A DNA stretch of 63,824 nt, counting the filler, from Chrysochromulina tobinii (Eukaryota), in assembly GCA_001275005.1 (NCBI GenBank). It is 6 parts of 6 records of this genome, joined end to end, with 100 filler letters (N's around TTAATTAATTAA, not from the genome) between each part and the next. Parts side by side here need not be neighbours in the genome. Positions count along the whole stretch, not along the records: positions 25,355 to 35,051 come from JWZX01001172.1; 5 more parts are not named here. One strand, given 5' to 3'. Below the pieces are notes generated by a model, which was not told the origin of the DNA, did not search any database, and saw nothing but the letters and a program-made list of their open reading frames with translations. A program made the translations under genes and the position numbers. Shown piece by piece: positions 1 through 63,824 of the stretch; position 1 is the first letter of the stretch; every line of letters starts with the position of its first letter.

Positions 1-87
1 ATTGCAGCATGAAGTCGATGATCGCCTCGCCTGTGTGGTGTCGCGACAGGTGCTCCCGCCAGCGCTCCGAGTAGGAGTAGTCGAAGG

Positions 88-124
<37 letters not shown>
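88..124. repeat. (GCTT)n microsatellite
   Basis: About 9 perfect GCTT units read directly. Confidence 0.9.
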
Positions 125-227
125 AACGCACGCACACAAGTTGCAACATCTGGAAGGCGCTCTGTTGAGCGCGATTCCCAAAATCATTCCGATCGACAAA
201 GCTTGACCCCTTTTTGCCGAGCCGAAT

Positions 228-2340
228 ATGGCCGCGCCGGTACGTCTCCCGTGTGCCTGGCAAGCAGGCACCAGCGAATGGTGTCGAGGCGACGTCTCGG
301 GCTGCCTGCGTGCGCAGCGATCGTCCCGAGCACGAAGCACCGAGGGCTCCCACCTGTGGCCAATGCACCTGCCGCAGCACTTTGCTGAGCAGTGCTGCCG
401 CTCCTCTGCACAGGATGGCGTCAATCCTGATGTGCTCGAGATGATGAAGTCAGGCAGCTACTTCTTCAAGCATGATTTTGGCCGCAACAAGCGCAGCCGC
501 AAGCACATGAAATTGAGCGGTGATGGGCTCTCGCTCAAGTGGAAGGCCGTCGGTGCCAATGAGACAGTTGCTGCTGACACACCCGGCGCCTCGTCGGGCG
601 GCATCTTCCGGAGCTCCTCCTTCAGCCGCACCACCTCCAGTGCGCACGCACCCGCGAACTCTCCTCGGCCGCCACGTGCGGTAGCCGACAGCCGACAGCT
701 GCTGCTGCAAAGCAAAGCAAAGCAAAGCAGCGTGCCAGCACCGCTGCGAGCTTGGGCCAGCCGCTTGGAGCTGCTGCGCCAGTCAGGCACTGGCCGACGC
801 GCTGCAGCATAGCGCGGACGCTGCACACCCGCCACCGCCGCACCACGGCTGGCGGACGCTCCGCGCGTCAACACGAAGCTCACCGCTGGCCGCCCCCACC
901 CAACGCAGTCTTGCTCACTGATGTGTCACACATCATCTACGGCCCGTACACGGACACGTTTGCGAAGAAGACGGCGATTGACCGCACCGACCCACGATGG
1001 GCCTGCTTCTCGCTCGTGCTTCGGGAGTCGCGCACGGTGCGCACCTCGCCGCGCCATCGACCGCGCGTTGCCGTGCACCCAAATTGGTCTTTGCTCTCCC
1101 TCCCCTTTTACCTGTCGCCTTCACCTGGAGGGGTCGTGAGGCTCGCCTTGATTACGTGCGTGGGCTCGCTCTTTTGCTGCTGCAGGTGGACTTTGCTGCT
1201 GAGGAGGAGTCCTCGCTGCTGCCGTGGCTGCTGGGGCTGCAGCAGCTGATCGTCTTTTTCTCGCCCAATGGTTCACATCCCAACGAGCGCTGGTCGCTCC
1301 CAAAGTTGCACCTGCAAAAGCTGCGCCTCAAGGTGAGCGGCGAGTCGGATCGCACGGGCCAGGGCCCGTACGACGTGGTGCTCTCCGCGATGCTCGATGT
1401 GGCGACGGAGCTGCAGATGTCGTCCGAGAAGGCGACGGTGCTGCAGGCGGCGTGGCGGCGGCGGAACGTGCAGGGCAAGTTCCAGACGGCGGTGCAGGAG
1501 ATGATGGAGATAAACGGCCTCATCGAGGACATCGAGCAGCGCGAGGTGGCCTTGAAGTCGAAGCAGGATGAGACGGCCGTGACCATCGAGGAGGCGATGA
1601 AGTCGTCCGCCAACGAGCAGCCGCCGAAGCAGCCTTCGGATAGGGACATGCGCGACCCTAAGAAGATGCAGGAGTACATGCTTGCGATGGGAGAGTTCTC
1701 GGCGCGGCAGCAGCTCAAACTCTTCCAGGTGGATGAGGTGGTGCAGGCGAACCAGGCGGTCTCCAAGGAGCTGCACGAGCTCGAGGTCGAGAAGCGCAAG
1801 CTGCAGAACCTCTCAGACAAGCTGCAGTTCTCTATCTCGGCTGCGCACATGCAGACTCTGTCGCCGGCGGAGGCCGACAAGGTGATGGACATCCAGAGGC
1901 AGCTTGGGGTGACGCCGCGCGGCACCATCCGCGGGCCGGGCGTGCGCAAGGTCGAGCTCTACAAGGAGGATCAGCAGACGCGCTTGGGGATCATTTTCCA
2001 TCAGAACACGCCCGATGAGCTCTCCGACGTCGCCGCGGACATTACGCCGCGTGCGGGCAACTCGAGCACTGTCGTCATCCCGATCATCAAGGTGATCGAC
2101 AAGAGCGGCGTCGCAGGCAAAGCAGCCAACCTGTACGAAGGGGACCAGGTGCTCTCGGTCAACGGCGTCGCCGCGCTCTCCAACATACAGGCCGTGCAGA
2201 TGCTGCGCGAGGCGGTGGGCACTGTCGTGCTTGCCGTTAAGGAGACGCCAATCACGCGCACGCCGCGCGGCAGCATTGAGAATCCCAACCTCAGGTCACC
2301 CTTCAGCTCGGGCCTCCGACCCCTCGCCCAGGCGCAGTAG
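228..2340 (+). CDS. Spliced PH-like + IQ motif + coiled-coil + PDZ domain protein (about 3 introns: 240-413, ~640-908, ~1037-1186)
   Basis: GT-AG junctions join MAAP|DGVNPDVLEMMKSGSYFFKH...WK to LLTDVSHIIYG...CFSLV..RT|VDFAAEEESSLLPWLLGLQQL (PLC-type PH fold). IQ-like LQAAWRRR. C-terminal PDZ LGIIF...GDQVLSVNG...AVQMLREAVGTVVLAV. Confidence 0.75.
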
Positions 2341-3028
2341 GCACCTCACGCAAGGGTGTATCGCGGCGCGCGACGGCATCGGCGGCGGCGTGCGAGCCGC
2401 GACGCCTTGGACTGCGTCGTTGGAGGCCCTGTGGCTCGAGGCGCGCTCGAGAGCGCACCATGTCCGTTTGGGCTCGGCGAATGTGGGGTGGGGCGAGTGT
2501 GAGCTGATCGCGTCGCGCTGGCCGTGTGGCAGGCGCGTTGGCGGACATCGCACCGAACCAAGTGAGTGGCGTGTGCGAGTGATGCTGATGGGGGGCTGTT
2601 GGGCATGAGTGTGCGTCGCGGCTAGGGATGCATGAAGGTCGCTGGTCGGCGGCTCATGTGGAAGAGAGACTAGAGAGCGACGCCACTCTCGGCACTGTGG
2701 CGGCGCAGGTGGGCCTGGGCGCAACGAAGTTGTATCTACGACCTGTCGCATGCGTAACAGCGTAACCGTGCTCTGTGGATAGCGTGGAACATGCGTTGTG
2801 TCATGTGTGCGCTGACCGCTGCCCGCCTGCCGCCTCCGTTCTCCGACAGGCTGGAGTCGAGTGTGTCTGTGTATCGCGTGATACCTCGTTAAAATCGTTT
2901 TTATTTGTATAACCGGGCACACCGGCGGTCGATGCGCGCGTGCGCGACTCGACCGCGTCGGGCGCCTCGGGCCGCGGGGAGACCGGCCCGCGCGGCCGCG
3001 GGCGTGCGGCCTCTTATAACTTATTTCG

Positions 3029-3880
3029 TTAGGAGGCCGCACATTCGGAGAGCACCTCGACTTTGGCGAGCAGACTCGCGGCCTCGCCCGCCGCATTCTC
3101 GAGCAGCTGGAGGCGCTCCTCGACGGCGTCGAGGCCGGCCGAGACGACGCGGCCCATCACGACGGCGCCGTCCGACGCACGCACGACAGTCGCGCTCACA
3201 TAGAGCCTCGGCGGCCTGCCAGCGGCGCTCACATCGATGACCAGGTCGGCGGGCGGCGGCGGCTGCAACTGCTCGCGCAGGGCTGTGGCGACGCTCGAGG
3301 TGCCGAGACTCCCAGGAGGGGAGCTTAACGACGGCGGTTGACCTGTCGTGCTGAGGATAGCCGGTGGTGTCACAGCCATGTCCGTCGGCGGCGGGACGAG
3401 AGTGACCGCGTTCATCGCACTGGAAATTAGCGCGAGCACTTGTTGGAGAGACGTGCGCGCCGTCGGAAGGGTTGCGTGCCCTACACCCAAGGAAGCGATC
3501 GCTTGCGCGACCCGGTTTTGCATCGTGACGAGTGCTGGGAGTGGCACGCTCATCCGTCCCAGCAATGCCGAGTAGGGCATGTCTTGGTTCCAGCGCGGAA
3601 GCGTGAGATGAATGCGAAGCGCGGTCAATGCGGTGGAACCGACAACGGCGGTGAGAAGCAGAGGCTCATCCTCGCTGCTCGTCGCCGGCTCCCGGCTCTT
3701 GCAGTGCAGCGGCGCGCTGCGTCCTGATGAGGCCTCGTGCAGCGAGATGGAAACCCCCAGGAGCAGCTGCCGGATACGCGCAAAGACGCGCTTGCACTCC
3801 GTCGAGAGCAGCCATTGGATTTCGCGCCGCAACGCCTCGGCCTCGAGGTCGAGGTTAGGCTCGGCTTCGATACACTGCAT
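3029..3880 (-). CDS. ROGDI: Rogdi / RAVE subunit Rav2-like protein
   Basis: N-terminal EALRREIQWLLSTECKRVFARIRQLL resembles the Rogdi E-E-x-WLL-x-E-V...L..L helix. C-terminal LQLLENA...LLAKVEVL helix also fits. Confidence 0.6.
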   Translation of the reverse strand: MQCIEAEPNLDLEAEALRREIQWLLSTECKRVFARIRQLLLGVSISLHEASSGRSAPLHCKSREPATSSEDEPLLLTAVVGSTALTALRIHLTLPRWNQDMPYSALLGRMSVPLPALVTMQNRVAQAIASLGVGHATLPTARTSLQQVLALISSAMNAVTLVPPPTDMAVTPPAILSTTGQPPSLSSPPGSLGTSSVATALREQLQPPPPADLVIDVSAAGRPPRLYVSATVVRASDGAVVMGRVVSAGLDAVEERLQLLENAAGEAASLLAKVEVLSECAAS

Positions 3881-3972
3881 TCACTCGGTTGCGAGCGCGT
3901 GCGGCGCGCCGAGAAAAAGTTGCGAACTTGCGCGATTCGGGCGGGGTTCGGCTGGCACCTGTTCCCGGCCGC

Positions 3973-5106
3973 ATGCCGACGCCATCATGGACGCAGACGC
4001 CCAAGGAGATCCACGTGACCCTCGCCGTCCCTGCTGGCACGCGCGGTAAGGACGTGCAGTGGCGGCTGACGAGTAAAGAGGTCGAGCTGCGCACTACGAC
4101 GCAGCCTGCAGGCGAGCCTGCGCTGCTCGGCAGTGCCTTCTTCAATCCTGTGCGCGCAGACGACTCAACGTGGGAGCTCGAGGGCGCGCCCGGCGGCGGC
4201 CGTCAGATACACATCGTGCTGTGTAAAGCCAAAGCCAACGTGCATTGGGACTGCTGCTTCATGGACGAGATCGACGAGACGATCACACATCGCACCTTCA
4301 TGGACGTGGCCATAGGCGGCCGCCCGATGGGGCGCATCGTGTACGGGCTTTACGGCAACGCGTACCCGAGGACGGTGGAAAACTTTCGCTGCCTATGTAC
4401 GGGTGAGAAAGGCGCGGTACGCCTGCGTAAAAAGGGGCCCATCATCCGGCTGCACTATAAGGGCACGAGCTTCTTCCGCGTCGTGCCGGGCTTTCTTTGC
4501 CAGGCAGGCGATGTGACGCACCACCCGCAGTTCCTCGGCGGCCGCTCCATCTATGGCGCGACATTTGACGACGAGGGCTTCAAGATTAAGCATAAGGGCG
4601 CGGGCGACTTGCTGATGGCCAACGCGGGCATGCCCAATAACAATCACTCGCAGTTTGCGGTCGCCATGAACCACCTGACCGAGTTCGAGAGCAAGCACAT
4701 CATCTTTGGCAAGGTGCTCGACGGCATGGACATCCTCAAGGTTATGGAGCTCGAGGGCTCGGGTGAGGGCTCCACCCGGCGCAAGATCTCCATCGATGTG
4801 AGCGGTGAGCTCGACGCCGCTGGCCAGCCCATCGTACTTACGCCACCGCCGACGAGCGCCAGCAGCGCCAGCAGCGCCAGCAGCGCCAGCACCGCCAGCA
4901 CCGCCAGCACCGCCAGCACCTCCGGCACCGCCGGCAGCGTCGGCAGCGGTGGTGTTGACAGCAAGACTGTGGCTGGTGACGATGGCAGTGGCGCGCTCGC
5001 GGTCAACGCCGAGGACACGCTTGTCCTCGAGGAGGCGGAGGAGGATGGTCCCGAGCTGGAGATCAACGACGGTGGGCCGATGATCGAGGAATACGGTCGC
5101 GGGTGA
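3973..5106 (+). CDS. CS (p23/NudC-like) domain + cyclophilin PPIase
   Basis: WTQT..EIHV...DDSTWELE...IVLCK...W is a CS domain. PRTVENFRCLCTGEKG, FFRVVPGFLCQAGD, SIYG..FDDE, MANAG, SQF and KHIIFGKV are cyclophilin motifs. Acidic tail. Confidence 0.9.
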   Translation: MPTPSWTQTPKEIHVTLAVPAGTRGKDVQWRLTSKEVELRTTTQPAGEPALLGSAFFNPVRADDSTWELEGAPGGGRQIHIVLCKAKANVHWDCCFMDEIDETITHRTFMDVAIGGRPMGRIVYGLYGNAYPRTVENFRCLCTGEKGAVRLRKKGPIIRLHYKGTSFFRVVPGFLCQAGDVTHHPQFLGGRSIYGATFDDEGFKIKHKGAGDLLMANAGMPNNNHSQFAVAMNHLTEFESKHIIFGKVLDGMDILKVMELEGSGEGSTRRKISIDVSGELDAAGQPIVLTPPPTSASSASSASSASTASTASTASTSGTAGSVGSGGVDSKTVAGDDGSGALAVNAEDTLVLEEAEEDGPELEINDGGPMIEEYGRG

Positions 5107-5358
5107 CAGGGAAGCGATTAAGTACGCGTGCCGATCGCGATCGGCCCGATAGCAATAGCCGTATCGACTAACGTCGTGTATACGCTTAAGTATACGCAAT
5201 ACGGTGTAGTTCTCGTTAGTGTCTGTAGAGAAAGGTGTAGATCGAACACGGACAACATTCCGGATGATATAACGGGTGGCTATAGCACATGAAGTGCTCT
5301 CCTGATACCTACCTTAAAACTGAGAATTCTGTCAAGACCCGAGAGCGTACTGATTCTC

Positions 5359-6069
5359 TCATGGCGGCGGGGCCGCGCCCGCTGCCTCCACATCTGCGTC
5401 ATCGTCGCCGAAAGCTTCGTCACTGAAGATCTCGCCGCGCGGATCTGTGCGCACCAGCTCCATGCGGTTGAGCACCAGGGACGCCTCGGTCATCAGCCGA
5501 GTCAAATTGCCTGGCCGCGTCGGCCCGGTCGCGTCGGTCGCGCGGCCGGCGGTGTCGACGGCTTTCGTATTGGCCGGGGACGGCGCCAGCCGCTGCGTCT
5601 GCAGCAGCTGCGCTGTGAGCGCTGCCACCTGCGTCAGCAACTGCTCCTGGGCCGCTCTCGCTTGCTGACGCTGCTGCTCGAGCCGCTGCTCGAGCTGAAT
5701 TACTCGCTCCTGCAGCACGACCATGTCGTCGGAGATGGGCTGTAAAGGTGCACCTGAGACAGGAAGGCTCCTCCAGGAGGGAGACCCGGCGGCGGGGTCA
5801 TCGCTGCGCTGAGAGGCTTGTTCATCGTCGCGCTGGCGGCTCTCGTCGCGTTGGCTGCTTTCCTCTGCCTCTGCGTTGAGATCCGGCGCAGAGACATTGA
5901 CAGAGACGCTGCCGGACTTCATCATCTCGACAGTGACAGTCATACTTCCTTTCGGCTTGTTGCCAGTTGCAGGGCGCTTCCCCTTGGCAGCCTTCGTGGG
6001 GTTGCTGGTCTTTGGAGGACTTGCGCTTTTTGTGGCCTTGTGACTTGGCAAGTGAGCGGCCCCCGGCAT
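5359..6069 (-). CDS. Hypothetical coiled-coil protein
   Basis: Long ORF with a Q/E-rich heptad region (LQERVIQLEQRLEQQRQQ). Start codon uncertain. Confidence 0.5.
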   Translation of the reverse strand: MPGAAHLPSHKATKSASPPKTSNPTKAAKGKRPATGNKPKGSMTVTVEMMKSGSVSVNVSAPDLNAEAEESSQRDESRQRDDEQASQRSDDPAAGSPSWRSLPVSGAPLQPISDDMVVLQERVIQLEQRLEQQRQQARAAQEQLLTQVAALTAQLLQTQRLAPSPANTKAVDTAGRATDATGPTRPGNLTRLMTEASLVLNRMELVRTDPRGEIFSDEAFGDDDADVEAAGAAPPP

Positions 6070-6700
6070 GCTGAAGACGCAGTCGCGGACGATTTCATTC
6101 AAGCTGACGAATTCAATGTGAATTCACACACACGCACGGCGAGACAGTGAACAGAAATACCGAACTAACAATGAGACACATGCAGAATTCACACCAAAGA
6201 ATACAGGACTCTCCAATTTGAGACACAAATGCAGGCGGAGCGAGCTTAATCATTCACAACACCAACACAAGTGAACGCAGCATGACGCGGAAAGAATCGA
6301 AAAAAATCGTTTCTTCTCGAATTATGCGTGTCATCCTTGCGCAGGGGCCTGTGACCGTGAAATCGACCGCGTCTTGGTGAGCATGAATACAAGCATTTGA
6401 AATCAGCAGATTCGAGTATCGAGCGAGCTTCACCATGCTAATCTTCTCTGTATCGTTCCAAGTTTAATGGATGCTCCGAAGAGTCCAAAACAGTTATAAT
6501 TTGATGTGGCATATAAATGCTGCAGCACCCGAGCACCCCGCGGCCGGTCGACCTCAATGGTTCCCTTCAACCGCATCCGACTGAAAGAAAATATCAAGAG
6601 ATATTCGCGGCACTGTATCCTCCCCCTCTTCAGCACCTCCCGTCTTTTTCCTCCCCCGCCGCGTGTTTCATGTCGTGTTTCCCTCATTAATGCTCTCTCA

Positions 6701-7243
6701 ATGATCGACGTGCTCGTGATCGGCACGCTCAGCGTATCATCAAGTGTGGCGCTCGCAGTTGTTTGCTACTGGCTCTATGCCATGGCCAGGCTGCCACGAC
6801 TCGAGAGCCTCTCCAATATCGTCGACGAATTCTCAGAGCAGCCCGACGAGCGCGATGTGCGAGGTGCGTTTTCCGCCGCAGCTTGCGAGCCAGCTGCCTC
6901 TGCACAGCGAAGCTGGATCACCGCTCACGCGTTCGCGCGTGCCCGCATGCGTGTCGTGACTAACGCACCTCTTGTGTGTGCAGATTGGGCGCGCACGGAT
7001 GCGATTCCAAAGATTGTCGACCTTCCGGTCACCTACGTGAGTAATGTGCTCTTCGGAACGTCGGCAGTGCTCTTGCGTGATGCTGCTGCGGCGGCAGCCG
7101 CGCCTGCCGCCGCGGTCAGGAGGGGCCGCGATCGAGCATCCGCATCGCCGTGCAGCAGCAGTACTCGAGGTGGAGAGCGCTCATCTGTGCCTGGTAACGG
7201 CGGGGCTCATAACACTCGCCGACGACGGCCGGCGAACGTTTGA
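6701..7243 (+). CDS. Small single-pass membrane protein, probable intron 6864-6983
   Basis: Hydrophobic N-terminus (VLVIGTLSVSSSVALAVVCYWLYAM). GTGCGT donor, GACTAAC branch point and TGCAG acceptor define a 120-nt in-frame intron. Confidence 0.5.
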   Translation: MIDVLVIGTLSVSSSVALAVVCYWLYAMARLPRLESLSNIVDEFSEQPDERDVRGAFSAAACEPAASAQRSWITAHAFARARMRVVTNAPLVCADWARTDAIPKIVDLPVTYVSNVLFGTSAVLLRDAAAAAAAPAAAVRRGRDRASASPCSSSTRGGERSSVPGNGGAHNTRRRRPANV

Positions 7244-7657
7244 TATTTGCGAAAATGCTTTGTACGTGTGCCTATACGTGCTGGTGCGTGTACATCGAAA
7301 ATATTACAGATATTCCGGCTGTACGTGCTGTACGAGCCGAACCAAAGCCGGGAGACTATAAGCCGCCGCGCCGGGAACCGGCCGGCCGGCGCGCGAACCG
7401 GCGCGCGGCGGGCGGCGGCGGCCATTCATAGGCTCATTCGATAGGTAGATCTTCCCGAATTGGGCATATGCCGCTATGACATTCGTAATTCCCGAAGGAT
7501 CCACGCACCACGATTTTATGTAGGTCGATCGCCGCTTCGCGCTCGTGAGGAATTCTCGGAAGTGGAATAGAGGCTGCGCAAGAGTTGTTGCATGCCAGGG
7601 CCCTTGTGCACAGCGCTTGCGCGATGTGCGGAGCGCAATGCGCACAGCTCTTCAACA

Positions 7658-9466
7658 CTAGAGTCTCCGAAGCTTGGGGAGCGCCTGGGTCTCGCGCGCG
7701 GCGGCAAGCCTTGCATTGTACTCGCTCATGTGCTGTGTGAGGAGCTCTCCGAACTCGGCCGCATGCGCCATGTCGCCGACCAACTCGTAAAAGGCAGTGA
7801 AGCTCTCGAGCGCGCGCCGCCGCATGTGCTCGTCAAACATCTTCGCACCAATGATGAGCGCAGACGAGAGTGCATCCTCCGCGCGCCGCTTCTTCTGCGC
7901 GCGCAGCCCTTCGGCGTCGTCGGCGGTGAGGGCCGCAGCGATCGCCGGGTCGTCCGCTCGCGGGCCAACCGCGGCCGCGAGGGCCGCGAGGGCCGGCGCC
8001 GCCAGCGCGTCGCATCGTGACTCGCTCGCAGAGTCCTTGATGCACTTCTTGAGCCGGCGCTCGGCATCCTCGTGCTGACCGAGGGCGAGGCTCGCGTGGC
8101 CCTGAACGAGGAAGATGGCGCTGCGGAGCAGCCTCTGAGGCTTACCCTCCTCTGCGTGGAGCATCTTGTCGAGCGCCTCGAGCTGCGCCTTGGGGCTCGG
8201 CGCTCGCAGCAGCAGCCTGAGCAGCTCGCACCACTGGGCAAGCGTCGCGCTCCGCGCCCCGGCCGAAGAGCCCGTGGTCCCCGAGGTCCCTTGGGCTGCG
8301 GCTGCGCGACGGCCAGGCTCCGGCTGCGCGACGTCCATTGCCTCGTCCACAAGCTCGAGCGCTGCCGAGCGCTCTCCGAGAGCCAGGGCCAGCTGGGCCA
8401 GCAGGAGCTTCCACACGGTGCGTCCGCTTGGGCAGCGCGGCGCGACGGCGTTGGTGGCAGCGGACGCAGCTGCGGCGGACGACGACTTTACACCGGCAGC
8501 GCAGGAGGCAGCGCAGGAGGCGTGCTCGTCGTCGCTGTGCAGGCCAGCATGGAGGTCCTTGAGCGTCTCGAGCGCCGTCTCAAAGTCCATCCGCGCGATG
8601 GCCAGCGCCGCGCGCAGCAGCTTGGCCTCGGCGGCGACGGCGGCCTGGCGCGTGTCACTCGTGGGCAAGGCGCACGCGCTCAGCAACTCGTCAAGCGCCT
8701 CCCGCGCCGGGCCGTGCGCTCCCTGGCGCGCAAGGATGAGCGTCGAGTGGAGGCTGAGCACGCGCAGCAGCTCGTCGCGCGTCGCCCAGCTGTGCAGGCC
8801 CGGCACCGACGCGGCGTCCCTCGGAAGCGCGACCACGGCGTCGCGCGCAGACGTGACCATGCGTCCCGCAGCCGCGAACTGGCCCTCTCGCACGAGTAAG
8901 CTGACATGCAGCGCACCGCAGTGCGCCGCCAGCCATGGCGCGGCTTCGTGGCCGCTCGATTCGAGCTGCAGCACGCCTCGGACGCACTCGAGGAGCACCT
9001 TGGACTCCTTGAGCATGCCGCTCCGCAGCAGGCTCTTGATGACCCTCAGTGCTGCCGTCACTGCCTCGAGCCAGCAGTCCCAGTCGCTGCCCGCGATACG
9101 GCCACACGCCTGCACCGCCGACCGCAGGTGCCCGATGGCCAGCGCGTGGTCCTCGGTGTGCTCGTGCAGCAGTGTGCCCGCTGCAATGTGTGCACGGCAC
9201 CGGAGTGCCTCGGGTAGGTCCTTGGCGCCAGGCGTGTGGCAGATGGCAAGCGCGTGACGCAAGCGCTCGAGCGGTGCGAGCGCGGGCTCACTGCCGCCGG
9301 TCGCGCGGTGCAGCAGATGTGCGGCCGCTGCGACCATCAACTCGGGAGGAGGTGGCGGCGCAGGGCTTTCTGGCGACGGCATTCGATTGCCCGCGAAGTT
9401 GGAGAGGCGAGTGTGAGGCGACACTTCTGAAGTGAACATGGAGGGTGTCCCGAGGGTGTCCCACAT
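7658..9466 (-). CDS. MAU2: MAU2/Scc4 cohesin loader subunit (TPR-like)
   Basis: RAHIAAGTLLHEHTEDHALAIGHLRSA resembles MAU2 RTHLQLGSVLYHHTKN...ARSHLEKA. LRSAIFLVQG.......EDAERRLKKCIK resembles LRAAAFYVRG...NEAKRFLRETLK. Confidence 0.7.
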   Translation of the reverse strand: MWDTLGTPSMFTSEVSPHTRLSNFAGNRMPSPESPAPPPPPELMVAAAAHLLHRATGGSEPALAPLERLRHALAICHTPGAKDLPEALRCRAHIAAGTLLHEHTEDHALAIGHLRSAVQACGRIAGSDWDCWLEAVTAALRVIKSLLRSGMLKESKVLLECVRGVLQLESSGHEAAPWLAAHCGALHVSLLVREGQFAAAGRMVTSARDAVVALPRDAASVPGLHSWATRDELLRVLSLHSTLILARQGAHGPAREALDELLSACALPTSDTRQAAVAAEAKLLRAALAIARMDFETALETLKDLHAGLHSDDEHASCAASCAAGVKSSSAAAASAATNAVAPRCPSGRTVWKLLLAQLALALGERSAALELVDEAMDVAQPEPGRRAAAAQGTSGTTGSSAGARSATLAQWCELLRLLLRAPSPKAQLEALDKMLHAEEGKPQRLLRSAIFLVQGHASLALGQHEDAERRLKKCIKDSASESRCDALAAPALAALAAAVGPRADDPAIAAALTADDAEGLRAQKKRRAEDALSSALIIGAKMFDEHMRRRALESFTAFYELVGDMAHAAEFGELLTQHMSEYNARLAAARETQALPKLRRL

Positions 9467-9584
9467 GCGAGCGATGTGCGCAAGCTCGGTGATGCGCGTT
9501 CACAATTACATGTAACGACTGAACTCCAACGGTCGGCCCGCCGCCCACGGTGGTGTCTTTACGACTGTTTACGTCGGTGGCAGC

Positions 9585-10571
9585 ATGCCGGCCCTGCGTC
9601 TAGACCGGCCGCGAAGCGGTCTGCTCGGTTCGACCAACCGGCGAGACCTTGCCCCACCGCCTCGGATATCCATTCCGGGCAGCGCGATGAACGCCACCCT
9701 GCCGGCCAATTCGTCTCCGCCGAAGCTTGGGCGGCCAGCATCGGCGCCCGTGCATGGCAGAAGCCTCTCTCCACCACCACTGACATCCACGTTGCCCGCC
9801 GGCCATCGTGTGGCTGATCTGTTGAAACCTCCAACCACTGCCGCAGCACTTGCCGCTGCTGCCGGCTGCGCCGCCGGCCCCTCGTCGTCCGGGACTGCAA
9901 GATCGGCGCCCCAGCTTCTCACCCCAGCCGATGTTGCCGCAGTGTATGGAGCGGCTCCTGCGCCGCACCACCGGGAAGCGCCGAAGCGGCAGTTGCCTGG
10001 GAACCGAGGACTGCAATATCGCCCCGCGCCCACGAAGCTGCAGTCTACGGCGCTGCATCGGCCGCCGCCCACGGCCGCGGAGGCGGCAAGCCGTGAACAC
10101 AACGTAGCACGCGTGATGTCGATGCTGCGGCAGCGCACGACGGTCAGGATGGCGGTGCGGCCGATCTACCGCGCAATGGATGAAGACCACCGCGGAGGTG
10201 TCACGCACGAGGAGTTCATCGATCACATGCGCCGGCTCGGGCTCGAGGAGCCTGACCACGTCCTCAAGTGGGTCGCTGAGGCCATCGACCAAGCCGGCGA
10301 GGACATGGTCACCTACGCTGCTTTCGGCAAGGCGCTGAGCCCCGGCGAGATGGAGGACGGGCTTTTGAAGCCCGAGCTCAAGGTCGCGCTCGAGGTCGCG
10401 CAGGGGCGGCGGCCGCAGCCGTCGCGTGCCGCACTCGACTACCCACCACGTCCGCCGCCCGCCTTCCCGATCGCTCCTCAGTCGCTCAAGGGCGGTGCTG
10501 CGCTGCTCTCGAGCAAGTACGCGTGGAGTGAATGGGGCGGCGTGCCCTTGCCCGCGGAAGCAGGCGTGGCA

Positions 10572-10605
<34 letters not shown>

Positions 10606-11861
10606 GCGGCGGCACTGACGGCGGCACCGACGGCAAGTCAGCCGGCGCCCTGCGCCCGGGCGGTCCACTGCGCGTGCAGGAGCGCGCCGAGGCGCGTGCG
10701 CGCCACAAGGTGCAGTCAGTGCTCGACGCGCTGCGGCAGCAGATTGAGATCCATGGATCGATCGCCAAGGCCTTCCGGCGGCTCGAGACGACCAAGGACT
10801 CCAAGATCGACCCGGCCGAACTTCAAGGTTACCTGCGCAAGCAACTGCACATCGACATGAGCGATGAGACCTCCCGCGACGTGATCAGGGAGTTCGACGC
10901 CAACGGTGATGGCGAGATTGAGTACAGCGAATTCGTGCGACGCCTGCTCGGCAAGTTTGACATCGACACTACGGGAGATCGCAACGGCGCGCACGGCGGC
11001 GGCGGCCAGCACGTCGCGATGGATTCGCAGAGCGCGGGGCAGCGCGCCGCAGCAGCGCAGCGCGCGCGCGGCGGGGTGGGAGCCCTGAACGCCATGCAGC
11101 GGCACGATGCGGCGATCGCGATGGAGACCATTCGGCAGCGGCTGCTCACGAAGCACGCCAATTTGCGCGACGCGTTTCGCGCGATCGACGTCGACTCGGA
11201 CAACACGCTCAGCTATGACGAATTCGGACAGCTCATCCTGCAGTGGATGCCCGAACTGGAACCCGGCAAGTGCGACGACGTGTGCCGGCTCCTCGACGCC
11301 GACGGCGACGGCATGATCGACTTTGACGAGTTCTCGTCGGTGCTGGCCGCCTCGGGCAACAACCTGAAGCACTCAACGGGCGCGCTACTACGCGAGCGCG
11401 AGCAGAAGGCGGTGAGCAATATGATGAATGCGCGCAAGGGGCGCTTCGGCGCAACGCCCGCGAGCTCGTATGGCATCCAGATCCGCGAGCTGATCGCCTC
11501 GTACCCGGGCACGACGCACTACATGGATGATGCCGCACGGTTCGGCCCCTCGGTCGCCGCGCAGCAAGTGCCCGAGTGGCAGCTCACCGACGCGGCCAAG
11601 AAGGCGCAGGCGGCGCTGGTGCGGCGCGAGCAGATGCGCTACCACACGCAGCGGCAGGAGGCCGTCGCCGGCGCGCGACAGCGGGTCTTCGAGCAGAGGC
11701 ACGACAGCAATATCAACTCACTCGTCGCGCAGCGTGCGCGGTACACTCAGGCTGTTGCAGTCCAGAACGTTTCCTACCTGAAGAACCAGGCAACGTTCAG
11801 GAGCGCGCACTCAAGGACCAATCAGATGTGTGAGCAGATGAACCCCCTATCAGCTGACTGA
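9585..11861 (+). CDS. Multi-EF-hand calcium-binding protein
   Basis: 758-aa ORF with EF loops DANGDGEIEYSE, DVDSDNTLSYDE, DADGDGMIDFDE and degenerate DEDHRGGVTHEE. Confidence 0.85.
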
Positions 11862-12339
11862 TGTGGCGCTGGTACGGGTTTTGGCGGAGGGGGCTGAGAC
11901 CTCGGTTGGTGCGTTTATCGCTACGTTTCATATACACCGGCCACGCGTGGAGGCGGAGGCGCGCGACGTCGCGCGCGCCCGGCGAGGACGCACATCTCTC
12001 ACAATCGCGAATCGCACCGTGCGTTGAGGGATGAGGCGCGGTGCTCACGTGCTGGGCGCCTCCACACCGCGCTCCACGCTCAGTTAGCGCGAGTTATGTG
12101 ACCGTACGTCTAGAGTGTCACGTTATGTACACGGTTACGATTTGAATAGCATAGAAACAACTGCTCTATGACTTTGTTAGTAGACAAGCGCTCAATTCTG
12201 ACTACGTAGAACGATGGGAAAAATGGAATCGTACGCTTTCTAGCCCAAACGGCTGTCTCCAATGCCTGTGTCACATGCCGCCTAGATGTAGCCTGTTGAT
12301 ACCGAGTTCAAAGCATGCGCAAGACAATGCGAGTTCACT

Positions 12340-32057: not shown

Positions 32058-35051
32058 TCATCCGACAAGCTTGTTGACCGCCGCGTCCACATTCCCGTTG
32101 GTCGCATCGAGGGCCCTTTGGCCGGCGGCCGTGTCCGAGAAGCCCATCTTCGCGAGCTCCTCCAGCTCCTTTTGATACTTGTAGGATGGAGGCCTCACCG
32201 GACGACCATTCATCGTCTTGGCCTTACCAGCAGCATTGCTCGTGGGTGACGGCGCGGGCGCGGGCGAGGGCGCGGCGGGCGCCGCCACGGCGCCGCTCTC
32301 GCCGGGCGGAGGGAGGAACTGCAGCGTCAGAGGGCGGCCGCATGCCTTGATCTTGTCGATGCACGCGTCCTTGAGCAGCCCTCTCACGTTCTCAAAATTG
32401 ATGCCCACGAGGATCATGCGCTTCGTCACACCATTCGTGTGCGCCTGGCTTCCTGGGGCTGGGTCGTTTGAGACGACGACGGCGTCCTGGAAATCGGAGA
32501 GTGCCAGACCCAAAGCACCCTCGCCAAACGTGTAGCTGTTCGACTGCTGATGCGGCAGCAGCGGCGGCGCGGGTAGCGTATACGCGCGGTCCCTGCCGCC
32601 CCGCTCCGCCTCGATGGCTGAGAGCGCCTGGACGGCGGTGACCGCACATGTGAGCTGCCCGATCACCTTGCTTCCGTCGAGCACTGACCTAAACTCAATC
32701 GGACCGAGCGCGTGATCGGCGCCCGAGCGCAGCAGCTTGCGCAGCGAGATGGTGCCCACGCCAAAGTCGTCACTCGGTTCGCCGTCGGGGTACGGGCCGT
32801 CGAGCGCAAACGCGACCATCTCTACGTTCGACTCCTTCTCATCCATCTTGAGCACACGAGCGAGCTCCTCGCGCCGCGCTCTGTCGGCGACGCTAAAGGC
32901 GCGCCCAAAGCGGAAACCCGCGCGCCCCGTCTCATCCATGGCAGCTTTGAGTGTCGGCGGAGTCTCCCCAACCATCCCCGGCACGTCGATCATGATCGCC
33001 ACCCCCCTGTGGGATCCGAGCAAGCCGAGCTTCTCCGGCACCAGCTTCAGCTCTGTCACGCCGATCATGATGATGTTGCTCATGTCGGGCGCATCCTGAG
33101 CGGGCGCGGCGGACGGCGGCGGGGCGGACGGCGGCGCGGGCGGCGGCCGGGGTGGTAACGCGGGCGGCGGCTCGTCGAAGCCGCCACCGCCAAAGCCAAA
33201 GCCACTGCTGCCGAAGCCTCCACCGAAGCCGCTGTCGACTCCGCTGAACGACGCCGGCGCATCGCCGAAGCCACTGTCGCCACCGCCGAAGCCGCTGTCG
33301 ACTCCGCTGAACGACGCCGGCGCGTTGCTGAAGCCACCGCTCGGCGCACCGAAGCCGCCGTCTGCGCTGCCAAAGCCGCCGTCGCCACCGCCGAAGCCGC
33401 CATCGCCACCGCCGAAGCCTCCGTCTGCAGCTCCGGCAGCATCGCCAAACGACGCCGGCGCGTCGCTGAAGCCACTGCTTACCGCACCGAAGCCACTGTC
33501 GTCACCGCCGAAGCCGCCATCTGCGCTGCTGAAGCCGCCGCCAGTGCTGCCGAAGCCGCCGTCGCCACCACCGAAGCCGCCATCGCCGCCGCCGAAGCCG
33601 CTATCCCCACCGCCGAAGCCGCCGTCGGTGCTGCCAAAGCCACCGTCGCCATAGCCGTCGCCACCGTCAAAGCCGCCGTCTGCAGCTCCTGCAGCATCAC
33701 CAAACGACGCCGGTGCATCGCCACCGCCGAAGCCGCTATCCTCATCGCCGAAGCCGCCGTCTGCGCTGCCAAAGCCGCCGTCGTCACCGCCGAAGCCGCA
33801 ATCCCCATCGCCAAAGCCGCCGTTGGCACCACCGAAGCCGCTAACTGCGCTGACGAAGCCGCCGTAGGAGAGGCCACTGGCCACTTTGAGTGGGCTGGGC
33901 GTCCTTGATGGCGGGGTTGGCAGTTTGGTGAGCACATCAGCATACGTGGGGCTCCGTCTGCCGGGCGGGGTTGTGGCAACGATCACGGCCGGGCGGGGGA
34001 GTGGGGGAGCGACTAGCGATGGTGTGGCCGGTAGTGGGGCGGGGGCCGACAGAATCGCGTCGACCTCAGCCTCAATCTCGCAGCGACGGTCCAGTGACGG
34101 CACGCCGCCGACCGGGCTGCTGTCGCCTGTGGACGACTGGAAGGCGAGGAAGCCCACCTGTGGGGAGGGAGGGCGCCGTGGTGAGCACTGGCATGCAGGC
34201 TGCTGTCGCCATTGGACGACTGGAAGGCGAGGACACCCACCTGCTTCGGCGCTTTGTCCTGGCGCCGTCGTGTCGGCTTCTCGGGTTTCGAAGAGGGTTC
34301 GGCAGGACGCTCGGCCGGACGCGACAGCTCAACAAGGCCCATATCCGCGCCGCGCCACGCCCTTTTGGGATCCACCGACGGCGAGAACGGAGGGGGACGA
34401 AACGGCTGCGCCTTGAAGGACTGCTCGCGCGTGGGTGGACCAGGCGGCTGAGCCGACCACGCGCTGCTCAAGTGGCTGAGGCCTGTGTCCGGCGAACCGG
34501 CTGCCGACTGGGCCACGGACATCGCTGGGGAGAAGGAGACGGGAGGTTGCCTCGAGAAGGCCGCGCTCGCCGGCGCGGGCGGCGGTGCACGACCGACGAG
34601 CGCTGTGCCGAGCGCGGGCGAGGGCACGAAGTTCGCAGCGTTCACGGGTGGGCCGGCGGCGGTCACGGGCGGCACCATGAGCGAGTCGTCCAAGAGAGAG
34701 AGCTTGGAGGTCGTTGGCGTCGTACGGAGTGCCGTTGCCGCCGTTGCCGCCTGCCGCGCGCGCGCTGACTCCACCTGCAGCGCACCGAGCTCACGCCTCA
34801 TCGCATCCAATCGGGTGGACTCGACCGAAGCTTTCTGCTTGGTACGGCTCGAGCGCGTCTCCGTCAGCTCTTCCTCGAGCAGCTGCCGCTGCCGGCGCGC
34901 CTCACCCACCTGCTGCTGCAACTCCCGGTACTCGACAGTTGGCGCAGGTGGCCGGCCATCCGTGCTGAGGTCGTTCGCGACCGTCGCGTCTATCTGCTGC
35001 TGCAGCACCCCGATCTCGGCCGTGAGCTGCGAGAGCTCCAAGTGCAATGGC
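32058..35051 (-). CDS. Coiled-coil + Gly/Phe-rich repeats + RPGRIP1-type C2 + PDZ-like + UBA protein (5' truncated; intron 34158-34240)
   Basis: KAPKQ|VGFLAF in-frame splice. GGDGGFG repeats. DDFGVGTISLRKLL...IGQLTCAVTAVQAL is RPGRIP1-C C2-like. FGEGALGL...GRPLTLQF is PDZ-like. LAKMGF...ALDATNGNVDAAVNKL is UBA. Confidence 0.75.
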
Positions 35052-35151
35052 NNNNNNNNNNNNNNNNNNNNNNNNNNNNNNNNNNNNNNNNNNNNTTAAT
35101 TAATTAANNNNNNNNNNNNNNNNNNNNNNNNNNNNNNNNNNNNNNNNNNNN
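35052..35151. other. Artificial contig linker
   Basis: N44-TTAATTAATTAA-N44. Confidence 0.98.
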
Positions 35152-37405
35152 TCATCATCGTCCAGATGATCGGCTGACGCTGGAGGGTCGTTCGCCGCCA
35201 ACGCGCGCCTCAACCGGCCGCTTGAGCATCGCGCGCTCGTGCTGAAGGCGAAAAATCGCCATGGCCTCGTGGAAACTCTCCGGTGGCGGCTTCCAAAACC
35301 GACGAAAATCGACGCCCTCCGTCGCAAAGCGCCGCGGCGGTGAACTCAAGTCTACACGTATCATGATAATACAGACACAGTCACATTATCATGACACAGT
35401 CACAGGCTTTTTGTTACTGTTCGCTTACATGTAGAGTAGAACATGTCCAGCGGACGGGATAGACAGGTCCGCACATGTAGAACATGTCCAGCGGATAGAC
35501 AGGTCCGCACGTGAACAGCATGATAGTGTCAGGTCCGCACATGAACAGCACGCTCAGTAGACATTACGGCTTAACGCCACGAAACCCCACGTAAAAAAAG
35601 AAAAACGGCATGCGAGGGCCGAGGCGCGAGGGATGCGAGAAACAGAAAGGTTTCATTGGACACGCGGCGATTTGTCTCTTGTGCATGAAAACATGTAAGG
35701 TAAGCCCACCCCTGCACTAACAGTGAAGCAGAGGATCGCCCAGAGGAGCTGAGCTGCGTCAAAAGCATGTGAATGCTGAATGGCGAAGAGCCCAGCTCAG
35801 CCTGCGGCTACCTTCCTGCGGCGCCTCGGACACTCGGGGCCGTCTATGTAACGATTCTGCCCGCGTGTTGAGGTCGCAGCGTGCCCTGGTTTGCCTCCCA
35901 AAAGAAGCAGCAGCGCTTCGCTGGCCCCCTTCGAGCCAATCGCCACACAACGGCAATGCATCTGACTGGCCCCCTTCGAGCCAATCGCCATGCAACGGCA
36001 AGGCAACGCCAACGGGCATCTGACTTGTCCATCGTGCCTCGCTGCCAAGTCGTGTCCAGCTCCTACCCAGCATGCCCTGCCGGTTAGCCACGTCTAGCCA
36101 CGGGTCGCCATTCCGCACACGCAAAAAGGTTTTACACGCATACACAACACAATATAGGCCAGCCAGTGCCAGGCAAGTAGGCCTCAGGAGTTGAGTTTGT
36201 TCGCGTTGGACCCAGCGAATACGGCTCGTGGCTGTCATGCCTGCTGCCATTCAGATGACCAGTGGTTCCACACCAACCGCATCGGACTTTCACCCGCAGC
36301 GATGGCCGGCATGCAGCTCGGCGTCCAGATGCCCGCAGGGATCGATGGAGCCGTACGCATGCCGACCACAACGCAGGATCAGACACTATGCAGCAGAATG
36401 CAGCTCCAAGCCGGTTGAGTTTGTTCGCGTTGGACCCAGCGAATACGGCTCGTGGCTGTCGTGCCTGCTGCCATTCAGACGACCGGGTGGTGCCACACCA
36501 ACCGCATTGGACTTTCACCCGCAGCGATGGCCGGCATGCAGCTCGGCGTCCAGATGCTCGCAAGCTTCAATGGAGCCGTACGCATGCCGATCACAACGCA
36601 GGGTCAGACACTGTGCAGCTGTTGCAGCGCCAAGCCGGCCACCTGAACCACAGCAAAGCCGCTAGCCGATGCGTGATCAGGAAGAACAAGGCCATCCAGA
36701 ACATGCCGTTGAATACTTTGCGAGCCTGGTCTGTGCTCTCCACCGCTGCCTCGGCGTCTGCACGACAGTGCTGGGGCTGGGCGCGCAGCACTTTCCGTCG
36801 CCCCTTGCTCGCCAGCGAGTCGGCAGCGCGCCGAGCATGTTGCTCCGCTGCAGTCCCTGCTTGCCTCGCACGGCATTGCCTCTCAGCAGCCACCATCAAA
36901 GCACTGCCGAGCATAGAGCATCCGTACTGAAGAAGGCCGTCGAAGAGCACGCTGCCGCTCCACTTCGCGCACTTGACCAGCCACATGTCTTGCGCCACTC
37001 GTCATCGTCCACAGATGATCGGCTGACGCTGGAGGGTCGTCCGCCGCCACGGACGCTCGCCATGCGATGGTACGCAAGCGGACCGCTCCAGGCGTCGCTT
37101 GCTCGCTGCCAGCTCTCGCTGCCGCCGCCACCAGCCGCGCATGCTCCTTGACACGGTCTTTCCACTTGAGACGACGTTGTGGGCCGTCTGGTAGCACGCT
37201 GCCGCTCCACTTGACCAGCCACTTGTCCTGCGCCGCGTGCCACTCATCATCGTCCAGATGATCGGCTGACGCTGGAGGGTCGTTCGCCGCCACGGCCGCC
37301 AGCACGCGTGCCTCATCCAAGCGCTTGGGCATCGCGCGCACGAGCTGGGGGCGTAAAAATCGCCCTGGCCTTGGAAAACCGACGAAAATCGACGACCCTC
37401 CGTCT
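35152..37405 (-). repeat. Degenerate repeated sequence family (three copies of a DPPASADHLDDD-encoding unit) plus a ~225-bp tandem duplication at 36190-36620
   Basis: TCATCGTCCAGATGATCGGCTGACGCTGGAGGGTCGT, with minor variation, at ~35155, ~37003 and ~37248. GTTGAGTTTGTTCGCGTTGGACCCAGC at ~36190 and ~36414. Confidence 0.7.
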
Positions 37406-37463
37406 TTATAGTTATGGATTTATTGGGCTCTTTTGTGGGCTTTCTTGTTAACAGTGAAACAGG

Positions 37464-38570
37464 ATGTTTAGAGTGCTACCGCCGGCTTCCCCACGCCCCC
37501 GTTTGTCGTTTCTCGTTTCGGTGGTGAGGTTCTCTTACTTTAGTCACTTTAGTTGTCTAGTCTCAGTCATGTACAGGACATGTACATGTACGGATACATA
37601 CACTGTCTCCCACTCTGTCTCCTTACCACATGTGACGATGGTCCGGTCCTACCTGCCGTGCTCGGCCCGGGGCCGGGCGGAACTCCGAGCCGGGGCTGCA
37701 GTCGTTGCAATCGGCGTCGGAAGCCCAGTTGCACGTCTCGGCGCAGATGGGCGGTGGACGCGGGAAGCGCAGGCCGCAGTCGGCGCAGTCGGTGTCGAAG
37801 TCGGTGCCGTAGATGCAGTCTGCGTACTCAACGCCGGGCCGCCGTCGTCGCAGAGGGAGTCGGAGGTGTAGAGACGCGCCCGCTGGCGCGCCCCCCGAAG
37901 GGAACGCAAAAGAAGTCACTCGATGCCACCGTCGCGTGACGACAGCGGCGTCGAGAGACGACAGTGTCGTGGCGCACGGCAGCTTGCCAGCCGCCTGGAG
38001 TGATTCAGTAGTGACGGTGGCCGCATGGTGGCCTTGGTGACTGCGCGAGCGCGCGTGCCGGCTATGGCGGGCGTCGGTGCGCCCGCGGCCGGCCGGGTCG
38101 CGCGTCGGCGGCGCGATTTGTTGCGTAGCAGCGCCAGCAGAGGCGCTGTCACATGGAAGCCTCTTCGGCCGGTGGAGAAATTTGGGACGCGGTTCGAAGG
38201 AGCTTGAAGCGCCCGCTTTTGTGCTCCCAAATTTGGGACGACAGACTGGCACACGGACAGACGGACACACGGACAAGACGGAAATCGGGCACCACCGCAA
38301 ATTCCTATCGTTTCGCGCACGCGCTAATTTCACGCTGGCGGTTAATCTCTGAGGCTTCCCTCCCGGTATTCAGACGAAACCGGGGTGGGGAAGAATCCGG
38401 AAATCCATGTTCTTTGATCTGAAAATCGTTTAGACGCGTCGTCTACTGGCCCCCACCCACGGTGCATTCCCTAGCCCTTTTCAGAACGGATAATGTTTAG
38501 AGTGCTACCGCGGGCTTCCCCACCCCCGTTTGTCGTTTCTCGTTTCGGTGGTGAGGAGCTCTTACTTTAG
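37464..38570. repeat. ~80-bp direct repeats (37464-37543, 38493-38570) bracketing a gene relic
   Basis: ATGTTTAGAGTGCTACCGC...GTTTGTCGTTTCTCGTTTCGGTGGTGAGG..CTCTTACTTTAG occurs twice. Confidence 0.85.
37623..37880 (-). pseudogene. Frameshifted relic of the Cys-rich DGGP/GTDC repeat family
   Basis: SLCDDGGP in one frame and EYADCIYGTDFDTDCADCG...CAETCNWASDADCND in another. Confidence 0.65.
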
Positions 38571-38593
38571 ACACAATGCGGGGAATTCGAATT

Positions 38594-38693
38594 NNNNNNN
38601 NNNNNNNNNNNNNNNNNNNNNNNNNNNNNNNNNNNNNTTAATTAATTAANNNNNNNNNNNNNNNNNNNNNNNNNNNNNNNNNNNNNNNNNNNN
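38594..38693. other. Artificial contig linker
   Basis: N44-TTAATTAATTAA-N44. Confidence 0.98.
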
Positions 38694-39442
38694 CTGCGGA
38701 CGAGACGGCGCATGATTTTCGCCGACACAAGAGCGCCACGGAAGAGGCCTTTGCCGAGCTCGTCTGCCCCATCACCTTCTCGCTCCCCGTCGACCCCGTC
38801 ATGGCGGAGGACGGCAAGGTGTACGAGCGCTCGGCCATCGAGGAGTGGCTCAAGCAGCAGCACAAGAGCCCGGTGACGAACTTGGCGATGGGCACGAAGC
38901 TGCTGCCGGCGCTGCAGGTCAAGAACATGATCCGCACGATGGTCGCCTCGGGCGCTCTCACGGGCGACAAGGTGGACGCGTGGAAGCTGAAGCTGGAGGA
39001 GGAGGAGGAGGTGGCGGAGTGGCTGCGTGAGGCCGAGGCTGGTGAGGGCTTCGCGATGTACAACCTGGGAGTTTGTTACGAGCGTGGTCAGAAGGGCCTC
39101 GCCAAGGACTTGGCCAAGGCTTTCGAGTGGTACAAGAAGAGCCACGAGGCTGGGTATGAAACTGGGACTGGCGGCCTTGGCTGGTGCTACTTGCATGGGG
39201 AGGGCGTGCCAAAGTGCCCCATGCTTGGCGCTACGCTGATGAGCGACGCCGCCGCACGCGGCAGCAAAAACGCGTGCATCTATCTGGGATGCGCATACGC
39301 TGGTGGCCTCTGTGGCTTCCCGAAGGACGAGAAGATGGCGCGCCGCTACTACTCGATGATGGCGAGCGCCGCGATCGATGATTGCTCCGACGACGCAAAG
39401 GAGAAAGCAGCCACGTGGCTGCGTGCGCATGCAGCAGCTTGA
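38694..39442 (+). CDS. U-box + SEL1-repeat protein, copy 1 (first few codons lost at the contig start)
   Basis: LVCPITFSLPVDPVMAEDGKVYERSAIEEWL...SPVTN is a U-box. AMYNLGVCYERG..GLAKDLAKAFEWYKKS is SEL1. Confidence 0.9.
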
Positions 39443-39691
39443 CTCGGTGCGTTGGCACGTTTGAGTGCTGCGCTGGGTATGGGGGAGAGGGGTTGTAGTT
39501 TGATTGCAGTGGCTGTGAGCTCATGGCTTGTGAGCTAGCTCATGGCTCGGTGCCCTCTCTGTGTGCATCCTCTCGCTCTGAGTGCGTAGAGTATTGCGGA
39601 GAGGTGTGAGAACGGCACCAGCCACCGAAACAGACCTATCCCTGCCTATCCTGGGGCAACGGGTGTGTGAACGTCTCTCCCTCAACGTTCG

Positions 39692-40468
39692 ATGCCGCCC
39701 AAGCGCGGCCGCCGCGCTGCTGCGGACGAGACGGCGCATGATTTTCGCCGACACAAGAGCGCCACGGAAGAGGCCTTTGCCGAGCTCGTCTGCCCCATCA
39801 CCTTCTCGCTCCCCGTCGACCCCGTCATGGCGGAGGACGGCAAGGTGTACGAGCGCTCGGCCATCGAGGAGTGGCTCAAGCAGCAGCACAAGAGCCCGGT
39901 GACGAACTTGGCGATGGGCACGAAGCTGCTGCCAGCGCTGCGGGTCAAGAACATGATCCGCGCGATGGTCACCTCGGGCACTCTCACGGGTGACAAGGTG
40001 GACGCGTGGAAGCTGAAGCTGGAGGAGGAGGAGAAGGTGGCGGAGACGCTGCGTGAGGCCGAGGCTGGCGATGGCGCGGCGATGTGCGTCCTGGGGAATT
40101 GGTACTGGCGTGGTATGAAAGGCCTCGCGAAGGATTTTGCCAAGGCTTTCGAGTGGCTCAAGAAGAGCCACGAGGCTGGGTTTGCAAGTGGGACTTGCGG
40201 CCTTGGAGCGTGCTACGTGCTGGGTCGTGGCGTGCCAAAGTGCCTTGTGCGTGGTGCTACGCTGCTGATGGACGCCGCCGCACGCGGCAGCAAACGCGCG
40301 TGCTACAACCTGGGAGACGCATACGCTGATGGCATCTGGGGCTTCCCGGAGGACGAGACGATGGCGCGCCGCTACTACTCGATGGTGGCGAGCGCCTCGA
40401 TCGATGATTGCATCGACGCTTACAAAGAGGAAGCAGCCACATGGCTGCGTGAGCATGCAGCAGCTTGA
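39692..40468 (+). CDS. U-box + SEL1-repeat protein, copy 2
   Basis: Tandem paralog 1026 bp downstream with the same U-box and three SEL1-like repeats. Confidence 0.92.
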   Translation: MPPKRGRRAAADETAHDFRRHKSATEEAFAELVCPITFSLPVDPVMAEDGKVYERSAIEEWLKQQHKSPVTNLAMGTKLLPALRVKNMIRAMVTSGTLTGDKVDAWKLKLEEEEKVAETLREAEAGDGAAMCVLGNWYWRGMKGLAKDFAKAFEWLKKSHEAGFASGTCGLGACYVLGRGVPKCLVRGATLLMDAAARGSKRACYNLGDAYADGIWGFPEDETMARRYYSMVASASIDDCIDAYKEEAATWLREHAAA

Positions 40469-40755
40469 CTCGGCTTTGGCGCGTTTGAGTGCTGCGCTGG
40501 ATGCGGCTCAGTGGCAAGCGAGCAAGCAAACTACCATGCCGTGGTGGCTACCGGTGTATTGCCGTGTGTACCATGCGGGGCATGCGTCGATGCGATGGTA
40601 CGCCGGGGTGTGCGGATGTTTCGATTGATTAGCTTGCTAGTTGTGTTCTGAGCTGACCTTTGATCGCGTGTGTTTCATGGACCTCTGAAACGCACTGTGT
40701 GTGGGTGAATTGTGTGTGTGGCCCAATTAACCGCCTTCCCGGCCAACTCCGCGGG

Positions 40756-43700
40756 ATGCCACGCCGCCGTCGGCAGACCACACGGTACCAATATGTGCAG
40801 GACTGCCTGACGCTGGCCCTCAATGAGGCTGTCAGTCGAGAAAACGACTCGACGCGCGACATCTTGACCAGCATGGGCCATCGGCTGATCGCAATGGCAG
40901 CGACGGCACCGAGCGAGGCGGTAGCTTTTCCACCAGCCCATGGAGACGACGAGCCGGTGCTCTTTGAGCGTGCACCCGCGCCTGCGGCTGGCCAACGGCG
41001 GCTCTCGCCACATGCGTCTGCCGAGCCGACCACGGCAGCGCAGTGGCTGGCCGAGCAGAACGTAGCCGATGCCGTGGCCCGATGCATCCTGGACCCGGGC
41101 GCACCGAACGACCTGGCGTCGCTGCGGCAGCTGGCCGGCCGCCCCGAGGTGCGCAGCACGCTTGTCGCGCGCCTGCAGGCGGGCGCGGGCGCATTGGCAG
41201 CAGCTCTGTTGCCCGCCCTCGCTGCGCTCGCTACGGCGGGGGCGGCGGCGCCGTCGGCGGCGGCCTTGGAGCTGCTGAGCTGTGGGGAGTCGGAGCTGCT
41301 GGGCTGTGCGGAGTCGGGCGCAGCCATGGACGCGGCCCGCTTGCACGGCAACACGACGGAGTATCCCATGATTCTCGTCGTGGGCGCCATCAACGTGGAT
41401 GTCACTGCGCATGTACGCTACGAGCGCATCGATTGATTGCCATTGATTGGCACTGATGGCGTCGCTCATCAACGTGGACGTCACTGCACGTTTACGCGGT
41501 ACACTGGACGCTACGAGCGCATCGACTGATTGCCATTGATTGGCACTGATGGCGTGCCTGATGGCCTCGCTCATCAGGTACGCGGTGCACTGGACGCTAC
41601 GAGAGCATCAACGGTCGTCGGTTCGGATGAGCCGCCTTCATTTACGCAGGTGATTGCATGCTGATTGCATACCGATTGCATGCTGATTGCCTCCCTCATC
41701 GACGGTCGTCGGTTCGGATGAGCCGCCTTCTTTTACGCAGGTGATTGCTTGCCCTCTGAGGACCTTTGATGTCCTCTGATGGCCTCTGATGACCTCTGAT
41801 GACCTCTGATGATGACCTCTGATGATGACCTCTGATGACCTCTGATGACCTCTGATGACGCAGGGCGGGCGAGGCTTCAATCAAGCAGTCGCCTGTGCGC
41901 GACTAGGCACGAGGACCCAGCTCGTAGCGCTCATTGGGAACGATGTGCTTGCTAGGCGGGTCATCGAGGATAGGTGAGTGCATGTGATTGCCTGTGCTTG
42001 CTAGGCGGGTCATCGAGGATAGGTGAGTGCATGTGATTGCCTGTGGATTGCATGTGATTGGGAATGATCGCATGCTTTTGCAAGGCGGGTCGTCGAGGAC
42101 AGGTGATGGTCTCTGGTTGTACCTGTCAGTGCCTCTGAGCGCCTCGGAGTGCCTCTAATGGCCTCTAATGGCCTCGGAGTGCCCCGGAATGCCTCTAATG
42201 GCCTCGGAGTGCCTCTAATGGCCTCTATGGCCTTTGAGGGCCTCTATGGCCTTTGAGGGCCTCTAATGGCCTCTAATGGCCTCGGAATGCCTCTAATGGC
42301 CTCTATGGCCTCGGAATGCCTCTAATGGCCTTTGAGTGCCTCGGAGTGCCCTGCTTTCTGCCAACGGCTACTGACCGGTGCTCGCTTTCCCTTGCTCGCT
42401 GAGGATGCAGCCTGAGCGCAGTCGCTCTCTTGATGCCACTCGATGTAACGTCTGTGCTGCGCGCCGAGCAGCCGGAGGCGAAGACGGGCCTCTCTGTCAT
42501 CCTTCGGTGATTGCATCTCTGATGTCCTCCCTGATTGCATCTCTGATCGCATCTCTGATTGCATCTCTGATGGCATCTCTGATTGCATCTCTGCTCGCAT
42601 CTCTGATGGCATCTCTGATGGCCTCTCTGATGGCCTCCCCGGATGCAGGTGCGTCGAAGGTCCTGGCAAAGGGCAGACGCTCTCCGTGCCGTGCCTGGGC
42701 GCGAACATGTTGATGGGCGAGCGGGAGGTGGCGGTTGCATGCAAGCTGATCGATGGGCCGATGGGTGGTGGCATTGCATGCGAGCTTTTGGATGTGAGTC
42801 GTCCAACCGTCGCTCGGCACGGCGCTGTCGCCCGGCACGGCGCTGTTGCATGCGAGCTTTTGGATGTGAGTCGTCCGACCGTTCCGCTCCAACCGTCGCT
42901 CGGCACGGCGCTGTCGCCCGGCACGGCGCTATCGCCCGGCACGGCGCTGTCGCCCCTGACCCTCAGCCAACCCCGCCCTGACCGTTTGGGTCCAGACCAC
43001 CGCGGTCATCAACGGCACTCAGACGCAATCAAGAACACTCAGTGGCCAGCCGAGTGGTCGGAGCGGGGTTTCGTCAAGGGCACTCCGGGCTCGGGGTTCG
43101 TCAAGGGCACTCCGGGCTCGGGTTTCGTCGGGCAGGTGCTGCTGCAGCTCGAGATCCCGATCTCGGTCAACCGTCGCGTCGCCCGGTACGGCGCCGAGCG
43201 CGGCTGCTTCGTGGGCGTGAAGAGCTCGCCGTTGGATGCGGAGGGGGCTGCGGAATTGCGCTCGCTGCTTGCCGATGGGACCGTGCATCTGCTCATGATG
43301 GCGGGCTTTGAAGCACAGGTGCGGGGTGGTTGCGGGCTGATGAACGGATGATTACACGCTGCGATTACCGGCTAATTACCGGTGGTAATTGGCATGAATG
43401 GACCATGATTGCAATCCATGTTATCTGCGCGCCCGCGACGGCGCGACGTCACGCGCTGTTCCGGGCGCTCCGGCTCCCGCGCGAGCGCCCTGCATGCAAG
43501 TGCTTACCACAGCGCCCGCCTCTCCCCACAGGTGCTGCTCCGGCTCGCGCGCGCGCCCGCGGTCGTCGCGGATGCAGATGCGGCGGCCTCGCGCCTCTTT
43601 GACGAATTCCCGTCGCTCTGTGCTGTCGTCATCTCGTTACCGGTACGACCAGGAGCTGATTGCCTCTTGATGACCTCTGATGACACCTAATTGCCTCCCT

Positions 43701-46700
43701 CCTCAGGGCATCGCCGTCGTCGCGCGCTACAGCGCAGACACTCTCTCCACTGCGGTCGCGGAGCAGCACTCGGGGCGCTGTCAGACCAAATTAGGCAGCT
43801 CCGGTGCCGAGTCTACCAAATTAGGCAGCTCCGGTGTCGAGTCTACCAAATTAGGCAGCTCCGGTGCCGAGTCTACCAAATTAGGCAGCTCCGGTGCCGA
43901 GTCTACCAAATTAGGCAGCTCCGGTGCCGAGTCTACCAAATTAGGCAGCTCCGGTGCCGAGTCTGTGGACGCGGCGGCGGCGCTCGCTGTGCCCGCGACG
44001 ACGCGTACCAAAGTGACGAATCTGATCGTACTGCCGGCGCGGAAGCTGCATTACACCAAACTGGACGACCGCGCTTTCCACAGTGAGAGCGCGCGAATGA
44101 CCTCTGAGGACCACCTCGGATACCTCTGATGACCTCTGATGGCCTCGGATGGCCTCGGATGGCCTCGAATATCCTCTGATGACCTCTGATGGCCTCCCTC
44201 ATCAGGTAAGAGTGCCCCCTCAGCGAGCGGAGCGGCCGATGCGTTCTGTGCGGGCTTCATGGCAGCCCTCGGTCGACGGCTGAGTGTTCGTCAGGCGCTG
44301 TTCTGGGCGTACGTTACGGGGCAGCTGAGTGCGCTCCAGCCGTGCACCCAACTCGAGGGCAGCTTGGATGACATTGAAGAATTGGTACGTCTCTGATGGG
44401 CGCTGATGGGCGCGTATGGCCTCTGATGACCTCTGATGGCCTCTGATGGCTTCTGACGGCCTCTGATGGCAACTGATGCCTCTGAGTGCGTCGGCCATCA
44501 GGATGACCTTGAGTAGACATTGAAGAGTTGGTTCGTCTAGAGCTCTGTGACGATTTCGTCCGCCGAGTGCCGCTGTGATCACTGATGACAGGCGATTGCC
44601 CTCCCTCATCAGGCGCGTCTCGAGCTCTGATGACCTCTGATGATCACTAATGACCCATAACTGCCTCCCTCATCAGGCGCGTCTCGAGCTCAGCGCCGAG
44701 ATCGAGGTGGAGGGTCCGCTATTCCGTCCACTGAGCGCCGATGAGGAGTCGCTCCCAGGGCCCTTCCGAGCAACCACGTACTTCGTGCCTCTGATTACGT
44801 CTCGGATTGCGCCTCTGATTACGCCTAGGATCACTTCTGATGAGCGCTGATTGCCCCATTCATCAGGTACTTGCGCCAGACTCCGCTCCACCTCTCGCTG
44901 CTCTCCGCACGTCCCTCGCGCCTCCCAAAGCTCTTTGTGCGTGGGCACTCGTTGGGGCACACGGGGGGCGGCGCGCACCATCTCGGCCATAATCTGAGCC
45001 ACAATCTCGGCCATAATCTCGGCCACTCATCTGCCGACCAGCTGCTGCGCACCATGGCGCCGGAGCAGCTTGCATGCATGGTCAATGTGGAGGACTCGTT
45101 TGGGTTCAATCCGTTACAGCGCGTGCACGACATGCATCAGCACACGCGCAAGGACACTGTAGAGCGCAAGCTCACGCGCCACATGCTTGATTGGTGCGCG
45201 GATGACCTCTGATGACCACATGCTTGATTGGTGTGCTGATGACCTCTAATGACCTCGAATGACCTCGAAGGGCTCACACGATGGACCGCACTGATGATCT
45301 TCCTCATCAGGCTGCTCGCGGCGCATGCATTGCTCGCCGCCACCCAAAACGGGGCTGACGCCAACCGCGGCAACCCGCTTCTGACGCTCTCGCGCCCGGC
45401 CGGGCTGCATCGAGCGCGCTCGCAATCTCGGCTACAATCTCGGTCGATTGCGGCGCGAGAGCCGGCGCGAGGCGCGTGGCAGCAGGTGTGGATCTCGAAC
45501 GATCTCTCACGATCTCGCACGATCTCGCACGATGTCGCATGATGTCGCATGATCTCGCACGATCTCGCACGATCTTTGATGGCCTCTGATGACCTCTGAT
45601 GACCTCTGATGATCCTTGATGACCTCTGTTGACCTCTGATGGCCATCGATGGCCTCGGATTGCCTCGCTCATCAGGTGTGGCTCTCGATCGCTGCCTCCG
45701 CCGTCCCCTCCGAAGATGACCTCTGATTGCATGCTGATTGCCTCCCTCATCAGGTGTGGCTCTCGATCGCTGCCTCCGCCGTCCCCTCCGAAGATGACCT
45801 CTGATTGCATGCTGATGGCCTCCCTCATCAGGTGTGGCTCTCGATCGCTGCCTCCGCCGTCCCCTCCGAAGAGATCTTTCGTCAATCGATGGCGGTCATC
45901 CAACAGGTCGATAGCGGCAAGGAGGTGCGTCTCCTTCTGATGAGCCGCTCGAAGACCTCTGATGACCTCTGAGGGCGTCTGATTGGCTCTCTCATCAGGT
46001 GCCACTCAACGTGGAGGAGGCGACTGCTTCGCTCGCCACCATGGTCGTCGTCTCCATTCTGGACGACGCGAGCCGACGACACCGCGAGCGGCGCGAAAAG
46101 GCGAGCGGCCGAGAGCGCGGCTCGTTCCGCAAGTCGGAGGAGGTGACGAAACTCGAGCTCGAGAGCTCGGCCTCTGATTGCACTCTGATGGCTCTCTGAT
46201 GGCACTCTGATTGCACTCTGATTGTACTCTGATTGCACTCTGATTGCACTCTGATTGCACTCTGATTGTACTCTGATTGCCTCCCGCATCATCTTGCAGG
46301 TGACGAAACTCGAGCTCGAGCTGCTCGAGATGAGCTCCGAGTTCGAGGCGGCCGAGCTCGCGGAGATTAATCTCGTCGAGGCCTTCTGTGCGCCCGTACT
46401 CACCGCGTCCCTCAAGCCTCCTTCGCCGCCGCCAACACCACCGCCGAACGCCTTCGCGTCGACGCCCGCCACGACGCCCGCCACGGCGCCCACGACGGCG
46501 GCGATGTCGACGTTCTGCCGCTGCCTGCTCGAGTGCCGGGACCCGTTCGATGGACGAAACTTGCTCCTGCTTGCATGCGGCGCGGGGTCGTCACTGCTCG
46601 TCGACTTGCTGCTCACGCACGGAGAGCGAAGCCGCGGTGCGTTCAATTGCATGCTGATTGCCTCCCTCTTCAACGCACGGAGAGCGAAGCCGCGGTGCGT

Positions 46701-49700
46701 TCAATTGCATGCTGATTGCCTCCCTCATCAACGCACGGAGAGCGAAGCCGCGGTGCGTTCAATTGCATGCTGATTGCCTCACTCATCAGGTGCTCAGATA
46801 CACCCAGGCTGAGTGCATGCTGATTGCATCCCTCATCAGGTGTGTTCATTGACGTGCATGCTCGGACACACGCGGGGGAGACGGCGCTGCATCTCGCCGC
46901 TGCCTCCGGCCACTTCGATATCTGCAAGATGCTGCTGCAGCGGACGGGGCTGCAACTGAAAGGTCCAGCCGGAATCGATTGCACGCGATGACGCCCCTCC
47001 AATTGGCGCCTCTGATTGCATGCTGATGGCCTCCCTCATCAGGTCCAGCCGCGGAATCGATCCATGCGACGACGCCCCTCCAATTGACGCCTCTGATTGC
47101 ATGCTGATGGCCTCCCTCATCAGGTCCAGCCGCGGAATCGATCCATGCGACGACGCCCCTCCAGTTGGCGGGAACGGCAATGCATTGGCAAGTGGCGCTC
47201 CAGATGAGTGCATTCGTGTGCGGACCGTTCGAAAACCCTCTGGGAGCCCTGATGACGAACGCAATCCAAGAGGGGCTTCAACGGCGGCTCAACATGCCCG
47301 ATGACGAAGCCGGAAGCCGTTGGAAGGTTCGAGGCACCGCTCGCGTCGCGAGTGTCGCTGGGGTGATGGGGCGTGAGTTCCGCGGGCCTTCGTTCACAGG
47401 TGCGCGCAGGGGAGGCGCACGCTGTGATTGCCTCCGATTGCGCTTAGAGTAGGCGCGTGATGACCTGTGATTGCCTCCGATTGCGCGTAGAGGAGGCGCA
47501 TGATGACCTGTGATTGCCTCCGATTGCGCTTAGAGTAGGCGCATGATGACCTGTGATTGCCTCCAATTGCGCGTAGAGGAGGCGCATGATGACCTGTGAT
47601 TGCCTCCGATTGCCATCGATGTTGCCTCGCTGCTGACCTGTGCGGACCTTCGTTCACACGTTGTGCATACGTTGTTCACAGTGATGCCCGAGCAACTCGA
47701 GCGCATCCGCCAGCAAGTGGCCTCTTCGGCGACTCTCCTCGTCCTCTTGAGCAACGCGCTGCTGAGCGAGCCCACAGCGCTGGTGACCGTCTGATTGCGA
47801 CTGATTCGCTATCTGATTGCGACTGATTCGCTATCTGATTGCGACTGATTAGCATCGGATTGCGACTGAGTTTCCTCTGATGAGCACTGATGGCCTCCCT
47901 CATCAGGTGGCCGAGCTCAAGATGACCTCTGATTGCCTCTTGATGGCCTCTGATTATCCTCTGATGAGCACTGATGGCCTCCCTCATCAGGTGGCCCTCG
48001 TGGCGGCGTTTGATCTCTGATTGCCTCTTGATTGCCTCTGATTGCCTCTGATGAGCACTGATGGCCTCCCTCATCAGGTGGCCCTCGTGGCGGCGTATGA
48101 TCTCGGCAAGGCAATCGTCGGGCTGCGCGTGGATGCCGTCGATGGAGTGCCCGCCGAGGCGCTCGCTTATGACGAGGAGGTCGCCACGACGGCGCTCCAT
48201 AACCTGGCAGCGTACCTGACAAGGAAGCACCCCGATGTCCTGGCGGCGATGGAAGCGAGCGGCCTCGATGTCGCCGACATGGGGCGCAAGTGTTTGAACG
48301 TGGCGCGAAACCTCAAGGCGCGAAACATCGTCCATGTGCCCAACGCGACGCTCACGCCAGATGCGAGCTCGAGCGCCGTATCGGGCAGCTCCGCTCCTCG
48401 CGGCCCACGGGTGCTCCTTGAGGTCTCGTCATCAGAGGTTTCGTCATCCGAGGTTTCGTCATCCGAGGCGCTCCGAGGCGCTCCGAGATACTCCGAGGTT
48501 TCGTCATCAGAGGTTTCGTCATCAGAGGTTTCGTCATCCGAGGCACTCCGAGGCGCTCCGAGATACTCCGAGGCACTCCGCACTCGATGGGTGCTTGATG
48601 ACGAAACTCTGCGAGCGATCGAGGGCGGTCTCGAGGACGCCGAGATTTTGGCCGCGATCTCGAACGAAGCTCGCGCTCGCCTCGTGATTCGAAAGCATCT
48701 CGCGCAGCGGATCGCCGCGGGGCGCACCCGGACACGGATGCAGCTCAAGAGCCGCACAGCGCGTCTCCATCGCCTGAAGCGCGTCGCCGATGGGCGCGAT
48801 GCGGAGGTGCCTCAACTGGGCAGGTTGCCTAGCATGGACGATGCGGAGCCGCCCTCGCCCGACGAGATGCGATCTCCGCCCGACGAGATGCGATCTCGCG
48901 CGCTCAGATATCACCTGTGCCTCTCGCACCAGTGGCGGTTCGGGCAGGACGTGGCGCGTGCCATCAAGCTGCGCCTGCCCGACTTCGTGCCAAACATCCA
49001 GATCTGCGTGGAGCTCGATAAGGAGCGATCTGCGGATGCGCTGCGCGACTCGATCGACGTCTCCCTTACGGTCGTCGTGCTGATCTCAGATGGCTACTTT
49101 GCGAGCATCGGGTGAGTGCCTCTGATGGCCTCTGATGGCCTCTGTTCACCTCTGAGTACCTCTGATGAGCATCGGGTGAGTGCCTCTGAATGACCTCTGA
49201 TGAGCATCTGGTGAGTGCCTCTAATGACATCTGATGGTCGCTGATGATGTGTTTTCCTCATCAGTTGCACGCGAGAGCTGCTCCGCGCCTTCTGATGACA
49301 CCTGATGACACCTGATGACACCTGATGACACCTGATGACACCTGATGACCTCTGATGACCTCTGATGACCTCTGATGACCTCTGATTGCCTCCCTCATCA
49401 GGTGCACGCGAGAGCTGCTCCGCGCCATTTGGCTTCGAAAGCCGCTCGTGACGTTGATCGATCCGCAAATCGATCGCGCTGAGCTGAGCGCTGCCCAGAT
49501 TCGTCACCAGATCGAGCTCAATCGAGCTCAATGGGAGCTGTGGGGAATCGCTGACGAGATGCGAGCGTGGGGCATGACCCAACTCCCCACAGCCTCGGAA
49601 GTCTTCGAGGCGCTTTTCCCCACAGATGGATCGCGCCCACCCCTCGAATGGGAACGGCTCACACCGTACCAGGTGACATCTCGCTTGAGTGTCTCTTGAT

Positions 49701-52700
49701 TGCCTCTTGATCGCCTCTTGATTGCCTATCGATTGCCGTTCGAATGGGAACGGTTCACACCTACCAGGTGTGCTCATGGCCTCTGATGACCTCTGATGAT
49801 CCTTGATGATCTCTGATGACCTCTGATGACCTCTGATGACCTCTGATGACCTCTGATGACCTCTGATGATCTCGGATGACCTCTGATGGCCTCTGATGGC
49901 CTCTGACCTCGCGGCTCGCCCCGTTCCTAATTAGGACCACACGCTGCGTCTGCTCGTCGAGTCTGTGCTACCGGTCGACCAGACGCCCACGCGGCTCCAA
50001 AGCGAACTCTCACCCGACGAGCAGGTCACGTTGCCCCTGATGACCTCTGATGACCTCCCTCATTAGGTCGCGTGGCCCGCGCTCCGACGGGGCTTCCTTC
50101 CACAGCCCTGATGACCTCTGATGACCTCCCTCTGATGACCTCCCTCATTAGGTCGCGTGGCCCGCGCTCCGGCGGGGCTTCTTCCACGTCTACGCAAGCC
50201 GCCACTGCCCGGGCTCGTTCGATCTCATGATCGAGCTCGCGCGAGCTCATCAGAGATCTCGGATCGCCTCGGCAGTCAGTGATGGCAATGCCGCGGTCCT
50301 CTCCTCCTCTGCACTTGATGATGGGATTGCGGTCATTAGAGGTCATCAGAGGTCATCAGAGGATGGGATTGCGGGCGGCGTCGAGGGTCACCTCTTTGTG
50401 GCAGGCGAGATGCGATCCCTGCAGACCGCGCAGCCCATGCTGACGCCCATGCTGACGCCCGGGACGGCGCCCGGGACGGCGCCCGGCACGGCGCCGCACC
50501 GTCCCTCGGAGATGCTCCACGTGACGAGTGACGAAACCCTCTTACCAAAGTGCTCGCATATGCTCGTGTACGTGCTTGCATGCTTGCCGCTGGATTGCTC
50601 TTGTTGATTGCTCCTGGATTGCTCCTGGATTGCTCCTGGATTGCTCCTGGATTGCTTTTTTATACCTCTGAGGAACTCCAATTGGCTCCTTCATTACCTC
50701 TGAGGAGCTCCAATTGGCTCCCTCATTACCTCTGAGGAACTCCAATTGGCTCCCTCATCAGGTACCTGACCGCCGAGACGTGGACACACGACACCGCCGC
50801 CTTCCTAATCGAGCTCACCCGAGCTCGGCAGCTGGGATTGCATCTGCTGCTTGTGCACGAGGTGCCACGTGTCTCTGATTGCATCTGCTGCTTGTGCACG
50901 AGGTGCCACGTGTCTCTGATTGCATCTCTGATGTCCTCCCTGATGACATGCTGATTGCCTCCCTCATCAGGTGCCCCGCGTCGAGCTGCCCGGCCCGCCC
51001 GACGAGCGCGCGCCCGCGGCGGCGCCTTACCTGATGGCATGCTGATTGCCTCCCTCATCAGGTGCCCCGCGTCGAGCTGCCCGGCCCGCCCGACGAGCGC
51101 GCGCCCGCGGCGGCGCCTTTTGAGGCGATCGTGGCCGCGGCGCCTAGCGAGGCCGTGCACGCGGGGTGGCTCTCCTCAATTACGGTGCCACTCAAGCCGG
51201 CGCCGTACCGGTACTCGAGCATGCTTCTCCTTACGCAGGTGGGTTGCATGCTGATTGCATGATGATTGCCTCCCTCATGGACAGTCGGCGCCGTACCGGT
51301 ACTCGAGCATGCTTCTCCTTACGCAGGTGGGTTGCATGCTGATTGCGTGATGATTGTATTCCTCATGGACGGTCGGCGCCGTACCGGTACTCGTGCATGC
51401 TTCTCCTTACGCAGGTGGGTTGCCAAATATGGCAGCACTCACGTCTGATGACCTCGGATGACCTCCGATGACCTCCGATGACCTCTGATGACCTCTGATG
51501 ACCTCTGATGACCTCTGGTGACCTCTGATGACCTCTGGTGACCTCTGATGACCTCTGATGATCGCCGATTGCCTGAGTAGGCTATCATCGACTATGCCCT
51601 CCCAGTGCGCCTACGCCCTGTCGAGTTGGCCAACGTCGTCGCGGCCGCGACGGGCATCGGGGAAGCGGCGCGTCTGCCCTCGAGCCAGCGCCAAAGTCCA
51701 TCGGCCCCTGGCACACCTAATTTGGGTCCATCGGCCCCTGGCACACCTAATTTGGGTCCATCGGCCCCTGGCACACCTAATTTGGGTCCGGACCAGTTGC
51801 GGTCAGAGGCACTCACACACGAAATGGCCTCGGACACTGGCTCGCCTGGCGGCAAGGGGATCGAGGAGGGAGATTCCGAGGGCGCGCTCTCAATCTCCGA
51901 GCGCGCAGATGCAATCTCCGAGGGCGCACTCTCAATCTCCGAGCGCGCAGATGCAATCTCCGAGGGCGCGCTCTCAATCTCCGAGCGCGCAGATGCGCGC
52001 GAGCTGCTGCTCGCGCCTTCGACCACGCACGAGGAAGGCGAGGCATCCATATTAGGCAATACCACGCACGAGGAAGGCGAGGCATCCAAATTAGGTAACC
52101 GCTCGTCCGTGCGCGCGCGACAGTGCAGTGAGGAGACTATCCTTTCGAGCGAGCAGCCGGGAAATCTTTTCCCACAGCCATCGTTTGCGTCGGAGACGAG
52201 TGACTACAGCCATCAAGTGCCCGACGAGCGTGCCTCCACAACGGCGCCCGGTGAGCGGGTGCCTCTATGGATGCTCTCAGCCTCGCACAAGTCCATGCAG
52301 GTGCGAGATGTCGATCTGAGATGTCGATCTGAGATGACGACCTGATATGACGATCTGAGATGACGATCTGAGGGCCTTGGATCGCTAGAGTTTCGTCGAT
52401 CTGGGATGTCGATCTGAGGGTTATGGATCGCCCGAGTTTCCCTTGAGGCATCATGATGCGACACCGAGATTGACACCGAGATTGACACCGAGATTGACAC
52501 CGAGATTGACACCGAGATTGACACTGAGATTGACACCGAGATTGACACCGAGGACTGACACCGAGATTGCCATCATCGGAGGCACCATGATGCCACACCT
52601 TGATCGCCTCTGATGGCCTGTGATTGCCATTGAGGCCCCTTGATTGCCACGGATGGACATGAGACGTAACGACTTTCCTCATGATTGCCACTGATTGATG

Positions 52701-53201
52701 TGAGACGTCACGACTCTCCTCATGATTGCCACGGATGGACATGAGACGTAACGACTCTCCTCATGATTGCCACTGATTGATGTGAGACGTAACGACTCTC
52801 CTCATGATTGCGACTGATGGACATGAGGCGTAACGACTCGCTCCTCATTGTCCCTCGCGCCCGGCACAGCGCGTGATGGTGGCTGTGGCCGACTACCGAG
52901 CGCAGGCGAAGGCAGCGCGAGAGTTCTACCGAAGTGCGAGCCATACGGAGCAACCCTCAGTGCCGTTGTCCCCGGGTGGCTCTGCATGCAAGTGCTCACC
53001 ACGGCGCCACCCCTCCCCACAGGTGCGAGCCACGAGGAGCAACCCTCAGTGCCGTTGTCCCCTAGTGGCTTCGTGGCGCCGCCCCCACTCCTATCCTTAA
53101 CCGACCGCTCGAGGGGCTCGTCGTCCTCCCGCTCGTGCCGGCTTGGCGAACGTCAAGACTCGCGCGAGTCCTCTGACCCGTCGGAGCCCACGTCGTTTTG
53201 A
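40756..53201 (+). CDS. Large multi-exon (over 20 introns) PfkB/ribokinase-like + ankyrin + multiple TIR-like domain protein
   Basis: PfkB motifs ILVVGAINVD, GGRGFNQAVACARLG, GAN, VLLQLEIP, SGAADAFCAGF. Ankyrins QTPLHL, GETALHLAAASGHFDICKMLL, TTPLQLA. TIR YHLCLSHQW...DGYFASIG|CTRELLRA. Second TIR-like HMLV|YLTAETW...IELTRA...LLLVHE. In-frame GT-AG joins traced for the junctions from 44206 to the stop; some earlier junctions are less certain. Confidence 0.7.
41414..53022 (+). mobile_element. Cluster of introner-like introns: duplicated exon start + decamer repeats (GATGACCTCT-type) + conserved acceptor tail
   Basis: Over 20 occurrences of CC(C/T)TCAT(C/T)AG-type acceptors preceded by CTGATTGC or CTGATGAC repeats, often with a copy of the following exon at the intron 5' end. 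Confidence 0.7.
43787..43964 (+). repeat. Exonic 30-bp minisatellite (TKLGSSGAES x6)
   Basis: ACCAAATTAGGCAGCTCCGGTGCCGAGTCT tandem, in frame. Confidence 0.9.
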
Positions 53202-54103
53202 ATCACTAGGACATAACAAGGACAAGCGAAAAACTGCTATGACCTATGTGCTAACGGGTGCGTCGGTGAATAACAGCGAACTGACCGAACTGTAGTCTGT
53301 ACGGTACACAGTGTTCATGAAGTGTTCATGATTAGGAACCGACGCGGCCTTTTCGCGGACCTACGATCGATAGAGAGTGCGCGCGTGCCGTCGTCTCTAG
53401 AGCGTGAAGAGGCCGAAGAGCCCGCCGCGGGCGTGCCGAGTTTTTTCCACCGTCGCGAGCGGCGCGCGCCCATCGACGCGCCCACGTGCATTGATCGAGG
53501 TGTCTGAGCTCCCTGCGGTGCTGACGAGGTCCTCTTTTACCCTCTCTCCTCTCAACTATGCGGGGGCCGCTCACCCGAGGCATTCCGGAAACGCCGCGAT
53601 CAGTCGAGATCGAGGCCTGGATGCAACGCCCTTGCGCCTAGGGACGAGCCCCTTTTCATGGACCTGTGGACGTGGTCGCTTCGGGAGGCGGCCAGGGGGT
53701 CGGGAGTGCAGCGCCCCGCCCCGCACCACTCAGAACACGTGCCTCCCCCTCTCAAGCCGCATGCCCCCTCTTCCCCCCATCTCCTCTCAACCATGCGGGG
53801 GCCGCTCACGCGAGGCATTCCTGAAACGCCGCGCATGCCGAACGCGGCCCCACATGTATGTGCGTGCGGCGGGCGCCCTCTCGTGCGAGGCCGTGTGTGG
53901 CGCCACCGGGGAGCGCGTGCTCGCGACGCCTGTGTCCCGCCGTCCGTTGGAGAGACCGAGCCCACGCCGCCGCGCGGGGCAACCCCGATGAGTCGGTCGC
54001 GGCTGATGCCTCCGGGGCATCGCACGGCGTGCGGCGGGCACACGCCAGAGAGAGATGTGGGGCCTGCTGGTCTTCCGCGCAGCGCGCTCGCTCCAAAGCC
54101 GGC

Positions 54104-55781
54104 CTATGCGCGGGTGACTTGAGTGTGCGCGCTGAAGGTTGATGGGTGGACGACGGTGGATGATGGGATCGTGATCGACGCGAGCGATTTGCAGCGCACA
54201 AAGGCACCGTCACCAATCTGCGTCACCGACGCGGGGAGCGTGATCGACGCGAGCGAGGTGCAGTTACGAAAGGTGTCCTCACCAATCTGCGTCACCGACG
54301 CGGGGAGCGCGATCGACGCGAGCGAGGTGCAGTCACGAAAGGCGCGCTCACCAATCTGCGTCACCGACGCGGGGAGCGTGATCGACGCGAGCGAGGTGCA
54401 TTCTTCAAAGGCGCTCCCACCAATCTGCGTCACCGACGCGGGGAGCGTGATCGACGCGAGCGAGGTGCAGCCCTTAAAGGCGCGCCCACCAATCTGCGTC
54501 ACCGACGCGGGGAGCGTGATCGACGCGAGCGAGGTGCAGTCCCAAAAGGCGCCCTCACCAATCTGCGTCACCGACGCGGGGAGCGTGATCGACGCGAGCG
54601 AGATGCAGCCGAAAAAGGCGCGCTCACCAATCTGCGTCATCGACGCGGGGAGGTCCGCGACCGACTTGAGCAACTTGCACTCTCGCATCGTGAGCTTTCG
54701 CAGCGCCATCAGCCTCGCCACAGACGCCGGCAGCGCCTCCCCCTTCCACTTCCCGCGCAGATTCAGCCCGCACACGCGCCCCTCCTTGTCCGCCGAGAAC
54801 GCCCTGCCGAGCCCGTCCCGGCCGCCCACCACCCCCGCCAGCCACTCGGGATCCTCCAGGATCCACGCGTCCTCAGACGCCCCGATGAGCTCCAGAGCCA
54901 TAAAGGTGACTTGAGTGTGCTCGTCGAAGGCCAATGGGTCGACGAGGGTCGCCGATGGGATCGTGATCGACGAAAGCGAGGTGCAGCTGCAAAAGGCGCG
55001 CTCACCAATCTGCGTTACCGACTCGGGGATCGTGATCGACGCGAGCGAAGTGCAGGCGAGAAAGGCCTCCTTACCAATCTGCGTCACCGACTCGGGGAGC
55101 GTGATCGACGCGAGCGATTTGCACTTGTAAAAGGTGAACGCACCAATCTGCGTCACCGACTCGGGGAGCGTGATCGACGCGAGCGAGGCGCAGCCCTGAA
55201 AGGCGCGCTCACCTATCTGCTTCACTGACGCGGGGAGCGTGATCGACGCGAGCGAGGCGCAGCCCTGAAAGGCGTACCCACCAATCTGCGTCACCGACGC
55301 GGGGAGCGTGATCGACGCGAGCGAGGTGCAGCCCCGAAAGGTGTGCTCACCAATCTGCGTCACCGACGCGGGGAGCGTGATCGACGCGAGCGAGATGCAT
55401 TCGCAAAAGGCGCTCCCACCAATCTGCGTCACCGACGCGGGGAGCGTGATCGACGCGAGCGAGGTGCAGCCCCGAAAGGCGTGCTCACCAATCTGCGTCA
55501 CCGACGCGGGGATCGTGATCGACGCGAGCGAGATGCAGTTGTAAAAGGCGCTCTCACCAATCTGCGTCACCGACGCGGGGATCGTGATCGTCGCGAGCAA
55601 GGTGCAGTCGCGAAAGGCTTGATTATCAATCTGCGTCACCGACGTGGGGAGCGTGATCGACACGAGCGACGTGCAGTTTTGCATCTTGAGCTTTCGCAGC
55701 GCCGTCAGCCTCGCCACAGACGCCGGCAGCGCCTCCCCCTTCCACTTCCCGCGCAGCTCCAGCCCGACCACGCGCCCCTCC
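54104..55781 (-). CDS. BspA/TpLRR (LRR_5) protein with two duplicated modules, 5' truncated
   Basis: 23-aa repeats C.SLASITLPASVTQIG..AF.. (69-bp DNA units). Cap GL.LRGKWKGEALPASVARL.ALRKL occurs twice. Confidence 0.92.
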
Positions 55782-55881
55782 NNNNNNNNNNNNNNNNNNN
55801 NNNNNNNNNNNNNNNNNNNNNNNNNTTAATTAATTAANNNNNNNNNNNNNNNNNNNNNNNNNNNNNNNNNNNNNNNNNNNN
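55782..55881. other. Artificial contig linker
   Basis: N44-TTAATTAATTAA-N44. Confidence 0.98.
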
Positions 55882-56121
55882 CTCATGTTTGATGCATGCC
55901 CTGTGCATCCCAAGGGTACCATGGTGATCCCCATGCTCTGGAGAATCAGTGGGTATGTTGTTTGCATGCCGGGTGTCAAAAACAAAAATCACCATAACCA
56001 CCCTTAACAGCGCTCCCACCATCTCTGCCATTCGTCGGGTCCCAACATGGACGTCGATTGCGCATGAACACCGAGCGGAGAGCCCGTACGCTGATGGGTA
56101 TGGGGTATGCCTCCCATACTC

Positions 56122-63824: not shown

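What the first reader, a model, noticed from the sequence alone, without database searches (positions are those of the whole stretch)
34115..34240. Introns built as a copy of the next exon start plus a fixed 40-nt acceptor tail: candidate undescribed intron-generating mechanism (tail family 1)
Seen: minus-strand intron 34158-34240 (83 nt) is 43 nt copying the downstream exon start (39/43 identical) plus the tail TGCATGCCAGTGCTCACCACGGCGCCCTCCCTCCCCACAG. On a different contig, intron 52934-53022 is a 49-nt exon copy plus TGCATGCAAGTGCTCACCACGGCGCCACCCCTCCCCACAG, and the same tail lies at 43491-43531. In the two complete cases, splicing restores the reading frame, using an exonic GT as donor and the tail's CAG as acceptor. 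Established: known introners (Micromonas, Aureococcus) are DNA-transposon-like with short fixed target duplications and terminal inverted repeats. Inference: these have long, variable duplications and no TIRs, which suggests templated tail addition at a nick followed by re-priming upstream.
Basis: partly seen in the sequence, partly recalled or inferred. Interest (0 to 1): 0.9.

Follow-up and report, generated by a model that had tools for sequence, protein, structure and literature searches.

The report
Self-copying intron ends in an alga
In a freshwater alga, one short piece of intron end sits at over a hundred places in genes, usually next to a 10-48-base duplicate of the gene's own sequence that likely supplies the missing splice signal, so new introns likely arise here by a copying route that known intron-making elements do not show.

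Summary
The tail occurs three times in the window and at about 150 sites in 125 metagenome loci of a Chrysochromulina tobinii/parva-type haptophyte. Only a 24-26 nt core is fixed; the pyrimidine tract varies (12-37 nt). In 59 of 83 acceptor-bearing sites the intron begins with a copy of the next exon's start (10-48 nt, median 27; control 0.08%). For 34158-34240, eight sister-lineage orthologs carry the segment once and no intron (empty site), 30 records carry it filled, and one protein matches the predicted spliced junction. Copies without an acceptor, some antisense, mostly keep the frame in intron-free regions, so the core moves whether or not it is spliced. Some daughters carry their parent's flank, with short junction homology. 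The host's ordinary introns show the same footprint (9 of 32). No inverted repeats, fixed duplication or poly(A). Best reading: homology-primed copying of an existing intron end into a staggered break; enzyme and template (DNA or RNA) are unknown. RNA reads did not settle splicing. Not found in the papers searched; a published screen scored C. tobinii as having no introners.

The parts
34158..34240 (-). new intron, 83 nt, GT..AG
   Evidence: empty and spliced forms
34198..34240 (-). upstream copy of the duplicated target (43 nt), supplies the donor GT
   Evidence: 39/43 identical to 34115-34157
34172..34197 (-). 26-nt family core, with a branch-point-like CTCAC (label from general knowledge)
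   Evidence: position 16 lies 22-47 nt, median 27, before the AG end
34158..34171 (-). pyrimidine tract and CAG acceptor
   Evidence: 65 of 83 acceptors end in the same 7 letters
34115..34157 (-). downstream, exonic copy of the duplicated target
   Evidence: present once in the empty-site orthologs
34241..35051 (-). upstream exon (cut by the contig end) of an EH-domain / coiled-coil / UBA protein gene
32058..34157 (-). downstream exon of the same gene
52934..53022 (+). second family intron, 89 nt: copy 52934-52981, core 52983-53008, tract to 53022
53023..53070 (+). exon start duplicated at 52934
   Evidence: 43/48
43319..43531 (+). third family intron, 213 nt: core 43491-43516, decayed exon copy about 43467-43490, donor further upstream
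   Evidence: the same site in L057
44531..44676 (+). two ordinary decamer-type introns that also begin with a copy of the following sequence
45486..45675 (+). ordinary decamer-type intron with a decayed exon-start copy
46963..47042 (+). ordinary decamer-type intron with a 9-nt exon-start copy

Best explanation
These are recently gained introns of one family, each holding the same 24-26 nt core and most flanked by a 10-48 nt duplication of the target, and they likely arise when a broken DNA end copies the 3' end of an existing family intron and then rejoins upstream. Inferred steps: (1) two offset nicks, one at each end of the later duplication, leave 3' overhangs; (2) one end anneals by a few bases to an existing copy, often at its AG|GT junction, and is extended through tract and core and 0-34 nt into the parent's flank; (3) it rejoins its own locus by short homology, and fill-in doubles the overhang. 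Selection then keeps products that are spliced out (GT in the duplicate, total 57-123 nt) or that keep the frame. Each survivor is a new template, so the family amplifies itself. I take host break repair on a DNA template (polymerase theta or strand-invasion type) as the most likely engine. Shown: family, duplication, empty site, parent-derived ends, both orientations. Not shown: nicks, enzyme, template type, splicing in reads.
For: Duplication in 81 of 104 usable sites (control 1.6%) and anchored at the acceptor in 59 of 83 (control 0.08%). Empty site in 8 orthologs, filled in 30, spliced-type junction in 1, of 40 rows among 217 proteins. Left flanks shared between sites in 58 of 5151 pairs against 0.3 in shifted controls; apart from the decamer subfamily, such pairs have more alike tracts (0.72 vs 0.47, 8 pairs, p 0.001), and in four pairs the shared letters belong to one partner's own duplication. 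Homology around the AG|G junction of 8, 5 and 8 nt in three of those pairs (null mean 4.0; 8 or more in 1.5%); the fourth could not be scored. Partial cores inserted at short homologies and head-to-tail arrays (38 of 150 sites) suggest repeated switching. Duplication length is alike with and without an acceptor (27 vs 23 nt, p 0.17). Antisense copies with flanking repeats. The same footprint in 9 of 32 ordinary introns (control 1.6%) points to a host-wide process. Breaks with 3' overhangs give small tandem duplications in mammalian cells (PMC8355091, abstract).
Against: Generic repair should not favour one 26-mer, yet the core is nearly always whole (27 of 36 bystanders found by the right half match 11 or more of 13 on the left) and in locus flanks core-filled duplications (11) are as common as all unclassified ones (12, biased flanks, and its filter missed the window's own sites). 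Neighbouring copies do not have more alike tracts than unlinked ones (0.50 vs 0.48, p 0.36), and across all pairs tract likeness and exon-start likeness are not linked (p 0.25, 0.31), so local templating and junction homology are not general. Most long fillers had no source among the loci held. Homology into the core start is weak (1.5 vs 1.0 of 4). 24 of 83 acceptor sites lack a clear anchored copy. No whole genome was available to look for an autonomous partner.
Confidence: 0.45

Rival explanations
1. Target-primed reverse transcription: a LINE or Penelope-like enzyme nicks DNA, primes on unspliced RNA near the 3' splice site and copies a very short, 5'-truncated stretch, so the core acts as a minimal SINE-like passenger.
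For: Variable duplications, one end that usually falls at AG|G and a ragged other end; both orientations. Non-LTR elements make variable duplications, up to 126 bp for R9, and Penelope-like elements make very short truncated inserts in Chlamydomonas (PMC9977147, passages). Enzyme preference for an RNA motif would explain why the core is kept whole.
Against: No A-run after the core in 102 sites; the longest left flank shared by an unrelated pair listed is 29 nt, so no longer parent was seen; no fold above shuffles (z -1.2 to 0.9); no Rfam match near a gathering score. Some sites carry extra letters after AG, so an excised intron is an unlikely template.
Confidence: 0.28
2. A tiny non-autonomous partner of an HUH-type element (Replitron or Helitron) that copies the core with a fuzzy end and a variable duplication.
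For: Replitron-1 inserts carry a variable stretch from the parent's flank and variable duplications, and one Replitron locus was recovered in C. tobinii (PMC10288648, passages and section 9). Core boundaries are sharp.
Against: Replitron ends need about 53 alignable bases, direct terminal repeats and one precise end 3' of RG; here the whole unit is 24-26 nt, no terminal direct repeat is seen and both ends are fuzzy. The ordinary introns show the footprint without the core.
Confidence: 0.15
3. A classical TIR (MITE-like) introner, or ancient introns whose tails were homogenised, with the exon copies arising later as local duplications.
For: Introners are common in marine Chrysochromulina genomes. 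Local duplications across acceptors do occur in this genome.
Against: No inverted run longer than 3 nt in 59 inserts and no fixed duplication length. The sister lineage lacks both copy and tail at 34158. The upstream copy usually follows exon sequence, not an older acceptor.
Confidence: 0.07
4. Assembly artefact or unspliced coding insertions.
For: No RNA joint across 34158-34240 was among those shown (46 joints not shown).
Against: 30 filled protein records in other assemblies with allelic differences; the two copies differ at 4 of 43 sites; 41 of 59 lengths are not multiples of three; all 61 callable acceptor copies are sense; P0217 matches the predicted junction 23/24 and 60/60.
Confidence: 0.03

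Closest known systems
Introners that carry the acceptor and take the donor from the target duplication (Symbiodinium; Polarella glacialis classes 4/5 and 6/8/10; bioRxiv 10.1101/2020.10.14.339549 and 10.1101/2022.06.06.494994)
   Same: Repeated family makes new introns; donor co-opted from the duplication; splicing restores the mRNA.
   Different: Their duplications are fixed at 4 or 8 nt, the Symbiodinium ones with inverted repeats; here 10-48 nt, a third of the intron on average, no inverted repeats, and only 24-26 nt shared.
Marine Chrysochromulina sp. introner family 5 (Gozashti 2022, Fig. 2C legend)
   Same: Same genus name, no TIRs; resembles the mirror form here that carries its donor and co-opts the acceptor.
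   Different: 4-bp duplication there; 12-20 nt in the mirror form here.
Replitron-1 / Replitron-N1 of Chlamydomonas reinhardtii (PMC10288648)
   Same: Copy-and-paste, fuzzy end taken from the parent's flank, variable duplication.
   Different: 0.9-3.6 kb elements with direct terminal repeats, one precise end and an RG target; not reported there as making introns.
Intron gain at staggered double-strand breaks, Daphnia pulex (PMC4202315)
   Same: New intron flanked by a repeat of the adjacent exon end; repair origin proposed.
   Different: Repeats of 4-12 bp, source of most inserts unknown; here repeats are longer and the insert is a recurring intron end with traceable parents.
Intron gain by tandem genomic duplication (PMC4974935, search listing only; model recalled)
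   Same: Duplicated exon sequence forms part of the intron and gives the donor.
   Different: There both splice sites come from the duplicated segment, as single cases; here branch site and acceptor are imported.
Non-LTR (LINE / Penelope-like) insertion by target-primed reverse transcription
   Same: Variable duplications, ragged end, short inserts.
   Different: No poly(A), no longer parent, no enzyme gene seen.

Membership tests
Introner (functional definition) | similar introns at unrelated gene positions | tested here: met
   about 150 sites in unrelated genes
Introner (functional definition) | recent gain shown by an empty site | tested here: met
   one site tested: 8 uninterrupted orthologs
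Introner (functional definition) | removed by splicing | tested here: inconclusive
   P0217 has the predicted junction but its source type is unknown; RNA contigs gave only hints; frame, strand and domain evidence agree
Introner as defined by the Gozashti screen | similarity reaching both intron boundaries | tested here: not met
   5' part is site-specific; criterion read
TIR / MITE-like introner | terminal inverted repeats | tested here: not met
   longest run 3 nt in 59 inserts
TIR / MITE-like introner | short fixed target duplication | tested here: not met
   10-48 nt
Replitron non-autonomous element | fuzzy parent-derived end and variable duplication | tested here: met
Replitron non-autonomous element | direct terminal repeats, one precise end 3' of RG | tested here: not met
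   both ends vary and no terminal repeat is seen
Replitron non-autonomous element | ends shared with an HUH-coding element | not testable with these tools
   no whole genome held
SINE-like TPRT passenger | variable duplication with one truncated end | tested here: met
SINE-like TPRT passenger | poly(A) or LINE-shared 3' end, RNA-derived head | tested here: inconclusive
   no A-run, no Rfam match; host LINE ends could not be compared
Break-repair templated insertion | short homology at junctions with a traceable template | tested here: inconclusive
   8, 5, 8 nt in three pairs; not general across pairs
Break-repair templated insertion | dependence on a repair enzyme | not testable with these tools
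   needs experiment
Tandem-duplication intron gain | both splice sites come from the duplicated exon segment | tested here: not met
   acceptor and core are absent from the empty site

The most novel reading that the evidence does not exclude
Introns beget introns with no transposon at all: in this alga the 3' end of any existing intron serves as a template for break repair, the duplicated target supplies the other splice site, and this one process built both the core family and much of the host's ordinary intron stock, leaving readable parent-daughter chains.
Probability: 0.35. Interest if true: 0.92.

Novelty: new variant of a known kind. Interest (0 to 1): 0.78.

Why it matters
Where new spliceosomal introns come from is a long-open question, and bulk gain is now credited mostly to transposons. 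This family makes introns in bulk with a footprint (long variable duplication, a core of about 25 nt, ends inherited from the parent) that the standard screen is built to reject, because it asks for similarity at both intron ends; that screen lists C. tobinii with no introner families. If the engine is host repair, it joins the break-repair and introner models. Either way there are many sites, traceable parents, an empty-site sister lineage and a cultured alga, so the mechanism can be tested directly, and other genomes can be rescreened for the same footprint.

Tried and rejected
No whole genome was held, so no genome-wide count and no search for an autonomous element. RNA contigs laid on 25355-35051 showed no joint at the intron among those listed; two X15 pieces (33926-34141 with 30 unlaid letters; 34215-34397 with 2 other letters) would fit a spliced form but prove nothing. 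The DNA run's very high depth over the tail bin (12,542 against about 120-460 in most bins) fits many copies but is not a copy number. No match in viral contigs. No stable fold, no Rfam family. All-against-all comparison of loci gave no DNA-level empty site. A PDB search for the L027 upstream exon was swamped by glycine linkers. Pfam on both sides of the junction: 44 of 46 prepared sites were submitted; 3 of 44 hit the same family on both sides at E 0.01 (L016, L120, L012) and two more weakly (L086, L006); in L016 and L120 the upstream match stops 9 residues short of the junction. A coding-strand model for unspliced copies was too weak (30 of 38 controls right). Local hopping not supported. 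Duplication identity does not track core decay (rho 0.03). The search of 50% representatives was still queued when I stopped. No homolog test was run for the 52934 and 43319 sites. A likeness of the core to snRNA was considered from memory and dropped.

Full report
Observation. The minus strand at 34158-34240 is a 43-nt copy of the next exon's first bases (39/43), then a 26-nt core, a 14-nt pyrimidine tract and CAG. 52934-53022 has a 48-nt copy (43/48), and a third core lies at 43491-43516; shuffles give none. The third ends a 213-nt intron and has a decayed copy. Removing 34158-34240 joins two long frames into one EH / coiled-coil / UBA protein.

Host. Window proteins cluster at 90% or more with proteins named Chrysochromulina tobinii and C. 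parva. The stretch is held by 13 DNA and 6 RNA runs of mixed cultures and fresh water. No whole genome was held.

Family. Core matches collapse to 150 sites. I dropped 38 in arrays and 8 with short flanks, leaving 104; a few same-site alleles from different strains remain, so counts are slightly high. 81 of 104 have a repeat across the core (control 1.6%). 83 have an acceptor within 40 nt, and in 59 of these the bases after AG are copied upstream (control 0.08%). The copy is 10-48 nt (median 27, median identity 95%, 21 perfect), filler before the core 0-34 nt, tract 12-37 nt, intron 57-123 nt (median 79). Copy and filler lengths trade off (rho -0.52), as expected if total length is selected. 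41 of 59 lengths are not multiples of three. The upstream copy starts GT in 45 and GC in 8. There are no inverted repeats and no A-tail, no stable fold and no Rfam family.

Gain and splicing. Among 217 stored proteins, 40 cover the 34158 junction. Eight long orthologs from a sister lineage run through it as one frame with the segment once and no core; 30 carry the filled allele with small differences; one starts at the junction; one, P0217, reads exactly as the spliced filled allele, 23/24 residues before and 60/60 after. Each of the two window copies keeps one ancestral residue that the other has lost, as a duplication predicts. Whether P0217 comes from RNA or from a DNA allele that lost the intron is not known. 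RNA contigs gave only hints. All 61 callable acceptor copies lie on the sense strand by host-intron markers, 43 could not be called. Pfam matched both sides in the spliced frame at 3 of 44 sites, weakly at two more, with 9 unmatched residues at two. Splicing is therefore well supported but not shown in reads, and the empty site was tested at one position only.

The core moves regardless of splicing. Of 50 copies without an acceptor, 24 are sense, 4 antisense and 22 uncalled. Repeat periods are multiples of three in 19 of 36 (p 0.012, arrays counted more than once), and in 12 of 12 rows from the 8 loci with no intron markers, a subset chosen after seeing the data. Three antisense copies read by hand have flanking repeats; one is read through in frame. 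Their duplications are as long as those of spliced copies. This argues against reverse splicing and against a process tied to the target's own transcript.

Parents and daughters. 58 of 5151 site pairs share the flank left of the core (0.3 expected); most belong to a subfamily with a decamer flank. Among the rest, four pairs show a daughter carrying part of the parent's own duplication with a near-identical tract: L020 to L097, L016 to L112, L010 to L041, L028 to L038. Homology around AG|G is 8, 5 and 8 nt in the three that could be scored (null mean 4.0). Against generality: neighbours are no more alike than unlinked copies, exon starts and tracts are not linked across all pairs, and most long fillers have no source in the loci held. 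Bystander cores are mostly whole (27 of 36), and the partial ones sit at short homologies inside a duplication. A mirror form carries its own donor and takes CAG from a duplicated upstream exon end. Nine of 32 ordinary decamer-type introns also start with a copy of the next exon (control 1.6%), seven of them directly after exon sequence.

Mechanism. The product U-X-insert-X-D follows from two offset nicks with 3' overhangs, priming on an existing intron end by short homology, copying 38-97 nt (median 49), and rejoining with fill-in. That geometry is shared by repair on a DNA template and by target-primed reverse transcription. I favour repair (0.45) because both ends are ragged, switching is repeated, and the ordinary introns show it too. 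The strong preference for a whole core speaks for an element-specific enzyme: reverse transcription 0.28, HUH-type 0.15. All enzymatic steps are inferred. The branch-point label for the core's CTCAC is from general knowledge.

Comparison with print. Known introners take a splice site from 4- or 8-nt duplications (bioRxiv 10.1101/2020.10.14.339549, first of four parts; bioRxiv 10.1101/2022.06.06.494994, passages; review PMC11282704, passages). The 2025 screen requires similarity at both intron ends (PMC12130899, passages and sections 6 and 12) and lists C. tobinii with 0 families; 12 of its 14 supplements were searched and none held the core strings. The 2022 supplement, cut when stored, lacked them too but lists introners in marine Chrysochromulina genomes (PMC9860276); their consensus sequences are kept elsewhere and could hold a relative, and bioRxiv supplements were not open. 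Replitron-1 has parent-derived fuzzy ends and variable duplications (PMC10288648, passages and section 9). Daphnia introns have 4-12 bp repeats (PMC4202315, passages). Non-LTR elements give long duplications and short inserts (PMC9977147, passages). Breaks with 3' overhangs give tandem duplications (PMC8355091, abstract). Fungal stwintrons show no duplication (PMC12403724, passages). The C. tobin genome paper mentions introns once (PMC4580454, passages). Ten searches listed no paper whose title or abstract start describes this footprint; the library lacks most subscription papers. An earlier unchecked note from this scan, e1-2577349, reports a like footprint elsewhere in this genome; it agrees but is not independent support, and I did not test whether it is the same family.

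Verdict. A real, recently active intron-making family with an undescribed footprint; an introner by function, failing the tests for TIR introners, for the published screen and for Replitrons. New variant of a known kind, interest 0.78; if the engine proves to be transposon-free repair, 0.92.

Noticed in passing
window 46143-46299 (+): Ordinary intron that starts with a copy of about 21 nt of the next exon and is lengthened by 11-nt repeats; same footprint, read by eye.
   Followed up: no
window 41388-51420 (+): Many 60-90 nt tandem duplications that span an acceptor and stack several exon starts inside one intron.
   Followed up: partly
L004, L006, L048, L053: Four sites join the family core to a tract like the host's ordinary acceptor, a chimeric subfamily.
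   Followed up: partly
L023, L047, L063, L076, L106: Mirror form: a longer element with its own donor; the duplicated upstream exon end gives the acceptor. The decamer flank is linked to one core variant (6 of 12 vs 9 of 90, p 0.002).
   Followed up: partly
L019 and L020 (one contig): The host gene looks like a family A DNA polymerase (motif recalled, not tested); an antisense core at L019 appears to supply a stop at its end.
   Followed up: no
P0007, P0013: The coiled-coil part of the EH/UBA gene, with its intron, is joined to unrelated N-termini in some records, P0013 with PF00644 and PF02338: possible gene chimeras.
   Followed up: no
window 38706-40469 (+): Two tandem intronless paralogs that read like U-box plus Sel1-repeat proteins (recalled, not tested).
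   Followed up: no
window 54165-55610 and 56341-57725: Arrays of 69-nt and 194-nt units; the first looks like a leucine-rich-repeat gene on the minus strand (label recalled).
   Followed up: no
window 25255-25354 and four like places: N runs with a 12-nt spacer join separate contigs.
   Followed up: yes

What the first reader, a model, noticed from the sequence alone, without database searches (positions are those of the whole stretch)
41414..51600. Second tail family (...TGCATGCTGATTGCCTCCCTCATCAG with GATGACCTCT-type decamer runs) riddles one gene with over 20 introns
Seen: most introns in the PfkB-ANK-TIR gene end in CCTCCCTCATCAG or a close variant, preceded by variable-number decamers (GATGACCTCT, GATTGCACTCT, AATGGCCTCT, GATTGCATCTCT). 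Many begin with a copy of the next exon, e.g. GTGACGAAACTCGAGCTCGAG at 46143 and 46300, or GTCCAGCCG... at 46962, 47043 and 47124. The repeats supply CTGA(T/C) branch-like motifs and follow the sense strand of the host gene; a related minus-strand intron is at 29186-29311. Inference: variable copy number of a short unit resembles reiterative, telomerase-like synthesis from a short template. Housekeeping contig 1 lacks these tails, so the process appears regionally targeted.
Basis: partly seen in the sequence, partly recalled or inferred. Interest (0 to 1): 0.85.

Follow-up and report, generated by a model that had tools for sequence, protein, structure and literature searches.

The report
Introns built from duplicated exon starts
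In a haptophyte alga of the Chrysochromulina group, many spliced introns across the genome consist of a copy of the next exon's first 10-55 bases plus a shared repeat tail that carries the splice acceptor, likely made by a repair-type copying event that would create or rebuild introns without a transposase.

Summary
A hand-built model gives 26 introns and one open 2,210-codon frame; RNA contigs splice 14 of the 24 introns in range. Fifteen of 24 end in the tail or a close variant; 7 end in it exactly. Intron starts resemble their own next exon far above permutation (117/240 against 69±7). In other loci, 55 of 133 tails have such an echo against 0.15% of permuted pairs. Echo plus tail mostly totals 65-93 nt. 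Hosts include housekeeping genes, and a second, decamer-free tail family shows the same anatomy. Clustering follows the gene and its sense strand, not the region. Telomerase-like synthesis is not supported: there are 228 unit variants, and copy number varies between alleles. Most likely, template-switch repair duplicates the target and patches in another intron's 3' end; an RNA template is the main rival. Gain is indicated at one prolyl-tRNA synthetase site, and re-building of a shared intron at another. I found no description in the searchable papers or in this scan's earlier findings.

The parts
40756..53200 (+). Host gene (PfkB-like, ankyrin, TIR-like), 27 exons, about 2,200 codons; hand-built model
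   Evidence: RNA joints
41413..41577 (+). intron 1: short echo of next exon, internal junction copy, tail variant
   Evidence: predicted, no RNA joint seen
41650..41863 (+). intron 2: repeats from the donor on; last 6 nt copy the upstream exon end
   Evidence: RNA joint
41974..42410 (+). intron 3: repeat-filled, no tail; the RNA joint maps to the second copy of a perfect 49-bp donor duplication
42507..42648 (+). intron 4: 12-mer variant array
   Evidence: RNA joint
42728..43135 (+). intron 5: no decamer repeats
   Evidence: predicted
43319..43531 (+). intron 6: second tail family preceded by a copy of the next exon
   Evidence: predicted
43643..43706 (+). intron 7: 64 nt, tail variant
   Evidence: predicted
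44083..44205 (+). intron 8: echo 7/10, decamers, exact tail
   Evidence: RNA
44385..44676 (+). intron 9: echo, internal tail+exon-start copy, exact tail
   Evidence: RNA
44778..44866 (+). intron 10: echo, tail variant; unspliced in a DNA contig
   Evidence: RNA; DNA
45194..45310 (+). intron 11: tail variant; unspliced in a DNA contig
   Evidence: RNA and DNA pieces
45486..45831 (+). intron 12: echo 9/10, 78-bp tail+exon-start tandem, exact tail
   Evidence: predicted
45925..45998 (+). intron 13: 74 nt, tail variant
   Evidence: predicted
46143..46299 (+). intron 14: exact 21-nt echo plus 11-mer array
   Evidence: RNA pieces
46637..46839 (+). intron 15: echo 7/10, 58-bp tandem, tail variant
   Evidence: RNA
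46963..47123 (+). intron 16: 81-bp echo+tail unit twice, exact tail
   Evidence: RNA
47400..47681 (+). intron 17: mirror type, last 8 nt copy the upstream exon end
   Evidence: RNA
47783..48077 (+). intron 18: exact tail; holds a tail+15-nt chunk also found in an unrelated gene (L101/L111)
   Evidence: RNA
48420..48578 (-). antisense repeat block kept in frame inside exon 19; unit number varies between alleles
   Evidence: exon contiguous in RNA
49112..49401 (+). intron 19: exact tail
   Evidence: RNA
49673..49934 (+). intron 20: long decamer array, different 3' end
   Evidence: RNA
50025..50151 (+). intron 21: echo 8/10, tail variant
   Evidence: predicted
50331..50362 (-). antisense decamer block in predicted exon 22, flanked by a 13-nt direct repeat, in frame
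50568..50761 (+). intron 22: tail variant
   Evidence: predicted
50862..51061 (+). intron 23: echo 8/10, 91-bp tandem, exact tail
   Evidence: predicted
51239..51580 (+). intron 24: 88-bp copies of the upstream junction plus decamer array
   Evidence: predicted
52301..52869 (+). intron 25: other 12-13-mer and 41-bp repeats
   Evidence: predicted
52934..53022 (+). intron 26: 48-nt echo plus second-family tail, 89 nt (in-frame alternative to the 52976 start)
   Evidence: predicted
29186..29311 (-). related repeat-filled intron candidate in another gene, without the tail
   Evidence: not RNA-tested

Best explanation
These are spliced introns made of a duplicated piece of the neighbouring exon plus a shared acceptor-bearing tail, likely produced when a repairing DNA polymerase switches template, copies the 3' end of an existing intron and resumes 10-55 nt back in the target. 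Shown: the anatomy, the splicing, the sense orientation and the spread over many genes. Inferred: (1) The duplicated exon piece supplies the GT donor and the copied tail supplies branch point and AG, so the mRNA is unchanged; in a mirror form the repeats supply the donor and a copied exon end supplies the AG. (2) Selection keeps only events that splice out exactly and reach about 65 nt or more, which would explain the 65-93 nt lengths and part of the strand bias. (3) Each survivor is a donor for the next, more often within the same gene, so some genes fill up with introns. (4) Afterwards slippage changes decamer number, and unequal exchange between the direct repeats multiplies or removes whole units. 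The process probably both creates introns at empty sites and rebuilds introns at old sites.
For: Echo: 117/240 matches against 68.8±6.7 in the window gene; 55 of 133 tails against 0.15% permuted in other loci. Of 39 first echoes with repeat-free upstream sequence, 28 follow in-frame coding sequence directly; echo length 10-55 nt. Spliced database proteins agree with the downstream boundaries at L036, L018 and L014. Of 28 single-unit introns, 23 are 65-93 nt, with echo against tail length rho -0.64 (one 269-nt case excluded). A second family without decamers has echo scores of 15 or more in 19 of 31 scored copies (no permutation control, some are tandem copies). Tails of different introns in one locus are more alike than shuffled pairs (53 pairs in 19 loci, P=0.007). 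Signs of DNA-level copying in either orientation: an antisense decamer block with a 13-nt direct repeat in predicted exon 22, an inverted copy of a nearby exon plus tails inside an L113 intron whose resident exon has no intron at that site, and a foreign tail+15-nt chunk shared by two unrelated genes. Gain: the ProRS site KRQ|VR is read through in ORFs of relatives at 77-84% identity, one on a 591-kb contig and one whose ends look intron-derived.
Against: Orientation is nearly absolute (142:1; no antisense block in 5.8 kb of this gene's introns), more than random DNA repair predicts unless antisense copies are purged or donors are local. 78 of 129 tails had no echo at the threshold, and junction microhomology of 2 nt or more was seen in only 6 of 28. 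The ProRS site WYQQ|VI has a nearly perfect echo, yet an 84%-identical relative breaks at the same codon, so that event was not a simple gain. No empty allele was found among the listed members of six 90% clusters or 13 exon-19 variants, and the in-house empty-site search returned none. Echo length is underestimated when diverged, which inflates the length correlation.
Confidence: 0.5

Rival explanations
1. RNA-templated version: a nick in the template strand of a transcribed gene primes copying of the 3' end of an intron RNA (TPRT-like, or RT template switching between transcripts), giving a 5'-truncated, 3'-precise, sense-only insert with a long variable target-site duplication.
For: Fixed 3' end and variable 5' end; 142:1 sense bias; clustering by transcription unit; within-gene tail similarity; none seen in 51 kb of the window outside this gene.
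Against: Antisense and inverted products exist. No RT domain in 135 sense ORFs near tails (a small sample, one strand only). Mirror-type introns lack the fixed 3' end.
Confidence: 0.25
2. Overwrite of old introns: aborted intron loss, in which copying from spliced cDNA replaces the 5' part of an existing intron with exon sequence while tails are homogenised by conversion; no net gain.
For: ProRS site 1 is shared with an 84% relative although its echo is nearly perfect; near-constant intron length; introns shared by all listed alleles.
Against: ProRS site 2 is read through in relatives; an exonic antisense insert with a direct repeat needs no prior intron; by eye, introns fall at different positions in different filamin repeats of one gene; 26 introns against about one per gene on average in C. 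tobin (PMC4580454).
Confidence: 0.12
3. A conventional non-autonomous transposon (introner, MITE or SINE) mobilised in trans.
For: Dispersed shared sequence; introners are reported in marine Chrysochromulina MAGs and E. huxleyi (PMC9860276); the tail end is a 6-8-nt reverse complement of the decamer.
Against: No fixed 5' end, terminal inverted repeats or fixed duplication length (10-55 nt, against 3-9 bp quoted for introners); hairpin no better than shuffles in 5 of 5 folds; two unrelated tails behave alike.
Confidence: 0.07
4. Telomerase-like reiterative synthesis from a short RNA template.
For: Period 10 in 617 of 914 repeat steps; variable copy number.
Against: 228 unit variants; copy number varies among alleles at one site and between the window and a DNA contig (44 nt in intron 14); a decamer-free family exists; no Rfam match above threshold.
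Confidence: 0.04
5. Ancestral 3' splice consensus plus ordinary slippage.
For: The tail is a serviceable branch point and acceptor; tandem copies of tail+exon start are common.
Against: Other introns end differently; slippage across an acceptor cannot place the echo at the first base of the intron directly after coding sequence.
Confidence: 0.02

Closest known systems
Intron gain by tandem genomic duplication of an AGGT proto-splice site (reviewed in PMC3443670; passages read)
   Same: A duplicated exon segment supplies splice sites and the coding sequence is unchanged.
   Different: Here a foreign, genome-wide shared tail between the copies usually supplies branch point and acceptor.
[quoted passage not shown]
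   Same: Direct repeats flank an insert, as expected from staggered-break repair.
   Different: The review describes short repeats and inserts resembling mitochondrial rather than nuclear DNA; here repeats are 10-55 nt and inserts are copies of other introns' 3' ends.
Introners (Gozashti et al. 2022, PMC9860276; passages and supplement rows read)
   Same: Many dispersed introns share sequence; a splice site is co-opted from the target duplication; families are listed for Chrysochromulina MAGs and E. huxleyi.
   Different: Their Chrysochromulina example has a 4-bp duplication and carries the 5' site. Here only the 3' 15-60 nt are shared, and the duplication is long and variable.
10-11-bp strand-biased intron repeats of Emiliania huxleyi (Read et al. 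2013; recalled, paper not held)
   Same: About 10-bp repeats in haptophyte introns with strand bias, recalled as proposed to help intron processing.
   Different: As I recall, no exon echo, fixed acceptor tail or link to intron origin was described; I could not check the text or its supplement.
Non-LTR retrotransposon insertion by TPRT (established knowledge)
   Same: Precise 3' end, variable 5' end, variable-length target duplication.
   Different: No poly(A), no parent element or RT found; almost strictly sense to the host gene.

Membership tests
Spliceosomal intron | Removed from RNA at GT..AG, retained in DNA | tested here: met
   14 of 24 spliced in RNA contigs; DNA contigs continuous through introns 10, 11 and 13
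Introner (TE-derived) | Dispersed introns sharing sequence at unrelated loci | tested here: met
   138 stretches returned, about 2,300 estimated in the collection; diverse hosts
Introner (TE-derived) | End-to-end similarity with defined element ends | tested here: not met
   5' part is locus-specific exon copy
Introner (DNA-TE type) | Terminal inverted repeats and short fixed-length duplication | tested here: not met
   duplication 10-55 nt; folding not above shuffles
Introner (TE-derived) | Presence/absence at orthologous sites | tested here: inconclusive
   ProRS site 2 read through in relatives, site 1 shared; L101/L111 differ by two introns but L111 may be RNA-derived
Tandem genomic duplication | Intron begins or ends with a copy of adjacent exon at a splice-like site | tested here: met
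Tandem genomic duplication | Intron consists only of the duplicated segment | tested here: not met
   a shared tail or repeat filler follows the echo
Non-LTR retrotransposon / SINE | Parent element or RT sharing the 3' end | not testable with these tools
   no genome held; no RT in 135 nearby sense ORFs
Telomerase-like addition | One repeat unit from one template | tested here: not met
   228 units in 914 steps; commonest 134
Telomerase-like addition | Template RNA and telomerase- or Penelope-like RT | not testable with these tools
   no genome held

The most novel reading that the evidence does not exclude
A transposase-free, self-propagating 3'-splice-site cassette: the cell's own repair or reverse-transcribing polymerase copies the last 15-60 nt of an intron RNA into a nick in a transcribed gene and duplicates 10-55 nt of exon as the donor. 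Several unrelated tails use this route, creating and rebuilding introns genome-wide in haptophytes and explaining their strand-biased 10-11-bp intron repeats.
Probability: 0.3. Interest if true: 0.9.

Novelty: new variant of a known kind. Interest (0 to 1): 0.72.

Why it matters
How new spliceosomal introns arise is a long-standing question. Bursts of gain are currently credited to transposons, while duplication and break-repair routes rest on scattered cases (PMC3443670; 10.1101/2024.06.04.597373, passages read). Here one anatomy, a long exon duplication plus a recycled acceptor tail, recurs at many loci, in at least two tail families, in an alga related to a cultured and sequenced species. 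Each intron keeps its own record (echo divergence for age, tail variant for donor), so rate, donor choice and template can be tested directly. Searches that need end-to-end intron similarity would likely miss these introns.

Tried and rejected
No whole genome is held and locus handles gave no records, so genome-wide counts, telomere proximity, template RNA and RT were not tested. Viral contigs: 0 matches for two tail patterns. Rfam: only sub-threshold matches, mostly C/D-box, treated as chance. Tail hairpin: z from -0.47 to 1.34, not significant. L101 against L111 differ by two tail-type introns, but L111 could be a partly spliced transcript, so it is not counted as polymorphism. The other seven overlapping locus pairs showed no tail-intron presence/absence. 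The lake run X18 covered only repeats. The joints table was swamped by repeat joins; only its contig pieces were used. Summed depth over tails is not a copy number and was not used as one. The coding model called 111 of 138 downstream segments sense, with 21 of 25 accuracy on this gene's exons; this is compatible with, not proof of, all-sense. The search of 50% representatives never ran, so distant homologs of the host gene were not examined. Literature: 10 searches returned no paper describing this anatomy. Read et al. 2013 is not held; the SI Appendix of PMC9860276 was too large to read, and I saw only the first 32 of 214 Chrysochromulina places in its spreadsheet (all TARA MAGs). A prior description there cannot be excluded. 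Earlier scan findings: nothing bearing.
Full report
Context. The window is six contigs joined by N spacers; the finding lies in the fourth. A housekeeping protein of contig 1 falls in a 90% cluster with a Chrysochromulina parva protein, and host genes of other tail loci cluster with C. tobinii or C. parva proteins. No whole genome is held, so the wider tests use 137 loci from one metagenome scan for the exact tail followed by GT. That sample is chosen by the tail and is 4 of 64 parts of the collection.

Observation. The 13-nt tail occurs 13 times on + and never on -, all within the finding, against 0 in 200 shuffles. A hand-built model with 26 introns gives one open frame of 2,210 codons, with PfkB and ankyrin hits on single exons and a TIR-like segment supported only by ESM-Atlas neighbours (Pfam negative). 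RNA contigs of four runs skip introns 2, 3, 4, 8, 9, 10 and 15-20 at GT..AG (15 of 79 joints shown), and pieces from one run skip introns 11 and 14. DNA contigs run through introns 10, 11 and 13 unspliced. Ten of the 24 introns in range remain predicted. Seven end exactly in the tail and 15 in it or a close variant.

Anatomy. Positions 3-12 of each intron match its own next exon at 117 of 240 positions, against 68.8±6.7 for permuted pairs; the 3' ends match the upstream exon end more weakly (72 against 60.1±4.4, P=0.007). In other loci, 55 of 133 terminal tails have an upstream, GT-anchored copy of the exon start scoring 10 or more, against 0.15% of permuted pairs. Of 129 tails tested with a coding model, 51 had such an echo and 78 did not. 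In 39 the first echo follows repeat-free sequence, and in 28 of these that sequence is best read as coding and in frame with the downstream exon. So the intron itself begins with the copy. Echoes are 10-55 nt. Of 28 single-unit introns 23 measure 65-93 nt, with longer echoes going with shorter tails (rho -0.64), and most multi-unit introns are multiples of about 67-90 nt. Spliced database proteins agree with the downstream boundaries at three loci. A second tail family with no decamers, present in introns 6 and 26 and in other loci, shows an echo of score 15 or more in 19 of 31 scored copies (no permutation control).

Distribution. Pfam hits lie on the tail's strand near 29 of 68 loci tested and include ProRS, the complex I 75-kDa subunit, kinesins, E1, gamma-tubulin complex, a DEAD helicase and a PKS; none is an RT (sense strand only, and some hits may belong to neighbours). 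Repeat blocks within 1.5 kb of a tail are 142 same-strand against 1 opposite. Same-strand density falls from 0.96 to 0.21 per kb with distance while the opposite strand stays at 0-0.05. This fits clustering per gene and not per region. Tails of different introns in one locus are modestly more alike than shuffled pairs (53 pairs, P=0.007), and one tail+15-nt chunk is shared by intron 18 and an unrelated gene, so copying seems both local and distant.

Against telomerase-like synthesis. There are 228 different units among 914 repeat steps. An antisense block inside exon 19 varies in unit number among 13 variant ORFs that all end at the intron-19 donor, which points to slippage after insertion. 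The decamer-free family shows that reiteration is not needed. Folding and Rfam gave nothing significant. A template RNA could not be sought.

Gain or rebuild. In the ProRS locus the second intron (echo plus second-family tail) is read through by ORFs of relatives at 77-84% identity, one on a 591-kb contig, indicating gain here or loss there. The first intron, two 38-nt units with a nearly perfect echo, lies at a codon where the 84% relative's ORF also breaks, while a 77% relative reads through it and breaks about three codons earlier. This indicates rebuilding or repeated gain at one site. ORFs of 93-95% relatives of the complex I gene leave the alignment seven codons before this organism's intron, suggesting labile positions. 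These readings infer introns from gene-caller boundaries. No empty allele was found among close relatives, and L101/L111 is ambiguous. An antisense decamer block with a 13-nt direct repeat sits in frame in predicted exon 22, and an inverted exon-plus-tail copy sits in an L113 intron while the resident exon is empty at that site. Both suggest DNA-level copying that needs no prior intron.

Mechanism. I favour template-switch repair that duplicates the target and patches in the 3' end of an existing intron, filtered by splicing and a minimum length (0.5). An RNA-templated version explains the strand bias better but the antisense products worse (0.25). Overwrite by spliced cDNA (0.12), a conventional non-autonomous element (0.07), telomerase-like synthesis (0.04) and plain consensus (0.02) follow. 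I put the shared core, duplication plus copied tail giving an exactly spliced intron, at about 0.9.

Known work. It works like tandem genomic duplication and break-repair intron gain (PMC3443670; passages and section 9) and spreads like an introner (PMC9860276; passages and supplement rows), but it fails the tests of end-to-end similarity, inverted repeats and short fixed duplication. The C. tobin genome paper mentions only about one intron per gene (PMC4580454; passages). Passages of PMC12480563, PMC10290126 and 10.1101/2024.06.04.597373 did not describe it. Strand-biased 10-11-bp intron repeats in E. huxleyi are recalled from Read et al. 2013, which is not held, so the repeats themselves are probably known; the echo-plus-tail anatomy was not found in ten searches. 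Verdict: real, genome-wide, a new variant of known intron-gain routes; interest 0.72.

Noticed in passing
window 43785-43964, 51696-51789, 52086: A third short motif (CCTAATTTGG or its complement) sits inside exonic tandem duplications of this gene in both orientations, and at an intron 3' end in L114; possibly a third tail family.
   Followed up: partly
window 44976-45026, 45425-45442, 45491-45575, 52460-52569, 31972-32046: ATCTCG/CGAGAT-type 10-12-mer repeats occur in introns and in frame in exons; recalled as resembling Emiliania intron repeats.
   Followed up: no
window 56337-57923 (minus): WD40 repeats of a NACHT-like gene repeat with a 194-bp period, each unit carrying the same intron of about 66-68 nt, of a different type.
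   Followed up: partly
window 38700-40470: Two tandem, intron-less U-box/Sel1-like gene copies lie directly upstream of the intron-rich gene (read by eye).
   Followed up: no
window 54165-55677 (minus): 69-bp repeat array that reads by eye as BspA-type leucine-rich repeats, without introns or tails.
   Followed up: no
window 6301-6437: Stretch that by eye resembles a U6 snRNA gene on the minus strand (recalled resemblance); not scanned.
   Followed up: no
window 41805-41857, 45580-45646, 49338-49387 and others: The decamer contains overlapping C-box and D-box-like words and gives sub-threshold C/D snoRNA matches; treated as chance, binding of a kink-turn protein untested.
   Followed up: partly
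L011 minus strand, about 1610-1780: An intron made almost entirely of tandem copies of the exon echo, close to classical tandem-duplication gain; other filamin repeats of the gene carry introns at other positions or none.
   Followed up: partly
L013, about 2620-2650: The start of one shared intron differs among alleles at 93-100% identity, as seen in translated read-through, suggesting fast intron sequence turnover.
   Followed up: partly
window 62603-63720: Degenerate 118-137-bp tandem array filling most of the last contig.
   Followed up: no
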